Assembly: GCA_902802355.1 (NCBI GenBank)
Contig: CADCLU010000005.1
Location: 664 to 64,663 of the forward strand
Length of the DNA: 64,000 nt
Source of the DNA: an uncultured Erysipelotrichaceae bacterium
GTDB lineage: Bacteria > Bacillota_I > Bacilli_A > RFN20 > CAG-826
Direction: 5' to 3'
The translations under genes were made by a program, and so were the position numbers. Shown piece after piece: positions 1 through 64,000 of the stretch. Position 1 is the first letter of the stretch. Every line of letters begins with the position of its first letter. Below the pieces are notes generated by a model. That model did not search any database. It worked only from the letters and a program-made list of their open reading frames with translations, and was not told where the DNA came from.

Positions 1-555
1 ACCGATTTCTTCTTCGTTGAAGTAATCTGGATCATAGGTGAAACCCATGGTACCCCAGAAATAAGGAACGGCATAGGTAAGGAAGGAATTATTGTCATTT
101 AATTTGACACTGGAGAATCTTTCTTTGATGAATGGAGAACCATAATCTTCAAAGTTTTGGAGGGATTCACCGTATTCACCTGTTGATTCGTTATAGGAGA
201 ACTTTTCTAAAAGACCTTCGTTCGCCATTTTTTGAATCATGTAGTCTGATGGGCAGCAAAGGTCGGCTTTGACGAGTCTCTTGCTGATCTTGGTGTACAT
301 GGTCTCGTTGGTGTCGAAGGTGATGTAGTTGACTTTGATCTTCTGGCCTTCGTGGCTTTCGGCGTAGGCTTTCTCGAAAGCGAGGATGGTTGAATCCTCA
401 AGTGGGTTGCCCTTCTCGTCGACGCCTTCGTAGATGTAGTCTTCCCAGTTGTAGACGTTGAGGGTGATGGTGCCGTCATTAGCACCGCCACAACTAGTGA
501 GTCCGCCTAAACTCATGAGTGCGGACATAGCTAAGATGAGTGCGCTTTTTTTCAT
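1..555 (-). CDS. potD: Spermidine/putrescine ABC transporter substrate-binding lipoprotein (truncated by window edge)
   Basis: Manual translation from ATG 555 (GGAGG upstream): MKKSALILAMSALMSLGGLTSC lipobox, then LNVYNWEDYI, FDTNETMY, PSDYMIQKM and AVPYFWGTMG, which are PotD motifs; follows potC. Confidence 0.92.
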   Translation of the reverse strand, partial: MKKSALILAMSALMSLGGLTSCGGANDGTITLNVYNWEDYIYEGVDEKGNPLEDSTILAFEKAYAESHEGQKIKVNYITFDTNETMYTKISKRLVKADLCCPSDYMIQKMANEGLLEKFSYNESTGEYGESLQNFEDYGSPFIKERFSSVKLNDNNSFLTYAVPYFWGTMGFTYDPDYFNEEEIG

Positions 556-576
556 TTCTAATTCCTCCTATAAAAA

Positions 577-1467
577 TTAGATTTTTTTCGCTTTGCGATT
601 ATTTACTATCGTGTAGCCGATCATGACTGCGACGATGAGTACGAAGATAAGGGTCGTGAAGGATCTGATCTGGATTGGGATAGCCCCTTTCGCGAGAGTT
701 CCTTGCACGTAGGTCGAGATGGTCTGGAAATCCATGCCTTCCGACGGTTTGGTGAATTCGGTGATGACAAAGTCATCAAGCGATAGCGTCATCGAGATCA
801 TGAAGCCCGAGAAGATGCCTGGAAGGAGATCTGGGATCATTACTTTGAAGAGAGCGCCTGCCCTGTTAGCGCCAAGATCCATCGCGGCCTCATAGAGGGA
901 TGGGTCCATCTGCTCTAATTTAGGCTGGACGTTGATGACCACGAACGGGATCGTGAGGACCATATGACCGATGATGAGGGAGAAGGCGGAGGTTGGGAGA
1001 TTAAGCCAGGCGAAGAGGATGCATAGCGATAAAGCCATGACGATTTCGGCGTTGACGATCGGGATTTCGTTCGCGAAATTGAAGACCGCTTTGAGCTTCT
1101 TTCCTAAGAAATGCATGCCGATGGCACCGGCAGTTCCTAGAACGGTGGAGAGAGTTGAGGCGACGACGGCCACCCAAACGGTGTTCCAAGTCGCTTCCCA
1201 AATCTGCTTGGCGTAGACGTTGCTTCCATTGAAGAGGGTAGCGTAGCAATCAAAGTTGAGGCCGTTCCACTGACCGATGACTTTGGAATCGGTGAAGCTA
1301 TAGAGGATGAGGTACATGATCGGGAGATACATGACAAGAAGCATGATCCAGACGAAGGTGAGGGCCACCGCTTTCTTGGCTTTCTCCCCTTTTTCTCTTC
1401 TTTGAAGAGAACGGTTGGTCTCTTCCATCGCCGTGTTAGGAGTGTTCATAACAAGTTCTTTTTCCAT
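577..1467 (-). CDS. potC: Spermidine/putrescine ABC transporter permease
   Basis: Multi-TM protein; EAA loop LYEAAMDLGA; SLDDFVIT motif; operon context. Confidence 0.92.
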   Translation of the reverse strand: MEKELVMNTPNTAMEETNRSLQRREKGEKAKKAVALTFVWIMLLVMYLPIMYLILYSFTDSKVIGQWNGLNFDCYATLFNGSNVYAKQIWEATWNTVWVAVVASTLSTVLGTAGAIGMHFLGKKLKAVFNFANEIPIVNAEIVMALSLCILFAWLNLPTSAFSLIIGHMVLTIPFVVINVQPKLEQMDPSLYEAAMDLGANRAGALFKVMIPDLLPGIFSGFMISMTLSLDDFVITEFTKPSEGMDFQTISTYVQGTLAKGAIPIQIRSFTTLIFVLIVAVMIGYTIVNNRKAKKI

Positions 1468-1469
1468 TG

Positions 1470-2297
1470 TTACCTGGCTCCTTTCTTCTTCTCACTGAAG
1501 AAATTCTCGAAGACGACGGAAAGTCCGATGAGGGCGAGCATGATGATGGCGTAGACGCTGCCAACATTAAGCTGGGAATGTAAGAATTGGTGCTCAATCT
1601 GACCGCCGATGAGCTTGATCGTACGGCCGGACAAGGCATCGGTGATGACGTAGGAAGACATCGTCGGCATGAAGGTCATCGTGGCCGCGGAGACGATTCC
1701 TGGAACCGTCATCGGGACGATGGTCTTGAAGAAGACCTGGACTGGGGAGGCGCCAAGGTCGGCAGCCGCCTCAATCTGGCTCTTATCGAGTTTGAGCATC
1801 GTGTTATAGAGAGGGAGGATGGCAAATGGGAGGTAGTTATAGACCATGCCGATGATGGAGCAGATCCATGGATGCATGGCAGGATCGAGGCCGAAGAAGA
1901 TGAGAAGCTGCTTTGTGGCAACGGTCCTGATGACGAAGTTGATCCACATCGGGAGAAGGAAGAGATAGACAAGAACAGCGTTCTTGTTGAACTTCGAATT
2001 CGCAAGGATATAGGCGATCGGATAGGCAATGAGGATGCAGATGACGGTCGTAAGGGCCGCAACGCCTAAGGATTGTCCGATGACTTTGAAGGTCGTTCCA
2101 CTGCTATCTGGCGAGAAAACGTCAATGAAGTTATTCAAGGTGAAATGACCGTCTGCATCGCTGAAGGCGTAGCAGAAGATGAGAAGGATCGGAAGAATGA
2201 TGAAGAGGACGAGGAAAACGCCGTATGGCATGCAAAGCCATTTGCGGTTCTCGCGCATCACTCCTTTGTTCTTCGGTAAAGCTCTGGTTGCTTCCAT
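1470..2297 (-). CDS. potB: Spermidine/putrescine ABC transporter permease
   Basis: LPMWINFVIRT, YNYLPFAILPLY and IEAAADLGA motifs. Confidence 0.92.
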   Translation of the reverse strand: MEATRALPKNKGVMRENRKWLCMPYGVFLVLFIILPILLIFCYAFSDADGHFTLNNFIDVFSPDSSGTTFKVIGQSLGVAALTTVICILIAYPIAYILANSKFNKNAVLVYLFLLPMWINFVIRTVATKQLLIFFGLDPAMHPWICSIIGMVYNYLPFAILPLYNTMLKLDKSQIEAAADLGASPVQVFFKTIVPMTVPGIVSAATMTFMPTMSSYVITDALSGRTIKLIGGQIEHQFLHSQLNVGSVYAIIMLALIGLSVVFENFFSEKKKGAR

Positions 2298-2302
2298 TTC
2301 GT

Positions 2303-3850
2303 TTACCTACCACCCTTGAGTTTGACTTCGACGCCACCCTCTTTGATGACGAGGGAGACGTTGTCGCCGATATTCCAGAGGTCTGGGGTGTTGATGATGA
2401 ACTCCTCATCGACATCCTGATTCCAGACAGTTACTTCGTAATGGTCGCCAAGGTAGATCATGTTAATGATCTCGCCATGGAGGTCAGAGGCATTTGGATC
2501 GTCGGAGAGTTCGATGTCATCGAAACCGACTTCGACGGAGACCTGAAGTCCTTCGACATCCCTTTCCTCACCCTTATCGTTGATGAGGGTGCCCTCTTCG
2601 CTAAGGTGATAGCCCGGGAAGAGCTTAAGGACATCGAATGAAGCATGGATGCCAGCAAAGCTGACATGGCAGTGTTTGGTAAGATGGCCGTCGTAGTAGT
2701 TAGAAGTGAATGGCTTCTTCATGATCTGGATGTTCTCCGGATCGACGGAAAGTCCGACGACGCTTTCTTCTTCGTAGTTCTTGGTGGACTGAGCGATCAT
2801 CTCGTTCTTTCCAACCATCGTGATGTATTCGTAATGCATGCCTTTGAAGATCTTGGAAACGATCTTGGCATTGACGGTGCCTTCGTCTTTTGGGCTGATG
2901 ATGACGTCCTCCGGACGGATGACGACGTCGACCTTTTCGTTGAGGGCGAATTTGCCTTCGTCGGCTGGGTCGCTATCGAAGGAGGCGCCTAAGAATTTGA
3001 TCTTGTTCCCCTTCTGCACCGTTCCGGTGAAGATCGAGGATTCACCGATGAAGTCAGCGACGAAAGCGTTCTTTGGCTCGTCGTAGATCTCTTTTGGGGT
3101 GCCGACCTGCTGGATTTCGCCATCGGACATGACGACGATGGTGTCAGACATGGTGAGGGCCTCTTCCTGGTCGTGGGTGACGTAGATGAAAGTGATGCCA
3201 AGCTTTTTGTGCATGGCCTTGAGCTCAAGCTGCATCTCCTTCCTCATCTTGAGGTCGAGAGCGCCTAAAGGCTCATCGAGGAGAAGGATCTCTGGCTCAT
3301 TGACGATGGCGCGGGCGATGGCGATTCTTTGCTGTTGGCCACCAGAGAGGGTTGAGACCGCTCTCTTCTCAAAGCCCTCTAAGTCAACGAGGTTAAGGGC
3401 GTATTTGACTTTGGCCCTGATCTCGTCTTTGGTGAGCTTCCTTTTGGCGTAGAGCTGATTGCCGTTCTCATCGAGGATTGGATTTCCTTCTTTGTCCTTG
3501 AGAGGCTTGGTTAAATCATCGACCCTCTTGTACTGAAGGCCGAAAGCGATGTTCTTGTAGATATTGAGATGGGTGAAGAGGGCGTAACGCTGGAAGACGG
3601 TGTTGATTGGTCTCTTGTATGGCGGGATGAGGGAAATGTCCTGACCATTGAGGAGGATCTGACCGCTTGTCGGCATGTCGAATCCGGCGATCATTCTGAG
3701 GGTGGTTGTCTTGCCGCATCCAGAAGGACCAAGGAAGGTGACGAACTCACCTCTTTTGATATCGAGATTGAAGTCATCCACAGCGGTGAAAGACTTGTCG
3801 AAGACCTTGCAGACATTCTTCAAGGAAATGATTGTGTTCTCAGCGTTCAT
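2303..3850 (-). CDS. potA: Spermidine/putrescine ABC transporter ATP-binding protein
   Basis: Walker A GPSGCGKT, LSGGQQQ, LLLDEP, YVTHDQEEA; start moved to ATG 3850, which has GGAGG upstream. Confidence 0.93.
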   Translation of the reverse strand: MNAENTIISLKNVCKVFDKSFTAVDDFNLDIKRGEFVTFLGPSGCGKTTTLRMIAGFDMPTSGQILLNGQDISLIPPYKRPINTVFQRYALFTHLNIYKNIAFGLQYKRVDDLTKPLKDKEGNPILDENGNQLYAKRKLTKDEIRAKVKYALNLVDLEGFEKRAVSTLSGGQQQRIAIARAIVNEPEILLLDEPLGALDLKMRKEMQLELKAMHKKLGITFIYVTHDQEEALTMSDTIVVMSDGEIQQVGTPKEIYDEPKNAFVADFIGESSIFTGTVQKGNKIKFLGASFDSDPADEGKFALNEKVDVVIRPEDVIISPKDEGTVNAKIVSKIFKGMHYEYITMVGKNEMIAQSTKNYEEESVVGLSVDPENIQIMKKPFTSNYYDGHLTKHCHVSFAGIHASFDVLKLFPGYHLSEEGTLINDKGEERDVEGLQVSVEVGFDDIELSDDPNASDLHGEIINMIYLGDHYEVTVWNQDVDEEFIINTPDLWNIGDNVSLVIKEGGVEVKLKGGR

Positions 3851-4263
3851 TTTCGTGCCTCCATACCCTCTTAGAAACAGGATAACGAATGCCAGTAATT
3901 CCCCTCTTGAAAAGAGGTAGGAAACTTGACGCGAAAAATAATGCATTAAAAGGACACAAAAAACAACAAAATTTTTCACACTTTTTTCGATAATTTTTTC
4001 GTGATGGTTTTTGAAAAAATCAAAAGTGGGCATTTTGTGGGACTTATCGAAGTTTCCCTAGCATTTTTTAAGGTGAAATTTTTTTGATTTTTTTCGAAAT
4101 TTTTCGGGGTGATTTTCGTTCAAAAAAACTGTGTCGGTTTTTCACACCGATTTTTGGGGTCATTTTAGGGGGTGTTTTCTGGGGTTCGCGCGTGCGCGCA
4201 ACCTATTTTATGCAATTCTTAAGGGTCTTTTTTTACTCTGGCGTTTTCACTAAAATAATAGGC

Positions 4264-5358
4264 ATGAAAAAACGTTTTTTATTCTGTGCCGTTTTGACTT
4301 CCTTGAGCCTCCTTTCCGGATGCCAAAAAGAGGAAGCCGAACTTATCAATATCACCTTCGGGAAACTATACGATTCCTCTCTTGAGGAGACCATCGAAAA
4401 CCATCTCGTTACGGTCACTCATTCAGAGCTTACTTCATTGGTCTCTGAGAAGAAGGAATTCATCCTTCTCGTCTATGACAAAAACAACACCTGCACCTGC
4501 TGGGAGGAGTTTGAAAAGACCATCCTTTCCTTCGTCAAAAGGAAGAACGCGTTAATCTACGCGATCGCCCCTACCGAGTTCGACGGAGGACACGAGACAT
4601 TCGGTCTCAACATCGCTAAGAACGAAGAGACCATCGCGATTTTCGAGGATGGAGAAGTCAAACATCAGAAGACCACAAACGGCGATAAAGATGAGTTCAT
4701 GAAGGAAGAGAGATTCGCTTCCTGGCTTAATGAGAAAGTCCACTTCTCGAAGATGCTTTATGTGAACGCGATCCAATATTTCGCCCTTTTCAATAAAGGC
4801 GAGCAGTTCACAGTTGGCTATCTTAGAAGCTCCTGCCCAGATTGCTCATATGTCGAGGATGCCGTCCTTTCCTCTTTCAACGCGAAAGACAACAACGTCT
4901 CATACGTCATCGATTGCGATGTCGATGGCATCAGACTCAAGAACGGCGAATACGATGAAGAGCAATGGAACTTTTTCAAAGAGGCCTCCGGTCTTTCCTC
5001 TAGCGGAAGCGAGGATTTCGGATATGGCCAAGGCTATGTCCCTTCCTTCTACACCTATGCCGGATACAACGCCGCAACGATAGGCGAAAGAATCGCGGAC
5101 GCTGTCGTTTATCTTAATGACAAAATCGAGAAAAACCCCGAAACAGGCGAATACTATGTGGCCGATTCTTTCTTCACCGAAGAAAGAGAGATTGTCCTCG
5201 GTTTCTTAGGTAACACGAAGGTTGAGACAACCGTCTTAAAAGGAATGAAAATACCTGCAGAGGATATCGAAAACGGAACTTGGAAGAAAGACGCCGCCGC
5301 TAAATACCATAACCCTCTTCTTGAGGCTTATTTGACCGCTTACGTAGGTAAGAAATAA
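4264..5358 (+). CDS. Lipoprotein with two probable thioredoxin-like domains
   Basis: Start ATG 4264; MKKRF...LLSGC lipobox; CTCW and CPDC motifs each follow a beta strand; YVPSF cis-Pro-like motif. Confidence 0.6.
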   Translation: MKKRFLFCAVLTSLSLLSGCQKEEAELINITFGKLYDSSLEETIENHLVTVTHSELTSLVSEKKEFILLVYDKNNTCTCWEEFEKTILSFVKRKNALIYAIAPTEFDGGHETFGLNIAKNEETIAIFEDGEVKHQKTTNGDKDEFMKEERFASWLNEKVHFSKMLYVNAIQYFALFNKGEQFTVGYLRSSCPDCSYVEDAVLSSFNAKDNNVSYVIDCDVDGIRLKNGEYDEEQWNFFKEASGLSSSGSEDFGYGQGYVPSFYTYAGYNAATIGERIADAVVYLNDKIEKNPETGEYYVADSFFTEEREIVLGFLGNTKVETTVLKGMKIPAEDIENGTWKKDAAAKYHNPLLEAYLTAYVGKK

Positions 5359-5415
5359 GATAATCCCAATAGAAAACCCCTTTCTTTCGTTAAATTTGTG
5401 AACGGAGTTTTCAAA

Positions 5416-6117
5416 ATGAACCCTTTTGCCAGCGTTTTCCAACTATTTTCCGGTAACACGGTTTTTGCTTTTTTCATCCCCTTTGGCGTCGCTTTGCTCA
5501 TTGGCATCGCCATGGCTTTCACCTACAAAGCCGTCAAGAAAGGCGAGGTTTACACCAAATTCATGCCGATCGCCATGATCGTCTTACCTTTGGTGATGAC
5601 TTCCCTTATCGGCCTCATCAACATGCGTAACATCGAAATCGAGTCCGAAGGCTATGTCAGAGTCGCCCTTGTCGTGAGCGCAGGCATCGCCTTAACCCGT
5701 TTCAGAAGCGACAAGCTCTCGATGATCGACATGGTCTATCTCATCGTGGCCTCCACCCTTGGCATCGTCCTTGGAATTGGCTATGTCATGTACCCAATCA
5801 TCATCGCTATCGTCGTCATTGCTATCATGCTCATCGCCCATAAGATGAAATTCGGCGAAAACAAAGACGGCGTGTACACTCTCAAATACCAGGTTGGCGA
5901 AGATCTTGCTAACACTGAGGTCTTTGAAGAGGCTATTTCAAAGCACTGCTCCACCCATAACTTGCAGAGCGTCCGCACCATCGAATACGGCCAGCTTTAC
6001 GAAGTAAGATATAACGTCACACTAAAGAAAGGCGCTTCAGTCAAAGCCCTTATCGATGAGGTAAGGATGCATAACGCTAACCTCAATGTCAGCGTCATCA
6101 TCGCTGAGAAAGACTAA
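5416..6117 (+). CDS. DUF4956 family membrane protein
   Basis: Several TM helices with ALTRFRS motif and a C-terminal ACT-like domain ending NANLNVSV; directly upstream of a VTC gene, which is the usual pairing. Confidence 0.8.
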   Translation: MNPFASVFQLFSGNTVFAFFIPFGVALLIGIAMAFTYKAVKKGEVYTKFMPIAMIVLPLVMTSLIGLINMRNIEIESEGYVRVALVVSAGIALTRFRSDKLSMIDMVYLIVASTLGIVLGIGYVMYPIIIAIVVIAIMLIAHKMKFGENKDGVYTLKYQVGEDLANTEVFEEAISKHCSTHNLQSVRTIEYGQLYEVRYNVTLKKGASVKALIDEVRMHNANLNVSVIIAEKD

Positions 6118-6119
6118 GA

Positions 6120-6854
6120 ATGGCCATCAATTCCGGCAACTCCTTCTGCCGAATCGAGAATAAATACATCATCCCTCTTGAGAAAGTGCCTCTTTTGATT
6201 GAGGCCATTTCCGAGCATGTCGAATATGACAAGTTCGCAAAAGAAAAGGGATCATACCAGGTCAATTCCATCTATTTTGACAATATCTATGGCGATATCC
6301 ATAACAGAAACATCGCCAAACCGAAGTTCAAAGAGAAGCTCCGTCTAAGGTCCTATGGAGGAGATAAGCCTATCTTCTTCTTAGAGTTCAAAGACAAGGT
6401 ATTCAAGGATGTATACAAAAGACGCATCTACCTCAGCAAAGAAGAGGTTGATGCCTTTGTTAATGATGGTGTTTTCCCTCCGAAGAACGGAGACCCAAAA
6501 CATGACGAATTCATCGATGAGCTCGCGATTTTCAAGGAAAGATATAGAGGTTCGATCGTCCCTAACACAATCATGCAGTACGACAGGGTCGCCTACATGA
6601 ATAAGCCTGGCGAAGGCTATCTCAGATTAACCGTAGATAGAGACATTCGTTACAGGAGAGAAGACTTCGAAATCAACAAAATCGGCGGCAAATCCCTCCT
6701 AAAAGAAGGATATGGCATCCTTGAGATCAAGTTCATTGGAGCAATGCCCCTCTTCGTCGCAAAGGCCCTCAATGACCTAGGGCTCCAAAGGCAGACCTTC
6801 TCCAAATTCGGCTCTTCATATCTAAGCGAAGCCAAAGAGGCAAGACTTCTCTAA
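6120..6854 (+). CDS. VTC domain (polyphosphate polymerase-like, CYTH fold) protein
   Basis: RIENKY, SIYFD, EKLRLRSY, FLEFK, YKRR, YDRVAY, LRLTVD, ILEIK and FSKF motifs. Confidence 0.88.
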   Translation: MAINSGNSFCRIENKYIIPLEKVPLLIEAISEHVEYDKFAKEKGSYQVNSIYFDNIYGDIHNRNIAKPKFKEKLRLRSYGGDKPIFFLEFKDKVFKDVYKRRIYLSKEEVDAFVNDGVFPPKNGDPKHDEFIDELAIFKERYRGSIVPNTIMQYDRVAYMNKPGEGYLRLTVDRDIRYRREDFEINKIGGKSLLKEGYGILEIKFIGAMPLFVAKALNDLGLQRQTFSKFGSSYLSEAKEARLL

Positions 6855-6910
6855 AGAGGTTCTTCCTCTTTTTTCTTTTACTCGACCCCTCTAAGTTCGA
6901 TAATATCCCC

Positions 6911-8029
6911 ATGGCTTACATCCGTAACGTTTTGTCATCATTAAGAAAGGCTGACCTCGACTTCGCCCTCATCGACGAAGGAGACAGAATCGCCGTTGGG
7001 GTATCCGGGGGAAAAGATTCCCTTTGCCTCCTCAAGGCCCTTTCCATATACACACTTTACTCAAAGAAGAAATTCACTGTCCACCCTATCTTCCTTGACC
7101 TCGGTTTTGACTTCGATAGAAGCGAGATCAAGAAGCTTGAAAAGTTCGCTAAAGAATGCGGCACAAAACTCTCTGTGGTTGACAGTCGTTTTGTCTTTGA
7201 TATTCTCAAGGCTCATAAGAAACCAGATGGACATCTCCCTTGCTCGATCTGCTCACGCATGAAGAAAGCGGCGATCAACGCCGAAGCGAAGAAACTCCAC
7301 TGCAACAAAGTCGCGTTCGCTCACCATAACGAAGACTCCATCGAAACTTTATTCATGAATATGGTTCATGGAGGAAGAGTTGCAACCTTTGATCCGAAGA
7401 TGACTTTAGAAAGAGCGGGCATTACTTTCATCAGGCCTCTTATCTACTGTCATGAATGGTATCTCGTCCATATGGCGGAAGAAGAAAACATTCCTATCGT
7501 TGACACTAAATGTCCTGCTAATAAACATACCGAAAGAGAGGTTACTAAGAACTTCGTCAAGAAGCTCTACAAAGACCATCCTGAAAGCGTCATGAACCTC
7601 CGTAATCTCATGAGCAACCATGAAGCCTTCAACCTCTATTTCCCGAACATCGAATACGTTCATGAGAAAAAACCTTCTTTGTCTCTCCGCCCAATCATCT
7701 CCCCTGAGGATATGAGAGGAACGAAGATGTCTTTCAAAAAGAAGAAGGAAGGCGAAGTCGATTACCTCGTGTTATGGAATCACAAGAGGGTTGGCGAAGT
7801 CTCTTATATGCATCTAAGCGCCCACAAAGTCCTCCTCTTCAATGTCTCTGGTGAGAAAGAATACCTTAAAGAAGGGATTCCGTTCCTAATGGAGAAGATC
7901 TGTGAGAGGGTCAACCCTGTCCATTTCTATCTCTATGGCAATAAAGCCTTAGCGAACCTCATGAGTTTCAAAGAAGTAAACGTCGAAGGCAGGAAATCCC
8001 CTGCTTACATGATTACGATCAAGAAATAA
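6911..8029 (+). CDS. ttcA: tRNA 2-thiocytidine(32) synthetase TtcA-like protein with C-terminal extension
   Basis: PP-loop SGGKDS, PCSICSRM, AHHNED, IRPL and CPA motifs; about 130 extra C-terminal residues. Confidence 0.82.
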   Translation: MAYIRNVLSSLRKADLDFALIDEGDRIAVGVSGGKDSLCLLKALSIYTLYSKKKFTVHPIFLDLGFDFDRSEIKKLEKFAKECGTKLSVVDSRFVFDILKAHKKPDGHLPCSICSRMKKAAINAEAKKLHCNKVAFAHHNEDSIETLFMNMVHGGRVATFDPKMTLERAGITFIRPLIYCHEWYLVHMAEEENIPIVDTKCPANKHTEREVTKNFVKKLYKDHPESVMNLRNLMSNHEAFNLYFPNIEYVHEKKPSLSLRPIISPEDMRGTKMSFKKKKEGEVDYLVLWNHKRVGEVSYMHLSAHKVLLFNVSGEKEYLKEGIPFLMEKICERVNPVHFYLYGNKALANLMSFKEVNVEGRKSPAYMITIKK

Positions 8030-8065
8030 AAAAAGAAAAGGATGGCAATTTGCCACCCTTTTTTT
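8030..8065. terminator. Bidirectional intrinsic terminator
   Basis: A-tract / ggatggca..tgccaccc / T-tract between convergent genes. Confidence 0.7.
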
Positions 8066-8086
8066 AAAAATCCCTGCAAATTCCGC

Positions 8087-8890
8087 TTAATCCCTCGAGG
8101 AAGAAGCCGAACTTGAAGCGCTCGCAATCAAGAGAAGAACACGGTAGATGAGCTCAAGAAGAGCGATGACCATGTCGTTGATGTATTCGATGTTATAGAG
8201 ACGGAAGAGTTCTTTGCACATTCCGATTTCTTCTTCGGTAGCAAGATTATCTCTACGCATGACCTCAATGGCCTTCTCTTGAGCCTTTTTCTCGGTCTTA
8301 AGAACGACTATCGACATGATGAAGGAGATGACGTAGAAGAGTAAGCCTAATAAGCTTAGAAGAATCGACCATAGGCCAATCGTATGGAAGAAGATGATAT
8401 CAAGGGCGACGCCTATGGCCACAAGCGGGACAAAGGCAAGAGGCCCGAAATAGATAAGAGGTGTGAGGACGATTCTTGTCTTCATGTCTTTATCGCCTTC
8501 TTTATCGAGGACGGCAAGTGACGATTTTTGAGCGGCCATCGCAAGAGAAGAGATGCTCCTCTTCTTAACGGTCCATCTCCTTAGACGGACTTTCTTGAAA
8601 TAATGCGAATAGCTGTTTCCAAAAAGGAAAGAACCGGTGACGCTGACCCTGATGTGGTTTAGGCCTTCTTTATCGAGGAGGGTTCTAGCGATTTCTTCGC
8701 CGTTTTGTCCCCTACTATTCTGCACGCGGTTGAATCTCACGTACTTGATGGCAAGAGTGATTTCCACCCCAAGAGCGAAGATGCTCACTAAGCCGATAAG
8801 GACAATGACGATGAATAATGCGATGGCGATGCCATCATTAATATCGCCTAGGCCTAAAGCTTCTTCGATAAAAGCGATGAGTTGATCCAT
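8087..8890 (-). CDS. YugP-like (Zn_peptidase_2) membrane protein lacking HExxH
   Basis: GEEIARTLLDKEGL and KKVRL match YugP; the HExxH position reads QKSSL. Confidence 0.7.
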   Translation of the reverse strand: MDQLIAFIEEALGLGDINDGIAIALFIVIVLIGLVSIFALGVEITLAIKYVRFNRVQNSRGQNGEEIARTLLDKEGLNHIRVSVTGSFLFGNSYSHYFKKVRLRRWTVKKRSISSLAMAAQKSSLAVLDKEGDKDMKTRIVLTPLIYFGPLAFVPLVAIGVALDIIFFHTIGLWSILLSLLGLLFYVISFIMSIVVLKTEKKAQEKAIEVMRRDNLATEEEIGMCKELFRLYNIEYINDMVIALLELIYRVLLLIASASSSASSSRD

Positions 8891-8959
8891 AATATGTAAC
8901 TCCTATTGTCTATATTGTAGCAAAAAAGAAGGCGACCTGAAAAATAATGCATAGATAAG

Positions 8960-8994
8960 AAAAAGCAGCGAGCTAATTGCCCGCTGCTCTTTTT
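8960..8994 (-). terminator. Intrinsic terminator of the CotH gene
   Basis: agcagcg...cgctgct hairpin flanked by A and T tracts. Confidence 0.7.
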
Positions 8995-9007
8995 GTAATG
9001 TGATTAA

Positions 9008-10972
9008 TTACTTGGTCGGAAGAGGAGTTCTGGTGCTATTTGGAACCCATCTGCTCTCAAGGTAGTTAACACGCTCGGCAAGCCATTTAAGGGTCTCGGC
9101 CTGAGCGCTTGCGCGATCGCTGACGTTGACGAATGGTCTTCTAAGCTCGCCGGAGTTGACGCCATCACCGTTGAAGTAGCTGCCGACGTTGTTGTCAGAA
9201 GCCTGGGTGGTTGTCCACTTGGTGAAGTTCTTGGCGTACTCAGCATCGTAGTACTTATAGAAGGTTCTGGCTAAGGACATCATCTTCTCGAATGTCTGGT
9301 TGGTTCTGACGGTGTTCCACTTTGGAATGACGTAGTCGTTCATGAACCAGCTCATCTTGCCAAGGAGTTGGAACCACATATTGGCGGTTCTATCCATGAA
9401 GTATGGATCTTTGCCATTGCTGGTCTGCCCAGCTTTCTCGATGAAGCCTCTTCTGTTACCGAAGTTGCTGTCGAAATCCCATGGGTTGTCGAATCTTAAC
9501 TTCTTATCGCCGGTGGCGGAGTTGTCGAAGGACATGTAGAAGGAAGAATAACCGACATCTGGTGGTAAGCAGACCGCGTTGATGATGAAGCCTTCGGCCC
9601 AAGCGTTGCAGTCAAAATGCTTTTCGATGGCTTGCTTGACGGTGGTGCCAGCTGGGGCAGCGATCATCTGGTTGTTGTCATTGATGTCTTTGGCGGAGTT
9701 GTTCTTGGAACCTTCGGCTAAGACTTTGAAGAGAGCCTGAAGTCTGTTCTTCATCCAAGTGACCTGGGCGCTGTTGGAGGCGTTAGTCTGCTGGTTGGTG
9801 CCAGCTGTGCTGTCGGTGATGTCAGAGTTCATGGTGTAAGTCGTGACAATACCTAAGCCAGAGTTGGCTAAGCAGCTCTCGATGTTGTAGCTGTTTCTGG
9901 TGAAGTAATTGCCGTAATCGATTTCGAAGGTTGGGTCACCCTCGGCGCCTTTCTGGGCTTCGTTACGGGCATAGTAGTCGAGTTCGAAGTTGTAGCCGAT
10001 AGCGGTCGATGTGATCGGGACGGTGGTTTTCTCACCGGTCTCTGGATCGATGACATCCTCTTCTGGTTCTGGGAGGTTGATACGGCCATCTTTGACCTCT
10101 TTTTGTTCAGCGAGCATATACATGCCCCAGTAAGTGTTGTTGAGATAGACGGAGACTGGAGTGTAGTCGGTGCTCCAAACCTTGGAATCATCAGCGATGA
10201 CGCCCTTGGAGAGCTCTAAACCTAAGGCAGTTCTGGAAATGGTGGTGTCCTTAGCATCTGCTAAGAGGACCCACTTCTTGAATTTTTTGTTGCCATTGAG
10301 GCCAAGCATCGACTGTTTCTTGTCGAACTTAATCTGGAAGCCTTTCTTATCGAAGCCAGCGGTCTGGTTGCCTCTGACCTTCATAGTGGCAGCAAGGTTC
10401 TTGGTGGTGTTGTATTCGCCAGCGTTGGTGATCGTGATGTTGCCGGAGACGGAAGGTCTTGTGATATCGGTGCTTCTGGCGGCAGTCGCGAAGTTGGCGT
10501 TTGGGTCGGTGGCATCAAAGGCGAATCTGATCTCTGGAAGAACGGCGTGGGTGCTGTCCATCTGTTCGTAACCGCAGGTTGAGCAGGTTCTGTACTTGAC
10601 GTTGGAATTAGCGAAACGCTCGTCGTTAAGCTTGGTGCCTAAGTTCTCTTCGACCCAATTGCCGAAAGTGTGGTTAGCGGCATCCTTCTTGTCACCACAT
10701 TCGGCACAGACGTGATAATGCTGGGAGGCATCGGCAGACCACTCGGTTCCGTAGTTGTGAACGTGAACGGATGAGGAGGCCTTGGCGGTTGAGCTCGAAG
10801 CGGCGACGCTTGAGACGGATGAGCCTGCGGTTGAGGCTAAGGATGAGGTTGATGGGGATGATGGGGCCTCTGATGTTTCTGGAGCAGCACTGCTGGCTCC
10901 GCCTTCATTGACACAGCTGACGGTCATCAAAGGGAAGGCAAGAATTGTCAGGACCTTGAAAAACTTCTTCAT
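9008..10972 (-). CDS. CotH kinase family lipoprotein
   Basis: Lipobox TVSC; Ser/Ala-rich linker; His/Cys-rich segment; KVRGNQT, KKGFQIKFD, KWVLLAD, VYLNNTYWGMY and PWDFD motifs. ATG 10972 fits the SD spacing better than 10981. Confidence 0.85.
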   Translation of the reverse strand: MKKFFKVLTILAFPLMTVSCVNEGGASSAAPETSEAPSSPSTSSLASTAGSSVSSVAASSSTAKASSSVHVHNYGTEWSADASQHYHVCAECGDKKDAANHTFGNWVEENLGTKLNDERFANSNVKYRTCSTCGYEQMDSTHAVLPEIRFAFDATDPNANFATAARSTDITRPSVSGNITITNAGEYNTTKNLAATMKVRGNQTAGFDKKGFQIKFDKKQSMLGLNGNKKFKKWVLLADAKDTTISRTALGLELSKGVIADDSKVWSTDYTPVSVYLNNTYWGMYMLAEQKEVKDGRINLPEPEEDVIDPETGEKTTVPITSTAIGYNFELDYYARNEAQKGAEGDPTFEIDYGNYFTRNSYNIESCLANSGLGIVTTYTMNSDITDSTAGTNQQTNASNSAQVTWMKNRLQALFKVLAEGSKNNSAKDINDNNQMIAAPAGTTVKQAIEKHFDCNAWAEGFIINAVCLPPDVGYSSFYMSFDNSATGDKKLRFDNPWDFDSNFGNRRGFIEKAGQTSNGKDPYFMDRTANMWFQLLGKMSWFMNDYVIPKWNTVRTNQTFEKMMSLARTFYKYYDAEYAKNFTKWTTTQASDNNVGSYFNGDGVNSGELRRPFVNVSDRASAQAETLKWLAERVNYLESRWVPNSTRTPLPTK

Positions 10973-11098
10973 GAAAAACATTCCTTTCTTAAGAAGGCAA
11001 CCAAAATGATTGCCCTCTTATTTCATTAAGATGTTGACTTGCAACTCCTATTGTATACGAATAATTAATCAATATAAACTGTAGTTTATTGGTGGAAG

Positions 11099-11128
11099 AA
11101 AAAACACGCCTTATGGCGTGTATTTTTT
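11099..11128 (-). terminator. Intrinsic terminator after rbfA
   Basis: acacgcc-ttat-ggcgtgt hairpin with A-tract on the + strand. Confidence 0.8.
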
Positions 11129-11137
11129 GTTGGTGTC

Positions 11138-11503
11138 TTATTTGCTCTCTTTGTGAGCCTTTTCGATCTGTTCCTCTTCTCTTTTAAGGGCGGCGTTGAT
11201 TCTCTCGTCCTTATAGAAAGTGTCATCGAGGAGGAAGGTGAGCTCAGGGACTTTGCGGAGGTCTATCTTCTTGGCTAAGGAACTCCTTACATAACCTTTG
11301 CAGCGGTTTAATTCGGCAAGGTTTTGCAGAGGATATTTCGCTCCAAGGAAGGAAACATAGACTTTCGCGAACGAATAATCGTTAGCGACGATGACCTCGT
11401 TGACCGATGGCATGCCGATATGCGAGTTCTTGAGCTCGAACATCAATATGTCGGAGATGTTCCTAGCGATGACGGCTTTGATTCTGCCATTCCTATCTGC
11501 CAT
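11138..11503 (-). CDS. rbfA: Ribosome-binding factor A
   Basis: DYSFAKVYVS and LRKVPELTFLLD motifs; follows infB. Confidence 0.95.
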   Translation of the reverse strand: MADRNGRIKAVIARNISDILMFELKNSHIGMPSVNEVIVANDYSFAKVYVSFLGAKYPLQNLAELNRCKGYVRSSLAKKIDLRKVPELTFLLDDTFYKDERINAALKREEEQIEKAHKESK

Positions 11504-11505
11504 AA

Positions 11506-13368
11506 CTACTCCTTATCGACCATCTCGTAGCCTTCGACGATGTCGCCTTCTTTGATGTCGTTGTAATTCTTGATCGAGATGCCGCATTCGTATCCTTCAC
11601 GGACCTCTTTGGCATCGTCTTTGAATCTCTTCAAGCCAGCGAGTTCGCCAGTATAGACGACAACGCCTGCTCTAAGAAGACGGATCTTGCTTCCGGCTTT
11701 GATGGTGCCGCTAGTGACATAAGAACCGCCGATGGTGCCGATCTTTGAGATCTTGTAGATGTGTCTGATCTCAGCCTGACCGGTGACCTGCTCGACCTGT
11801 TCGGCCTTATACATACCTTTGACGAGGGCCTCGATCTCTTCGAGTACTTCGTAGATGATCTGGTGGGTTCTGATTTCGACGCCGGCCTCATTGGCTTTGG
11901 CGGTGATGCGGGCATCTGGGCGGATGTTGAAGCCGTAGATGATGGCCTTAGAGGCTTGGGCAAGGAGAAGGTCGCTATCGTTGATAGCGCCAGCACTCGC
12001 AGCCAAGACCTTGATCTTGACCTGGTCGTTGCTTTGCTTCTCGATGTTGGCTTTCATGGCCTCAGCGGAGCCTTCCGTATCGGCTTTGATGATGATATTG
12101 ACTTCTTGGATCTTTCCGGCGTTGACGAGGTTGTTGAGATCGCTAAGAGACATGGCCGCACTGGCGCTTCTCTCCTGCTTTTGTTTCTCAAGGGCGCGTC
12201 TTTCGGCGATTTCTTTGGCTTCTTTCTCAGTTGGGAAAGCCATGAAACGGTCGCCTGCCATTGGGACGGCGGATAAACCGGTGACGGCCACTGGGGTGGA
12301 TGGGCCGGCGGATTTGAGGACGGCGTTATATTCATTTGTCATCCTTCTGATCTTGCCGTATATCTCGCCGACGACGACGTAGTCGCTGGCGGCGATGGTG
12401 CCGTTTTGGACAAGGAGCGTGGCTTTTGGGCCCTCACCCTTATCGAGTTTGGCTTCGAGGACGGTACCGATGGCGAATCTGTTTGGATTGGCTTTAAGCT
12501 CCATCATCTCGGCTTTGAGGAGGATGGCATCGAGGAGGTCGTCGATTCCTTTGCCGGTTTTGGCGGAGACTTCGACGGTCATGACATCGCCACCGTAATC
12601 CTCGGCGATGACGTCATGGGCCATGAGCTCATTCTTGACTCTGTCTGGGTCGGCTCCTGGCTTATCCATCTTGTTGATGGCGACGATGATCTCGCAGTTG
12701 GCGGCTTTGGCGTGGTTGATGGCCTCGATGGTCTGAGGCATGACGCCGTCATCGGCAGCGACGACGAGGACGGTGATGTCAGTCGCATCCGCACCACGGG
12801 CTCTCATGGCCGTGAAGGCTTCGTGCCCTGGGGTGTCGATGATGGTGATTTTCTTTCCTTTGTGGTCTTTCTGGTAAGCGCCGATGGCTTGGGAGATGCC
12901 GCCGGCCTCTTTGGAACAGAGGTCACTATGTCTGATGGCGTCGATGATCGAGGTCTTGCCGTGGTCGACGTGGCCCATGACGGAAACGACTGGGGCACGC
13001 TCAACTAAGGAAGAAGGATCATCTTCGATCTTGAGGTCTTCGAAATGCTCGGCATCGACGATTTCCTCTTTCTTGAAGTCATAGCCGTACTCTAAGCAGA
13101 TGGTGCCGATCATCTCATCATCGAGCAACTGATTGATGGTGACGGCTTTGCCATTCATGAACATGTATTTGATGATGGATGGGATAGGAACGTTGATGGC
13201 TTTGGAGAGCTCAGCGACCGTAAGCGGTTTGGAGTAGACGAAGACACCGCCGTTGACCTTGGCGAAATCCTCTTTCTTCTTCGGACGGGATTCGAAGTTG
13301 GCCTGACGGAAACCGCTATGGTTTTTGTTTTGGCCACCCTTCTTGTTATTGAACTGCGGTTTTTTCAT
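11506..13368 (-). CDS. infB: Translation initiation factor IF-2
   Basis: [27 protein letters not shown] and ECGI motifs. Confidence 0.98.
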
Positions 13369-13672
13369 CTTTTTCTCCTTTCTTGAGCTTAAGAAGATAG
13401 CTCATGGCGGCTTTTTTGCCGATGATGCCGAGGAATTTGATCTCAGCATGGCCTAAGGCTTTGCCGAGTTCCTTCGACGTGAAGGTCTGTGAGAGAGGTT
13501 TGTGGGCGCGTTTGATTCTCCCAAGGGTGCGAAGAGATTCTCCGCTATCGATGTCGGTAGCGGTTACCACGAGGGTGACTTCGCTCATTCTCCTATGAAG
13601 CTCCTCACCGATGATGACCTGGTGAGTCGGATATAAGAGACCTAGGAATCCTAACGCGTCATTCTGGCTCAT
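13346..13672 (-). CDS. Divergent L7Ae/YlxQ-like RNA-binding protein
   Basis: LGFLGL and ELGKALG motifs; conserved position between ylxR and infB. Confidence 0.7.
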   Translation of the reverse strand: MSQNDALGFLGLLYPTHQVIIGEELHRRMSEVTLVVTATDIDSGESLRTLGRIKRAHKPLSQTFTSKELGKALGHAEIKFLGIIGKKAAMSYLLKLKKGEKDEKTAVQ

Positions 13673-13908
13673 AGCTTCTCCAAGAGTTCCTCTTCTTCTT
13701 TGCTGATTGGACGATGGAGGTAACGGTTTAAGGAGCCTTTTTTGACGGCGTCCTTTCCACTACCCTTTTTGAGATAAACCCCTCGTCCTTTGAGGGTTTT
13801 CTCTTCATCAAGGATGAGTTTGTCATCCTTTATCACGAGACGGAGGAGCGTCTCACGCGGGAAACGCTTGCGTGAGACGATGTCCGTTCTGTCGTTGACT
13901 ATTTTCAT
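13669..13908 (-). CDS. ylxR: YlxR (DUF448) RNA-binding protein
   Basis: LLRLV and GRGVYL motifs; downstream of nusA. Confidence 0.85.
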   Translation of the reverse strand: MKIVNDRTDIVSRKRFPRETLLRLVIKDDKLILDEEKTLKGRGVYLKKGSGKDAVKKGSLNRYLHRPISKEEEELLEKL

Positions 13909-15752
13909 TATCTGAGATCGTCGTCGTACTCGTCGTTGTACTCGTACTCGAGATTCTCGTCTTCCTCGTTGTAGTAGTCGGCCTCATTCTCTTCTTCGGC
14001 CTCAACCTCAGCGAGTTCCTCCTCTGTGTAGATCGGCATGGTGTTCATGAGAGGCTCAAGAGGTTTCTCGTGGGCGATCTCTTTCTCACTGATCTTGCGA
14101 GGACGCTTCTCCTCTTTCTTGACGGAGTGCTTCTTGCCGGTCTCGACCTTCTTCTCGGTCTTGGTGTTGAGGGATTTCTCAAGCTCATCAAGGGAGGTTG
14201 TGGTCTTGACTTCGACTTTCACCTCTGGCTCTGGTTCCTTGACTGGCTCAGGTTCAGCGATTGGCTCAACCTCATCAAGGATTTTGCCAGGTTTGACTTT
14301 GGTGACAGGCTTCTTGGCGACAACGATTGGGGCCTCCTCAACGATTGGGGTCTCCGGAGCCTCTTCTTCGGCGGCAAGGGCGGCTTTCTCTTGCTCTTCG
14401 GCCTGACGGAGGGCTTCACGCTCCTCGGCGAGGCGGAGCGAACGCTCAGCGTAGTTGACACGCTCTTTGGCGCGCTTGTCTTCTTCGACTCTGGCTCTGA
14501 TATCTTCGATGGATTCGAATTCGATGCCATCATCGAGGGCTTTCTGCTCCTCGTAGATCTCGATGGAGTAGCCGGTAAGTCTCTTGGCTAAACGGATGTT
14601 GGCGTTCTTCTTGCCAAGAGCGACATAGTACTGATCGTCTTTGACGACGGCGATGGCGGATTTGCCTTCTTCCTCGGTCTCAGGTTTGATGGCTACGCCA
14701 ACGACCTGGGCTGGGCGGAGGGATTCGGCGATGTAGAGAGATGGATCTTCGCTATATGGGATGATGTCGATCTTCTCTTTCTCGTGGCTGTTGCCAAGTT
14801 GCGCGACTATCTTCTGGATGCGGCTTCCACCCTGACCGATGCAAGCGCCGGTTGGGTCGATGTCCTCTTTGGTCGAATAGACGGCCACTTTGGAACGGAG
14901 GCCAGCGATACGGGCGATGCCTTTGATGATGACAACGCCTTCATAGATTTCGTGGATTTCCTCTTCGAAGAGTCTCTTTAAGAAGCCTTCGGAGGAACGG
15001 GTGACTTCGATCTGAGGTCCTTTCTTGACGCCGTCGACATCGACGCTCTTGACCTCCTGGATATAGACCTTGATGGTCTCGCCTGGTTTGAAGTACTCAT
15101 CGCCGATCATGTCTTTCTTATTGAGTTCGATGACGGTTCTTCCGACCTTGATGGCGACACCTTTCTCATCGCTTCTTTCGACGATGCCGGTGAGCATCTC
15201 TCCGATGTGATCCTTGTAGATGTCATAGAGAGCGACTCTTTCAGCCTCGCCGATTTTGTTGCGAAGGATGGTGCGGATGCTCACGGCGGTGAGCTTCGTA
15301 AGTTCGTTGAGAGGGCAATAGATGCTATAGAAGTTGTTCAGTTTGATATTGGATTTCTCGGCCTTGACGAGGGCAAGAAGGTACTTGAGGTCCTCTTTCT
15401 CCTTCTTCTCTTCGCCTCTTGGGCGCTTGAGATAATCGATCTCCTCCTCTAAATGGGCGATCGTTTTCTCGCAATCCTCTTTGGCGTCTTCCTTGCTGAT
15501 CTCGAGGTAATCGTCTTCGACTTCCTTGACGATCTTCTTCTTCTGGCAAAGGGTGGCATGGACGCTGCCATCCTCCTCCTCGATGATCTTGGCTTCGACG
15601 ATGGCGTCGTCTCCGCCTTTGAGGAACTTGATGTAAGAGGTCTCCATGGCCTCCTTCAATGCGGCTAAGACGGAATCGCGGCTGATTCCTTTGCCTTCAG
15701 CGATGGCGTTGATGAGCTCGCTGAACGTCATTTCCTTTTTCTCTTCTTCCAT
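13908..15752 (-). CDS. nusA: Transcription factor NusA
   Basis: S1 and KH domains (IARIAGLRSKVAV, GACIGQGGSRI, EKIDII, NIRLAKRLTG); long acidic tail. Confidence 0.96.
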   Translation of the reverse strand: MEEEKKEMTFSELINAIAEGKGISRDSVLAALKEAMETSYIKFLKGGDDAIVEAKIIEEEDGSVHATLCQKKKIVKEVEDDYLEISKEDAKEDCEKTIAHLEEEIDYLKRPRGEEKKEKEDLKYLLALVKAEKSNIKLNNFYSIYCPLNELTKLTAVSIRTILRNKIGEAERVALYDIYKDHIGEMLTGIVERSDEKGVAIKVGRTVIELNKKDMIGDEYFKPGETIKVYIQEVKSVDVDGVKKGPQIEVTRSSEGFLKRLFEEEIHEIYEGVVIIKGIARIAGLRSKVAVYSTKEDIDPTGACIGQGGSRIQKIVAQLGNSHEKEKIDIIPYSEDPSLYIAESLRPAQVVGVAIKPETEEEGKSAIAVVKDDQYYVALGKKNANIRLAKRLTGYSIEIYEEQKALDDGIEFESIEDIRARVEEDKRAKERVNYAERSLRLAEEREALRQAEEQEKAALAAEEEAPETPIVEEAPIVVAKKPVTKVKPGKILDEVEPIAEPEPVKEPEPEVKVEVKTTTSLDELEKSLNTKTEKKVETGKKHSVKKEEKRPRKISEKEIAHEKPLEPLMNTMPIYTEEELAEVEAEEENEADYYNEEDENLEYEYNDEYDDDLR

Positions 15753-15768
15753 GTTTTGCTTTCCTTTC

Positions 15769-16230
15769 TTAGAACTTTATGGCTAAGCGCGCTTTGTCGA
15801 TGTTTGAACGCGCTAACGAGAGCGTCTTTTTGCGGCCTTTGACTCTGATTTCGAGTTTGATCTCCTCTTCTGTTACTTCCTTTAGGTCGCCTTCGAGGAA
15901 GTTGTACCCTTCGTAAGGGTTCACTAGGTGGACATTGACGAACTCACCGACGTATTTGGCGAGTTTCTCTAGACGAAGCGGTTTCTCAGAGCCTGCGCTA
16001 GAGACGTCAAGCATGTACGCTTCGTTGATGGGGTCCTCTTTATCGAGAAGAGGATTGATGATGTCGCTTACCTTCACGATGTCATCAAGCGAGATCGGCG
16101 CATCGCGGTCGACCACGAGATGGAGCGTGAGGCCTTCTTTGTTTCGGCTTAAGGACACATCTGCGAGCTCGTAACCTTCTTTCTCCAAGGTCGGCTCAAG
16201 AAGCTCCTTCACCTTATCAAGTAATCCCAT
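15769..16230 (-). CDS. rimP: Ribosome maturation factor RimP
   Basis: YMLDVSSAGSEKPL and IDKARL motifs; ATG 16230 with GGAGG upstream. Confidence 0.93.
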   Translation of the reverse strand: MGLLDKVKELLEPTLEKEGYELADVSLSRNKEGLTLHLVVDRDAPISLDDIVKVSDIINPLLDKEDPINEAYMLDVSSAGSEKPLRLEKLAKYVGEFVNVHLVNPYEGYNFLEGDLKEVTEEEIKLEIRVKGRKKTLSLARSNIDKARLAIKF

Positions 16231-16251
16231 TTGCCCTCCTAAAATTAGAAA

Positions 16252-16273
16252 GAGTGGTCCTAATGGGCCACTC
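16252..16273 (-). promoter_or_regulatory. rimP-leader-type hairpin
   Basis: GAGTGGCCC-att-aggACCACTC followed by T-rich sequence just before the rimP SD; resembles the Firmicutes rimP leader GAGUGG...CCACUC. Confidence 0.65.
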
Positions 16274-16328
16274 AATTCGATATGTATTGAGCTAGCGGAG
16301 CCGCTTCCGCGGGTCTTCCACCGCGAGT

Positions 16329-16357
16329 ATTATGCACTAGTTAAAGCGTATACGCAA
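16329..16357 (-). promoter_or_regulatory. Sigma-A promoter of the rimP-nusA-infB operon
   Basis: TTGCGT-17 nt-CATAAT on the minus strand. Confidence 0.7.
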
Positions 16358-16395
16358 GCGCATAAAGAAAAAGCGGTGACCTGCACCGCTATCGC

Positions 16396-17196
16396 TTATG
16401 AGAGTTCTGCCGTCTCTAGGTATCTTTCCCAGCCTGTTGGCAAAGTGATTTCGACCTCTTCTTTCTGTTCCAAGAAGAAACCGCATTCCCAGCTTGAGCC
16501 GTCTGGGTAATTCGCCTTTATCTTCGCCGATGTGAAAGCGAAATTGTCATAGCTCAGCTCGTAAACCTCAGTTGTGGTTTTTCTGTCTTTCCTAAGGGTA
16601 TCGACCGCTTTGATGGTAAGATTGCCTTCCCCTTTTGAGTAATACTTCGTCTCGGTCGTTAGTTTGTTATAATCATCGTCATCCACAATAAGGCCGAAGA
16701 TCTTGGACTTTTCCTCTTCGAAAACATATGGGTCGATGAGGACTTCAGGAAGATGTTTCATTCTCGCAAGGCCGTCATCGTAATAAGAGCGTTCGAAGTC
16801 GGTTTTGCTTTGTTTCAGAGAATAGGCATAAACATTGGGGGCGCTGCCTTCGTGAAAAAAGGAGTAATAAAGAACTTTTAGATGCTCTTCGTCATTGACC
16901 AAATAATACTTGTTTTGGCCCTTATCCCCCACGCTGACCTCGGCAGAGAATTCGCCATCGGCGTTGGAGCGTAACACGGCATGTTCCGTGGTGGTGACCT
17001 CTTTTCCGCCATTCGTCTCGTCCTTGGTGACCGACTTGTAATTGAGCCTGAGCTCATAATTCTCGATCTCGGTTTTCTGGAAAGCGATTGCATCCCTGAT
17101 GCTCCCCACTTCCGCGGTATCAACGATCTCAGGCCCTAGGCAAGAAGAAAGAACCGCAAGAGAAGCTAAACCAAATAATACATTCTGTTTTCTCAT
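16396..17196 (-). CDS. Lipoprotein, tandem paralog family member 1 of 5
   Basis: LSSC lipobox; shared motifs KYYSKGEGNLTI and ITLPTGWE. Confidence 0.85.
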   Translation of the reverse strand: MRKQNVLFGLASLAVLSSCLGPEIVDTAEVGSIRDAIAFQKTEIENYELRLNYKSVTKDETNGGKEVTTTEHAVLRSNADGEFSAEVSVGDKGQNKYYLVNDEEHLKVLYYSFFHEGSAPNVYAYSLKQSKTDFERSYYDDGLARMKHLPEVLIDPYVFEEEKSKIFGLIVDDDDYNKLTTETKYYSKGEGNLTIKAVDTLRKDRKTTTEVYELSYDNFAFTSAKIKANYPDGSSWECGFFLEQKEEVEITLPTGWERYLETAELS

Positions 17197-17216
17197 TCTC
17201 TGTTCCTCGCTTTCTC

Positions 17217-17303
17217 AAAGATACTCTTTTTGAGGAGGCAAAATCCAGCCCTTTGGAGAAGGATTTGCGGGGAATAATGAAAAAGCCGGGGGTTATTCCG
17301 GCT
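17217..17303. repeat. Intergenic repeat A1 (promoter plus upstream terminator)
   Basis: 87-nt near-identical copy of 18105..18191. Confidence 0.9.
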
Positions 17304-17308
17304 CCGTT

Positions 17309-18085
17309 TTAATAGTTTACCTCGAACTTCTTGTAGCCTAGGCTTTGCCAGTCGCTTGGGAGTTCGATTGTGATCTCGTCCTTCGGGTTCATCCTGATGT
17401 TATAGGTGGACTTGGTGTTCGTGTGCGATATTTCTTCCAAATAGACCCATTTGAAGGTGTTTTCATCATAGTGAACGGTGTAGCGGGCTACGTCCTTTTT
17501 TGACGAATCGTTATTATCTGTCCAAATTACACGGTCCACTTTGATGGTCAGGTTGCCCTCGCCTTCTGAGAAATACTTGACGCTCTCTGAGCGAGAAATG
17601 GTATGCTTTTCGAAATTCTTGATATACATGAATTCCCAAGCGTATTCAGGGGCATAGGCATTGACAGTGCTCGCCACTTTATAGATTTCCGTGGTTTCGT
17701 CTTCGCTTAATTCCTTCTCAGGCTTCAATATGCGCCAATAGTAGCTCATACCGAGAGCGGATTCTCTTGTGCCACGAAATGAAAGCATGTCCACTTCGAT
17801 CTTTTCACCCTCCCTATCGCCAACGAAATGGTAATGGCCGGAACCGTTACTCTTTTGCTCGAAAGTTGATTTTGATTTGACGGTGACGTTCTTTTGTTTA
17901 GCGTCATCAAATGACGTTTCCTCCGCTTCGATGAGTAACTCGTAATTCCAAATCTCTGGAGCATTCTCGGCGATGTGATTGATGGCTTCCTCGATCTCGG
18001 CTGGGTCGCTGATTTCCGAAGCGCCACCGCAAGAAGACAAAACGGTGAGAGGCAAGAGTGCTAATAGACAGAGTTTCTTTTTCAT
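17309..18085 (-). CDS. Lipoprotein, tandem paralog family member 2 of 5
   Basis: LSSC lipobox; KYFSEGEGNLTI and IELPSDWQ. Confidence 0.85.
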   Translation of the reverse strand: MKKKLCLLALLPLTVLSSCGGASEISDPAEIEEAINHIAENAPEIWNYELLIEAEETSFDDAKQKNVTVKSKSTFEQKSNGSGHYHFVGDREGEKIEVDMLSFRGTRESALGMSYYWRILKPEKELSEDETTEIYKVASTVNAYAPEYAWEFMYIKNFEKHTISRSESVKYFSEGEGNLTIKVDRVIWTDNNDSSKKDVARYTVHYDENTFKWVYLEEISHTNTKSTYNIRMNPKDEITIELPSDWQSLGYKKFEVNY

Positions 18086-18104
18086 GGTTTTCACCTACCG
18101 TTAA

Positions 18105-18191
18105 AAAGATACTCTTTTTGAGGAGGCAAAATCTAGCCCTTTGGAAAAGGATTTGCTGGGGATAATAAAAAAGCCGGGGGTTAGCCCGGCT
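18105..18191. repeat. Intergenic repeat A2
   Basis: Near-identical to 17217..17303. Confidence 0.9.
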
Positions 18192-18205
18192 AGATTGAAG
18201 GGTGA

Positions 18206-19015
18206 TTAGGCCGCTTCTTTGTTGATTAAGTCTTCCCAACCGCTTGGGAGTTCGATCTTGACCTCATCCTTGACGGTGAAGGTGATCTCGGCTTTGCTCT
18301 TGTTGCCTTTGTTGGATTCGCCTTCGATGACGGCGCTCTTCCAGTAATAGTTGTCATAGACAACGGTGTAGTTTTCACTGACGGCGTATTCGTCTTCGGA
18401 CTTGGCGCCTTCTTTGGCTTTGGCGCTGATCTTCAAAGTGAGGTTGCCATCGCCCTTGGAATAGTACTTGGATTCGACGGTGTACTCGGCTTCGCTATTC
18501 TCGGCGGTCTCCTCAAGCAAATCCTCGGCGCTGATGGTGTTCGGATCAAGGAACATCGAGGTGTAGAGGGTTGGAGCAAGGAGATAGAGGGCCGACATGC
18601 TGAAGGTAAGCTCATTGCCTTCATAGCCGTAGACGGTCTTCTCATTCTTCTTGGTATCCTCATCATACATATCGAGATAGAGGACCTGCTTATACTTGGC
18701 GTCTTTGACGAGATAGATTGTGCTCTCTTCTTTCTGATCTCCCTCTTTGGAGACGGTCTTGAGGTACATCTCCTCATTGGCGTTGGCGCGGAAGAGCATT
18801 TCGCTTTCCGTGGTGACGTTCTTCTTCGCGGAATCGTCATAGGAGGTGGCGCTGCTCTTCATGGTCATCTCATAGTTCTTGATGTCTTTGGTTTTGGCAG
18901 AGATGGCGTCTTTGGTCTCTTTCAACTTGGCAGAATCGGTGATTTCAGCACCGTCGCCGCAGGATGAAAGCATGAATGCGGGTAATAGGACTAATAAAGA
19001 AAACTTCTTTTTCAT
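18206..19015 (-). CDS. Lipoprotein, tandem paralog family member 3 of 5
   Basis: LSSC lipobox; KYYSKGDGNLTL and IELPSGWE. Confidence 0.88.
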   Translation of the reverse strand: MKKKFSLLVLLPAFMLSSCGDGAEITDSAKLKETKDAISAKTKDIKNYEMTMKSSATSYDDSAKKNVTTESEMLFRANANEEMYLKTVSKEGDQKEESTIYLVKDAKYKQVLYLDMYDEDTKKNEKTVYGYEGNELTFSMSALYLLAPTLYTSMFLDPNTISAEDLLEETAENSEAEYTVESKYYSKGDGNLTLKISAKAKEGAKSEDEYAVSENYTVVYDNYYWKSAVIEGESNKGNKSKAEITFTVKDEVKIELPSGWEDLINKEAA

Positions 19016-19142
19016 TAGGTATATATCCTTCCTTTGCTTACAATTTACTCTTTAAGTCGAAAGAAATCCAGTGAAGTGCTTGCATTTTGCTATTTTTTGT
19101 AGTGAGTGATTTCTCTCTTTTCTTTAAAAAGAAAAAGCCAGG

Positions 19143-19928
19143 CTATTGCCCGGCTTGGCTCATATGTTCTTCCCAATCACTAGGAAGGGTAATTGAGAAA
19201 TTGCTCAGCGCTTTGGAGTTGATTTCGTATGTTTGTTTTTCGTTAATTGCGCCTGATGACCTACTGCTCTCAAGTTTTGCGTACGACAGGAGGTAGTTGT
19301 CGTAAGCCATTTTGAAATACTGTTTCCCGTTGAGGTTGCCTTCATAGGTGGTCTGCGACATCTCGATGGTGAGATTGCCATCCCCTTTTGAGTAATACTT
19401 CGTCGAGAATGGATAGCTTTCCTCAAACATCTCGGCGTAATACAGAGGATCGCGAACGTCTAGGAACGCTTCAAGAGGAAGCATGAGGATGGAAGGAACT
19501 ATGGTTCCGCATGAGGAATACTCTTCATCCTCAATGGCATAGACTTCCGTATAGCTTTCCTTGACCGTTATGTTGTTGACCTCAGAATAAACCACTTTTC
19601 CATATTTCTCATTGTCCACCGCATACATGGTGAGCTCGCTTTTGACCTCGTTGTAGTTTACGGATGCCGAAAGGTAAAAGCTGCCTTTTTCATCAGCCTG
19701 ATAAAGGAGGTTCGATTGATATTTGAATTCCAAAGCATCTGCATTGGTTTGAACTATGGAGGTGGATATGGTCGCTTCGTAATTATTGACTTCTTTTGTT
19801 TTTACGGAGATGGCTTGCTCAAGCTCTTTGACTCTTACTGTGTCACTCGTAATGTCTTGGCCGTAATTTTGGCAAGAAGAAAGAACGGCAGTCGCTAATA
19901 AAGGCAGTATCGCGTGTTTCTTTTTCAT
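19143..19928 (-). CDS. Lipoprotein, tandem paralog family member 4 of 5
   Basis: MKKKHAILPLLA..LSSCQNYGQ; KYYSKGDGNLTI and ITLPSDWE. Confidence 0.85.
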   Translation of the reverse strand: MKKKHAILPLLATAVLSSCQNYGQDITSDTVRVKELEQAISVKTKEVNNYEATISTSIVQTNADALEFKYQSNLLYQADEKGSFYLSASVNYNEVKSELTMYAVDNEKYGKVVYSEVNNITVKESYTEVYAIEDEEYSSCGTIVPSILMLPLEAFLDVRDPLYYAEMFEESYPFSTKYYSKGDGNLTIEMSQTTYEGNLNGKQYFKMAYDNYLLSYAKLESSRSSGAINEKQTYEINSKALSNFSITLPSDWEEHMSQAGQ

Positions 19929-19942
19929 GGTTATGTCCCCGT

Positions 19943-19985
19943 TTCACAATAAACATACTACTTTTGGCATTCGTAAATCTAGACC
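19943..19985. repeat. Intergenic repeat B1 (promoter region)
   Basis: 43 bp identical to 20838..20880. Confidence 0.92.
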
Positions 19986-20036
19986 CCTAAGGGAAAATTT
20001 GCGAAAGAAAAAGCCAGGATTTTCCTGGCTTAGTTA

Positions 20037-20822
20037 TCAAGCAACCGAAGAAGATTCTTTAATACGCTCTTCCCAATCATCAGGGAGGTTAACTGAGAAA
20101 TCGTCTAGTTGTTTGAAGTTGATTTCGTAAGCTCCTTTTGAGGTGCTGGAGCCAACATGCCACCCGTCTTTTTCGATTTTTGCATATGACAGGAGATTGT
20201 TATCGTAAGTCATTCTGCAATAAAACTTGGTGTCCGGACTCCCTTTGTATTCTGTTCTAGACATCTCGATGGTGAAATTGCCATCCCCTTTTGAGTAATA
20301 CTTCGTCGGATCGGGGTGGTAATCGACAAGTCTATCTACATAAAGAGAGGGATCCCGAATGGAGTCATACTCTCTAAGAGAACTCGAAAAATACGATGGA
20401 AGCAAAGATAGCGGTGTGACTTCATAGGTTACGCCACGGACCTTGATCGATTGAGTTCTTTTGCCTATGACACGATAATCTTCATAAACCACTGTGTCGT
20501 ATTTTGAGTCATTCACAACATAATAGACGCTCTCGCTTTTTACTTCGTTGATTTCCAAAGATGCAAAGACAAAAAAGTTGCCTTTTTCGTCAACACGGTA
20601 AATAAGATCCGAGTTGTAATGCTCAAAGGTCCCATATTCGGTTTTAGTGACATCTGCGACGACATGAACCTCATAGCTCTTGATATAGTTCATTTTCCAA
20701 GAGATATCTTTCTCAAGTTCGTTGATTCGAGTTTTGTCGCCCGTGATCTCTTGACCATAGTTTTGGCAAGAGGAGAGGACGGTCATGGCTAATAACGGCA
20801 ATATCGCATGTTTCTTTTTCAT
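20037..20822 (-). CDS. Lipoprotein, tandem paralog family member 5 of 5
   Basis: N-terminus nearly identical to member 4; KYYSKGDGNFTI and VNLPDDWE. Confidence 0.85.
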   Translation of the reverse strand: MKKKHAILPLLAMTVLSSCQNYGQEITGDKTRINELEKDISWKMNYIKSYEVHVVADVTKTEYGTFEHYNSDLIYRVDEKGNFFVFASLEINEVKSESVYYVVNDSKYDTVVYEDYRVIGKRTQSIKVRGVTYEVTPLSLLPSYFSSSLREYDSIRDPSLYVDRLVDYHPDPTKYYSKGDGNFTIEMSRTEYKGSPDTKFYCRMTYDNNLLSYAKIEKDGWHVGSSTSKGAYEINFKQLDDFSVNLPDDWEERIKESSSVA

Positions 20823-20837
20823 GGTTTTTACCTTCGA

Positions 20838-20880
20838 TTCACAATAAACATACTACTTTTGGCATTCGTAAATCTAGACC
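20838..20880. repeat. Intergenic repeat B2
   Basis: 43 bp identical to 19943..19985. Confidence 0.92.
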
Positions 20881-20941
20881 TCTAGGCAAGAATTTGTAAA
20901 AGAAAAAGTCGGCTATTGCCGACTTAGTTCATTTTGTTTAG

Positions 20942-21814
20942 TTAAGCGATTGGGTGTTCGCCGTCGTTGAGATAGAGGATACCAAGGGTGTTTGGACCGC
21001 AATGGCAGGAGATTGTCGCGCCTGCATAGGTCTCATAAACGTGCTTGAAGCCTTCTCTCTCAAGTCTTTCTTTGACCCAAGCGACGATTTTGTGATCCTC
21101 TTCACCATAAATGGTGTGGGTGATGAAGACGATCTCTTTGTCTGGGTTATTGAAGGTCTTGAGTGTCTCTTCGACGTAGTCTGGGCACCACTTCTTGACT
21201 GGGCCACGGAACTTCTTGCCGCTTTCCATCTTGCCGGTGTCGGTCTTCATTAAGATCTGTGGGCGGAGGTGCAATAGGTTAGCGCCGAATCTTGCCATGG
21301 CTGAGCATCTTCCTCCTTTGTAGAGGAACTCGACGGTCTCGAAGCAGAAGGAAGTCTGGTTGTTTGGGATACGTTCCTCAACGAGCTTGACGATCTCTTC
21401 CGCGGATTTGCCAGCCTCAACGAGTTTGGCAGCGTAGATGCACTCGAGAGCGACGCCCGTGGAAAGGGAACGGCTATCGATGACGTGGACCTTGCCACCG
21501 AAGGCTTCGGAAGCGTTCACCGCGTTGTTATAGGCGCAAGAGATGCCAGAGCTAAGGCAGATATGGATCTGCTCGTCATAGTCCTTAAGGACTGAGGTGA
21601 AGAATTCGGTGTATTCCATCTCGTTGACGGCGCTTGTTCTTCCTAACTGGCCGGTCTTCATCGTGTAGTCGATGAGGTCTTTGCCGGTGATGATTCCATC
21701 TGGTTCGCTTCTCTCGCCAAGGGTGACGGTAAATGGAATGGTGATGATGTTATATTTCTTGAGGAGATCCTGTGATAAGTCACAGGTTGTCTCGGTTGTG
21801 ATTGCAATTTTCAT
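20942..21814 (-). CDS. DegV family fatty-acid-binding protein (FakB-like)
   Basis: ETTCDL, LSSGISCAY, IDSRSLSTG, LYKGGR and SCHCGPNTLGI motifs. Confidence 0.93.
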   Translation of the reverse strand: MKIAITTETTCDLSQDLLKKYNIITIPFTVTLGERSEPDGIITGKDLIDYTMKTGQLGRTSAVNEMEYTEFFTSVLKDYDEQIHICLSSGISCAYNNAVNASEAFGGKVHVIDSRSLSTGVALECIYAAKLVEAGKSAEEIVKLVEERIPNNQTSFCFETVEFLYKGGRCSAMARFGANLLHLRPQILMKTDTGKMESGKKFRGPVKKWCPDYVEETLKTFNNPDKEIVFITHTIYGEEDHKIVAWVKERLEREGFKHVYETYAGATISCHCGPNTLGILYLNDGEHPIA

Positions 21815-21880
21815 GAAAGTTCTCCTAAAACGTTCTCGAAAAGAATACTAGATTATTCAAAAGAATAAAAGACCGTTGGT

Positions 21881-22177
21881 TTATTTGAATAGGCCCATGA
21901 TCGCGGTGATGAGGAAGAAAAGCCCGACAAGAACCGCGGCGATGAGGGCGTAGGCAAGAAGGTACAAGAGACCTCTTGTGACAAGGTCCTCTTTCTTTTT
22001 GGACCAGGTTGAGGAGAGATAGAACGCCCCAACGAAGATGAGAGGCTCGAAGGCGTAGTTAAGGGTACCACCCACTACTGGGATGAGGACAATTACGCTT
22101 TGAGGGATCAGCCAGAGTCTTATGAGGGTGCATAAGACGAGGATCATGCTGTAAATGACGAGTTTTCCGTTTTTCAT
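21881..22177 (-). CDS. Small hypothetical membrane protein
   Basis: Three hydrophobic segments; ATG 22177 with AAAGGA upstream, directly after guaD. Confidence 0.7.
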   Translation of the reverse strand: MKNGKLVIYSMILVLCTLIRLWLIPQSVIVLIPVVGGTLNYAFEPLIFVGAFYLSSTWSKKKEDLVTRGLLYLLAYALIAAVLVGLFFLITAIMGLFK

Positions 22178-22181
22178 GTTG

Positions 22182-23450
22182 TTATTTCCTTTCATAGACC
22201 TTACGGCCATCAATGTATTTGGCTACTAAGAAGCTTTCGCTTGCATTGTACATCAATCTCTCAAGCCTGTCCTCGATTCCGAACTTCATGCTTGATGGAT
22301 CGCCATTGACGTCATCGATGACGAGGATGTCGGCGTCATACCCTTCCATGAAGGAACCGGCTTTGCCAAAATATGAGGCTCCACCCAAGGTGCCGATATA
22401 GAGGGCTTCCTTGGCATTAAGAGGTTTGTAATTATTCCTTCCTCCGTGGTTGATGACCTTGGAGAGCTGGATGGCGAGCTTGAGATTGGCGAAGAGATTG
22501 AGGGTGCTTCCCCCTGCCACGTCCGAGCCGATGCCGACATGCATTCCATAGTCGAGATACTTCCTGACAGGCATGATTCCGCCTGTGGTGACGTTGGTGT
22601 TGCTCTCTGGGCAATGGACGAGATAGACGTCTTTCTCTTTGAGAGTCTTCATCTCCTCATCGGTGACGTAGATGCAATGTGCCATGACGGAATGCTCGAG
22701 AAGGCCCACTCTGTCGTAGGTGTCCGTGTATGATTTGGCATCCGGGCAAAGCTCTTTGACGAAGGCGATCTCTTCCTCATTCTCATCTAGATGAGACTGC
22801 GAGGCCACGCCGTATTCTTTCCTCACTTCCCCTAGCATCTTCATCATCGGATCGGTGCAGCTGACGGTGAATCTTGGGGTGATGCATGGTTTGACGTGCT
22901 TGAAATCTTTTAAGCGTTTGATGAGCTCGATGTTGTCTTTCCTTGCTCCTTCAACCGTCTGGGAAATGTAGTCAGGGCAATTCCTATCCATGTCGACGAT
23001 GCCGACATAGGCGTCGATGCCTGCTTTCTCAAGGAGTTCGCAAAGGATATATGTTCCTTCGAGATGGATGGTCGCGAAGATGACCGCTTTGGTGGTGAAA
23101 CTCTTCTTTAGGCAATCGACGAAGACTTTGTAGGCCTTTTTGGCGTGTTTCTCGTCTTTGAAGGCCGCTTCCCTAGGGAAGGTATATTTGTCGAGCCACT
23201 CAAGAAGGGTGGCATCCATGAGGGTACCTTTATAGGCGAACTGGGAGGCATGGAGATGGAGATCGGCCATACCTGGGAGAATGAGTTTGCCAGTGTAATC
23301 GATGAGCTTCTTTTTCTTTAACTCTTTCGGGAGGGATTTCATGGCTTTGACGATCTTGCCGTCTTTGACATGGAGATAGCCGTTATGGATGCTTACGAAT
23401 TCGCTGAGGCTCTTGTTATAGGCGATATCGCCTTTGACGATGTACTCCAT
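22182..23450 (-). CDS. guaD: Guanine deaminase (amidohydrolase family)
   Basis: DLHLHASQF, LLEWLDKYTFPRE, ITPRF, QSHLDEN, MAHC and GSDVAGG motifs. Confidence 0.9.
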   Translation of the reverse strand: MEYIVKGDIAYNKSLSEFVSIHNGYLHVKDGKIVKAMKSLPKELKKKKLIDYTGKLILPGMADLHLHASQFAYKGTLMDATLLEWLDKYTFPREAAFKDEKHAKKAYKVFVDCLKKSFTTKAVIFATIHLEGTYILCELLEKAGIDAYVGIVDMDRNCPDYISQTVEGARKDNIELIKRLKDFKHVKPCITPRFTVSCTDPMMKMLGEVRKEYGVASQSHLDENEEEIAFVKELCPDAKSYTDTYDRVGLLEHSVMAHCIYVTDEEMKTLKEKDVYLVHCPESNTNVTTGGIMPVRKYLDYGMHVGIGSDVAGGSTLNLFANLKLAIQLSKVINHGGRNNYKPLNAKEALYIGTLGGASYFGKAGSFMEGYDADILVIDDVNGDPSSMKFGIEDRLERLMYNASESFLVAKYIDGRKVYERK

Positions 23451-23469
23451 TCTCTCTCCTTTCTGATAG

Positions 23470-23560
23470 AAAAAGCCCCGCTGAAAGGGGCTCTTAGGTC
23501 ATATGTTCCTAGAGGATTCTCCTGAGTTATTCATGAGTGATTTGACCCTAGAGAATTCCA
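23470..23560 (-). promoter_or_regulatory. Candidate attenuator/riboswitch leader of guaD
   Basis: Extended -10 TGcTAGAGT, a structured ~90-nt leader, then terminator gagcccc-N7-ggggcttttt about 10 nt before the SD. Confidence 0.55.
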
Positions 23561-23612
23561 TGTGATTACTCTAGCACAGGATATCTTAATATCCTATTTG
23601 TTTTTCATCTTC

Positions 23613-24182
23613 TCAAGAAGCCTTGGACCATCCTGGAAGGAGGTCAGCGGAGTTGACCAGATTTACGGTTTTATCTTCGTCGACCCAATAATAGATATCG
23701 AAGTAACCCGGTGGATAGCTGAACTCACCGCTAAAGTAAAAGTCTTCATCGGAATCGCGATCTAGCGAGTACACTAGAAGAATCCTGATAGAACCGCTTC
23801 CCGGAATGAAAAATCTGGAGTCGAGATGCAGTTTTGCCTCTTTGCTATAGAAGTATTTATACCAGCCGTCGTCCCCTTTTTTGTATTCATAAAAACAATC
23901 CTTATTGCGATCGGTGATCGTGTAAATTCGCTCATAGTCATCACAGACTTCGTTTTTGGCGAGGAACATGTACTTTTCATTCAAACGGTGGTCACCAAAC
24001 ACCTGGCTTCTGTCATATAGGCCGAAATAAGCGGTCAAATCGACACCATCATCGAGTTCAAAGCGAACCGCGTTCGAATCTTGAAGATCTTTTATCGTGA
24101 AACGAGGCGAATCGTCACTAGGCGGACAAGAGGTCAACAAAGGCAAAAACGCCAGCAAAAGGAGTCTGGATTTCTTTTTCAT
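23613..24182 (-). CDS. Hypothetical lipoprotein (paralog of 24179..24895)
   Basis: MKKKS..LPLLTSCPPS; shares DLT..GLY, YERIY and EAK.H.DS with its neighbour. Confidence 0.8.
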   Translation of the reverse strand: MKKKSRLLLLAFLPLLTSCPPSDDSPRFTIKDLQDSNAVRFELDDGVDLTAYFGLYDRSQVFGDHRLNEKYMFLAKNEVCDDYERIYTITDRNKDCFYEYKKGDDGWYKYFYSKEAKLHLDSRFFIPGSGSIRILLVYSLDRDSDEDFYFSGEFSYPPGYFDIYYWVDEDKTVNLVNSADLLPGWSKAS

Positions 24183-24895
24183 GCCACTGCCTCACTTGAC
24201 TCTAATGGTTCCTCGGTAGAAAGGAGTTCTTCTTCGCTAGACTCTAAAGACTCCTCGGTAGAAATAGTATCTTCCTCGCTAGAAGAAGCTTGTGATTCTA
24301 TAGAGGACTCTTCTGAAGCGGAATAGTTTGGAAGTCTTTCACGGTAGGTCGAGACATAGACGGTTTGGTCTTCAGCGATGTAATAGTAGAAAGGCTGATA
24401 ATCAACGTATCCGCTATAATAGAAAAGAGATTTGCTGTCATAGAAATTTTTCTCGGGGCTGTATCCCTCTACCTGCGCCAAAACAACCGTAAAAACATCG
24501 TTATCACTATTGAAGTATTTGGAGTCTATATGTATTTTGGCCTCTGAGGTATAAGTGTATCCATTTCCGTTTCTCGGCTCTTTCCAATAGTGCTGGGAAT
24601 TAGGCGTTGGGACCTCATAAATGCGTTCATATCGCACGGATGATTGATATGGGTCCTTGGCGTTTGCGACGAGGAACATGAATTTATCGGAAGTTGAGCT
24701 GCCGCGGTAACCCAATGATTTGTTATAGAGACCATAAGAAAGCGTCAGATCAAGTCCATCCTCCAAATCAAACCAAAGCATTTTGTTGTAATAAGGAAAC
24801 TCTTCTACATCGAAAAGAGGGCCATCAAGACTTGGTGGACACGAAGTCAATAAAGGCAAAAGCAGCAATAACAGCAAATTGGATTTCTTTTTCAT
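24179..24895 (-). CDS. Hypothetical lipoprotein with acidic Ser/Glu tail
   Basis: LPLLTSCPPS lipobox; C-terminal EES..ESS repeats. Confidence 0.8.
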   Translation of the reverse strand: MKKKSNLLLLLLLPLLTSCPPSLDGPLFDVEEFPYYNKMLWFDLEDGLDLTLSYGLYNKSLGYRGSSTSDKFMFLVANAKDPYQSSVRYERIYEVPTPNSQHYWKEPRNGNGYTYTSEAKIHIDSKYFNSDNDVFTVVLAQVEGYSPEKNFYDSKSLFYYSGYVDYQPFYYYIAEDQTVYVSTYRERLPNYSASEESSIESQASSSEEDTISTEESLESSEEELLSTEEPLESSEAVA

Positions 24896-24989
24896 GGTCT
24901 GCCCCTTTCAAAAGACAATGGAAAAGCGACTATCGACATTATGCTACTTTCTTTAATTGAAAAGGAATACCTATAAAGAAAAAGCAAGA

Positions 24990-25523
24990 CTATATCTTGC
25001 TTCCAAATTCATATGCGCCTTTAAGCTGTTCTTCTGTGATGTCCCCTACATCATTAAGGGCGAGGCCATCATAGGAGCCTTTGTACTCGACCCCATCGAA
25101 GCATTCGACCCAGCCTTCGATGGCGGCAGTCGGTTTTTTGACCGCTTCAGGATTATCGTCCGCGCAGGTGAAGAGGGCGTACACCTCTTTGAACTTCCTG
25201 TCTTCTCTTGGGTAGAGAGGGTTCATTCTGTCGAGGAAGGTCTTAAGCTGACCGGAGATCGAATAGTAATAGATAGGAGTGACGAAAACGAGGGTATCTG
25301 CGCCGTTAACGTCCTCAATCACGTCTTTGACGCTGTCATGGAGGACGCATTTGCCAGTCTCTTGGCAAGTCATGCAGCCGATGCAGTATTTCAAATCCAT
25401 GCGGGAAATGTCGATGATTTTGACCTCATTATGCTCTTTTAGGCCCTTAACCATCTCATTCATGAGGGTTTTGGAAGTGCTTTTCGCTCTTAAGGAAGAA
25501 GTGATGACAGTGACTTTTTTCAT
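24990..25523 (-). CDS. Flavodoxin family / iron-sulfur flavoprotein (FMN reductase-like)
   Basis: SSLRAKSTS; CIGCMTCQETGKC; TPIYYYSISGQLKTFLDR. Confidence 0.88.
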   Translation of the reverse strand: MKKVTVITSSLRAKSTSKTLMNEMVKGLKEHNEVKIIDISRMDLKYCIGCMTCQETGKCVLHDSVKDVIEDVNGADTLVFVTPIYYYSISGQLKTFLDRMNPLYPREDRKFKEVYALFTCADDNPEAVKKPTAAIEGWVECFDGVEYKGSYDGLALNDVGDITEEQLKGAYEFGSKI

Positions 25524-25532
25524 AATATTCCC

Positions 25533-26297
25533 CTACTTTATTTCTTTGACTGAGTCATTCGTGTAGATGAGGGTCGTATCTTCAACGACTGAGTTGACGA
25601 TGAAGACGTTTGAACCGATGGTGACGTTCTCACCGATGACGGTATCTCCCCCAAGGATTGAAGCACCGCTATAGATGGTGACGTTGTCCTTGATTGTTGG
25701 GTGGCGTTTGATTCCGCTTAAGGCCCTACCCTCTTTCAAAGAAAGAGCGCCTAAAGTAACGCCATGATAAATCTTCACGTGTTTACCGATCTCTGCAGTC
25801 TCTCCGACGACGATTCCGGTTCCATGGTCGATGAAGAAAGGAGAGCCGATCTTCGCGCCTGGATGGATGTCGATGCCAGTAAGGCTATGGACCTTCTCGG
25901 AGATGATGCGAGGGATATATGGGATATCAAGCTCATAGAGAGCGTGCGAGATTCTGTAATAGGTGATGGCGAGGAAGCCTGGGTAAGCGTAGACGACCTC
26001 AGAGAGGGATTCGCATGCTGGGTCGCTTTCGTAGAAGAAGTCGAGGTCAGCGTATAATTCCTCTTCGATCACAGGGATTTTCTTTAAGAAAGAGTCACAC
26101 TTCTCTTCATCTATGGAGATATATTCGATGAACATGTTCTTGATGCGGGAAAGAAGGCTTTTCTTGTGCTCTTCCACGCTGTCATGAAGGGTGTCGAAAG
26201 CGCCAGGGAAAAGGTATCTCTTCATGAGATCCATGAATTTGTCTAACTCTTCGTAATGAGGCCTTCTCTCGTTTTTGAACACTCTAGATGATTCCAT
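25533..26297 (-). CDS. cysE: Serine O-acetyltransferase (CysE/EpsC type)
   Basis: DPA, YPG, TGIDIHPGAKIG, FIDHGTG, GVTLGA and KRHPTI motifs. Confidence 0.9.
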   Translation of the reverse strand: MESSRVFKNERRPHYEELDKFMDLMKRYLFPGAFDTLHDSVEEHKKSLLSRIKNMFIEYISIDEEKCDSFLKKIPVIEEELYADLDFFYESDPACESLSEVVYAYPGFLAITYYRISHALYELDIPYIPRIISEKVHSLTGIDIHPGAKIGSPFFIDHGTGIVVGETAEIGKHVKIYHGVTLGALSLKEGRALSGIKRHPTIKDNVTIYSGASILGGDTVIGENVTIGSNVFIVNSVVEDTTLIYTNDSVKEIK

Positions 26298-26424
26298 GCT
26301 GTTCCCTTTTCTTTCTTGCACTGGAAACATTCTACTATGTTTCGCTAGCAAAAACCCTTTAATGATTCAAAAAGAAAACAAGGAACGCTTTTTGGGCGTT
26401 CCCTGTTCTTATTGAAAGGGCTTA

Positions 26425-27960
26425 TTAAGCGGCGATTGGCTTAAGTGAGAAGTAGTCAAGCTCTGGGCCATCTTCAATCGCGGTCATCGCGATGGTGTTA
26501 GTGCCAACGGTGACATTGACGGTGCCAAGTTCGACCTGGACATAGTCCGCTCCCCAACCGCTTGATAAGGCCTGGGCTGGGAGGGTTTTGCCAGCAAGAG
26601 AGACATCGACGGTGTTGAACGTGAGGCTCATTGCCGCTCCAAGATCCATGTCTTCGTACTGATAGGAGCTATTCATCTTTGGTTTGCCAGTCATGTAGAG
26701 TTTCATCTCCTTGGCTTCGGTGGCTTCGAAGGTGACGGTTAAGGTCTCACCGGCTGGCCAAGTGGAGATAGTGGTTCCGCTTGCTGGGGTGCCTCCGCCC
26801 ATGCTCCAAGGAGTAGTCGCTTTGATGGCGCCTTCTTCAGTGACACCGGTTTCGGCTTCGACTTGGATTTCGCCAACTGCTTTCTTAGGAGTGACGTTGA
26901 TGGTGACTCTAGCGCCATACATGCCATCTTTCTTGGCAGTGATCTTGACCTGTCCGGTAGCAACGCCGGTGACAAGACCGTTTTCGTCGACGGTAGCGAC
27001 CGTCTCGTCGCTAGAGAGATAAGTAAGCTCAGTCGTCTCTGAAGTGATTTGGAGGGTATCCCCCACTTCGATTGTGAGACTCTCTTCGGTATTGGTGATG
27101 GCAATGGTTTCTTTGGCTGGGGCCGCGACGGTTGCGATGGTCGTATCCGCAGAGCCATAGACCTCTAAGTAATCAAGAGAGAGACCGCCTGCAAGCATCG
27201 TGAGCTCAAGGGTGTTCTCGCCTTGGATGAGGTTGACGGTTCCTAAAGAGACCTCTGCCCAAGTGGTGTTATATCCATCGACCGTGATCTCACCTTGGAT
27301 GGTAAGGTCGGCTCCATTGAACTTCGCTGACATGGCTTCGCCAACATTGACGGTCGAAGAGGCTCCAATATAAGCAAGAAGCTCAGCTTGTTCGGCTTTG
27401 CTTGCGGTGAATTTGAGGGTTTCTTTATCGCCTTCGCCGAAGCTTCCGATATAGGTGGTTCCGTCATCGTTTGTGGTGACTGGGGTGGCAGATCCGTTTC
27501 CGAATTCCATTCCGAAGAATGAGGTTGAATACCAACCATCGGCACTGACGTGGTCAGCATCTTCGAATTCGACTTTGCCGCTGGCTGGATTTCTTTCGAC
27601 GGTGATGCTCATGCTTCCTTTGCGGTAGCCTTCTTTTTCTGCGCTGATGGAGGCGGTTCCAAGTCCGGTGGCGGTGACTTTGCCAGTCTGGTCGACGGTT
27701 GCGACTTTCTCATCGGATGACTTGTAGGTGGCGCCTTCGACGCTCGATTTGATCTGGAGGGTTTCGCCGACATGGAGGGTCTTAGAACCTTCGGTGGTGA
27801 GCTCGATCTTCTCTAACTGACTGCTAGAGGCAGTGCTGGTTTGGCTTCCAGCTGGAGTTGACTCATCGGCTTTGCTTGCCCCGCCATTGCCGCCACAAGA
27901 GGCTAAGCACATCGTCAAAGCGAGGGAAGAAAGAAGGGTCAAGGCTTTGATTTTTTTCAT
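26425..27960 (-). CDS. Surface lipoprotein with duplicated [Ig-like Big_2 + CBM6/35-like] modules
   Basis: LASC lipobox; two SSDE.VATVD..G.VT (Big_2) motifs, each followed by a EFE/EAE...GxNT..LDY jelly-roll-like segment. Confidence 0.78.
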   Translation of the reverse strand: MKKIKALTLLSSLALTMCLASCGGNGGASKADESTPAGSQTSTASSSQLEKIELTTEGSKTLHVGETLQIKSSVEGATYKSSDEKVATVDQTGKVTATGLGTASISAEKEGYRKGSMSITVERNPASGKVEFEDADHVSADGWYSTSFFGMEFGNGSATPVTTNDDGTTYIGSFGEGDKETLKFTASKAEQAELLAYIGASSTVNVGEAMSAKFNGADLTIQGEITVDGYNTTWAEVSLGTVNLIQGENTLELTMLAGGLSLDYLEVYGSADTTIATVAAPAKETIAITNTEESLTIEVGDTLQITSETTELTYLSSDETVATVDENGLVTGVATGQVKITAKKDGMYGARVTINVTPKKAVGEIQVEAETGVTEEGAIKATTPWSMGGGTPASGTTISTWPAGETLTVTFEATEAKEMKLYMTGKPKMNSSYQYEDMDLGAAMSLTFNTVDVSLAGKTLPAQALSSGWGADYVQVELGTVNVTVGTNTIAMTAIEDGPELDYFSLKPIAA

Positions 27961-28288
27961 AAAATCTGAATTTGCTTTATTGCAAATCTCCTTTCATTTC
28001 AGGGCTAGATATTCCGTGCCTCTCGCCCTGAGAGGGGACGCGAAAGAAATAACTCCTGGCAAACGTGCGCTTGGTGCGCGTTGTCTATTTGTTTATCCAT
28101 GAGAATTATACGTCTAATTAATTTTTTTGAGTCCAAAATTATTGGTTATTTGCTGTTATGAAGCGATAATATCCTAGGTTTTATCGGCATTTTCATTATT
28201 TGTAAAATTTTGTATGTTTTATAGCGTTTTCTACTATTAACAAAAAGGCACTGGTGATTCAGTGCCTTCTTTGATGATTGATAAAAGT

Positions 28289-29356
28289 TTAGATATGACG
28301 CCTATTGATGCCGGTTTCTTCGTAGTACTTGTCTTTGTCGCTATACATCATGGCATCGGATTCTCTTAATAGTTCATCGATGTCTTTATTGCCATCGAGG
28401 TTAAGTCCATATCCGATGGCACAGGAGTATTTTGTCTCGCTGACGTTCTTTTTGATTCTTTCTATGAGGGCAAGAACTTCCTCTTCTTGGACCCTTCTAC
28501 AAACGATGATGAATTCATCTCCGCCGACACGGTATCCTGATTCCTTGCCTTTGAGGGCACGACGGAAGCATAAGGACAATGCTGAGAGGGCTTCATCCCC
28601 TGCGTCATGACCCTCGGTGTCATTGATGGCTTTGAGACCATTCATATCAATTGAGACGAGAGCGCTGATGCTCTTAGGGTCGCGGGAGATGTCCGCGAAA
28701 TAAGCATGACGATTGAGCAATCCCGTTAAAGAATCCTTCTTCGTTAGCTGTAAGACCGAGAATTCATAATACGCAAACAAAGCAATGGCGATAGACACAG
28801 AGAAGACCTTGGCATAATCGGCTTTGAAGATGAAAGGCAGGACGAGGCCCGATCCAAGAGCGAAAGCCATAAAGCCAATCGGGATCATCTCAATGAGCCT
28901 TTTGTTGCTTCTTCTAACGAGAAGGAAGATGAGGAGGACGCTATAGATGCCGACAAAGACATAAGGCGTGACCCAAAGAGGGCCTCTAACCATTTCGTTA
29001 TTCTCGTTGATGCTAGAGACGATGCCAGTGAAGATGGAGACGATATCAAGAATAAGAAGAGCGGAGGCTGGAAGATATATGAACCAGCGCATCTTCTTAA
29101 CAAGAGCGTGGGTGATAAGAGCGATGATGAATGGCGTTGCGCTATATCTAATCGCCATGAGGACGTTCCTAAGAGCAACGTTATCCGTCGAGAATTCGAT
29201 ATAGACGATAATCGACAAAATGAAAATAGAGACAATCAAAACGTATAGGCGGATGATAGACCTTTTCTCAAGGAAAACCGTGGTCGCCAAAGATATGGCA
29301 AAAGCCAAGAGGATAAGGATCAAGGCCCAGTTCTGGAGAAGATACTCTTTAAACAT
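28289..29356 (-). CDS. Membrane-bound diguanylate cyclase
   Basis: About 7 TM helices, then DSLTGLLNR, DMNGLKAINDTEGHDAGD and an intact GGDEF; no RxxD I-site. Confidence 0.92.
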   Translation of the reverse strand: MFKEYLLQNWALILILLAFAISLATTVFLEKRSIIRLYVLIVSIFILSIIVYIEFSTDNVALRNVLMAIRYSATPFIIALITHALVKKMRWFIYLPASALLILDIVSIFTGIVSSINENNEMVRGPLWVTPYVFVGIYSVLLIFLLVRRSNKRLIEMIPIGFMAFALGSGLVLPFIFKADYAKVFSVSIAIALFAYYEFSVLQLTKKDSLTGLLNRHAYFADISRDPKSISALVSIDMNGLKAINDTEGHDAGDEALSALSLCFRRALKGKESGYRVGGDEFIIVCRRVQEEEVLALIERIKKNVSETKYSCAIGYGLNLDGNKDIDELLRESDAMMYSDKDKYYEETGINRRHI

Positions 29357-29420
29357 ATGGGTTTTCTATATTTTCATTGTACAACAATACCGAAAAGAAT
29401 GTAGACATATGCACGCAAAG

Positions 29421-29449
29421 AAAAAGCGCGCCCCTTATGGAAGCGCGCC
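29421..29449 (-). terminator. Intrinsic terminator
   Basis: gcgcgc..gcgcgc hairpin with U-tract on the minus strand. Confidence 0.7.
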
Positions 29450-29463
29450 TTCAGTCGTTCGTT

Positions 29464-29535
29464 TTAAAGAGAAATGGTTACCGCAAGATAGACAATTGCG
29501 GTAAACGAAAGATTGATGATTGATGCAATTAGCAT
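29464..29535 (-). CDS. Putative 23-aa hydrophobic peptide MLIASIINLSFTAIVYLAVTISL
   Basis: ATG 10 nt after the upstream stop, weak AGGA SD, single TM-length hydrophobic run, followed by a terminator. Confidence 0.4.
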   Translation of the reverse strand: MLIASIINLSFTAIVYLAVTISL

Positions 29536-29545
29536 GTCTAAAGTC

Positions 29546-30619
29546 CTATTTGTTTTTATCGACGCCAACGGATTTCCTGGCTTTTTCAAAGAAAACAGCC
29601 TGGGAGAACGTGATGGCTGAGATAGCTGGGAAAAGAAGGCCAAGGGAGAATATGGTTACACCACGGCCTCTCTTTTTAAAAATCCCCTCGCGGTAGCCTT
29701 TATATGTCAGGTACTGTTTTGAATTGAACTCAAACGCGCAGATGCGGTCAGCTTTGGCATAACCTTCCCTTCTTGGTTTGCAATTATTTAGGTTTTCGAC
29801 ACGGATGGTGATCGTGTCGCCATAATCCAGGTCCGTGAAAATGGGACTAAGAATACGATCGACAACTTCGGAAGGCATTTGGTATTCGACGTCACTACCT
29901 TTGATATAGAAGAAATAATCGGGGGTGCGTCTATTTGTGAAGCTGACTGCTTCGAATTCTCCGGTGACGAGGACTGTGTCTTTCTCATAGACCGGCCTGT
30001 CAAAAGGGCTCAAAAATAACGAGAGGGTCATAACGGCCACGCCCAGTGCGAAGATAACGATTGAGTAAATCTTGTTTTTCTTCATCTTCTTTGGATCGTT
30101 CCAGAAGTATCTTGGGTCAACGAAATCCTCAACGACCGTTTCAGGGTCTTTTCTCTCGATGATCTTATCGAGGATAGGATCAACGCCAAAGAAAGCGGCC
30201 TTGCGTCCGTCTTTGAAATAGAAGGTGAAATCTAGAGGTCCACGGCGAATCTTCTTTATCTCGGATATCTTTCTTTTTCTCGTTTTGAAGAAAAGCCTTA
30301 CGTGGATCTCGTCTCCTTTGATGGCGACGAAGCCAAGGAGGACGAAAAAGAGCTGAATCGACCCAGCTAAGCCAATTACGGAGCCAAGGATGAAGAGAGG
30401 AGCCTGAATCGACCCATTCCTATCGAAAACCATAAGAATCGCGCATCCGGCCAAGCACGCTAGGCCAACGGCGGTAATTACGATCCCGGAGATCAAATGA
30501 TACCCAGTTGGTTTTGTCTTCAGTTCATAGGAAGCCTTATTTGGCAGCTTATAAAAAAGAAAACCCATCACGAGGATGAGAAGAATGACCGAAGCGACGA
30601 TTATAGATTGCAACAACAT
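29546..30619 (-). CDS. Hypothetical membrane protein
   Basis: 357-aa ORF with several TM segments; TATAAT 7 nt before the ATG. Confidence 0.75.
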   Translation of the reverse strand: MLLQSIIVASVILLILVMGFLFYKLPNKASYELKTKPTGYHLISGIVITAVGLACLAGCAILMVFDRNGSIQAPLFILGSVIGLAGSIQLFFVLLGFVAIKGDEIHVRLFFKTRKRKISEIKKIRRGPLDFTFYFKDGRKAAFFGVDPILDKIIERKDPETVVEDFVDPRYFWNDPKKMKKNKIYSIVIFALGVAVMTLSLFLSPFDRPVYEKDTVLVTGEFEAVSFTNRRTPDYFFYIKGSDVEYQMPSEVVDRILSPIFTDLDYGDTITIRVENLNNCKPRREGYAKADRICAFEFNSKQYLTYKGYREGIFKKRGRGVTIFSLGLLFPAISAITFSQAVFFEKARKSVGVDKNK

Positions 30620-30697
30620 GAGATAAATTATACGGAAAAGGGTTCATTTATAGCAAATGAAAAGGGCGTTTTCCCTAGCAAAACGCCCCTATTTTTA

Positions 30698-30985
30698 CTA
30701 TTTGAGGTCGGAGATGAGTTTCTCCACTACCTCTTTGATCTCGTCTGGGTCCTCGCTATCGACTGCGTACATCATCGATCCCCCAGGATAAGGGAGAGCC
30801 TCGCTAAAGCCATAACCCGAGAGGGATTTGGTCTTTTTGACGAGGAAGCGGTTGTCGTATATCCCTCCAAAGACCTTGCCGTCTTTATAGATGACATATT
30901 CGCCCATCATCTTGCGATAGGTGATGCCACTTACCTCATGAAGAAGGTCAAGGACATATAGAAGGAAATCGTTATCGGATGCCAT
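30698..30985 (-). CDS. TfoX/Sxy N-terminal domain protein
   Basis: RKMMGEY, GGIYDNRFLVK and PYPGG motifs. Confidence 0.85.
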   Translation of the reverse strand: MASDNDFLLYVLDLLHEVSGITYRKMMGEYVIYKDGKVFGGIYDNRFLVKKTKSLSGYGFSEALPYPGGSMMYAVDSEDPDEIKEVVEKLISDLK

Positions 30986-31008
30986 GCTTTAATGATAGCC
31001 GAAGCCAC

Positions 31009-31347
31009 TTATAGTTCCGAGTAGAAACCGCTTTTGCCGGTATCTTCTTTGTCGACTATTTCGAAGCTGGCGCCAAGACCTAAGATACAGCCGATCTTTT
31101 TGATCAGTATCCTCTTGTTTGGGTCATCGACGTCTTTGATGAAAGATTCCATATCCGAATTGTCGATGTGAAGATGGGTCATTGAACAAAGCCTTTCCTT
31201 GCCGAAGATCTTCTTCTTCACGAGGCAATCGACATAGGTCTCATTTGGGTCTTCGTAGAACTTCAAGATGATGTTGCCAAGGTTCCATTCTGGGGATTCT
31301 CCCAAGGTTATGGTTCCTTTATGGATGTTTGAGAAACAAGTGTTCAT
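31009..31347 (-). CDS. Hypothetical protein
   Basis: 112-aa ORF starting 5 nt after the upstream stop. Confidence 0.6.
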   Translation of the reverse strand: MNTCFSNIHKGTITLGESPEWNLGNIILKFYEDPNETYVDCLVKKKIFGKERLCSMTHLHIDNSDMESFIKDVDDPNKRILIKKIGCILGLGASFEIVDKEDTGKSGFYSEL

Positions 31348-31352
31348 GGTCG

Positions 31353-33044
31353 TTATTTAGCAAACAGCGATGAGAAATCGTAGGTGGATACAACCACATG
31401 TCTGAGAGAATCAACAATCATAGTTCTCTCATCAAGCACATAGAACTCATTACCTGCGATGGTGAACGAGTATTTCGACATGTATTGAAGCCTATTGGTC
31501 TCCTGTTCCGTCAAATAGCTGCCATCAGATTTGAAAAGAATTTTGTCGGCGTTTTGGAGGACTTTTGGCTCAAGATTTTTCCACAAAGGGGTCACGTTTA
31601 TTTCCGTGTGTCCATCCCTGAGGCGTTTATAGTTGTCGCTGTAACTCGTTGCGTAAGAATAGTCTTTGAAACAGTTGACCAAATAGAAAGAGGTGCCGTG
31701 TTCGAAGAATGGGCCATATTCATTCAACGTGTAAGTCTGGCTGCTGGTTTTGAAATTATGATGACCCGCTGGGTAGATGTCATTAACCAAAGCAGGATCA
31801 ATTGGGACGACTGTTCCTTCTAAAAGGTTGAAGCTAGTTTTAGTAGCCTCCCCTTCTTTAGCGACAGAGACATACATGAATGGATATTCCTCTTCGCTAA
31901 AAGCGTTGAAGTCTCCACCAGGAATATATTCGTGGGAGTACTCAATAAGCTCATTCTTGTTAAAGCTCCAACCCATCGTTTGCATTAGAGTCGGCATATC
32001 AGAACGATCTTCTAAGGTGTCGAAATCAAAATATATCTCGAATCCATAGCCTGAGACGCAGGCTTCAACGAAGTACGTTCCTTCTTCCATGCCTTGGATA
32101 GCGCCTTCAAAACTCACGATGACGTTGTCTTGGTGGTTGTTAGCGGCCGCTTGAACAAAAAGGCAGTCTCCATAATAACCGACAGGCAAATCGGTCAATA
32201 AATCATCGTAATTGCCGTTATTCCTGACGAGGTTCGTGGTGATGCAGTAGGCCTTATCCGCAGTTGCGTGTTCAACGACGAATGTGTTTTCTCTTTGCCC
32301 CGCCCTCATCGTGACTGGGGTTCTAGAGCTATCCGCCGTGGTAACGCTGAAATTGAAGGAGTCGGCGTTAAGGAAGTTTTGCCACTCAACGGTTATCGTT
32401 GGATTTGAATAATCCAAGATGCCTTTGCCAACCAAACGATTAAGCTTCAAAACGTTTTTGGAGTAGTAATAGTCAGTGTTGTATTTTTCAACGACGATCC
32501 GATGGTCTTCGAAATTCATCTCATAATCCCAAATTTTAGGATCGTCCAATCTGAATAGCTCTTTGTCATTGTGGTAATCGTATACGCGAACCCAAAAGCC
32601 GGCATTTTTCAAACTACGCCCATCAGCGGTCGTATAAATGAAATCAAGATAGCCGTCTTTATTGGCATCGGCCAAAAACAAAGAATCAAGCGTGCCTACA
32701 AAAGACTTGTCTTCACCCTTAACGTAAAGACTGCTCAAATACAAAGTGAAATCCTCATTCAGGCTATCGACCCTGAAAGAAAGGCCGCCGCTAGGGATTT
32801 GTTCATTCGCTTGCTTAATGACGATGACGCCGTTATCCATCTCGCGGACGCTGGCTTGTGGGAATTCGCTGCTAGAGGTCTCTGGAACGCTGGTTCCTCC
32901 TGAACAGGTTACAGATTGAGCACTACTAGAAGATTCAGGAACGCTTCCGAGAGAGTCATCAACTCTTGGCGTATCTTGGCAGCTGCTTAGCGCGAAAGCG
33001 CTGAGCATTGCGATGAATAACGATCTGTTCTTAATGCTTTTCAT
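31353..33044 (-). CDS. Hypothetical lipoprotein
   Basis: ATG 33044 with AGGAGG; ALSSC lipobox; Ser-rich repeat; DANKDGYLD Ca-binding-like loop. Confidence 0.75.
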   Translation of the reverse strand: MKSIKNRSLFIAMLSAFALSSCQDTPRVDDSLGSVPESSSSAQSVTCSGGTSVPETSSSEFPQASVREMDNGVIVIKQANEQIPSGGLSFRVDSLNEDFTLYLSSLYVKGEDKSFVGTLDSLFLADANKDGYLDFIYTTADGRSLKNAGFWVRVYDYHNDKELFRLDDPKIWDYEMNFEDHRIVVEKYNTDYYYSKNVLKLNRLVGKGILDYSNPTITVEWQNFLNADSFNFSVTTADSSRTPVTMRAGQRENTFVVEHATADKAYCITTNLVRNNGNYDDLLTDLPVGYYGDCLFVQAAANNHQDNVIVSFEGAIQGMEEGTYFVEACVSGYGFEIYFDFDTLEDRSDMPTLMQTMGWSFNKNELIEYSHEYIPGGDFNAFSEEEYPFMYVSVAKEGEATKTSFNLLEGTVVPIDPALVNDIYPAGHHNFKTSSQTYTLNEYGPFFEHGTSFYLVNCFKDYSYATSYSDNYKRLRDGHTEINVTPLWKNLEPKVLQNADKILFKSDGSYLTEQETNRLQYMSKYSFTIAGNEFYVLDERTMIVDSLRHVVVSTYDFSSLFAK

Positions 33045-33173
33045 ATAATGCCTCCTGTTTTTTCTATACCAATAAGACGGGGAAAAGCGGCAAAACCGCT
33101 CACCTTGGTCCACATAATTTCACAAGATAAGAAAAAAAGCACTTTGTATTTTCACAAAATGCCTGCTTTCGAT

Positions 33174-33247
33174 TGGTGCCCCGCCGCAGAGTCGAACTAC
33201 GAATTGATCCTTACCATGGATCTGTTATGCCGTTTAACTAGCGGGGC
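33174..33247 (-). tRNA. tRNA-Thr(GGT)
   Basis: Acceptor GCCCCGC/GCGGGGC; anticodon arm gatcc-atGGTaa-ggatc; GTTCGA T-loop; encoded CCA. Confidence 0.95.
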
Positions 33248-33296
33248 AGCGAGTAGAATTATAGTTTCTTAAGAAACAACGCGCAAGAGTTAATGA

Positions 33297-34589
33297 TTAA
33301 TTCGTTTCCTCCCCTATCAAATCATAGACCATCGCGCTGTTGATCATGACCTTGACGATATCGCCTTCGTGATGCTTTTTGGCGCTATAGAAATAGATGT
33401 TTCCGTCGATGTCATCTGGGGCATTCCAGTATGAGCGGAGAGTGTACATATCTCTCTTCTTGTCGTATCCCGTGACGATTCCTTCCATGACTTCACCGAT
33501 TCTTTCTTTGTTAAGACGATAGGAGATTTTCTTTGCAAGCTTCATGATCTCGTCTTTTCTCTTCTCGGCGGTCGCGTGCCTTACCTGATGAGGCATGTTG
33601 TACGCAGCGGTTCCTTCTTCTCTAGAGAAGGTGAAAACGCCAAGATGGTCAAAAGGAATCTCCTCTAAGAATCTCACCGTCTCATCGTGTTCCGTCTTGG
33701 TTTCGCCAGGGAAACCGGAGATGAGGGTGGTTCTAAGGACGGCTTTTGGCATCATGGTTTTGATCTTGCGGAAAAGGACTTTCATCTCCTCCACCGTTCC
33801 GTGTCTATTCATTAAGCGGAGCATTTTGTTGCTCGCGGTCTGAATCGGGACATCGAAATATGGGGCGATGGTTTTGGAGTTCTTGATGAAGCGGAGTTCC
33901 TCATCGGTGATCTCCTCTGGATACATATAAAGGACCTTGATGCTATAGAAGCCCATGTTGTCGAGGGCATGCATGAGTTTGACCATGTCCGGTCCGTCTT
34001 TGATGTCGCAGCCATAGTGCATCGGGTCTTGTGAGACGAGAGCGATTTCCTTAACGCCTTTCGCTTTGAGGATGAGGGCTTCAGCGACGATCTCCTCAAG
34101 CGGGCGGGACTTCATTCTTCCTCTGATATAAGGAATCGCGCAGAAAGAGCAGAAATTGTCGCAGCCATCGGAGATTCTAAGATACGCGAAATATGGAGCG
34201 GTCGAGATCATCCTTCTCATAGGGTTAAGTTGGATGATGCCTTTCTCCCCTAAAAGCTCCATGACGAGGAGATTCATCTTCGGATAGTCGCGAAGAGGGA
34301 CCCAAAGGTCGACCTCAGGGATGGCTTTCTTTAGCTCTTCGAGGCTACGTTCGACGAAGCAACCGGTGACGATGAGCTTGGCTTGTCTATGGGAGGCCAT
34401 CTCAAGGATGGTGTCTATTGCCTCTTTCTTGGCTGGTTCGATGAAGCCACAGGTATTGACGATGATGACATCGGCTTCTTCAGGGTTTGGGGTAATCTGA
34501 AAACGGTCTCCTGGGAAGGAGGCGAGCATCATCTCACTATCCACTAGGTTCTTAGCGCAGCCTAGGGAGACCATTCCGATTTTCTTCAT
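33297..34589 (-). CDS. rimO: Ribosomal protein S12 methylthiotransferase
   Basis: SLGCAKNLVDSE, NTCGFI, radical SAM CDNFCSFC, and TRAM segment APDDIDG. Confidence 0.95.
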   Translation of the reverse strand: MKKIGMVSLGCAKNLVDSEMMLASFPGDRFQITPNPEEADVIIVNTCGFIEPAKKEAIDTILEMASHRQAKLIVTGCFVERSLEELKKAIPEVDLWVPLRDYPKMNLLVMELLGEKGIIQLNPMRRMISTAPYFAYLRISDGCDNFCSFCAIPYIRGRMKSRPLEEIVAEALILKAKGVKEIALVSQDPMHYGCDIKDGPDMVKLMHALDNMGFYSIKVLYMYPEEITDEELRFIKNSKTIAPYFDVPIQTASNKMLRLMNRHGTVEEMKVLFRKIKTMMPKAVLRTTLISGFPGETKTEHDETVRFLEEIPFDHLGVFTFSREEGTAAYNMPHQVRHATAEKRKDEIMKLAKKISYRLNKERIGEVMEGIVTGYDKKRDMYTLRSYWNAPDDIDGNIYFYSAKKHHEGDIVKVMINSAMVYDLIGEETN

Positions 34590-34591
34590 GC

Positions 34592-36073
34592 TTAGTTAAG
34601 GGCTTCTTTGAGGAAGGCGTCATAGGCCTTCTGTGACTTCTCGTCTTCTTTGAAGACGGCAACGTTTTTAAGGATGTTGCGGCAGACTCTGTTGATGTAG
34701 GTGGCGACGTCTAAGGATGGGTTCTCTTTCATGGCGTTGATCATATCCTCGAAGAGAGCCATATCCGGGTACTCTTTGAGGTATTCCTCTTTGCTCATGT
34801 TGACGGATTTCTCCGCTTCGACCATCTGACGCTCTAAACGGGCTGGGAGGATGAACTGGCCAGCGCATTCGATGAGGCCGATGCCCTCCTTCTTGATAGC
34901 GTGATATTCGGGATGGGCGTGGAAAACGCCATCTGGATATTCTTTGGTTGTGATATTGCAGCGTAAGACGATGATGAGCTGATATTCGTCTCCGCGTTTT
35001 AGGGCGTAGGAGGTGACCGTGTTGTGCTTATTGCCTTCGCTTTCATGGATGATGCCAAGCTCTTCGTTGTCATAGGCTCTCCAGGCGTTAAGGATCTTCT
35101 CACCGAGGTCCATGATCTCTTCTTTGTCCTTTCCAGAGATGCGGATGGTGTTCGTGTAATAGTCCACTTTCGCGACTTTCGTGCCGGATTTGCTGGTGAA
35201 AATGACTTCTTTGTCTTTCGCGGCAAAGAGAGGAAGCACTGGCGATCCGCCTTGGAAATGCTCGTGATTTAAGATGGAACCACCGACGATTGGGAGGTCG
35301 CTGTTGCTGCCCATGAAGAAGACTGGGAACTGCTCGACGAAGGAAAGGAGACGGTCAAAGGTCTTCCTTTCGACTTTCATCGGGATATGGTCCTCCTTGA
35401 AGGCGATGCAATGGTTACGGAAATATCCGTATGGGGAATACTGGAGGTACCATCTCTCCCCTGCAAGGGTAAGAGGGACGTACCTGATGGTCATTCTGGC
35501 GGCGTGTTTGTCATCGCCATAATAGCCAAGGTTCTCAACGCAAAGAGCGCACTTCGGATAGTTCGTCGAAGCGGTCGTCAAGAGCTTAGCGATGTCTTTG
35601 TTGTTCTTCTCAGGTTTCGAGAGGTTGATGGAGACGCCGATATTTGGGCCGTCCTCGAAGGTGGCAATCCATTCTTTGTTGCGTTCCACTTTCGTCTTCT
35701 GGAAATAATAATTGCTCGTTCCAAGGGCTTTTAGGAACTGGAGAGCGGTCGTTGGGTCGGTTGCTTTGAATTCTTCGAAAGCGCCGTTAACGAGGCTTGG
35801 GAGAGGAGAGACGATGCCAAGAGCGAAGTCGGCTTTTCTTTCCGCTTCTTTCTCGTCGTCACCATTGAGAAGGCAATACTCGACGATCTCGGAAACGAGG
35901 TTGTCAGGGACTTCCATGTTCTCGATGTCTCTCTTATTGATCTCCCCTTCGTAAGGCTCAGTGGCCCCGAAGAAATGGAGAAGGATATTTTGGAGATAGA
36001 TCTTGTCGCTATCTAAAAGATAGAGATGCTTTTCGGCATAATAAATGAGTTCGGCGATTATCTTGCTAATCAT
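34592..36073 (-). CDS. galT: Galactose-1-phosphate uridylyltransferase (Firmicutes type)
   Basis: SINLSKPEK, YPKCALCVEN, GSNSDLPIVGGSILNHEHFQGG and IKKEGIGLIE motifs. Confidence 0.93.
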   Translation of the reverse strand: MISKIIAELIYYAEKHLYLLDSDKIYLQNILLHFFGATEPYEGEINKRDIENMEVPDNLVSEIVEYCLLNGDDEKEAERKADFALGIVSPLPSLVNGAFEEFKATDPTTALQFLKALGTSNYYFQKTKVERNKEWIATFEDGPNIGVSINLSKPEKNNKDIAKLLTTASTNYPKCALCVENLGYYGDDKHAARMTIRYVPLTLAGERWYLQYSPYGYFRNHCIAFKEDHIPMKVERKTFDRLLSFVEQFPVFFMGSNSDLPIVGGSILNHEHFQGGSPVLPLFAAKDKEVIFTSKSGTKVAKVDYYTNTIRISGKDKEEIMDLGEKILNAWRAYDNEELGIIHESEGNKHNTVTSYALKRGDEYQLIIVLRCNITTKEYPDGVFHAHPEYHAIKKEGIGLIECAGQFILPARLERQMVEAEKSVNMSKEEYLKEYPDMALFEDMINAMKENPSLDVATYINRVCRNILKNVAVFKEDEKSQKAYDAFLKEALN

Positions 36074-36099
36074 GATGGCGTACTCCTAATTGGATTTCG

Positions 36100-37128
36100 T
36101 TACTTGGTTTTGAAGACATAGGTGATCATATTGACCTGGACCCTTCCCTTCTTTTGGAAGGCTCCTGGCTTGATGACATCTAAGTCGTCGAAGCGGGGTT
36201 CTAAGGCTAAGCCCGAGTACATTTCCTCTTCGTTCCCGTTGGTGAGCATTCCACCCCCTGGGAAGTTATCAGCATAACATGTTATGGCTGGAAAAGTTGT
36301 AAAGATTTGCAAAGAAACGATAGGACTCTCGAGTGTCAGGAGAGGTTTTTCCATCACAGATTTGTCTTTGCGGTAGTCACTGCATCTTGCGTTAGTCCTA
36401 ATGAAAACATGGTCTAAACCATTGGTTGGAAGCTTTGCTAAATCTTTGTTTGGCAAGGCCTCATCGAGGGAAACGCCTTTGCGGAAATCGAGATTCGCTG
36501 GGACCTTGATGAACTCTTTGGCGACGCATCCCTCATCGAAAAGGGAGACGCGGTCCGCATCAAGGGTGAATCTATGATTCCTGATGTTTTTGTATCCGCC
36601 CAAATTGAAATAGGCGTGATTCGTTAGTCTTGTGTAGGTGTCTTTGGTTGGTTTGCCGGCGGTGAACTTGATGTCGATGACGTTCTCTTTCTTGTGGATG
36701 ATGTATCTCACGTTGATCATCTGCTCACCTGGAAGGCCTTCTTCACCGTCTTGGAGCATGTAGAAGAAATCCACCACCGCGCCTACTCTCTTTTCACGAA
36801 CATCATAAATCCATGGCTTGTAGCATAGAGCGTCTTTGCCAGTGTGAAGGGTGTTCTTCCCATCGTTTTGGTCGAGATGGTATTCCTGACCGCTGATCGT
36901 GATCTTCGCGTCTTTAACTCTGCCAGCGATTCTGCCGACGGTCTTGCCGAAGTAAGAACGGGTGTACATCCACTTCTCGAAGTCTTTGCAAGCGATGGTC
37001 ATCGGCTTGTCGTTGATTCTAATTTCGTAAATGGACGCGCCAAAATCGCAGAGGGTGACCTCCATGCCAGCGTCATTTCTAATGACGACCATGCGGCAAC
37101 GGCTATTCATCGTCTCGCCTATTTGCAT
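36100..37128 (-). CDS. galM: Aldose 1-epimerase (galactose mutarotase)
   Basis: YFGKTVGRIAGR, NTLHTG, TNHAYFNL and GLDH motifs. Confidence 0.88.
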   Translation of the reverse strand: MQIGETMNSRCRMVVIRNDAGMEVTLCDFGASIYEIRINDKPMTIACKDFEKWMYTRSYFGKTVGRIAGRVKDAKITISGQEYHLDQNDGKNTLHTGKDALCYKPWIYDVREKRVGAVVDFFYMLQDGEEGLPGEQMINVRYIIHKKENVIDIKFTAGKPTKDTYTRLTNHAYFNLGGYKNIRNHRFTLDADRVSLFDEGCVAKEFIKVPANLDFRKGVSLDEALPNKDLAKLPTNGLDHVFIRTNARCSDYRKDKSVMEKPLLTLESPIVSLQIFTTFPAITCYADNFPGGGMLTNGNEEEMYSGLALEPRFDDLDVIKPGAFQKKGRVQVNMITYVFKTK

Positions 37129-38342
37129 GATGGGTCAGCCTCCATATATATGGCTTTGAGTTCCTCGGCTCCGAGAATCTTCGGGACAGGATAGAGAGGA
37201 TTGGCTTCGTGGAGGGCGGCCTTCACGAGGTCATTGAGATCCTCTTTCTTGATGACATGGTCGAAATGGGCTGGGATGCCAAGAGAGTACTTAAGCATCT
37301 TGACGTAATCGATGAAGGCTTTGGCGGCCTTATCGGTCTTCGATTCTGGATGGACGATTTCGATGAGTTTGGCCAAATCCGCAAGCTTTTTGTGGGCCTT
37401 TTTGCCAAAAGCCTCAAGAACATACGGGAGAAGTACGGCATTAGCGAATCCATGTGGGACGTTATACTTTCCGCCTATCGCATGGGCTAAGGCGTGGACA
37501 TATCCGACGTATGAACGTGTGAAGGCAACGCCTGCGAGATAGGAGGCATAAATCATGTTCTTGCCTGCTGCCAAGTTATGAGGGTCTTGGTATAAGCCAA
37601 GGAGATTATGGTAGATGATGTTGACCGCGTAGAGGGCGCATTTCTTCGTTTTCCTGGTGAGGGCGTTTCCGATATAGGCCTCCACCGCATGCGTCAAAGC
37701 GTCCATGCCGGTCGCGGCGATGGTCTTTGGAGGAAGAGTCTCTAAGAGAGTCTCATCGAGAATCGCATAATCCGGGACGAGCTTAGGATCGTTGATCGCA
37801 TATTTGGATCTGGTTTCTGGATCGATGATGACCGCGGCTACTGTGGCTTCGCTTCCGGTTCCGGCTGTCGTTGGGATGGCCACTAAGCATGGATATTTCT
37901 TTTTGACCTTGAAAAGGCCTTTGAGGGAGGAGATGTCTTTGGTGTCGTTAGAGATGCAGGCTCCGATGATCTTGGCGACGTCGATCGCGGAACCACCGCC
38001 AAAGGCGATGATCGAATCGATGCCTTCCTCTTTGACTGCATCTAGGGCAGGAAGAACGCTGTTGAAGGTTGGGTTTGGCTCCACTCCGAAATAGAGGGAG
38101 TATTTGAGGCCCTTCTGTTCTAATGCGTCCGTCAAAGGTCCGATCTTCCCAATCTTCTCAAGGATTGGGTCAGCTACGATAAGAGGTTTCTTGTAGCCAT
38201 TCTCGGCAATGATGTCGGCGGCTTTGACATAAAAAGCAGGCCCTTTGATGGTCTTTGGTTCCGGGAACTTGATTAAAGGCATCCCGATTTTGTTCAAAAC
38301 GAACTGATAGGTACGGTACCCAGCGACTTTGAAAATATTCAT
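37119..38342 (-). CDS. Iron-containing alcohol dehydrogenase
   Basis: GGGSAID, PTTAGTGSE, GMDALTHAVE, HALAH and HG motifs. Confidence 0.93.
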   Translation of the reverse strand: MNIFKVAGYRTYQFVLNKIGMPLIKFPEPKTIKGPAFYVKAADIIAENGYKKPLIVADPILEKIGKIGPLTDALEQKGLKYSLYFGVEPNPTFNSVLPALDAVKEEGIDSIIAFGGGSAIDVAKIIGACISNDTKDISSLKGLFKVKKKYPCLVAIPTTAGTGSEATVAAVIIDPETRSKYAINDPKLVPDYAILDETLLETLPPKTIAATGMDALTHAVEAYIGNALTRKTKKCALYAVNIIYHNLLGLYQDPHNLAAGKNMIYASYLAGVAFTRSYVGYVHALAHAIGGKYNVPHGFANAVLLPYVLEAFGKKAHKKLADLAKLIEIVHPESKTDKAAKAFIDYVKMLKYSLGIPAHFDHVIKKEDLNDLVKAALHEANPLYPVPKILGAEELKAIYMEADPSCK

Positions 38343-38386
38343 AACTTTGATGACATTGTAAACCTTGTAAGGGTTTAATGCATCAG

Positions 38387-39874
38387 TTAGGCGTTACGGA
38401 TAGCGAGTTTAGCGTCAATCTCAGCGAAGGCTTTTTTGTTGTAGATAGGAATGATTGGGATGTAGGCGAGTATCGAAAGCATCCAGCTGATAGGCCAGCA
38501 AATCCAAAGCAATGGGAGAGTATGAATCTCAGGGATCTTGGCCCAGATGAAGTTGATGTAGACGATTCTCATGACGGTGACGAAAAGAAGGGTGATGAGG
38601 GTTGGGGTTTTCGAATGCCCAAGGCCTCTAAGATAGAAGGAGCAGACATCCATATAGCCATCAAGGACATAGGTAAGGCCAACGAGGGTTATTCGCATTG
38701 TTCCTACTTCGAGCGCCATCTTGAAAGCACTCTCGAGGAAAGTTCCGGATTCGTCGGTGAATACTTTCGGAGAGATAAATAAACCAATCAATTGATAGCG
38801 AAGGAAATACGAGATGAGGCCTAAGGAAACGCCGATGATGGTTTCGTACATCATCGAGATCCAGAAGACCTTCTTGAGGTTCTCTTTCTTGAGCGCTCCA
38901 TAGTTCTGCGAGATGAACGAGGAGACGGCTACGGCAAAGCCATTCATGGCAATCCAAATGTAATGCTCAATCTGAATCGAGGCAGTGTTTCCTGCCACTG
39001 CCACATCGCTAGCTAGCTCAGCGGTTTCGAAACCGTTGACGCCGGCTTGGATGAAGATATTTGAGAAAGAGAAAATGAAGGACTGGATTCCGGCAGGGAT
39101 TCCGTTCTTGAGAATCTCTTTGGTCTCTTTCTTATAAACGGTCCAGTCTTTCCAGGAGAAGACCGCAAAGGATTCTTTGTTATGGGACAAGAAGAAAAGG
39201 ATGAGAAGGGCTTCTAGGAATTCGGCGATGACAGTCGTGATGGCAACACCTATGACATCGAGGTTAAAGACCATGACGAAGAGGAAGTTAAGGCCGATAT
39301 TGACGATGCCACAGATAAGCAAAACATAGAGAGGACGCTTGGAATCGCCCATGCCCCTAAGGAGAGCGGAGCCGAAATTGAAGACCATCAAGAACGGCAT
39401 TCCAAGGAAGTAAATGCGAAGGTAGGCGATGGCTTTGTCGATATAGAGGTCCGGCGTCTTCATAAGTTCCAATAGAGTTGGGGCGACAAACCAAGCTGCG
39501 ACAGCGAGGAAGACACCTGAGAGCAAAGAGATGATGACGGAACTCTGAACGGTCCTTCGAGCGGTCTCTTTGTCGTTCATGCCTCTTGCTTTGGCGATGA
39601 CAACGTTGGCCCCTACTGATATGCCGACGAATAATCCGATGATGAGGTTAATGAGGGCACTATTGCTCCCAACCGCGTTCATCGAGGTATATCCACCGCC
39701 GAAGTTGGCGACGACAAGCTGGTCGACGGAGCTATAGAACATCTGGAGGAAGGAAAGAAGGACCATCGGGATGGCGTATAGCGGAATGGTTGCGAAAAGA
39801 TTGCCTTCCGTAAGGTTGATCTGGCCGCTGAAGATGCGGTGAAGTTTTTGACTGAAGGACTCTTTTTTCTCCAC
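38387..39874 (-). CDS. MATE family efflux transporter
   Basis: About 12 TM helices; LRGMGDSKRPL and LRGLGHSKTP repeats. Confidence 0.92.
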   Translation of the reverse strand: MEKKESFSQKLHRIFSGQINLTEGNLFATIPLYAIPMVLLSFLQMFYSSVDQLVVANFGGGYTSMNAVGSNSALINLIIGLFVGISVGANVVIAKARGMNDKETARRTVQSSVIISLLSGVFLAVAAWFVAPTLLELMKTPDLYIDKAIAYLRIYFLGMPFLMVFNFGSALLRGMGDSKRPLYVLLICGIVNIGLNFLFVMVFNLDVIGVAITTVIAEFLEALLILFFLSHNKESFAVFSWKDWTVYKKETKEILKNGIPAGIQSFIFSFSNIFIQAGVNGFETAELASDVAVAGNTASIQIEHYIWIAMNGFAVAVSSFISQNYGALKKENLKKVFWISMMYETIIGVSLGLISYFLRYQLIGLFISPKVFTDESGTFLESAFKMALEVGTMRITLVGLTYVLDGYMDVCSFYLRGLGHSKTPTLITLLFVTVMRIVYINFIWAKIPEIHTLPLLWICWPISWMLSILAYIPIIPIYNKKAFAEIDAKLAIRNA

Positions 39875-40011
39875 GAGGACATATTCTAGTTTTTTCTAGG
39901 ATAAATTCCTAGAAGAATGCGTAGATGCCTTTCTTTTGAAATCAGCGTAAAAAGAAAAAATCCCCCGTTTTTGCAGGGGATATTTCAAAAATTGTTAGTT
40001 TTTTGAGGGAA

Positions 40012-40404
40012 TTACTTCTCGGTTTTGTAGGTGTCTCTGATGATCATCAAGATACCGGCGATGGTGTTGACGAAGATAAGGGAGCAGATTGAGAATCCGA
40101 TGCCGTAAGGCTCGTTCTTCTCAGCCTGTTTGAAGGCATGCATCGTCATTGGGACCATCCAGATGAGAGGGATGAGGGCGAAACCGAAGGCGACGGTTGA
40201 AAGGACCATTAAGATCTTGATGGCAAGATCGAGTCCGGTCTGAGCCTCGCTCGCGACTTTATCATCCTTTTTGGAGGAATTGACGACCTCAGCTTCCTCG
40301 TAGCGATCGTCGTCGGAATAGTTGTCCTGAAGGGCGCCGCAAGATGGGCAGAACTTGTTTCCGTTCTCCACTTCTTTGCCGCAGTGATGGCAGAAATGTT
40401 TCAT
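40012..40404 (-). CDS. Zinc-ribbon domain membrane protein
   Basis: CHHC..FCPSCG at the N-terminus; C-terminal TM segments. Confidence 0.8.
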   Translation of the reverse strand: MKHFCHHCGKEVENGNKFCPSCGALQDNYSDDDRYEEAEVVNSSKKDDKVASEAQTGLDLAIKILMVLSTVAFGFALIPLIWMVPMTMHAFKQAEKNEPYGIGFSICSLIFVNTIAGILMIIRDTYKTEK

Positions 40405-40406
40405 GT

Positions 40407-41162
40407 TTATTCTCCTTTTATTTCATAAGGGGCAGTCCAATCGATGCCCGCTTTAAGAAGCAATTGGCGTTTCTTGATGTTGTAATTCTCAAGAGTGAAC
40501 TCATCTTGATGGGCGTCAAAATGCTCTCTAAGAGCAATATTAACCCCATCTATGATTTTTGGGAAGAGAGGGTTGCTCTCAATTGGGTCATGGACGATGG
40601 ATGGTTTCTCTTTCTCAAGGGCGAAAAGCCTTTTCCCCTCCTCTAAGCCAAACATCATGATAAGGGATTCGTAGGTTGGGAAGAGGTTCGCTCTTTCTTC
40701 TTCTGGATATCTCCATACAAGGCGTATTTCCCTTTCCTTAGCGAATATGGCGTCTTTTGCATCCTGGGTTTGGAAGGCATAGTAGGCCGCTTCGTCATAA
40801 CATTCTCTTTCCTTGTCAACATCCTCAAGGTAATCAAAGGCTTCGGCTAATTTGAGATATGAGATACGTAATTCTTCCTTGCTGAAGGTCTCTTTCCTAG
40901 TTTGGAGGAGTTTGTACGCTTCATTGGCGGCGTCTCTCCCCTTCCATGGCTCTTCGGCGTTGTTGACCGAATGGAAATAAAGAAGGTCGAGAGCGACGAG
41001 TTCCCCAAAGGATTCGACTTTGTCTTCTTTTAGAAGCTGCTCCCTGAAAGAGAGAACGAACTGGGAAAGGTCCTTCCTCTTGTCTTTCATGACTTTCTCA
41101 AAGAGATATTCGTATGAGGATTTGATTTCCTCTTCATTATTCGTATCGATCTTTTTCTTCAT
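40407..41162 (-). CDS. Hypothetical helical (TPR-like) protein
   Basis: YLKLAEAF..ECYDEA TPR-like pattern; C-terminal DPIE...GIDW. Confidence 0.65.
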   Translation of the reverse strand: MKKKIDTNNEEEIKSSYEYLFEKVMKDKRKDLSQFVLSFREQLLKEDKVESFGELVALDLLYFHSVNNAEEPWKGRDAANEAYKLLQTRKETFSKEELRISYLKLAEAFDYLEDVDKERECYDEAAYYAFQTQDAKDAIFAKEREIRLVWRYPEEERANLFPTYESLIMMFGLEEGKRLFALEKEKPSIVHDPIESNPLFPKIIDGVNIALREHFDAHQDEFTLENYNIKKRQLLLKAGIDWTAPYEIKGE

Positions 41163-41278
41163 AACTAGGCCTTAGATAGTATCGGTTTTCGATTCTTTAT
41201 TTTCAAGTTATCGTGAAAACTGGCTCGGTTTTTTATATATCATTTGATATATTCCTTCAAAAAACCCACAATTTAGAT

Positions 41279-42979
41279 ATGAACAAGATTAAACGCAACA
41301 TCCTCTTGCTTGGACTTGTCTCCTCCTTCGGTCTTCTTGGAGCCTCTTCCCTTCCCTTGAATGCGGAACCAACTTCCTCAGAACCAAGGTTTGCGAACAA
41401 GCTGCCGAGCACCATTGATCTAAACGACTCAACCGAAACCGAAATCAGAAGCTATTACTCTTCCTTAGGCTCCTTAAGCGCCTCGGAGAGAAATGGCACG
41501 AACCTTCTTAAGAACCTTAAGCCGATCCTTCAGGATTTCGACTACTATAGCTACGACAACGTCTGGAAGATCTACGAGATTACAGACAGAGATTGGAACC
41601 TTTCCCCTGCCATTTCGGACAGCGATAACGGAATTACTTACGACTCTGCGACGAACACCTATACCAAATACGGATATCTTTCTAACGCCAAAAAGGACGC
41701 CACCTCTAACCCATACGTCCACACCCTCTATAGGAACGTTGATGCAAATGGGTCCATCGTCGAAGAAGGCCGCATCAAAGAATGGGGCGACCACAACGCG
41801 ACTGGTACGAATAGAGAACATGTTTGGTGCCAATCTAGAGGCTTTAAAGCATCTTCAGGCGCGGAAGGCCCTGCTGGAACCGACGTCCACCATCTCATCT
41901 CAGGCGATGGCAGAGTCAATCAGTCCTACCACAACAACAGTCCTTATGGCTATGTCGACAAGACGAGCTCCAAAACCAAGAATGCCGGAAGCGATAAGCC
42001 ATATCTCGAAGGCAATCTTCTTGGACCGCAGCTTCACGCTCATGCCGATGATGTGACCAATATGGTCTTTGAGCCACAAGATAGCGACAAAGGCGATATT
42101 GCTCGTGCCCTTTTCTATATGGCTGCCTGCTATAACAACTTCTCAGGCAACGAGACCATCACGCAGTTCAACCCTAACCTTCTTTTAGTCGATTATGCGA
42201 CTAGCGATGGAGCGGCTGAAGAATCAAGCGCTTCTCACCCAGTCACCATGGGAATCCTCAGTGATCTCCTTGAGTGGCACAAGCTCGATCCGGTTGATGA
42301 ATATGAGATCCATAGAAACAACCTGATTTACAAAAACTTCCAGCATAACCGCAATCCTTTCATCGATTTCCCAGAGTGGGTCGATGTCGTTTGGGGAAAC
42401 GATTCTTCTAAGATCGCTGACCCAACGAACGACAAAATCGGCTCAAGCGAACAAGGTCCAATAACGGTCACTCCTTCGACACTCAATTTCGAAATCAGCC
42501 AAGATGCCTGTCGCATGGGAGCGTCAGTCAAAGTCAAAGCGGACATCGACGATGAATTGACTTACAAAATCTCTGATGCGATCGTTGAAGTCAAAAAAGG
42601 CGAAACCGTCACTGATTCCGACGGCGTTAAAGAGACCACTTTCGAAGTCACGACGCTAGAGCATTTCACTGTAGGCTCTACCACTATCACCTTCAAAGGT
42701 CACAAAGGCGAGGAAGAGGTGACCGCAACGCTTAAGGTCACCATCACAGAAGCGAAGAAAGCCCCTGAAACTGATAACGAAAACCCATTCGTTAAGGCTC
42801 TTAGGGGAGTATTCGGAGATGCCGCCGAGACAGTGTTTGTCATTATCATCGTTGCTCTCGTCATCCTCGTTCTCTCAATCCTCATCCTTACCTTCGTGAT
42901 GATGGGCAAGAAAAATAGAAAGAAGGCTTTGAAGAAAGTCACCAAAGCCGCTAAAAGAAGCTACAAAAGGAGAAAGTAA
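41279..42979 (+). CDS. Surface-anchored endonuclease I family nuclease
   Basis: Signal peptide; NREHVW, TDVHHL, KGDIARALFYMA, WHKLDPVDEYE and RN..QHNRNPFIDFPE motifs; C-terminal TM with basic tail. Confidence 0.9.
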   Translation: MNKIKRNILLLGLVSSFGLLGASSLPLNAEPTSSEPRFANKLPSTIDLNDSTETEIRSYYSSLGSLSASERNGTNLLKNLKPILQDFDYYSYDNVWKIYEITDRDWNLSPAISDSDNGITYDSATNTYTKYGYLSNAKKDATSNPYVHTLYRNVDANGSIVEEGRIKEWGDHNATGTNREHVWCQSRGFKASSGAEGPAGTDVHHLISGDGRVNQSYHNNSPYGYVDKTSSKTKNAGSDKPYLEGNLLGPQLHAHADDVTNMVFEPQDSDKGDIARALFYMAACYNNFSGNETITQFNPNLLLVDYATSDGAAEESSASHPVTMGILSDLLEWHKLDPVDEYEIHRNNLIYKNFQHNRNPFIDFPEWVDVVWGNDSSKIADPTNDKIGSSEQGPITVTPSTLNFEISQDACRMGASVKVKADIDDELTYKISDAIVEVKKGETVTDSDGVKETTFEVTTLEHFTVGSTTITFKGHKGEEEVTATLKVTITEAKKAPETDNENPFVKALRGVFGDAAETVFVIIIVALVILVLSILILTFVMMGKKNRKKALKKVTKAAKRSYKRRK

Positions 42980-42981
42980 GC

Positions 42982-44496
42982 ATGTCAGTTAAAGTCACCC
43001 CTTACATTCCAAATGAAGACTACGACAACCCAGCGATGGTCGTCGATTTCTATGAGTTCGCGATGGCGAATTCCCTTTTCCTTCACGGATACAAAGACAC
43101 CATCGTCGTCTTCGACATGTTCTTCAGAGAGAACCCGGATAACCTTGGCTATGCTATCTCGTGCGGCCAGGCTAAGTTAACTAAGTTCCTTCTCAACTAC
43201 CACTTCAACGAAGAAGACCTTATCTATCTACGTGGCAAAGGCATGTCCGAGGAATTCCTAGAGTGCCTTCGCACCTACAAATGGAAAGGCGATATGTACG
43301 CCCTCAAAGAAGGATGCGTCGCCTATCCTCAGGTCCCGATGGTCAGAATCGAATGCGATATGATCGGTGCCATCCTTATCGAGACCTATCTCCTTCAGAC
43401 CATGAACTTCCACTCCTTAATCGCCACCAAAGCGACAAGGATCTCCGGACTCTCCTCCCATAAAGAGAGAGCGGTCATGGAATTCGGCACTAGACGTGCC
43501 CAAGGCCAAAGCGCAGGCAACGATGGCGCATATGCCGCCGTCCTTGGCGGATGCATCGGCACCGCTAACTGCTTAGCTGAGATGAAATATGGCCCAGAGG
43601 TCAAAGCGGTCGGAACCATCGCCCACTCCTTCATCGAATTCTATCCTGATGAGCTTAGCGCTTTCCGCGCCTATGCTGAGACCTATCCAGATAACGTTTC
43701 CTTGCTTTTAGACACTTACAGTGTCTTTGGCTCAGGACTTCCTAACCTCATCAAGTTAGATGATGAGCTCATCAAGAAGTATCCAAACGACCCAAATAAG
43801 AGAGTCAAATCCGCCCGTGTCGATTCTGGTGATCTTGCTAGAACCTACAAGAGGCTTAGAAAGGCCCTTGATGCGGCTGGAAAGAGCTACGTCAAATTAA
43901 TCGCTTCCAATTCTCTTGATGAGAGAAAGATTATGAACATGGAAGTCTATGAGGGCGCGAAGTTCGACGCCTATGGCGTTGGGGAGAACCTCATCACTTC
44001 CGCCACAGACCCTGTCTTCGGTGGGGTTTATAAGCTTGTCGCCGTCAAGAACGCCGACGGCAGTTACACCCCAAAGATGAAATGCTCCGACTCTTCCGTC
44101 AAAGCCATCATCCCAGGCAAACTCATGGCCTACCGCATCTTTGATGAGAATGGCCAAGGACAATGCGATTTGATCACCTTCGACGATGAGGTCGTTGAGG
44201 AGGGAAAGCCTGTCACCGTTTACGATTTCGACCCAACCTCATTCAAGAGACAAAGAGTCATCACCCCTTATAAGGTTGAGAAGCTTCTTGTCCCTTATAT
44301 CATCGGTGGCAAACTCGCAGGACCTCTTCCATCGATCACCGAGAAGAAGAACTACATCAAAGACCAGCTCGAGAACAAAGTCTGGGAATCCGAGCTTAGA
44401 CCCGAGCTTCCTCACGTCCACTACGTGGATCTAAGCGAAAGGCTCTATAACGTCCGTACAGAGCTCTACGAAAAACTTCACGGCGGAAAGATCTAA
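42982..44496 (+). CDS. pncB: Nicotinate phosphoribosyltransferase
   Basis: DFYEFAM, FDMFFR, EFGTRRAQG, GTIAHSF, LLDTY, RVDSGDL and GGVYKLV motifs. Confidence 0.95.
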   Translation: MSVKVTPYIPNEDYDNPAMVVDFYEFAMANSLFLHGYKDTIVVFDMFFRENPDNLGYAISCGQAKLTKFLLNYHFNEEDLIYLRGKGMSEEFLECLRTYKWKGDMYALKEGCVAYPQVPMVRIECDMIGAILIETYLLQTMNFHSLIATKATRISGLSSHKERAVMEFGTRRAQGQSAGNDGAYAAVLGGCIGTANCLAEMKYGPEVKAVGTIAHSFIEFYPDELSAFRAYAETYPDNVSLLLDTYSVFGSGLPNLIKLDDELIKKYPNDPNKRVKSARVDSGDLARTYKRLRKALDAAGKSYVKLIASNSLDERKIMNMEVYEGAKFDAYGVGENLITSATDPVFGGVYKLVAVKNADGSYTPKMKCSDSSVKAIIPGKLMAYRIFDENGQGQCDLITFDDEVVEEGKPVTVYDFDPTSFKRQRVITPYKVEKLLVPYIIGGKLAGPLPSITEKKNYIKDQLENKVWESELRPELPHVHYVDLSERLYNVRTELYEKLHGGKI

Positions 44497-44534
44497 AGAC
44501 AAAAGAAAAAGCCTCGCTTCGGCGGGGCTCTTTT

Positions 44535-47096
44535 TTATTCTACGCTCTTGAGGGATTCGACCATCTTCACGCTGTCGCTTTGGAATGAGTAGAAACCATT
44601 GACGAGGAGAGCGACAACGAACGTGAGGACGAACGACAATACGAACGAGAGAGGGTTGATATGGAAGAGATAATGGACGAGCTCAACTTTGTTGAGGGTC
44701 ATGACGCCCATGTGGAATGGTATGCCAGCGAATAAGCCTATGCCTACACCTATTGCGACAAGGGCCATCATCTCGAAGATGAGAGGGAAGGCGATCTCAG
44801 CGCGCGAGAAACCTAAGACCTTGAGGGTTGCGATATCCCTTGTCCTGTCTTTGAAGTTCATGAGAGCGAGGTTATAGAGAACCGTGATGGCAAGAAGGAT
44901 GGCGAAGACCTTGACGGCATTGGTCATGATGAGGATGCCTCCCATGACGTCACTCACCGATTTGGCCCAGTCTTCCTGGGTTTGGGCTTGCATGACATAA
45001 GGCAAGGCTAGGAGCTTCGTTTTGATCTCGTCAGGGCTATAGCCCTCAACTATGTCGAGGTTGCAACCTGAATAGGAACCTCCCCAATCGCCAAGGACTG
45101 GGGAATCGCCATAGACGATGACGCCGTTATAGACGAAAGCCTCATAGACATCGTAGACAGTCGCGCTGTAGGTCACATTCGAATAGGTGAAGGTGACAGT
45201 GTCCCCCGCTTTCGCGCCTGTTGAGTCAGAGATTTTCTGAGAGATGGCGACCTGGTCAAGAGGCATCTCAGGAACGTATTTCATGTGGGATTTGCGGCCG
45301 TTTTCACCCAAAATGAAGATAAAAGAGTCGGCAGAATGACCTTCTTCGTAACTGATCGTGGAAGTCGCTCTCGTATACATCTCAAAAGACTTGACCCCCT
45401 CGATTCCCATGAGGTCATCTTCAATGTCCGCTTTCGTTTTGATTGAGGAAAAAGTGAGAGATATGTCTTGGCTATTGCCTAGGACCATATCGTGATCAAG
45501 GCCATAGTTAATCGTGTCCTCAACACCAAAGCCACAGACAAGAAGAGCTGTGCAACCGACGATGCCGACAATGACCATGATGGATTTGACGACATCGCTG
45601 AACATGTTTCTTAGAGCCATCTTAAGGGATAAGAAAGTGATGCCGTGTTTCGGCTCAATCTTAAGCGAATAGGATTTCATGACCCTTGGACGAGGTCTCA
45701 TCGATTCGCAAGGCTTAAGGGATATTTCCCTTCTAGCGATGAAATAGGTGACTCCTGCCGCAATCGATAGGAACGATAGAGCGGTCAATATTCCAGTAAA
45801 CCAAGGGAAGACATAGCCAAGGGTTGGAAGGGTATAAATAATCGCGTATTTCTTATCCATGATCCATGGGATGAGGATTGGACCGACGATCTCGCCGATA
45901 AGGGTTCCGATTCCGACCAAAGCGAGGGTGATCGCAACATAAAGGGACATAATCTCGCCGTTTTTGAGACCTAACGCTTTCATCGTGCCGATCTGCATCC
46001 TCTCTTTGAGGATGATTTGCGAGGTGGTCGTTAATATGACAAGGACCGCGACTAGGAAGAAAACGAACGGGAAAAGGAAGGTGAAGTTACGGGCTTGCTC
46101 AACGTCATTGTGGACCGTGATGACGAAAGGCATATCACTTCTATCGTTGGTGGAGAGAAGGTTATTGGCCGTCTTTGATTTGAAATACTCGTTGACGCTT
46201 TTCTTGATTAAGGAGGAGTCCTCCCCTTCATTCAGTTTGATGAGGTACTGGTTCGGACAAAGGAGACGTCCCTCATAATTCATGGTGCCGTCACCCTGGA
46301 AGAAAGAGGCTTCTGTGAGGATCTCATGGAGGACATTTATCTCCTTGATCTTATCTTCTTCTGAGAGCTCGCTTTTCATGTTGCCGTAGAGCATCTCATC
46401 GAAGGCTTTGTGGAAGGCTTTGTCACTGATGATGATGGTTGAGTTATTGTATGAGGATTTCGCGATGTTCTCTGGGAATTTCATGAGTCCCGTGACCTTG
46501 AAATCAAGGACAAGCGTCTTCGCTTTGAGAGGGTTCTTCTCATCGTCGTAGTAGCGTTCAAGCTTAAGCAGATCGGAAAGCCATGAAGACCTTGAGGTGA
46601 AGGCACTCATATCGAGGGTGATATCGAAATCGCCACCTAGGGTGTATGAGCCTAAAGCGGCTTTGCTTGGGTCGGTTGAGCCAAGGGATTCGTCAATCCT
46701 GACGAAATAATCCGAGGTATCTTGCTCGTTCTTCTGAAGGTCATATGGATGGGAGATAGAAGGTTCTCCATCGGTCACGGCGACATAGACACTATGATGT
46801 CCGGCCTGACCCATGATCTCGAAACGGGATTCAACACTGCCTTTATCTTGGACAATATATTTAATCGCGGCTTCGTCACGTTCATCGTAACTAAGCGTGG
46901 TGACCCAAAGGTCGGCCATGTTGCCATTTCTGAAAGTTGTCTCAACACGGCTAGAGAAATTCTCGGCATTGGCCATAAGGCCAACAAAAAGAGTCACCGC
47001 GATCGCACCGATGGCGATGATGGCGAGGAATTGCTTCCAGTTGTTCTTTATTTCCCTGAGGCCGAGTTTGGCGAGGAGTTTTTTGACGCTCACCAC
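44535..47096 (-). CDS. FtsX-like ABC transporter permease (duplicated)
   Basis: ERMQIGTMKALG and RTRDIATLKVLG repeats; MVESLKSVE terminus. Confidence 0.9.
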   Translation of the reverse strand: MVSVKKLLAKLGLREIKNNWKQFLAIIAIGAIAVTLFVGLMANAENFSSRVETTFRNGNMADLWVTTLSYDERDEAAIKYIVQDKGSVESRFEIMGQAGHHSVYVAVTDGEPSISHPYDLQKNEQDTSDYFVRIDESLGSTDPSKAALGSYTLGGDFDITLDMSAFTSRSSWLSDLLKLERYYDDEKNPLKAKTLVLDFKVTGLMKFPENIAKSSYNNSTIIISDKAFHKAFDEMLYGNMKSELSEEDKIKEINVLHEILTEASFFQGDGTMNYEGRLLCPNQYLIKLNEGEDSSLIKKSVNEYFKSKTANNLLSTNDRSDMPFVITVHNDVEQARNFTFLFPFVFFLVAVLVILTTTSQIILKERMQIGTMKALGLKNGEIMSLYVAITLALVGIGTLIGEIVGPILIPWIMDKKYAIIYTLPTLGYVFPWFTGILTALSFLSIAAGVTYFIARREISLKPCESMRPRPRVMKSYSLKIEPKHGITFLSLKMALRNMFSDVVKSIMVIVGIVGCTALLVCGFGVEDTINYGLDHDMVLGNSQDISLTFSSIKTKADIEDDLMGIEGVKSFEMYTRATSTISYEEGHSADSFIFILGENGRKSHMKYVPEMPLDQVAISQKISDSTGAKAGDTVTFTYSNVTYSATVYDVYEAFVYNGVIVYGDSPVLGDWGGSYSGCNLDIVEGYSPDEIKTKLLALPYVMQAQTQEDWAKSVSDVMGGILIMTNAVKVFAILLAITVLYNLALMNFKDRTRDIATLKVLGFSRAEIAFPLIFEMMALVAIGVGIGLFAGIPFHMGVMTLNKVELVHYLFHINPLSFVLSFVLTFVVALLVNGFYSFQSDSVKMVESLKSVE

Positions 47097-47794
47097 TTAA
47101 CCTCCGAAGGCTTAAGCGGGTTCTCCACTATTTCGTTCGTCTCGATTTTGCCATCTCTGATGCGGATAAGACGTTCTGCGCATTCGGCGATCTGGCTGTT
47201 ATGGGTGACGAGGATGACGGTTTTCTTGTATTCCACCGCGACTTCATTGAGAAGCTCGATGATTGAAGCGCCTGTTTTACTATCTAAAGCGCCAGTAGGC
47301 TCATCGCAAAGGAGGAGCTTAGGGTTCTTGACGATAGCACGGGCAATCGCGACTCTTTGCTGCTCACCACCAGATAACTGGGATGGGAAGTTATTGGCTC
47401 TTTTCTCTAAGCCAACGCGTTTAAGGATGTCTCTCGCATCGAATGGGTTTTTGGCAACGCTTGCCGCAAGTTCGATATTCTCAAGCGCCGTAAGGTTCGG
47501 CATGAGGTTATAGAACTGGAAAACGAATCCGATGTCCTGTCTTCTGAAGAGGGCGAGTTTCTTGGATTTGTATTTGGCGATGTCCTCTCCGGCGACGAGA
47601 TATTCGCCGCTTGTTGCATTATCCATTCCGCCTAAAAGGTTAAGGAGAGTGCTCTTGCCTGCGCCAGAGGCACCTAAGATAACGACAAACTCACCCTCGT
47701 TGAGGGTGAAAGAGACATCATCCAAAGCCCTGACCTCATTGTCCTGGCCTTGGTTGTATATTTTCGAAAGATGAGAGACTTTGATTTGTTCCAT
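47090..47794 (-). CDS. ABC transporter ATP-binding protein (LolD/MacB-like)
   Basis: GASGAGKST, LSGGEQQRV and LLCDEPTGALD motifs. Confidence 0.93.
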   Translation of the reverse strand: MEQIKVSHLSKIYNQGQDNEVRALDDVSFTLNEGEFVVILGASGAGKSTLLNLLGGMDNATSGEYLVAGEDIAKYKSKKLALFRRQDIGFVFQFYNLMPNLTALENIELAASVAKNPFDARDILKRVGLEKRANNFPSQLSGGEQQRVAIARAIVKNPKLLLCDEPTGALDSKTGASIIELLNEVAVEYKKTVILVTHNSQIAECAERLIRIRDGKIETNEIVENPLKPSEVKW

Positions 47795-47850
47795 GCTCTT
47801 GTTTATACCCCAATACGTTGGGGTTAACAAGAATTAGGCGTTTTTGGACA

Positions 47851-49740
47851 TTAATACCAAAAACCGCCATAGCCCCATCCGGTAGGGACGTTCCATGGGC
47901 TTGAGGAGTGTTCTGGATGCTGGTTGTTCGTGCCATGGAATGCGCCATTGCAGATGGTTTTCACATAGCCGAAAGTCCTGAGTTTGTAGAAGCCGACATT
48001 GGCCCAGATGACGTATTCAGGCTCAATGTAATTGGCAAGGATTATGGCGTATTCGTTGTTGCTATATTCCGCAAAAGAAGCGCAAATTGCTGCGGATTCT
48101 TTGGTAATTTTGATTCCGTAGTAGCTATATCCAGCCCTGATGACGTAGTAGTTATTCGGATTCACTTTCTGATGGTTTTTGACAACGACGGTGTTCTGGT
48201 TGCCATAGAGGGATTGGACCTGGCCATCATTGCCATAAGCAATAAGGGTTCCGCCATTGATCGTGATCTGGGAATACGTGCCGCATTCAAGAGGAGAATG
48301 GGAATTGTCTTTCGAGGCGACGATGATGACGAGACCTGAGCGCATCTCGAAATAGCCATCGCTGTCAATGCCATCTCCTTCGGCGTTGATGTAGTGATTG
48401 CCACCGCCGATATAGACCATGGTGTCAGTACGTTCCCTATGGATGGTGTCAGCTTTCCAGCCGTCGTCAGAAGAATTGACATAGGTGATTCCGCCACTAG
48501 TGGCGATCTTCTGAGCCAAGAAGCCTCTATGTCCGCTTGAGACGGTGATATAACCGCCACGGATCTCAAGGTTTACATCGGCTCTGATGCCTTGGCACCA
48601 AGTGGAATTTCCAACATCCATCGTATAGGTTCCGCCATTGACGAAGACGGATGAGGTCTGAGAGCGGATGCCATCGCCTTTGAGGGCGTTTAGATAGAAA
48701 GAACCGCCATCGACGATGATGCCCTTCTCAGCATATAAGGCGTGGGATTCTTTGGATTCGATTTGGCCGTTGCCGCCTTCCATGTAGAGGGCGCCTGCGC
48801 TATAGATGGCGGAGCCAGGGACCTTCATGGAATAGGAAGCGTCTTTGATCTCAACGCCAGCGATATCGTCATTCTCTTCGGTGTTCCCGAAGACTGGGAT
48901 GGTGACAGATTCATCGAAGTCGCTCACTTCGACGGCGTGTCCGGCCTCACCTGTTGAGTTAAAGGTGAAGGAACCGCCTTCTTCTGCTCTACCAAGGACG
49001 ATGGAGTTCTTGGCTTTGAGACAGCTTCCTGGAGAGAGGACGGCTAAGGTTAAGCCAAAGGCTTCGATGCTCTTTTTGGATTCGATTCCGTTATTCGCGA
49101 AGGCGTTGACCCTAAGGGATCCTTTGCCACGGAATTTGAGTTTCGAATGAGCGTATATAGCCGCATCATTCTGTTCTCCGATAAGACGACCATCGCGGTT
49201 ATCGACGATGACCGAGGAGGTATTCTCAGGGATATTGACGAGGAGATTGGAGGTTCCGGTCGAATAGATCGGTCCTGGGGTATATTCTTCGCCATCGACG
49301 TCCATCGTGTAAGTGCCAGCGCATCTGATGAAGACGCCATTCATCATGACTCTCACGGTGTCTAAGCTTTCGGTGGCTTCGGCGGTGTTGAAGAGAAGGC
49401 CGTTTGAGAGGGCCCCGCTGATGACATAGTCACCGATTTCTTTGATGTTGATGATGTTGTTCTCGTTATCGATGCTGACCTTATTCGAATCAGAGGTTGT
49501 TGAGTCGCCATCGGCCAAGGTGATAGTGATGGCATTTGAGGAGAAATACTGGTTCTGGGCGATTGCGCTATCGGCGGCAGAGTCGATGTTGATTTCGCTG
49601 TCATTGATGGAAGCACCACTGTCATCGACTTGTGGGATTGATACCGAATTGCCAGCGCTTGAGGTATTTACCTCAATACCGCAAGAAGGCAGCATGAAAA
49701 GAGATGTCAGCAATGGGATGATTTTTAGACGTCTCTTCAT
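47851..49740 (-). CDS. Carbohydrate-binding domain (Cthe_2159/DUF4353-like beta-helix) lipoprotein
   Basis: LPSC lipobox; GDYVISGAL, AAIYA..L...GKGSL, repeated I.GG...DGI, GDGIDSDG and INGGTLIAYG. Confidence 0.8.
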   Translation of the reverse strand: MKRRLKIIPLLTSLFMLPSCGIEVNTSSAGNSVSIPQVDDSGASINDSEINIDSAADSAIAQNQYFSSNAITITLADGDSTTSDSNKVSIDNENNIINIKEIGDYVISGALSNGLLFNTAEATESLDTVRVMMNGVFIRCAGTYTMDVDGEEYTPGPIYSTGTSNLLVNIPENTSSVIVDNRDGRLIGEQNDAAIYAHSKLKFRGKGSLRVNAFANNGIESKKSIEAFGLTLAVLSPGSCLKAKNSIVLGRAEEGGSFTFNSTGEAGHAVEVSDFDESVTIPVFGNTEENDDIAGVEIKDASYSMKVPGSAIYSAGALYMEGGNGQIESKESHALYAEKGIIVDGGSFYLNALKGDGIRSQTSSVFVNGGTYTMDVGNSTWCQGIRADVNLEIRGGYITVSSGHRGFLAQKIATSGGITYVNSSDDGWKADTIHRERTDTMVYIGGGNHYINAEGDGIDSDGYFEMRSGLVIIVASKDNSHSPLECGTYSQITINGGTLIAYGNDGQVQSLYGNQNTVVVKNHQKVNPNNYYVIRAGYSYYGIKITKESAAICASFAEYSNNEYAIILANYIEPEYVIWANVGFYKLRTFGYVKTICNGAFHGTNNQHPEHSSSPWNVPTGWGYGGFWY

Positions 49741-49758
49741 CAAGCTTTCTCCTTCCGT

Positions 49759-50706
49759 TTAGTAAGTGTATGAGCCTTTCGAGAGAGTGGCTCCGTTGAA
49801 GGACACGAATCCGCTGATGACGGCATTGACCGTGCCAGAGTAGTTCTTGTCCTTGCAGATTGGGTCGTTGTCGATGTGAACGCCTGTCACACTGCCGTCG
49901 ATTATGAGATTGGTGTCGGTTTTGAAGGCGTTTTCGCAGCCATCGATGGTGATTGTCGTTCCCGTTCCGATGGTGATTGAGCCATCCCAGGAAGAGGAAT
50001 CAGAGAAATCGAAGGCCTGTTTGCCGGCGTTTTTGATGTCGATGGTGCCGGAGAAGTTGACCTTCTCACCACCGTCTTTGCCGTTGTCGGTAAAGAAGTT
50101 GTCGCCATGTAAGCCATCCTTGCCAGAGCCATTCACCTTAAGGGCGAGACGGTCATAGACGCGGATGTCGTCGGCTTTGGCGGCATGGTCGACATTCGAG
50201 GAGAGTGTTAAGAAACCATTTCCACAAAGGTGAAGGTCATTATTGCAGCTGACAGGGATGCCGTCAGCGGCGATTTTGTTCACAGTGCCGTCGTTGGCCT
50301 GAAGGACGAGGCCCGACTTCTTGGAGTTATAAGAGAAGACCACTCCTTCAGTCGCCATGTTGGTGAGGTTGACGCCATTGAGGACGAAGAGGACTCTTCC
50401 ATGATCCTCAAGGTCAGCCGTGTTATTGATTGCGAACGTTCCTTCGAAGGCGCCTGATAACTCATAGGAGATATCGTTTTCGGTGACTTCGAAAGAATAT
50501 GTCTTTGTGCTCAAATCGAAGGTTGGGGCGGCTGCATCGCCTAAAGGTTTGACCTCGAGTGCTTTATCCGAATAGGAATTGCTGTCTTCGATGGTCGTAG
50601 GCGCAGAGTACTCAGAGGAATCTTCGCTGCTAGTGGCGATGAGGCTATCGCAACCGCAGAGGAGCATTCCGCCAAGAAGCATTGTAGCGAGGAGTGTTTT
50701 CTTCAT
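49759..50706 (-). CDS. Short Cthe_2159/DUF4353-like lipoprotein
   Basis: LCGC lipobox; YELSG, LNGVNLTN, GTVNKI, L.LCGNG.LTL and KDGLH motifs. Confidence 0.7.
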   Translation of the reverse strand: MKKTLLATMLLGGMLLCGCDSLIATSSEDSSEYSAPTTIEDSNSYSDKALEVKPLGDAAAPTFDLSTKTYSFEVTENDISYELSGAFEGTFAINNTADLEDHGRVLFVLNGVNLTNMATEGVVFSYNSKKSGLVLQANDGTVNKIAADGIPVSCNNDLHLCGNGFLTLSSNVDHAAKADDIRVYDRLALKVNGSGKDGLHGDNFFTDNGKDGGEKVNFSGTIDIKNAGKQAFDFSDSSSWDGSITIGTGTTITIDGCENAFKTDTNLIIDGSVTGVHIDNDPICKDKNYSGTVNAVISGFVSFNGATLSKGSYTY

Positions 50707-50759
50707 GATTGACCTCTCTTTACAATCTATAAACGCCCCAACATTCAATGTTGTTGGTT

Positions 50760-52103
50760 TTAGTCAGCGAGGGTTCCCATTGGATCCCATGGGTGGAGTT
50801 TGATCGGTTCGGCCTCGGTGGCTTTGAGTTCTTCTTCGGTGAGGTACTTCTTCATGATGACGGCCTGATAGACGAATTTGTCGAACCAGGTCTCACTCAT
50901 GACGTAGTAACCGCTGAGAGCGACGTCGTTGCCCCAGCTGTTCTCGATCTTCCATCTGTTGGCCTTGCCATCTTTGAGATTGACGCCGGTGATGACCATG
51001 GCGTGGTTCATGGCGCTATGCCAGTAATCGAGCATCTTCTCTTTAGAGAACTCGACGCTGAGATCGAACTCGGATTCATAATCGAAGGACTTGTCATCCC
51101 AAGCGAAGAGCTTTGGATCGCGGTAGAAAGAGACGTCGCTTCCAAACCAGACTGGCTCGCCATCGGAAAGCTGTTTGATGATAAGTTCCTTGATACGTTC
51201 CATTGGAAGGTTGAGGTGGTTGATGGCCTTCCCTTCTTTGACGTTGCCAAGGTACTCGATGGTGTAGTTCTTCATGTATGGCTTGTCGCTCGTTGGTGAG
51301 TTGATGAGGGACTGATATTCGTCGATTCTCTCGCCGATGTACTTCTCAAAGAAGGTTTTCGGGGTGAGGTCTTTGTCGACGAAGTAGCCCTTCTCATTCT
51401 CATATTCGAAATCGAATTTGGTTGGAGGGACGCCGAAGCAGTTAAGGAAGAGATGGTAGATCTTTTCCATGACCTCTTCTTTCATTTTTCTCGCGGTAGC
51501 AATATCGCCTTTTTTGAGGAAAGAGGCAGAATCTGCAGCGAATTTTCTGATTGCGGCATTAACCAAGAAGTCGCTTTCCTGGGTGTTTTCGGACTGGAAG
51601 GTCTCTGGGAATTTGTTCTGTGGAACGAGGCCGTATTTCTTGACGAGGTTGACGAACATATCCCACTGGCCACCGTCGGAGACTGGCATGGCGAGGATGA
51701 AATGAAGCTCTCTGTCGTCATGGTCGCGGCCACCGAGCTCAAGGATGGTCTCGAGAGCGAAGTTGGCCTTCTCAATCTTGTCGTAGAGAGAGATATAGTT
51801 CTGGGAGAGCTCGAAGCTCTTGAGTTCGCATTTCTTGGCGATGATCTCGCGGAGGACATTGAGGCCGGCGAAGATCCAGCAGCGGCCACTTCTCCTCTGA
51901 TTGGCGACCGGCAAGGTCTTCAGGTCGATGGAGAAGGCTGGGGCGACGCTTCCTAAAGCGCCTGGCTCATAGATGGCAGCGGAGATGTTGCCTTTGCTGA
52001 GGGCGTGCCTCACGATGGTGTTCTTTTTGTCTTCTGAATAGTCTTTGACGATTTTGGCGGTGACTTCTTCGTTAAGTGCGCCGATAAGTTTTTCTTTTGA
52101 CAT
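50760..52103 (-). CDS. pepC: Aminopeptidase C (bleomycin hydrolase family, C1B)
   Basis: NQRRSGRCWIFA, SDGGQWDM, MNHAM, WKIENSWG and PWDPMG motifs. Confidence 0.96.
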   Translation of the reverse strand: MSKEKLIGALNEEVTAKIVKDYSEDKKNTIVRHALSKGNISAAIYEPGALGSVAPAFSIDLKTLPVANQRRSGRCWIFAGLNVLREIIAKKCELKSFELSQNYISLYDKIEKANFALETILELGGRDHDDRELHFILAMPVSDGGQWDMFVNLVKKYGLVPQNKFPETFQSENTQESDFLVNAAIRKFAADSASFLKKGDIATARKMKEEVMEKIYHLFLNCFGVPPTKFDFEYENEKGYFVDKDLTPKTFFEKYIGERIDEYQSLINSPTSDKPYMKNYTIEYLGNVKEGKAINHLNLPMERIKELIIKQLSDGEPVWFGSDVSFYRDPKLFAWDDKSFDYESEFDLSVEFSKEKMLDYWHSAMNHAMVITGVNLKDGKANRWKIENSWGNDVALSGYYVMSETWFDKFVYQAVIMKKYLTEEELKATEAEPIKLHPWDPMGTLAD

Positions 52104-52247
52104 TTTTCTGATTCCTTTCTTTGAAAGACGTTCCCATTTTAGCGAATTCGCACTACATGTGGTAGCGTATTGACCTTTAAAAAGGTCTTTCCTTAGTGTT
52201 TTCCTTCTATTTGAGTTACAATAACCGAGTTAGACGAGGCAAACACC

Positions 52248-53447
52248 ATGAACGAAAATTTAGAAAGATTCCTTAGATACATCAAAATCGATACCCAGTC
52301 GGACGATGAGTCCACCTCTACTCCTAGCGCCAAAAAAGAGTACGACCTTCTTAACCTTTTAAGAAAGGAACTCCTTGAGCTTGGCATTGAAGGTGAGATC
52401 ACCAAAGAGGGAAGGTTATACGCTTTCCTCGATGGCGAAAAAGGACTGGACGTTATTGGTTTAAACTCCCATGTCGATACCGCTCTAGAGATGCCTGGCA
52501 AAAACGTCAAAGCCCAGATCATCGAGAACTATGACGGCGGTTACATCAAACTCAACGACGAATACCAGATGAGCCCAAAAGAGTTCTCTTCCCTCAAGGG
52601 ACACGAGGGGGATACCCTTGTCGTCACGAGCGGAGACACCCTCTTAGGCGGAGATGACAAGGCTGGCGTTGCCGTCATCATGTCAGTCCTTGCCTACCTA
52701 GTCAAAAATAAAGAAGTCAAACACCATCCAATCGCCATCCTCTTCACTCCTGATGAAGAGATCGGAAGAGGCCCAGAGCATTTCGATGCGAAGAAATTCG
52801 GCGCAGATTACGCATACACGATCGATGGCGATTACCCAGACCATATCGATATCGAGAACTTCAACGCCGCGCATGCCGATGTCACCATCCACGGCGTAGG
52901 CATCCACCCAGGCGAAGCCAAAGGCAGAATGGTGAACGCCATCAGCTTAGGCGTCCTCTTTGATTCGATGCTTGGACAAGAAGCCCGTCCTGAGAACACC
53001 GACGGACACGATGGCTTCAACCACTGCGGTTCCTTCAGCGGAGACGTTTCCAAAGCTGAGCTCCACTACATCATCAGAAACCACGACAAAGAGAAGTTCG
53101 AAGCCCAGAAAAAGAAGTTCTTGGAGATCAAGGAATTCATTGAGAAGAAATACCCAACCGCCAAGATCGGCCTTGAGATGGGTGACGATTACAGAAACAT
53201 GAAGGAAATCATCGATGAGGATCCTCGTGCGTTGAATCATGCCGTCGAGGTCTTCAAGAAGATGGGTATCGAACCTGTCCATGCCCCAGTCAGAGGCGGA
53301 ACCGATGGAGCGACCTTTTCCTTCCTTGGTTGCCCAACCCCAAACCTTGGCACCGGCTCATATAACCACCACAGCCGTTACGAATTCCTCTCAGTCAGAG
53401 ATTTCAATCAAATGATTGAGATCGTCAAAGAACTCGTCAAAGCCTAG
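52248..53447 (+). CDS. pepT: Peptidase T
   Basis: HVDTA, LGGDDKAG, FTPDEEIG, HPGEAKGRMVNA and RGGTDGA motifs. Confidence 0.96.
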   Translation: MNENLERFLRYIKIDTQSDDESTSTPSAKKEYDLLNLLRKELLELGIEGEITKEGRLYAFLDGEKGLDVIGLNSHVDTALEMPGKNVKAQIIENYDGGYIKLNDEYQMSPKEFSSLKGHEGDTLVVTSGDTLLGGDDKAGVAVIMSVLAYLVKNKEVKHHPIAILFTPDEEIGRGPEHFDAKKFGADYAYTIDGDYPDHIDIENFNAAHADVTIHGVGIHPGEAKGRMVNAISLGVLFDSMLGQEARPENTDGHDGFNHCGSFSGDVSKAELHYIIRNHDKEKFEAQKKKFLEIKEFIEKKYPTAKIGLEMGDDYRNMKEIIDEDPRALNHAVEVFKKMGIEPVHAPVRGGTDGATFSFLGCPTPNLGTGSYNHHSRYEFLSVRDFNQMIEIVKELVKA

Positions 53448-53522
53448 CATTCATTAGAGCTCCTCACGGGGCTCTTTTTTATTGCCTAGACAAAAGAAAA
53501 AACGGGATAGCTCCCGTTAATT

Positions 53523-54230
53523 TCAAATGGCTGGGGTGACTGGGTTCGAACCAGTGCATCTCGGATTCAGAGTCCGATGCCTTACCGCTTGGCTACACCC
53601 CAATGCGCAATCGGCATCGATGGCGCCAATGGCTTTAGGAGTAGCCTCGATTTCGACAGGTTTAGGAGATTTCGATGGGGTTTTGCTGGAGGTTTTTGTC
53701 GGAGCTCTAGAGGAATCGGCCTTAGAAACGGCGAGGGTTCCGTATATTCTTTCAGGATTCTCTTTGATCCAGGCGATTCTCCATAGGCCATAAATGAAGA
53801 CGATGACCTCAAGGGCAAAGACAAAGATGGCGTAGCCTCTAAGGAAGAGGTTAAGGCCACTATTCGCACTGGCGATATTTCCGAAAAAAGCGCCTAAGCC
53901 AAGGTCAAGATGAGCAAGAATAAGAGCGCCGCTGACCATAAGCTTAACGATATCAATCGCATGATAACGAGCTCTCGATAATCCCTCTTTTCCATGGACG
54001 AACATAAGGCCCGTTCTCACAGCAACGAAGACCAAAGCGAGGATGGTGAATCCTAGGAAGATATAGTCGAAAACCTGAGGTATGCTCCCAGCTTCGCCAT
54101 CGATGATAAGGAGCAAGGCTGAGAAGAAAGTCGTGAAAAAGACAAGAACGCACGAGGCGATGAAAAGAGCGAGGTTGATGGTCTTTGTGATCTTGTTCTT
54201 GTAAACAAGACGGGCTTCGTTTTCGTTCAT
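53523..54230 (-). CDS. Hypothetical 4-TM membrane protein whose ORF runs through tRNA-Gln
   Basis: Four hydrophobic segments and a Ser/Lys/Pro tail; no in-frame stop until the TGA 2 nt after the tRNA CCA. Confidence 0.75.
   Translation of the reverse strand: MNENEARLVYKNKITKTINLALFIASCVLVFFTTFFSALLLIIDGEAGSIPQVFDYIFLGFTILALVFVAVRTGLMFVHGKEGLSRARYHAIDIVKLMVSGALILAHLDLGLGAFFGNIASANSGLNLFLRGYAIFVFALEVIVFIYGLWRIAWIKENPERIYGTLAVSKADSSRAPTKTSSKTPSKSPKPVEIEATPKAIGAIDADCALGCSQAVRHRTLNPRCTGSNPVTPAI
53528..53602 (-). tRNA. tRNA-Gln(CTG)
   Basis: TGGGGTG/CACCCCA acceptor; AGCCAAGCGGTAAGGC D-arm; tcgga-ctCTGaa-tccga; GGTTCGAACC; encoded CCA. Confidence 0.96.
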
Positions 54231-54244
54231 AGGCTTATTGTACA

Positions 54245-54397
54245 CTAAGCGGCGTCTTCGTGGTCTTTGTATTTTTCGCTTCCGGCTTTGCCAGAATCCC
54301 CATCCATGTCTCTTTCATTGAGCATATCGAGATCTTCGCCGGTGTACTTCTTTTTGATGTATTTGCGGTACAAAGCTAGAGTCTTTTTGTCTCTCAT
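54245..54397 (-). CDS. Putative 50-aa protein MRDKKTLALYRKYIKKKYTGEDLDML...HEDAA
   Basis: ATGA overlap with the upstream stop; fills the intergenic gap; host-like codons. Confidence 0.55.
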   Translation of the reverse strand: MRDKKTLALYRKYIKKKYTGEDLDMLNERDMDGDSGKAGSEKYKDHEDAA

Positions 54398-55290
54398 ACG
54401 TTAACCCACATGAATGCATAGCCCATTATGAGGGCAAAGACGATAAGGAGGCCTTCGACGATGAAGGCGGCCTTGAGGGTCTTCTTCTGCTTGAAAAGAT
54501 ATAGCGGGCCAAGACCGGCGTTGACGGCAAGGCCAGCAAGGAGAGCGCCGAAAGGAAGGGCGTTTTCGACATAAAGCTCGGCAAGGAGAACGCTTGAAGC
54601 GCAGTTTGGGATGAGGCCGATGAGAACGGCAAATAGAGGCGAGAACCAGCGTGATGAGGAAAGGAATTCCTCCATATTGATCACGGTGCTAAGCCACTCA
54701 AAGAGGAGTCCAAAGAGGAGAGAGATCACGAAAGCGTAGGCGAAGATCTTAAGCGAATGGATGAGAGGATGGACGAGATGCTCATGGATTGGGCTTTCTT
54801 TTCCCCCTTCTTCCACTTCGTGTCCGCAGCAGCCTTTGTGGATGTCGTGGTTGCCTTCGCAGTGCTCTAAATGCTCATCGACGACTTTGTCCCTCTTTCT
54901 GAAGAAGAGGTCGACCATGATGCCAAAGAAAGCGCCGAAGACGATCTTGAGTCCGATGACGGCAAAGGCCATAGGCCACTTGCCCTCGAAGTTCCCAAAC
55001 ATGATAGGGAGAGCTTCGTCTGAACATGCAATGAAGATAGCCACAAGGGTGCCCAAAGTAATGTGGTCTTTGGTGAAAAGGTCACCTGCGACGACGGAGA
55101 TTCCGCACTGCGGGACCACGCCAACCAAGGAACCGAATAACGGGGCCTGTTTCTTCTTTTTCTCTAAGATAGATGCGATTTTTCCTTCAAAGAAGGAAAG
55201 GATGAAGTAAATGATGAAAGCGAAGCCTAAGACCTTGAGAGACTCAAGGAGGCTGTCCAATGCGATTTCACCAAACACTTCGATTGTCAT
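54394..55290 (-). CDS. Putative manganese/metal transporter (10-TM family)
   Basis: GVVPQCG, ACSDEA and GLIPNCASS motifs; His/Cys-rich central loop. Confidence 0.82.
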   Translation of the reverse strand: MTIEVFGEIALDSLLESLKVLGFAFIIYFILSFFEGKIASILEKKKKQAPLFGSLVGVVPQCGISVVAGDLFTKDHITLGTLVAIFIACSDEALPIMFGNFEGKWPMAFAVIGLKIVFGAFFGIMVDLFFRKRDKVVDEHLEHCEGNHDIHKGCCGHEVEEGGKESPIHEHLVHPLIHSLKIFAYAFVISLLFGLLFEWLSTVINMEEFLSSSRWFSPLFAVLIGLIPNCASSVLLAELYVENALPFGALLAGLAVNAGLGPLYLFKQKKTLKAAFIVEGLLIVFALIMGYAFMWVNV

Positions 55291-55371
55291 ACCGATATAG
55301 TATAGTCACTTTGAAACCTTAGTAGAACTAAGAAACATCTATGGCTATAATTACCGGGTGAGGTAATACCC

Positions 55372-56190
55372 ATGACTGAAGACGAGAACAAATACAATCC
55401 CTTCGCCCGAGCGGCGGAGAAAAACGGCATTAAGACTTTTAAGCCACATCCTTTAAGCAAGATCAAGAAGACCATTGCGGTCATCTCCGGCAAAGGCGGA
55501 GTTGGCAAATCGATGGTCACTTCCCTCTTAGCGGTCCAGCTTATGAAGCAAGGACTCAAGGTCGGCATTTTGGACGCTGACGTGACTGGCCCTTCAATCG
55601 CCAAGACCTTTGGTCAGGACGAATATCGCCCAATGGGAGACGAGAACGGCATCTTCCCTGCCAAGACCGAGAAAGGACTTCTCCTTATCGGCGCCAACAA
55701 CCTCCTCGACGATCCTTCCACCCCTGTCGTCTGGAGAGGATCCCTTATTTCTAACTTAGTCACTTCCCTTTATTCCCAGGTCATCTTTGATGAACTCGAT
55801 GTCCTCCTTATCGATATGCCGCCAGGAACCGGTGATGTCCCGCTTACCGTTTTCCAGAGCATCCCAGTCGATGGAGCCATCGTTGTCTCCTCTCCTCAAG
55901 ACCTTGTCTCGATGGTCGTCAAAAAGTCCATCACGATGGCGGGTATGATGCATATCAATGTGTTAGGCGTCATTGAGAATATGGCCTACATAACCTGCCC
56001 AGATTGCGGCAAAAAGATCAAAATCTTCGGCGAAACCCCTCTCGATTGCCTTGCGGCGATGATGGGCGCCAACCTAATCGACGAGCTTCCTATGGATGGC
56101 AAACTCGCTGCCCTAGTCGACCAAGGAAAGCTTGAGGATTACGAAGGCGATTATCTTAGCAAAGCCGTCGAAGCGATCAAGAAGCTTTAA
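55372..56190 (+). CDS. Mrp/NBP35 (ApbC) Fe-S cluster carrier ATPase
   Basis: SGKGGVGKS, DADVTGPS, VVWRG, DMPPGTGD and ENM..CPDC motifs. Confidence 0.93.
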   Translation: MTEDENKYNPFARAAEKNGIKTFKPHPLSKIKKTIAVISGKGGVGKSMVTSLLAVQLMKQGLKVGILDADVTGPSIAKTFGQDEYRPMGDENGIFPAKTEKGLLLIGANNLLDDPSTPVVWRGSLISNLVTSLYSQVIFDELDVLLIDMPPGTGDVPLTVFQSIPVDGAIVVSSPQDLVSMVVKKSITMAGMMHINVLGVIENMAYITCPDCGKKIKIFGETPLDCLAAMMGANLIDELPMDGKLAALVDQGKLEDYEGDYLSKAVEAIKKL

Positions 56191-56236
56191 TCGAAAAGAC
56201 CTCCCGGTTCGAAGGAGGTCTTTTTTTCATGCTTTG

Positions 56237-56806
56237 TTAACGATACACCAAATGGAAGAGGCCGTTGCCGTTGTAATAGATAGGGCTCGTATCTCTGTTA
56301 AGGATTGCGCAGGCGAAATATTGCTCAGGGGTAGATGATGGCTTTCCTTCATAGAGGGAACGTTTAACATAAATACCCACTCCACCGGCGGTGCATCCTC
56401 TCAGGGTTCTTGCCTCGTCGGTATCATTGTCTTCGGTGATTTGCCTTATGGTCTCGTTGAGATAATACGATACTGTGCTCTTTTCGTAGGCGCCTAAATC
56501 AACCTCGTAGAAGAAATACTCATCCTCGTAAGTGCTTTTGATTCCAATCTCGTTTTTGACTTCTTTGACGAATTCCTTCTTATAGCTCAGGTAAGAAATC
56601 TCAACAGGAGAATAACTCTCCTCGTTATAAAAGACTTTGGCGATCTTGTATTCGGAATCAAGGCTGATGACCAAGGAGGAGAAAGCTCCGGTTCCGGTTA
56701 TCTCCTTTTGCGCGAAAATGTCCGGTTTCTCGGTTGCATCTAAAAGGCACGACGAAAGAAGAAAAGGAATCGTCGAGATGAAAGGCAGGAATCTTATCTT
56801 TTTCAC
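56237..56806 (-). CDS. Hypothetical lipoprotein
   Basis: GTG start; MKKIRF...LLSSC lipobox. Confidence 0.7.
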   Translation of the reverse strand: MKKIRFLPFISTIPFLLSSCLLDATEKPDIFAQKEITGTGAFSSLVISLDSEYKIAKVFYNEESYSPVEISYLSYKKEFVKEVKNEIGIKSTYEDEYFFYEVDLGAYEKSTVSYYLNETIRQITEDNDTDEARTLRGCTAGGVGIYVKRSLYEGKPSSTPEQYFACAILNRDTSPIYYNGNGLFHLVYR

Positions 56807-56861
56807 ACCGATATGATACTCCTTCCATTAAAGAAAAAGGTAGGTTCCCCTACCTGATTCC

Positions 56862-57068
56862 TTAGAAATAGAATATCTCTTCGAATTTCTTATCGAGAGC
56901 GACACATAAGAGGAGAGCGAGCTTCGCGGTTGGCTGATACTGGCCCGTCTCGATTGAGCTGATGGTGTTTCTGCTCACGCCGACGAGATCGGCTAGATCA
57001 GATTGGGAAAGCCCCTTCTCTTTTCGCATCTTCGCTACGTTATTACGTAGAATCAATGATTCATCCAT
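56862..57068 (-). CDS. XRE/Cro-C1 HTH transcriptional regulator
   Basis: LSQSDLADLVGVSRNTISSIETGQYQP. Confidence 0.92.
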   Translation of the reverse strand: MDESLILRNNVAKMRKEKGLSQSDLADLVGVSRNTISSIETGQYQPTAKLALLLCVALDKKFEEIFYF

Positions 57069-57071
57069 AAC

Positions 57072-57398
57072 TTACATTAACCCGCAGAGTTGAGTGATCC
57101 AAAGAGCCAAGAAACCCATCGCTCCTACGATATAGAGGATACTGACGACAAGTTCATGCCTTTTTCTCAAACGGATGTATTTGTAGATGAATGCAACGGC
57201 AATCATCACCATAAGTCCGCCTAAGACGAAGTATTTGAAGACGCCTGTGATGATCCAGTCGGCAACGAGGAGAGCAACGATAAAGAGCCCTCCCACCATG
57301 AACGCGAGATTAGTCGCTTTGTTTGTTACTTCTAATTCCGCTAAGTCTTTGCCCTTATTCTCTTTTTGGGCTTTTGCGAGTATTTCTTCTTTTTCCAT
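57072..57398 (-). CDS. DUF6442-like small membrane protein
   Basis: MEKEEILAKAQKENK N-terminus and 3 TM helices; typical partner of XRE genes. Confidence 0.7.
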   Translation of the reverse strand: MEKEEILAKAQKENKGKDLAELEVTNKATNLAFMVGGLFIVALLVADWIITGVFKYFVLGGLMVMIAVAFIYKYIRLRKRHELVVSILYIVGAMGFLALWITQLCGLM

Positions 57399-57535
57399 GA
57401 GTGTCTCCTTTTTGCCAAGTCAACTTGGTAACCACACTATAATTCTTGCCAAGTACGCTTGTCAACATTTTGGAAGCGATTTTTTGATGGGCAAAAGAAA
57501 AAGGCGAGTTTTCTCGCCTTTAATTTTAGTGATTG

Positions 57536-59260
57536 TTATTCAACGTCCTGAAGAGCGTCGTAACCTTCCTCGCCAGTTCTTACTTTGACGACATTCTCAA
57601 CGTCATAGACGAAGATCTTGCCATCGCCGAGGTTGCCGGTATAAAGGACTTTCTTCGCGGTTTCAATGACGTTTCTGACAGGGATTTTGCTGACGACGAT
57701 GTCGACTTGGACCTTTGGAAGGAGGTTGGTGTCGACTCTGACGCCACGGTAATACTCTTCATAGCCCTGCTGCTGGCCAAAGCCTAAGACATGGGCAACG
57801 GTCATGCCGGTGATGCCGAGTTTGCTCATTGCGTCTTTGAGAGCGTATAAGCGTTCCTCTTTGAAGATGATCTGAACCTTGGTGAACTTCGGAGAGGAGG
57901 AAGCTTTGCTTGGGACCTTCTTGACCGGTATGGCCTCTTCCACTGGGGTAATGCCAGTGACTGGGAGGGCTTCTTTCTCAAGGCTATATTCGGCGTAGGC
58001 GTTAGAGGCATACACGAAGTCTGCGTAAGCGGATGGAAGACCGTGTTCAGTCTTATCAAGACCCTTGATCTCCTCTTCTCTAGAGACACGGAGACCGACG
58101 GTCTTTTTGATGATGAAGAAGGTGATCGTCATGGTGACGACGGTGTAAGCGGCAACGGAGACGAAGCCAAGACACTGGACACCGAGCTGGTAGAAATCAC
58201 CGGTGTAGAATAAGCCTTTGAGTCCGGCTGGAGCGGCTGGGTTGGCTAATAAGCCAACAGCGATTGTGCCCCAGATACCGTTGGCCATATGGACGCCGAC
58301 AGCGCCGACAGGGTCATCGATATGAAGCTTGAGGTCGAGGAATTCGACGACGAAGACGACAAGGAAGCCAGAGACCAAACCAACGACGGTTGAGCCAATC
58401 GCATCGAGGGCGGCGCATCCTGCTGTGACACCGACTAAGCCGGCTAAGCAGGCGTTGATGCACATCGAGACATCGGGTTTCTTGTTCTTGATCCAGGTGA
58501 AGATCATGGTAGTGACGGTCGCTACGGCTGGAGCGATGGTCGTGTTGAGGAAGATGGTTGCGAGTTCGCTTGGGGTGGTCGCGGCGGCTCCGTTGAAGCC
58601 ATACCAGCCAAACCAGAGGATGAAGGCGCCTAAGGCACCTAAAGGAATTGAGTGGCCTTGGATGGCGTTTACTTTAGTAACTTTGCCATTTTCGTCGTAT
58701 TCGTATTTGCCAATGCGTGGTCCGAGGATGATGGCACCGATGAGAGCGGCGATGCCGCCGACCATATGGATCGCGGTGCTTCCTGCGTAATCGTGGAACC
58801 CAAGGCTAGAGAGCCAGCCTCCGCCCCAGATCCAGTGAGCCTCGATTGGGTAAACGATCAAAGAGATGACCGCGGAATAGATGCAGTAAGAGAGGAACTT
58901 GGTTCTTTCTGCCATGGAACCGGAGACGATGGTCGCGGCGGTTGCGCAGAAGACAAGGTTGAAGACGAAGGTCGATGCTGCGGTGAAACCTTCGGCTGGG
59001 CTTTCGATGAAAGCGGCGAATTTAGCGAAGAGATCGAGGTTTGGGATACCGATGAGTCCCGCTAAAGCATCTTCACCCATCATTAAGCCGAAGCCTAAGA
59101 GCATGAAGACAACGGTGCCGATGCAGAAGTCCATAAGGTTCTTCATGATGATGTTGCCAGCGTTCTTCGCACGGGTGAAACCAGTCTCAACCATGGCGAA
59201 TCCGGCCTGCATGAAGAAGACGAGGGCGGCACCAATCAAATACCAAAATTCAATTGTCAT
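57536..59260 (-). CDS. amtB: Ammonium transporter fused to a C-terminal PII domain
   Basis: MQAGFAMVETG, DYAGSTAIH, WFGWYGFN and IDDPVGAVGVH; PII motifs GITGMTV, YRG and TGNLGDGKIFV..RTGE. Confidence 0.93.
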   Translation of the reverse strand: MTIEFWYLIGAALVFFMQAGFAMVETGFTRAKNAGNIIMKNLMDFCIGTVVFMLLGFGLMMGEDALAGLIGIPNLDLFAKFAAFIESPAEGFTAASTFVFNLVFCATAATIVSGSMAERTKFLSYCIYSAVISLIVYPIEAHWIWGGGWLSSLGFHDYAGSTAIHMVGGIAALIGAIILGPRIGKYEYDENGKVTKVNAIQGHSIPLGALGAFILWFGWYGFNGAAATTPSELATIFLNTTIAPAVATVTTMIFTWIKNKKPDVSMCINACLAGLVGVTAGCAALDAIGSTVVGLVSGFLVVFVVEFLDLKLHIDDPVGAVGVHMANGIWGTIAVGLLANPAAPAGLKGLFYTGDFYQLGVQCLGFVSVAAYTVVTMTITFFIIKKTVGLRVSREEEIKGLDKTEHGLPSAYADFVYASNAYAEYSLEKEALPVTGITPVEEAIPVKKVPSKASSSPKFTKVQIIFKEERLYALKDAMSKLGITGMTVAHVLGFGQQQGYEEYYRGVRVDTNLLPKVQVDIVVSKIPVRNVIETAKKVLYTGNLGDGKIFVYDVENVVKVRTGEEGYDALQDVE

Positions 59261-59354
59261 GATTACTCCTCCAATGAACCCGGAAACAAGTTCATATGGC
59301 GAATTTTAATAGCCTGCAAAATATTACACAAATACGTATAATATTATGGTAACG

Positions 59355-59369
59355 ATACGATTTCCGTAT
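59355..59369. promoter_or_regulatory. LysR-type operator (T-N11-A inverted repeat)
   Basis: ATACG-atttc-CGTAT between divergent amtB and the LysR gene, overlapping the TATGAT -10 of the LysR gene. Confidence 0.6.
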
Positions 59370-59383
59370 GATAGGAGAAGTAT

Positions 59384-60265
59384 ATGGACATTCGCACATT
59401 ATCTTACTTTGTAACCATTGCCGAAGAACTCAACATCACCAAAGCCGCCGAGAAGCTTTGCATGTCGCAGCCACCGCTCAGCAATCAGATGAAAAGCCTT
59501 GAGGAAGAACTTGATACAACCCTCTTCATCCGTGGCAAAAGACACCTTCAATTAACCGAATCGGGAAAGCTTCTTTATAGACATGCCAAAGAAATTCTTT
59601 CTTTGGTCGACAAGACTTCCGAGGAGGTCAGAGCCATGGCAAAAGGCATGCACGGAAAGATCGCAATCGGCCTTGTTGAGGGTTCCGCCCCTATCATTGC
59701 CGCAGAGTGGATCGAGACCTTTTTGAAGGAACACAAAAACGTTCAGTTCACCGTCGTCGATGGCAATAGCGACGAGCTCATCCAGAAACTTAGAAGCGGC
59801 CTCATCGACCTTGCCATCATCACCTCCCCTTGCGACAACACCCTTCTTAGCAGTTTCAAAGTCGGGCAAGAGCAGATGACCGCCTTCATGAGCAAAGACA
59901 ACCCTCTTGCTTCCCTTCCTGGTTCCACCATCGATTTGGCTATGCTCAAAGACAAGGCCCTCATCGTCCCTAGCAGGGAATCGATGGTCTCGATGATCTA
60001 TCGCTGGTTCAAGGAAATCCATATCGAGCCGAAGATCGTCTGCAAGATGGACAACTACCTCGACGTCGCCGCTCTTGCGGGAAGGAACGTCGGAATCAGT
60101 CTCTTCCCTAAAACCTCGTACATTCTCAATCAGCAGATCATCGCCAAAGAGATCGTCAACCCGGAAAGATATGTCGAATACTTATTCGTTTGGCTCAAGA
60201 ACAAGCCTCTCTCCCTTTTGAATGAGGCTTTCATCAATCACGTCAAATCCTTCGTGAAAGCATAA
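59384..60265 (+). CDS. LysR family transcriptional regulator
   Basis: NITKAAEKLCMSQPPLS..LEEEL..LF.R..LTESG HTH plus substrate-binding domain. Confidence 0.95.
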   Translation: MDIRTLSYFVTIAEELNITKAAEKLCMSQPPLSNQMKSLEEELDTTLFIRGKRHLQLTESGKLLYRHAKEILSLVDKTSEEVRAMAKGMHGKIAIGLVEGSAPIIAAEWIETFLKEHKNVQFTVVDGNSDELIQKLRSGLIDLAIITSPCDNTLLSSFKVGQEQMTAFMSKDNPLASLPGSTIDLAMLKDKALIVPSRESMVSMIYRWFKEIHIEPKIVCKMDNYLDVAALAGRNVGISLFPKTSYILNQQIIAKEIVNPERYVEYLFVWLKNKPLSLLNEAFINHVKSFVKA

Positions 60266-60496
60266 AAAAAGAACCTATTTTCATAGGTTCGATTTTGCCA
60301 ATCAGCTCGATGGTTGGTGGTGGTCCGTCTTACCGATTTGCGGTTAGCATGACTTGTCTTTCGCAATTTAGGGCTCGAAGGAGGAGAAAGGAGATACCTC
60401 GATTGCCCAAGAAACAGGTGATGCCGAAGGAGACGATTGTCTGTTTAAGTCCCAAAGAGCCGAAAACCGCATGACTAGCTATTTGGGTTCTTAAGC
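60266..60496 (-). ncRNA. Candidate ~230-nt regulatory sRNA with anti-SD loops
   Basis: Own extended -10 (TGtTACCAT, 60503-60511), at least four hairpins, terminator gaacctat..ataggttc+U7, and no credible ORF. Confidence 0.6.
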
Positions 60497-60502
60497 ACTT
60501 GA

Positions 60503-60540
60503 ATGGTAACATCCCCTCTGCCACAGAAGCGCCACAAAGA
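60503..60540 (-). promoter_or_regulatory. Direct-repeat promoter 1 (TGTGGC-N5-TGTGGC-N11-TACCAT)
   Basis: Same motif and spacing as 63007..63044. Confidence 0.65.
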
Positions 60541-60569
60541 AAAAAGCAGCCAAGTCGGCTGCTCTTTTT
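60540..60569 (-). terminator. Terminator of the two-component operon
   Basis: agcagcc-aagtc-ggctgct flanked by A and T tracts. Confidence 0.8.
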
Positions 60570-60577
60570 GATTTTAA

Positions 60578-61336
60578 TCAAAGATCTTCAAATATCGGCC
60601 AGGAATACTGAATCATGTACTCGCCTCTGTACATGCGTATCGCGTTAGGGTTCCCCTTCTTATATTCGTAGGCATCGCAGTCGACCTTATCGACATCGAT
60701 TGAATAGCCGTTATGGCTTTTGACGAAAACGTCAGCGCAGCCCACGCTCTTGAGGGTCTTTTGGATGTCGGCGATGAGGTTCCTCAAATAGGACTTATGA
60801 TCTTCCTCCCAAAGGACGGCATTGAGCTCATTGATATTGATGGCAGAACCTTCCCTATCGACGAGGTAAGCGAAGAGCTCTTTTGACTTCGAATAGGAAA
60901 AACGAAGGGGTTTTGCTTGGAAAAATAGCTCAAAATTGCCAAAGCATTTGATTTGGAGTTTCTTCGTTGGCTCTAGTTCCACAGGGAAACGGAGGCCTTC
61001 CACTTCCTCTTTCACTTTGGCTGGGCTCACTGGTTTAGAGACATAGCCGGAAGCATGCATCTTCATGGCTTCCATGGCGTAGTTGTTATAGGCGGTCACG
61101 AAGATGATGTTGATCTTCGGATTGACCCCTTTGAGTTTTTTGGCGAGAGCGATACCGTTTAGCCCTGGCATCTCAATATCGAGGAAGGCGATGTCGATTT
61201 GCTCTTTCTCATTTTCCTCAAAGGCTTTGAGTGGGTTGGAATAGGAAAGCAGTTCGGCCTCAGGGAGGACTTTTTTGACCGTTTCCTCAAGTCTTAGAAG
61301 CTGGAGCTTCTCATCATCGACGAGCAAGATTTTCAT
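60578..61336 (-). CDS. Response regulator, REC + SARP-type (winged helix/BTAD-like) output
   Basis: LVDDE, FLDIEMP, FVTAY and SKP receiver motifs; output IKCFGNFELF..KSKELFAYLV..LWE..YRGEY. Confidence 0.9.
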   Translation of the reverse strand: MKILLVDDEKLQLLRLEETVKKVLPEAELLSYSNPLKAFEENEKEQIDIAFLDIEMPGLNGIALAKKLKGVNPKINIIFVTAYNNYAMEAMKMHASGYVSKPVSPAKVKEEVEGLRFPVELEPTKKLQIKCFGNFELFFQAKPLRFSYSKSKELFAYLVDREGSAININELNAVLWEEDHKSYLRNLIADIQKTLKSVGCADVFVKSHNGYSIDVDKVDCDAYEYKKGNPNAIRMYRGEYMIQYSWPIFEDL

Positions 61337-61344
61337 AATTGCAC

Positions 61345-62601
61345 CTACTTATAGAAAAACACCGTGACAGTCGTTCCTTTGTTGAGTTCGCTTTCGACTT
61401 TGACCTCTCCCCTACACATCGAGGAGATTCTATATTTGACGTTGTTGAGTCCGTAATGGTTGCTTCCTTTGACGTCATTAGGGTCGAAGCCGACTCCATC
61501 GTCGGATATCGTAACGACATAAGCATCGTTATTTTCATAGGTCTTAAAGGTGATGGTTCCCCCTTCGATCTTCTTGAGGATGCCGTGTTTGGCGGCATTT
61601 TCCACTAGAGGCTGCAAGGAAAGAGCTGGGAGCATGAAGTCCTTTGTTTGAATGTCGTAAACGACATTGAGACGGTCTTCAAACCTCATCTTCTCCAAAG
61701 AGAGATACGTTTTTATATGCTTAAGCTCATCGGCGAAAGGAACGAGGCCGTTCTTTGAGAGCGAGGAAAGGTTGGCTCTAAGGTAATCGGTGAAATCATC
61801 AAGGCCTTTCTCCGCTTTGTCAGGATCGATTTTGATGAGGGTTGATATGGAGGCGAGGGTGTTATAGATGAAGTGAGGCTGAATCTGGGAGATCATGATC
61901 TTCACTTCCGCTTCCTTGTTCCTCTTCGCTTGGTTGGCAAGTTCCATATTCTTCCTTACGTTGACGAAGAGGAAAAGGATCTCAATTGCGATGATGATCG
62001 AGAGATAGGCCACCGCATAACCTGGAAGAAGGTTCTGGATGATGATGGCCACAAGCGGCACCGCACAATATGCTGAGAAAGCGATTTTCTCGGCAATTTT
62101 GACCTTTTTGTTGAAAATGGCGAGGCAGAAAACCGTCGCGAAGGTGACGAATTGATAGCCTTGGGAGATAATCATCGTCTTCGCTCTCGTGTACACGCCA
62201 TTCTCCGCATAGAAGAACATGTGGTTGAAAATATTCGCAATATCAAGGGCAACGAAAACGATATAGAGACCCAAACTCACGGCCCAGAGAATATTCGAAG
62301 TCTTCTTTTTGATTGGGATGTAGGCCATTGCGTATCCCATGAGCAAGAGCAACTCAAAGTTGTTCATGATGTAGAAGACCGTATAGAAAGCGATGATGAG
62401 GTTGTCGCTCGTATAGTTCATCTTGATGAGGGTGAACACCAAGTACGTAGCGAAATGGAAGGCATTGAAAACGACGAAAGCGAGGAGACAAAGCTCATCT
62501 TTCCTTTTGTTTTTCTTGAGAAGAATGTTGATGGTATGAATCAGGAAAAGGGCTATGCCGATGATGCATACCGTTGCGTTGAATGCGCTTTTGCTGTCCA
62601 T
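61345..62601 (-). CDS. LytS/YesM-type membrane sensor histidine kinase
   Basis: About 7 TM helices; SQIQPHFIYNTL, YLSLEKMRF, LQPLVENAAKHG, DDGVGF and GTTV motifs; start at ATG 62601. Confidence 0.92.
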   Translation of the reverse strand: MDSKSAFNATVCIIGIALFLIHTINILLKKNKRKDELCLLAFVVFNAFHFATYLVFTLIKMNYTSDNLIIAFYTVFYIMNNFELLLLMGYAMAYIPIKKKTSNILWAVSLGLYIVFVALDIANIFNHMFFYAENGVYTRAKTMIISQGYQFVTFATVFCLAIFNKKVKIAEKIAFSAYCAVPLVAIIIQNLLPGYAVAYLSIIIAIEILFLFVNVRKNMELANQAKRNKEAEVKIMISQIQPHFIYNTLASISTLIKIDPDKAEKGLDDFTDYLRANLSSLSKNGLVPFADELKHIKTYLSLEKMRFEDRLNVVYDIQTKDFMLPALSLQPLVENAAKHGILKKIEGGTITFKTYENNDAYVVTISDDGVGFDPNDVKGSNHYGLNNVKYRISSMCRGEVKVESELNKGTTVTVFFYK

Positions 62602-62651
62602 TTCCAATATTGTACAAAATTTGTACAAGTTATCAAACAGCGGCCCCTAAA

Positions 62652-62682
62652 GAAAAAGGACCCTATGGTGCGAGGGGTCCTT
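62652..62682 (-). terminator. Terminator of the small-protein transcript
   Basis: ggaccc..gggtcc hairpin followed by a U-tract on the minus strand. Confidence 0.75.
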
Positions 62683-62763
62683 ACGACACAGGCCTCATTG
62701 CCGAGTGGCTAGAAAGGGTTTGACTAATTGCCACCGGCACTTGGCTTGCCTACATTTTGACGA

Positions 62764-62964
62764 TCAGCGTGGCTTGAGTCCGAAAACAAGTCCCAATACT
62801 ACGGCGAGTATTGTGAATAAGCCAATTCCCAAGATGATGAAAAAGCGCGTGGTTAGCCTCTTTTTCCTTGAGAGGGCATTTTCCTCCTCATGGAGCTTTC
62901 TGTCATAGTACTCGAAAGCCGCTTTATCCGATTCAGTATCTTCTTCGTACCAGAAGTCGTTCAT
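62764..62964 (-). CDS. Small protein with acidic N-terminus and single C-terminal TM helix
   Basis: GGAGG 7 nt before ATG 62964; 66 aa. Confidence 0.72.
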   Translation of the reverse strand: MNDFWYEEDTESDKAAFEYYDRKLHEEENALSRKKRLTTRFFIILGIGLFTILAVVLGLVFGLKPR

Positions 62965-63006
62965 CAATGTGCCTCCTAAATGAAATAAAACGTTCGAGTT
63001 GGCTAC

Positions 63007-63044
63007 ACTATAGGTGGTGACACGTCACAAAAGCGCCACAAAGA
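63007..63044 (-). promoter_or_regulatory. Direct-repeat promoter 2 (TGTGGC-N5-TGTGAC-N11-TATAGT)
   Basis: Same motif and spacing as 60503..60540. Confidence 0.65.
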
Positions 63045-63107
63045 GAAGTGATTCTCGACGAAAAAGTAACAAAAAAACGGCAGATATTCTGCCGTTAATT
63101 CTCATTC

Positions 63108-63185
63108 TGGGGCGGAATAGGAGATTTGAACTCCCGAATGACCGGTTCACAGCCGGTTGTGTTAGACCACTTCACCAATTCCGCC
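63108..63185 (-). tRNA. tRNA-His(GTG)
   Basis: 8-bp acceptor including G-1:C73 (GGCGGAAT/ATTCCGCC); accgg-ctGTGaa-ccggt; encoded CCA. Confidence 0.95.
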
Positions 63186-63315
63186 GTGCCGTATTAGTTT
63201 AGCCACATTGTCTATCCTTAGCAAGGAAGAAATCACTATCTTTTTCCTTTCTGTCAAAATGGCTTTTTCACTACCCCTCTTGAAAAGAGAGGGAAAAAGA
63301 GGAAAATATAGCCCC

Positions 63316-64000
63316 ATGGTAATTAGAGACAGACTTATCGCGCTTATATACCGTATCGTTGCCCTCATCATCGGGATAGCGACCTTGGCCATTCAGCTGA
63401 ACACCAACGTCCCAAACAATTTCTGGGCAGGCTTTGGCAACTACGCGACGATCGTCACTCTATTTTCAAGCATCATCATCCTTTCCGAGATCATCGCCAA
63501 TGCGATAGGAATGAGGGAAAAGAGAAACACCATCGCCCCTGGCGTCGTTCCTTTCCTTTTCCATGGTGCGTTAGCCCTTTCTGTCTCGCTTGCGGTGACC
63601 CACCCGTTCTATTGCTATTTCGTCGGCGTCAATTACATGAAGCCGGACACTTTCGTCTATTCGCTTCTCTCTTTCATCGTCTTCCCTGCCATCGTCCTTC
63701 TTGATTGGATCCTTTTCGGCGAAAAAGGAACCGTCAAATGGTCATACGGCATGTTCCCGTTATTCTTCCCGATTTTCTATTTCCTTTTCTCAGTGATGAG
63801 AAAGAATCTTGTCAGCGGTTCCACTTATTCCACCCTTGTCTTCGACCAAAATACCTTCCTTATGTCCAAGCATCTGCCTGATGCATTCTCGGCAGGAAAT
63901 GGCTGGGCTGGTGTCTTTATCTCCATCCTTTCCTTATTCGCTATCATCGTTCTTGTTGACTTCGCCCTTATCCTCATCAATAACCTCTTCGCGAAACGTT
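63316..64000 (+). CDS. Pr6Pr/FAR-17a-like membrane protein (truncated by window edge)
   Basis: Manual translation MVIRDRLIALIYRIV...; multi-TM; P...LLDWILFGEKG..KW and FPIFY; open to the window end. Confidence 0.65.
   Translation, partial: MVIRDRLIALIYRIVALIIGIATLAIQLNTNVPNNFWAGFGNYATIVTLFSSIIILSEIIANAIGMREKRNTIAPGVVPFLFHGALALSVSLAVTHPFYCYFVGVNYMKPDTFVYSLLSFIVFPAIVLLDWILFGEKGTVKWSYGMFPLFFPIFYFLFSVMRKNLVSGSTYSTLVFDQNTFLMSKHLPDAFSAGNGWAGVFISILSLFAIIVLVDFALILINNLFAKR

Follow-up and report, generated by a model that had tools for sequence, protein, structure and literature searches.

Response regulators of the PhoB/OmpR type perform class II activation at promoters that lack a -35 element, where tandem repeats one helical turn apart are located about 10-11 nt from the -10 and the phosphorylated dimer binds them head to tail. 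In the part of the literature consulted on the CiaRH system of streptococci, the OmpR-type regulator binds the direct repeat NTTAAG-N5-TTTAAG 10 nt before the -10, and the strongest promoters drive short, separately terminated csRNAs with anti-Shine-Dalgarno (anti-SD) sequences in unpaired regions (PMC3091779). The consulted portion on FasBCAX of Streptococcus pyogenes describes kinases with six transmembrane segments encoded in an operon with the regulator, and an adjoining, independently transcribed sRNA gene as the main output (PMC12675982). For PhoQP of enterobacteria, the sections available report that the OmpR-family regulator turns on the small membrane protein MgrB, shown to inhibit PhoQ, and the sRNA MgrR (PMC11825808, PMC10746255).

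The DNA analysed here (the window) is a stretch of 64,000 nucleotides from the genome of an uncultured Erysipelotrichaceae bacterium (G000, 1,093,726 bases). It harbours a kinase-regulator operon bracketed by two boxes, and each box promoter is followed by a short unit with a hairpin and T-run terminator (Table 1). Terminators were read downstream of both promoters, in agreement with the preliminary description, which had placed one short, separately terminated unit on each side of the operon. Most likely, the kinase-regulator pair switches on a small RNA and a tiny membrane protein via these two look-alike promoters.

Table 1. Features of the kinase-regulator locus, in window positions.
Feature	Position	Strand	Description
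Candidate sRNA	60264..60496	-	~230 nt; three hairpins and intrinsic terminator, stem 60290-60271
C/U-rich loop UAUCUCCUUUCUCCUCC	60380..60396	-	CUCCUUUCU equals 9 nt of the 16S rRNA 3' tail of this genome
Extended -10, sRNA promoter	60503..60511	-	TGT-TACCAT, 11 nt after box; read from sequence
Regulator box (putative), sRNA promoter	60520..60540	-	TCTT-TGTGGC-GCTTC-TGTGGC, core 60536-60520; exact match
Terminator hairpin 3' of regulator gene	60545..60563	-	Followed by TTTTTT on minus strand; hairpin listed in scan for + strand
Response regulator	60578..61336	-	252 aa; receiver domain (REC), predicted OmpR/SARP-like winged helix, short low-confidence tail
Sensor histidine kinase	61345..62601	-	418 aa from MDSKS; membrane-embedded N-terminal half; PF06580 H-box, HATPase_c
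Sigma-70-type promoter of kinase operon (predicted)	62609..62636	-	TTGATA, 16 nt, TACAAT; consensus scan 10/12
Terminator after microprotein gene	62653..62680	-	GGACCC..GGGTCC hairpin and T-run; read from sequence
Microprotein gene	62764..62964	-	66 aa and stop; SD AGGAGG 62977-62972; ORF list
-10 hexamer, microprotein promoter	63007..63012	-	TATAGT, 11 nt after box; read from sequence
Regulator box (putative), microprotein promoter	63024..63044	-	TCTT-TGTGGC-GCTTT-TGTGAC, core 63040-63024; exact match

The 21-nt sequence TCTTTGTGGCGCTTYTGTGRC matches the whole window twice without mismatch (60520-60540 and 63024-63044, both minus strand), and the count is still two when up to three mismatches are permitted; the expected count from 100 dinucleotide-preserving shuffles was 0.00. 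Read from the sequence, both boxes consist of a TGTGGC/TGTGRC hexamer repeat with an 11-nt period, and 11 nt separate the end of the second hexamer from the -10 at both promoters (TACCAT, 60508-60503; TATAGT, 63012-63007). TACCAT is a weak -10, and the extended -10 of the sRNA promoter is kept in L046-L053 as TGTTACCAT, TGCTAACAT or TGTTAGCAT. By reading, no TTGACA-like hexamer was seen 16-18 nt upstream of either -10, and a consensus promoter scan listed neither box promoter. The 21-nt box claimed earlier, present twice on the minus strand with a -10 at 11 nt and without consensus -35, was thus found again at these two positions only. Transcription starts near 60496 and 63000 would fit the promoter geometry.

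In 93 loci with orthologous regulators (L numbers; 457,201 bases), the pattern TGTGRC-N5-TGTGRC with at most one mismatch gave 57 matches, compared with one for the reversed control pattern. The hexamer TANNNT lies exactly 11 nt downstream of 51 of these 57 boxes; at other spacings it was found nine times at 13 nt, three times at 14 nt, and never at 7-10 or 12 nt. Forty-seven of the box site sequences in the spacing analysis were distinct. Among the 81 loci with at least 150 nt of sequence after the regulator gene, 35 possess a box within 350 nt 3' of the gene on the same strand, and no box was found within this distance in 46. A box upstream of the kinase gene, as in the window, is present in L046, L049, L050 and L051, and in genomes G378, G387, G402, G405 and G414. 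Boxes lie upstream of genes wherever inspected.

A genome-wide search for the box followed after 11 nt by TANNNT, with one mismatch allowed, gave two matches in G000, three each in G378 and G387, and, with no control matches, 11, 5, 12, 14 and 10 in five regulator-bearing genomes without an adjacent site; regulator-bearing genomes have 2-14 such promoters each. No match was found in any of five congeners without the regulator (95-99% complete). A sample of 61 genomes of the genus gave 22 matches in total compared with 8 control matches. Site pairs about 2.5 kb apart are present in only six of these 61 genomes, and all six hold a regulator at least 83% identical. A motif search genome-wide and beside orthologous kinase-regulator pairs had been proposed as a check, and the motif was found in both settings. 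The results support a conserved promoter type, defined by the repeat and its -10 geometry, that is tied to the regulator family. Since kinase and regulator are always inherited together, the genome association cannot tell which protein reads the box.

It is barely probable that the 21-nt direct repeats mark where a mobile cassette carrying the kinase-regulator pair entered the genome, as attachment or duplication scars at its ends, or that they are sites of another factor. The repeats are direct and bracket the operon, and the module is patchy, with the regulator present in 61 of 401 family genomes and, in one sample, in 2 of 53 other genus genomes. However, the upstream repeat is located beyond the microprotein gene instead of at the edge of the operon, and the box is dispersed 5-14 times in other regulator-bearing genomes. 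The exact 11-nt spacing and the position upstream of genes also argue against a cassette, and spacings of 11 or 22 nt to the -10 are unfit for the -35 element of a sigma factor.

The exact core TGTGRC-N5-TGTGRC occurs three times in G000, against a chance expectation of about 0.5 for its genome size (estimate). Besides the two window boxes, it was found at G000:C1:104712, on another contig, before a gene encoding a 756-aa lipoprotein. The spacer to the -10 at this third candidate promoter is 10 nt, compared with 11 nt at the window promoters. With this site elsewhere in the genome, and with 5-14 such promoters in related genomes, the locus is not the self-contained module envisaged in the preliminary description.

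The receiver domain of the regulator was recognised by Pfam (Response_reg, E 1.1e-21, 77.5 bits, cut-off 30.2). Residues D8, D53 (the phospho-acceptor Asp), T81 and K101 are identical in all 13 orthologues aligned, which corresponds to the Asp and conserved Thr/Lys of OmpR/PhoB receiver domains. The winged helix scores below the threshold of Pfam Trans_reg_C (E 0.16, 12.5 bits against 26.2), and a profile search against the PDB gave E values of 0.35-1.8 to DrrD, SaeR, DrrB and EmbR, including a weak match on the EmbR N-terminus (E 1.8). With the AlphaFold2 model (pLDDT 78, pTM 0.48), the top Foldseek matches were full-length DrrB, VanR, DrrD, PhoP and PrrA, over 220-239 columns at probability 1.00, with TM values of just 0.39-0.47. 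No Pfam match to BTAD was obtained in residues 123-252 at E <=10. The regulator ends about 25 residues past the winged helix, in a tail with pLDDT below 50. The assignment as a SARP proper was rejected, since the BTAD domain is missing and the protein ends so soon after the winged helix. Of the term SARP-type used initially, the receiver domain and the predicted OmpR/SARP-like winged helix remain.

In the regulator alignment, the winged helix has SARP-like features. At least 1,445 relatives were found, some of them labelled SAPR family by JGI (in full, 'two-component SAPR family response regulator'), and the SAPR family response regulators correspond to COG3947. No characterisation of the family was found in the literature searched. 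The box geometry and the link between box and regulator across genomes suggest that the regulator recognises the direct repeat. The family was observed in small-genome Bacilli, and the organism and its close relatives were seen in rumen samples.

The sensor kinase, whose start was chosen by agreement with orthologues, matches His_kinase (PF06580, E 1.5e-23) and HATPase_c (PF02518, E 2e-11) in Pfam. Similar to LytS/YesM-type kinases, it possesses an H-box and HATPase_c after a multi-pass membrane domain, the membrane passes being read by eye from the sequence. H243 in the H-box QIQPHF is invariant in nine of nine aligned sequences. By its predicted domains, the protein is an ordinary LytS/YesM-type (PF06580) kinase.

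Three hairpins precede the terminator in the unit downstream of the operon: the 5' one is closed by GCUUAAG/CUUAAAC, the second bears a C/U-rich loop, and the third bears the loop CCACCACCAACC. Rfam 15, whose families include csRNA-type sRNAs, gave no match on 60264-60496 at E <=1 with permissive filters, and the only gathering-level match in 58000-64000 was tRNA-His. Homologues were found in L046, L048, L050, L051 and L053, and in G378, G387, G402, G405 and G414. In the nhmmer search the RNA was single-copy and confined to this place in G000, and it was also detected in six of the 93 loci; it is present in all five genomes of the genus with a regulator of at least 83% identity. The RNA is always beside the regulator gene, although the next gene varies, from a convergent LysR gene in the window to dehydrogenase-like (L046, L048) and AbrB-like genes (L051, L053). 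Conserved single-stranded tracts include CAAUYG, CCUGUUUC and CCACCACCA. Pairs changed on both sides amount to 2 of 63 in one comparison and 3 of 58 in another. For 10 of the 58 predicted pairs, one of three close homologues has a break or a gap, partly through a one-column alignment shift.

The ~230-nt unit could be the orphaned leader or decayed remnant of a former protein-coding target, still transcribed from the regulated promoter. In more distantly related orthologous loci, the promoter at this position stands before protein-coding genes (for secreted proteins, lipoproteins or leader peptides), some with long leaders such as the 262 nt in L039, and the minimum free energy of the RNA is ordinary (z -1.42; 18 of 200 shuffles reach an equal or lower energy). 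Nonetheless, we consider this distinctly improbable, given that 11 loci or genomes with regulators at least 83% identical retain the unit, with its own terminator, compensatory stem changes and an invariant loop motif, and that it remains beside the regulator where the following gene is a different one. Moreover, in one strain comparison the RNA diverges no more than coding sequence: in an RNA-library contig from a related strain, 3 of 182 positions of the RNA are changed, compared with 6/364, 9/213, 7/230, 8/177 and 7/195 in neighbouring coding contigs.

No conserved ORF was found in the RNA unit among the homologues compared, and the conserved motif falls in differing frames. It is therefore very doubtful that the unit encodes a small protein, either in the 34-aa sense ORF at 60472-60368 or in the 59-aa antisense ORF at 60295-60474. 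The antisense ORF is preceded by an apparent strong SD and is open in the window and L046, and an open sense frame is shared by the window, L046 and L048. However, the sense ORF lacks an SD, has a TTG start in L046 and is absent in L050, L051 and L053, while L048 reads the conserved nucleotides in another frame between two indels. For the antisense ORF, L048 has only a disrupted version and the remaining homologues have none. The comparison supports the downstream unit as a conserved, structured and probably non-coding RNA with an exposed anti-SD-like loop.

RNA-library contigs from two studies cover the sRNA unit (60298-60479 and 60373-60568), and contigs from three studies cover the microprotein unit (62724-62900, 62756-62977 and 62825-62970), but such contigs cannot show start, strand or level, and the libraries may contain DNA. 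Contig X10 (60373-60568) spans the predicted start, the box and the terminator of the regulator, and thus reflects read-through or DNA instead of a discrete start at 60496.

The 16S rRNA 3' tail of this genome, located at G000:C7:24625, ends in CACCUCCUUUCU. All six homologues folded leave the loop UAUCUCCUUUCUCCUCC unpaired in their minimum-energy structures, and UCCUUUC is invariant in six of six aligned RNA sequences, with hairpin stems wholly different in sequence (CGAGG/CUUCG, GAGCGG/CCGCUC, GAUGGAG/CUCCAUC). Similar to the csRNA class, the unit combines a box at a fixed distance from the -10, its own terminator and an unpaired SD-complementary stretch. Most likely, the RNA would act in trans, its C/U-rich loops pairing with ribosome-binding sites to repress translation. 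The complementarity to the SD is generic, as about 100 genome sites share at least 10 nt with the complement of the loop, and no target stood out in a genome search for mRNA targets.

Alternatively, the boxes are real and the RNA works in cis or by protein binding, for example as a sponge or decoy. That no specific mRNA target was predicted would agree with this, as would the length of the RNA (~230 nt) and its several conserved single-stranded tracts. We regard it as unlikely, since the motif that is both invariant and exposed is none other than the anti-SD sequence. No same-strand gene lies downstream of the RNA in the window, which excludes a leader role here.

The microprotein unit extends from ~63000 to ~62653 on the minus strand, and its terminator was missed by the scan because the loop exceeds 8 nt; a like GC hairpin with T-run follows the microprotein gene in L046, L049, L050 and L051. 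The microprotein begins with an acidic and aromatic segment and has a single transmembrane helix at its C-terminus; seven clusters of 89-98% identical proteins were found. Homologues with 44-52% identity occupy the same place in L049, L050 and L051 and keep the N-terminal motif and the transmembrane helix. No family in Pfam or NCBIfam matches it. These data support a conserved 61-66-aa membrane protein, predicted to be tail-anchored, as the product of the upstream unit. The output proposed initially, an anti-SD sRNA plus a small membrane protein, finds partial backing: comparative genomics indicates that both units are conserved, and that the sRNA is non-coding with an anti-SD-like loop.

Our main reading, with a probability of roughly 0.7, is a two-component module whose regulator binds the repeats and activates the -35-less promoters of a trans-acting RNA and a tail-anchored microprotein. 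The membrane-embedded LytS/YesM-type kinase would phosphorylate the regulator, which would bind TGTKGC-N5-TGTGRC as a head-to-tail dimer, with the repeats one helical turn apart at about -40 to -24. Bound regulator would activate promoters with the -10 exactly 11 nt downstream and without a -35, in the manner of PhoB, CiaR and class II OmpR-family regulators. The kinase operon itself is predicted to be transcribed from its own constitutive-type promoter. The minimal regulon in this 1.09-Mb genome would comprise the ~230-nt RNA and the 66-aa tail-anchored protein, with one promoter per operon side and possibly a third before the lipoprotein gene; exposed C/U-rich loops of the RNA would pair in trans with ribosome-binding sites and repress translation.

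A bolder version, which we hold to be quite improbable, is a portable three-part cassette in which the anti-SD-tail RNA, as the main output, broadly throttles translation initiation, the microprotein feeds back on the kinase, and a peptide input is possible. If true, kinase firing would let the RNA compete with 16S rRNA for strong ribosome-binding sites and not for a few mRNAs, and the co-induced tail-anchored microprotein would act back on the kinase in the membrane, a conjecture already present in the preliminary description. A peptide may serve as the input signal, since regulons of the regulator family in related genomes comprise secreted proteins and double-glycine leader peptides.

The main reading would assign a predicted recognition motif, promoter architecture and regulon to a large regulator family, and define one new family each of sRNAs and microproteins. 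The motif permits regulon prediction in hundreds of uncultured genomes and points to surface proteins and leader peptides as targets. Because G000 has only two or three box promoters, the complete circuit could be reconstructed heterologously, as a compact model of a two-component system with RNA and microprotein outputs and as a ready set of orthogonal regulated promoters.

The preliminary description knew of no such system for this regulator family. Nevertheless, two-component systems with an sRNA and a small membrane protein as outputs have precedents in PhoQP-MgrB/MgrR, CiaRH-csRNA and FasBCAX, and the locus is therefore not a new kind of system. As far as the consulted parts of the CiaRH source go, both systems have a hexamer-N5-hexamer repeat before the -10 and a terminated sRNA with an unpaired anti-SD, but the box sequence differs, the spacer is 11 nt here and 10 nt there, and the anti-SD is in a hairpin loop here and between two stem-loops in csRNAs. 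The csRNAs are several and roughly 90-150 nt long, whereas a single RNA of ~230 nt is found here, and the kinase family (PF06580 here) and regulator subfamily also differ. Similar to FasBCAX, as described in the available portion of its source, a separately transcribed sRNA lies beside a kinase-regulator operon. However, in that portion FasA is ComE-like with a site upstream of a normal -35, whereas here the regulator has a predicted winged helix and its predicted site replaces the -35; Fas is described there with two kinase-like proteins and no microprotein. The predicted outputs resemble those of PhoQP, where an OmpR-family regulator likewise controls a small membrane protein and an sRNA, but the proteins and RNAs are unrelated in sequence, and the MgrB and MgrR genes are scattered in enterobacteria, according to the sections available, whereas here the genes flank the operon. 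Compared with PhoB/OmpR, the winged helix has diverged beyond recognition by Pfam Trans_reg_C, and in sequence pattern it is similar to the DNA-binding part of SARPs; unlike classical SARPs, which lack a receiver domain, the regulator possesses one and has no BTAD.

The module lies entirely on the minus strand of the window (positions 664-64663 of contig C5 in the window's own genome, G000). This genome has 1,093,726 bases and is 96.6% complete, and the sequencing runs containing the stretch are labelled as bovine or sheep gut metagenome. The features of the module and its neighbours are listed in the table below. The tRNA-His gene is not part of the module, since locus L046, one of the loci around orthologous regulators (L numbers), has another upstream neighbour. 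The kinase-regulator operon possesses its own consensus-type promoter, and the system is therefore probably made constitutively, with its outputs induced. As the likely start codon of the kinase gene (62601) is only about 8 nt past the -10 box of this promoter (window 62599-62636), the operon mRNA may have little or no leader. Elsewhere in the window (57536-59260, minus strand), a 574-aa protein joins an ammonium transporter (PF00909, E 1e-122) to a C-terminal P-II domain (PF00543, E 2e-23).

Features of the kinase-regulator module and its neighbours in the window
Feature	Position	Strand	Remarks
tRNA-His (GTG)	63184-63108	-	own terminator 63096-63076; directly 5' of the microprotein promoter
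First box, TCTTTGTGGCGCTTTTGTGAC	63044-63024	-	followed by 11 nt and TATAGT 63012-63007
Microprotein ORF, 66 aa	62964-62764	-	AGGAGG in the 5' leader
GC hairpin and T-run	62680-62653	-	after the microprotein ORF
Consensus-type promoter, TTGATA-16-TACAAT	62636-62609	-	ahead of the kinase operon
Histidine kinase, 418 aa	62601-61345	-	Pfam PF06580 E 1.5e-23; HATPase_c E 2e-11
Response regulator, 252 aa	61336-60578	-	Response_reg E 1.1e-21
Terminator hairpin	60563-60545	-	after the regulator gene
Second box, TCTTTGTGGCGCTTCTGTGGC	60540-60520	-	followed by 11 nt and TGT-TACCAT 60511-60503
Unit of about 230 nt without conserved ORF (sRNA unit)		-	terminator stem 60290-60271, then T-run
LysR-type gene	ends 60265	+	convergent on the sRNA unit

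The two copies of the box flanking the operon, described from the sequence beforehand, were confirmed: a search of the window for the 21-mer, tolerating up to three mismatches, gives these two sites and no other (0.00 expected). Genome-wide, G000 has three copies of the exact core, TGTGRC-N5-TGTGRC. The third copy (G000:C1:104712-104728) is intergenic, is located 10 nt instead of 11 nt ahead of TACAAT, and precedes by 39 nt the start of a gene for a 756-aa lipoprotein (G000:C1:104712-107037). As we estimate that chance alone would give a genome of this length about 0.5 exact matches, this site is only a candidate. No Pfam family was found in the first 487 aa of the lipoprotein. The ribosome-binding site of its gene, AAAGGAGATA, complements the sRNA loop over 10 nt. 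A different third box, TGTGGCACTTTTGTGAA..TAACAT/TACCAT, about 5.9 kb upstream of the module, is kept in two genomes of the genus (G387:C3:3739 and G402:C18:277); in G387 it has a secreted protein with a signal peptide downstream. In the microprotein promoter, the 11-nt spacer often contains a third TGTGAY half-site (L049, L050, L051, G378, G387, G402, and G414), for example TGTGAC-ACTC-TGTGAT-T-TATAGT. In the window, this spacer (63023-63013) reads GTGTCAC, an inverted repeat with the second half-site.

The preliminary description had suggested searching for the motif genome-wide and beside orthologous pairs, and the motif is present there. The set comprised 93 loci (457,201 bases, both strands): the window, 12 loci taken from genomes of the family, and the 80 best among 153 metagenome stretches encoding a relative. 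With at most one mismatch, the core matched 57 times, compared with one match for the reversed pattern. TANNNT is located exactly 11 nt downstream in 51 of these 57 boxes, and never at spacings of 7-10 or 12 nt. The site consensus over the 93 loci is T-rich - TGTGGCAC - TTT - TGTGRCA - N10 - TATAAT. Of 81 loci whose sequence continues for 150 nt or more past the regulator gene, 35 possess a box within 350 nt 3' of it on the same strand, and 46 do not. In five whole regulator-bearing genomes without an adjacent box, the composite pattern (box, 11 nt, TANNNT) was found 11, 5, 12, 14, and 10 times, and the control had no match. The composite pattern was not found in five congeners of G000 that lack the regulator (95-99% complete). 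Across 61 sampled genomes of the genus, 22 composite matches were detected versus eight for the control; site pairs about 2.5 kb apart are present only in G000, G378, G387, G402, G405, and G414, all with a regulator 83-100% identical located between both sites. Genome groups were set by the regulator first and boxes counted afterwards; related genomes are non-independent, hence no statistic is given. Judged from these comparisons, the box is a promoter element that has been conserved and is linked to the regulator family.

With a spacing of 11 nt, the half-sites of the box span roughly -40 to -24, in place of a -35 element. PhoB-type activators use the same arrangement of half-sites replacing the -35. 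Since the layout is as in PhoB-type activators and CiaR, a phosphorylated dimer of the regulator would recruit RNA polymerase at the box promoters. For CiaR, the motif NTTAAG-N5-TTTAAG stands 10 nt ahead of the -10 at csRNA genes (PMC3091779).

The regulator has a canonical receiver domain, in which all 13 orthologues compared share D8, D53, T81, and K101. Its output domain has diverged too far to be recognized by Pfam (Trans_reg_C, E 0.16), and a profile built from the 13 orthologues gave only weak matches, although the proteins matched are fitting ones: DrrD (E 0.35), SaeR (0.51), DrrB (1.3), and the N-terminus of EmbR (1.8). In an AlphaFold2 model (pLDDT 78, pTM 0.48; final 22 residues with pLDDT below 50), the best structural matches were full-length OmpR/PhoB regulators, namely DrrB (E 9.4e-12), VanR, DrrD, PhoP, PrrA, and RpaA. 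Each covered 220-239 columns with TM 0.39-0.47, values to be expected if the two domains differ in orientation. A BTAD domain was not found in the regulator. The designation "SARP-type" given to it previously is thus fair for the winged helix, but not for the whole protein, which has a REC domain and no BTAD. A search with residues 120-252 retrieved 1,445 proteins at E 1e-3 or better. The best 120 of them include near-full-length relatives, all with REC as the sole Pfam domain; JGI gives two of the proteins the name 'two-component SAPR family response regulator', and NCBI lists one as 'response regulator [Bacilli bacterium]'.

By its sequence, the kinase is an ordinary LytS/YesM-type kinase. 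Its sensor half appears almost entirely membrane-embedded, as judged by reading the sequence. Orthologous kinase-regulator operons (regulator 64-87% identical) were present in 61 of 401 family genomes, G000 counted, and in only two of the 53 other genomes of the genus within that sample. The kinase-regulator module is accessory. A literature search found no description of the regulator family, the box or the RNA; subscription journals and supplementary tables, such as sRNA or regulator censuses, might list them.

The transcript downstream of the regulator gene had been proposed as an sRNA, and this reading is supported: the unit is conserved and terminated, keeps no ORF, and has an anti-SD-like loop. 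No Rfam family matches it at E up to 1. With BLAST and a nucleotide profile, the sRNA was found once in G000 and also in L046, L048, L050, L051, and L053; the L047 sequence stops 9 nt into it. BLAST against 100 family genomes, a sample without close relatives, found it only in G000. It follows the regulator gene in G378, G387, G402, G405, and G414, that is, in all five genus genomes whose regulator is at least 83% identical, and is absent from G404, where the regulator identity is 70%. The next gene varies among loci, and the sRNA therefore travels with the regulator.

All sRNA homologues begin with (G/A)CUUAAG, 7 nt past the -10. Three features recur in the minimum-energy folds of six homologues: the CUUAAG palindrome closes a 5' hairpin, another hairpin has UCUCCUUUC in its loop, and a terminator is present. 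The C/U loop is carried by different stems, CGAGG/CUUCG (window), GAGCGG/CCGCUC (L053), and GAUGGAG/CUCCAUC (L051). MAFFT alignments of the six RNAs were not structure-true, so pairs were counted only within two close groups. In the L053 group both sides changed in two of 63 predicted pairs (A-U to G-C via G-U, and C-G to U-A), and a single pair is disrupted in one sequence. In the window group both sides changed in three of 58 pairs, and 10 are disrupted or gapped in one sequence, in part because L048 is shifted by one column. Taken alone, the fold energy is unremarkable (z -1.42). A 34-aa sense ORF is unlikely to be a gene; it has no SD, starts with TTG in L046, lies in another frame between two indels in L048, and is missing in L050, L051, and L053. 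An antisense ORF across the sRNA is likewise not conserved. A coding role of the unit is unlikely, and comparative sequence evidence indicates that it is a conserved non-coding RNA.

The loop UAUCUCCUUUCUCCUCC (60396-60380) includes CUCCUUUCU, identical to 9 nt of the genome's own 16S 3' tail (G000:C7:24625), and a second conserved C-rich tract, CCACCACCAACC, sits in another loop. As ribosome-binding sites of G000 are often of the AGAAAGGAGA type, pairing of the sRNA with them is plausible but generic. Target prediction with RNAduplex on 1,985 roughly defined start regions produced full-length duplexes that are unrealistic. Counting exact complements yielded about 100 matches of at least 10 nt, because the loop is simply anti-SD, and no specific target emerged.

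The small membrane protein proposed behind the upstream promoter is likewise borne out, with the ORF kept at 44-52% identity and the hydrophobic helix conserved. The N-terminus of the 66-aa microprotein is acidic and aromatic, and a single hydrophobic helix lies at the C-terminus. Public data contain seven clusters of proteins with 89-98% identity, and L049, L050, and L051 encode 61-64-aa proteins, 44-52% identical, in the same place behind the same box. Common motifs are M-[DN]-x-F-[WR]-x-E-E...E-W-D-K-x-[AV]-F and a helix ...VLGLV[FI]GL. Family searches found no protein family or structure that accounts for the microprotein, and its best protein-atlas neighbour scored 0.80, which is chance level. 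This conservation pattern indicates that the upstream unit codes for a real microprotein.

RNA-library runs (X numbers) were available as assembled contigs, in which starts, strand, and level are not readable and DNA carry-over is possible. Run X1 contains a 182-nt contig fully within the predicted sRNA (60298-60479) and a second one on the microprotein unit (62724-62900). Run X6 has contigs at 62776-62854 and 62825-62970; the rows of X7 are identical and possibly the same data. Run X10 has only two contigs on the 4.7-kb stretch, 60373-60568 and 62756-62977. The former runs from the regulator's terminator through the box and past the predicted start, which argues for read-through or DNA in this run.

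Where relatives have a regulator 66-75% identical, most targets are of three sorts: secreted or lipoproteins of 300-1,300 aa, paralogous proteins of about 340-570 aa, and 60-95-aa peptides whose leader ends in GG and precedes a Cys-rich, zinc-ribbon-like part. In L037, L054, L055, L062, L066, L068, L144, and L147, genes behind the box encode such peptides of 43-95 aa, in which the leader is helical and the Cys-rich part has the pattern CxxC...CxxC. The peptides match Nif11-like leader models below threshold (TIGR03798, E 4e-4, 20.6 versus 32.3 bits; Pfam Nif11, E 0.003). They hint that the regulator family controls exported or modified peptides, perhaps as part of a peptide-signal circuit. In some loci a radical-SAM-like gene adjoins the peptide gene. 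L145 (G075:C24:13500-30000) harbours five box promoters in 15 kb, each before a protein of 468-570 aa; three of the five proteins are paralogous (MP..K..Q..II.RH..LVDKMNE...). After the regulator gene, L039, L043, and L044 possess a common element, GACAAATGTAAAG / TTACAAATGTATAG, upstream of homologous lipoprotein genes. The regulator box is absent beside it in L043 and L044, and the element may be the site of another factor.

Overall, the core of the preliminary description is supported, but not its proposals of feedback and of a new kind of system. The logic is already that of CiaRH-csRNA, FasBCAX, and PhoQP. CiaRH-csRNA follows the same logic, with the CiaR box 10 nt from the -10 and the window box 11 nt; FasBCAX shares an sRNA gene beside the operon, there with its own transcription and as main effector (PMC12675982); and PhoQP shares membrane protein and sRNA outputs, inducing MgrB together with the sRNAs MgrR and PinT (PMC11825808). 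The novelty relative to these systems lies in the regulator family and its box, in the RNA and microprotein families, and in a compact layout that puts one output on each side of the operon.

Follow-up and report, generated by a model that had tools for sequence, protein, structure and literature searches.

A predicted anti-Shine-Dalgarno small RNA gene beside a two-component sensor locus in uncultured rumen bacteria

Sponge RNAs of the CsrB/RsmZ type carry GGA motifs for CsrA. RNAIII, which is about 514 nt long, encodes δ-haemolysin and is governed by a LytTR regulator, lies beside the sensor-regulator locus that drives it and is a main output of agr. As described in the cited part of PMC2790875, the staphylococcal RNAIII is a multi-hairpin molecule whose C-rich loop motifs pair with Shine-Dalgarno (SD) sequences, and it falls in a class of Firmicute small RNAs that have a 5′ hairpin, a terminator and unpaired, SD-binding C-rich motifs and that work without Hfq. 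The csRNA genes are direct targets of the OmpR-type response regulator CiaR, and their products contain unpaired sequences complementary to SDs (PMC3091779, in the part cited here). The same part of that paper gives the pattern by which CiaR-dependent csRNA genes were predicted, namely a hexamer repeat-N5-repeat, 10 nt, a -10 element, no -35 element, and a terminator within 250 nt.

The locus described here lies in a window of 64,000 nucleotides, the whole stretch of DNA analysed, from the 1.09-Mb genome (G000) of an uncultured Erysipelotrichaceae bacterium. To our knowledge, hardly any regulatory RNAs are known from uncultured rumen Bacilli with reduced genomes. An earlier note on this DNA, made from the sequence alone, had proposed a multi-hairpin RNA displaying anti-SD as well as anti-start-codon loops. 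We consider it probable (roughly 0.6) that the element is a stand-alone gene for a trans-acting anti-SD small RNA of about 233 nt, under the control of the adjacent two-component system.

The promoter of this RNA has the same geometry as that of the streptococcal csRNA genes (RF02379), as set out in the cited part of PMC3091779. The box itself differs, since GTGGCG-N5-GTGGCA does not fit the CiaR box NTTAAG-N5-TTTAAG; the likeness between the rumen regulator and CiaR lies in the OmpR type and the box geometry, and the rumen regulator is paired with a PF06580-type kinase. While csRNAs have two stem-loops, the rumen RNA is longer, with about five hairpins and one copy per genome, and whereas csRNAs carry an anti-AUG element, the CAU-containing loops of the rumen RNA are not conserved, its anti-SD tracts being predicted to be unpaired in 7/7 homologues. 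The csRNA model from Rfam, whose gathering score is 57, reached only 19 bits, with a match at 60540-60625, in the upstream terminator and outside the RNA. Judged from its sequence, the rumen RNA shares the 5′ hairpin, the terminator and the unpaired SD-complementary tract with the C-rich-motif class as the cited part of PMC2790875 describes it, a likeness of function and not of homology. Like RsaE/RoxS and other Rsa RNAs it has unpaired UCCC/UCUCC tracts, and no Hfq was found in its genome; it has no sequence or model similarity to RsaE/RoxS, and its tracts, at 12-21 nt, are far longer and look like the anti-SD tail of 16S rRNA. The rumen RNA is restricted to a single small clade and is not distributed family-wide. 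Compared with RNAIII, it is only 233 nt long, has no conserved ORF and no Rfam match, and lies next to the gene of an OmpR/PhoB-like regulator. It resembles CsrB and RsmZ in having several repeated short loop motifs and in its two-component control, but the loops are CU-rich and CsrA was not found, which sets it apart from these sponges. With the family models unmatched and a different box, the rumen RNA is not a member of the csRNA, RsaE-type or RNAIII families; most likely, it constitutes a new family within a known type of regulator, confined to a small group of uncultured rumen bacteria.

Anatomy and gene neighbours of the RNA

Nucleotides of the predicted RNA were numbered on the minus strand with G60496 as nt 1. 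The features of the element and its convergent neighbour are as follows.

60264..60496, minus: predicted non-coding RNA, 233 nt, bounded by promoter and terminator, with a putative start at G60496 and its end in the U-run
60445..60496, minus: 5′ hairpin P1 (hairpin 1), GCUUAAG..CCCAAA/UUUGGG..CUUAA, nt 1-52, from the sequence
60412..60446, minus: helix 2, AAACAG (nt 51-56)/CUGUUU (nt 80-85), enclosing UCUCCUUC, from the sequence
60371..60408, minus: hairpin P3, GGGC..UCGAGG/CUUCGAGCCC, nt 89-126, from the sequence and the local fold
60377-60394, minus: 18-nt pyrimidine tract UCUCCUUUCUCCUCCUUC displayed by P3, from the sequence
60338..60366, minus: hairpin P4, UUGCG/CGCAA, nt 131-159, with loop AAAGACAAGUCAUGCUAAC, in lineage A only, from the sequence
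60297..60340, minus: hairpin P5 displaying ACCACCACC (60316-60324), from the predicted fold
60264..60290, minus: intrinsic terminator with an 8-bp stem and U7 (hairpin at 60290-60271, U7 at 60270-60264), from the sequence and a terminator scan
59384-60265, plus: LysR gene, convergent with the RNA, from the gene call

The hairpins, pyrimidine-rich loops and U7 terminator listed in the earlier note are all present in the minus-strand sequence of 60264-60496, and the minus strand holds up as the coding strand of the RNA, in that a conserved promoter is directed into the element and the terminator closes it. Within helix 2, ACAAUCGUCUCCUUCGGCAU is the best conserved linker. The stop codon of the LysR gene (60263-60265, plus) overlaps the U-run of the RNA terminator. 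The RNA gene stands alone, its downstream neighbour varying among genomes. Further along the window, 57536-59260 (minus) was found to hold one 574-aa ORF for an ammonium transporter fused to a P-II nitrogen-regulatory domain.

No ORF of at least 20 aa is common to the three lineages in which the RNA occurs (see below); ORF frames differ even within lineage A, and most of the ORFs begin with TTG. The expectation that Rfam would return no hit was borne out, since at the gathering threshold (4227 models) the window contains two tRNAs only. A local Rfam scan by E-value gave nothing near a gathering score, and the three homologous loci scanned gave no family. A search of the open-access literature retrieved nothing on the promoter box described below, or on a rumen-bacterial anti-SD small RNA of such a type; the single paper containing the box motif appeared to concern another subject.

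The regulator box, the sensor locus and the output slot

Upstream of the RNA lie its promoter and, on the same strand, the genes of a sensor locus.

60503..60511, minus: extended -10, TGtTACCAT, 10 nt past the box, from the sequence
60519..60536, minus: regulator box, direct repeat TGTGGCG-CTTC-TGTGGCA (GTGGCG-N5-GTGGCA, 11-bp period), replacing the -35, from the sequence
60545..60575, minus: terminator of the response-regulator gene, between the regulator and the RNA promoter, from the sequence (the scan reports this hairpin on the plus strand)
60578..61336, minus: response regulator, 252 aa, with a Pfam receiver domain and, from a structure model, an OmpR/PhoB-like winged helix; proposed activator
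61345..62628, minus: histidine kinase, 427 aa, PF06580 and HATPase_c (Pfam)
62764..62967, minus: small membrane-protein gene, 66 aa from ATG 62964, behind the second box
63007..63040, minus: second regulator box TGTGGCGCTTTTGTGACG (63023-63040), 10 nt, and -10 TATAGT (63007-63012); 19.3 bits

The box sequence, TGTGGCGCTTCTGTGGCA (60536-60519), follows directly after the terminator of the regulator gene. A generic sigma-70 scan called no promoter at the RNA start. To follow the box in relatives, 80 loci with orthologues of the regulator (64-99% identity) were fetched from rumen bins labelled Bacilli, Erysipelotrichaceae, Acholeplasmatales or Clostridia; 78 were assessable, and two had too little downstream DNA. 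The box, with at most three mismatches, was present downstream of the regulator gene in 46/78 loci. When 45 boxes were picked by the box alone, TAnnAT was found exactly 10 nt on, with T in 44, A in 45, A in 34 and T in 45 of the 45 sequences, and this fixed distance identifies the box as a promoter element in place of a -35. The consensus of the 45 boxes is GTGGCA-N5-GTGRCA, and the half-sites co-vary between species (GTGGCA/GTGGCA, GTTGCA/GTTGCA and GTAGCA/GTAGCA), as would be expected if one dimeric protein reads both. A position weight matrix built from the 45 sites gave only two sites above 14 bits in the 1.09-Mb genome. The box of the RNA promoter was the best, with 39.6 bits, followed by a site of 19.3 bits before the small membrane-protein gene that heads the sensor locus; the reversed-sequence control gave one match, of 14.3 bits.

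The sigma-54 consensus is TGGCAC-N5-TTGCA, which TGGCGC-N5-TGGCA of the box resembles. A sigma-54 promoter was considered and rejected, as TGACA lacking the GC is found at many sites and the fixed-distance -10 at all of them. Other genera of the family (L035-L064) were also seen to carry the box with its extended -10, in as many as 10 copies per genome, with none in the control read backwards; five box copies lie within about 4.5 kb of one contig (C5 of G308), which looks like a cluster of small regulated genes.

The structure model of the regulator had a pLDDT of 82.7, and its best full-length matches in the PDB were DrrB, VanR, PhoP, PrrA and RpaA, over some 228-231 aligned columns; the Pfam winged-helix domain, Trans_reg_C, was not called in this protein. 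On the model, the regulator belongs to the OmpR/PhoB family, with a receiver and a C-terminal winged-helix DNA-binding domain, and from its position we infer that it binds the direct repeat and activates transcription. The 66-aa protein behind the second box (MNDFWYEE...) is a single-pass membrane protein that matched no Pfam or NCBIfam family, and its gene and box are conserved in two further genomes (G007 and G004). This gene is set apart from the kinase gene by a sigma-A-like promoter and by a terminator-like hairpin at about 62650-62685, so that autoregulation of kinase and regulator would need read-through. The 66-aa protein may serve as a small partner of the kinase in feedback.

We searched for the RNA itself with the exact pattern of its start together with the box, and with a covariance model. 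It was found in 8/78 genomes of the genus (exact start pattern and box; covariance model E <= 1e-17), in one copy per genome. These fall into lineages A (G000, G066 and G013), B (G075) and C (G007, G067, G004 and G002). The covariance model reached E ~0.08 in two other genomes of the genus, and it had no matches in 150 other genomes of the family (48 genera). BLAST of the RNA against relatives retrieved near-identical copies and the promoter part only; the diverged homologues were located by synteny and pattern search. The homologues of the seven relatives belong to the seven closest regulator orthologues (83-99% identity), and in every case the RNA lies directly 3′ of the regulator gene. The genes past it vary: a convergent LysR gene in G000 and G066, an ldhA-like gene on the same strand in G013, and an AbrB-like gene in lineages B and C, with further terminators between the RNA and the AbrB-like gene in lineage C.

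With regulator orthologues of 76% identity or less, the slot behind the regulator is occupied by protein genes, encoding secreted proteins with Ig-like, MBG or Listeria-Bacteroides repeats or small zinc-ribbon peptides. At seven loci (L081, L093, L099, L101, L116, L136 and L139), the box was seen before genes for large signal-peptide proteins with Ig-like, MBG, MAM or Listeria-Bacteroides repeats. Two slot peptides (L071:2413-2667 and L079:2356-2556) have the pattern ...L(S/D)xxxGG and score 14.6 and 14.7 bits with a bacteriocin-signal model whose cut-off is 15.7; one of the two carries a zinc ribbon. These peptides suggest a regulon of the peptide-signalling or bacteriocin type. A gene of about 400 aa (M..K..YI.MY.DYEVL.F...HFDKAPYG...) recurs after the box at five loci (L083, L084, L088, L131 and L144); the L131 copy, when scanned, had no Pfam or NCBIfam match.

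Folding and conservation across three lineages

The fold of the G000 copy exceeds chance only weakly. For the exact 233 nt the minimum free energy had a z of -1.8, with 11/200 shuffles as stable, and for a 291-nt stretch z was -0.66; in the global minimum-energy fold part of P3 is replaced by an alternative pairing and helix 2 is absent. Since this copy barely beats its shuffles, the structural case rests on the relatives. The sense strands of the homologues in G075, G007 and G002 gave z values of -4.4, -4.4 and -5.0, with 0/200 shuffles reaching the same stability. The antisense strand is far less well folded than the sense strand in G075 and G007, and in G002 the gap is smaller (sense -4.95, antisense -3.07). 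The plus strand of G000 is slightly better than its shuffles (z = -1.9 to -2.3).

The RNAs of the three lineages all begin with GCUUAAG and have in common the linker ACAAUYGYCUC...GGCAU..CCUGUUUC as well as their general layout. Hairpins 1, 2 and 3 and a terminator recur in all of them, diverged as they are, and the 3′ halves of the RNA differ strongly from one lineage to another. The outer stem of P1 is kept in 8/8 sequences, with compensatory changes at two inner pairs. Predictions for lineages B and C include helix 2, in which G075 has exchanged one A-U pair for G-C. The pyrimidine tract, 12-21 nt long across lineages, is enclosed by a local hairpin (P3) in 8/8 sequences, and the closing stems of this hairpin are unrelated among lineages (UCGAGG/CUUCGA, GAUGGAG/CUCCAUC and GAGCGG/CCGCUC). 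In G013, where the P3 stem has two substitutions, it is kept by a one-base register shift at nearly the same energy (-11.7 vs -11.8). The mean probability of being unpaired was 0.65-0.80 for the pyrimidine tract in the 7/7 full-length homologues, against a molecule-wide mean of about 0.4, and 0.93-1.0 for ACCACCACC in lineage A; a similar tract elsewhere in the G075 RNA had 0.92.

Covariation among homologues, a check proposed with the original observation, gave a positive result of modest weight. In an alignment of the five sequences of lineages B and C, with 58 predicted pairs and 91.5% of cells paired, 6/58 pairs are compensatory, compared with 1.6 +/- 1.1 in shuffles, and 0/500 shuffles reach 6. 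When the pairing partners were slid along the same alignment, at most two pairs were compensatory. The support is modest because the tested structure was derived from the same B and C sequences, and covariation from only three independent lineages is thin. MAFFT with RNAalifold on all eight sequences recovered P1 alone; a re-alignment of the eight sequences was set aside, as it misplaced the 3′ strand of P1.

Two further proposals of the earlier note fared less well. The repeated AGUCAUGC loops, taken as anti-start-codon elements, are unconserved: loop 1 reads UAAAUUGC in G013, whose RNA is 94% identical overall, and neither copy occurs in lineages B and C. Hairpin 4 and the alternative pairing of UGCGGUU with AACCGCA occur in lineage A and not, in that form, in lineages B and C.

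Shine-Dalgarno complementarity, candidate targets and alternative readings

The P3 loop contains CUCCUUUCU, which also occurs in the 3′ tail of the 16S rRNA of G000, and it would therefore pair with many strong SDs. The 10-nt matches to SDs noted earlier in the window are real but generic; outside the RNA gene, GAAAGGAGAT occurs once and AGAAAGGAGA three times. A segment-wise energy scan over 1107 crude gene calls found no outlying target, the best z being -3.6, for the P3 loop. A scan of the same gene calls with the whole RNA was discarded, as it produced meaningless duplexes with very large loops. Among 1106 start regions, the longest exact complement was the 14-nt GCUCGAAGGAGGAG, against a control maximum of 12 nt, and its counterpart in the RNA lies in P3.

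60373..60386, minus: RNA segment CUCCUCCUUCGAGC, 14 nt complementary to the bPH leader, from the exact-complement search

GCUCGAAGGAGGAG spans most of the short leader of a monocistronic gene for a bPH_2-domain membrane protein on contig C28. In G013, the only difference of the RNA segment from that of G000 is a C to U change, and a G to A change in the leader, at the base opposite, makes the 14-nt duplex perfect again; in 6 of the 7 genomes that yielded the leader, its sequence is otherwise the same. The mismatched combination of the G000 RNA with the G013 leader is predicted to be the weakest duplex (-22.5 vs -26.4 to -28.5 kcal/mol). This is a single event, with a rough p of about 0.02-0.03 after the testing of two candidates. 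About half of the 14-nt site is the 3′ strand of the P3 stem, so that pairing requires the stem to open. The RNAs of lineages B and C have no long pairing with the bPH leader, although the leader is identical there. The bPH gene (E <= 1e-20) occurs in 9/78 genomes of the genus, including 6/8 carriers of the RNA, the other two carriers being 84% and 88% complete; as gene and RNA share a clade, their co-occurrence is not independent evidence.

The bPH promoter and leader show almost no variation across 70 nt in seven genomes (G000 C28 4955-5025; L259-L261, L280, L281, L283), while the identity of the bPH protein in these genomes is only 82-97%, and the promoter and leader are thus under some constraint besides the proposed RNA pairing. 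Two other candidate targets were dropped. The 13-nt complement at the rplW leader falls within the final part of the rplD coding region and does not vary in 5/5 genomes, including G013, where a G-U pair is still possible, so that it offers no covariation test. For a secreted protein on contig C12, with an 11-nt complement to the linker, orthologues could not be traced outside lineage A (30-32% identity, many paralogues).

A minus-strand, stand-alone, non-coding RNA outside the Rfam families, with unpaired anti-SD tracts, fits an RNA that blocks SDs in trans. Taking the computed anatomy, conservation and promoter geometry together with the tie to the sensor locus and with the complementarity and its one compensatory change, we infer the following course of events. 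The phosphorylated OmpR/PhoB-type regulator encoded just upstream would bind GTGGCG-N5-GTGGCA as a dimer, the repeat standing in for a -35 element 10 nt before the extended -10, and transcription would run from about G60496 to the U7 terminator. The RNA, stabilised by its 5′ hairpin, would expose UCUCCUUC, UCUCCUUUCUCCUCCUUC and ACCACCACC in loops and linkers; these tracts would pair in the cell with the SD regions of mRNAs and repress them by blocking translation initiation. Flanking bases would confer specificity, and the best candidate target in lineage A is the short leader of the bPH-domain gene.

It is unlikely that the RNA is transcribed from its conserved regulator-dependent promoter and yet nearly functionless, a decaying remnant of a former slot gene. 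Such decay would fit the confinement of the RNA to eight close relatives, with protein genes in the slot at regulator identities of 76% or less, as well as the strongly diverged 3′ halves and the weak folding in lineage A. However, three lineages keep the 5′ hairpin, the tract hairpin on different stems and terminators of their own, compensatory changes exceed those in shuffles, no common ORF remnant is seen, and P3 of G013 was retained by a register shift of equal energy. Distinctly unlikely is a decoy or sponge, raised as an alternative in the earlier note, in which the repeated pyrimidine-rich loops would hold a protein (a pyrimidine-tract or SD-mimic binder, or ribosomal protein S1) with no pairing to mRNA. 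The several exposed C/U-rich tracts per molecule would suit such a role, as would the CUCCUUUCU common to the P3 loop and the 16S tail and the energy scan with its lack of a strongly outlying mRNA, but this proposal found no partner: in the 96.6% complete genome, CsrA (PF02599) had no match and Hfq was not found, by searches that matched in control genomes. The transcribed strand also has no GGA loops, the sequence and number of the tracts vary by lineage, and the one compensatory change between RNA and mRNA speaks for pairing.

Synteny, the direction of the promoter and the lack of a conserved ORF count against the remaining readings. That the element acts in cis, as a leader or attenuator of a downstream gene on the same strand, is very improbable: the ldhA-like gene of G013 and the AbrB-like gene of lineages B and C would allow it, but in G000 and G066 the RNA is followed by LysR, which is convergent and has a stop codon overlapping the terminator, and the downstream genes differ by lineage, with extra terminators in lineage C. 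It is more improbable still that the functional transcript is the plus strand, either as a GGA-rich stretch extending the LysR mRNA at its 3′ end or as a CsrB-like RNA. This strand is indeed GGA-rich, and in G000 it folds slightly better than its shuffles; yet no CsrA was found, G013 and lineages B and C have another neighbour in place of LysR, the conserved promoter faces the opposite way, and the minus strand folds far better in G075 and G007, if by a smaller gap in G002. Least probable of all is that the element encodes a small peptide, for instance a pheromone, like the double-glycine-type slot peptides of other genera. The two slot peptides of that type score just below the bacteriocin-signal cut-off, but here the lineages have no ORF of at least 20 aa in common, frames differ within lineage A and starts are mostly TTG.

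Returning to an anti-SD RNA acting in trans, a more far-reaching version of that reading is possible, and we put it forward tentatively, as doubtful: the RNA may be the dedicated, RNAIII-like effector of the sensor system, its gene having been swapped into a conserved regulator-driven output slot. Apart from the box of the 66-aa gene, the RNA promoter is the only strong box match in G000.

The locus forms a complete unit of sensor kinase, regulator, DNA box, RNA output and candidate target, and G000 and G013 provide a natural pair of compensatory variants. A csRNA-type promoter layout and a C-rich anti-SD design recur here in a distant lineage with unrelated sequences, and a single regulator-driven slot, occupied by an RNA in one clade and by protein genes in other clades, clearly illustrates how the output of a regulon is rewired. 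The box can be used for mapping this regulon across many rumen genomes. If the RNAIII-like reading is true, a whole signalling pathway of these rumen bacteria would act only through the control of translation, by means of an anti-SD mimic of the 16S tail.
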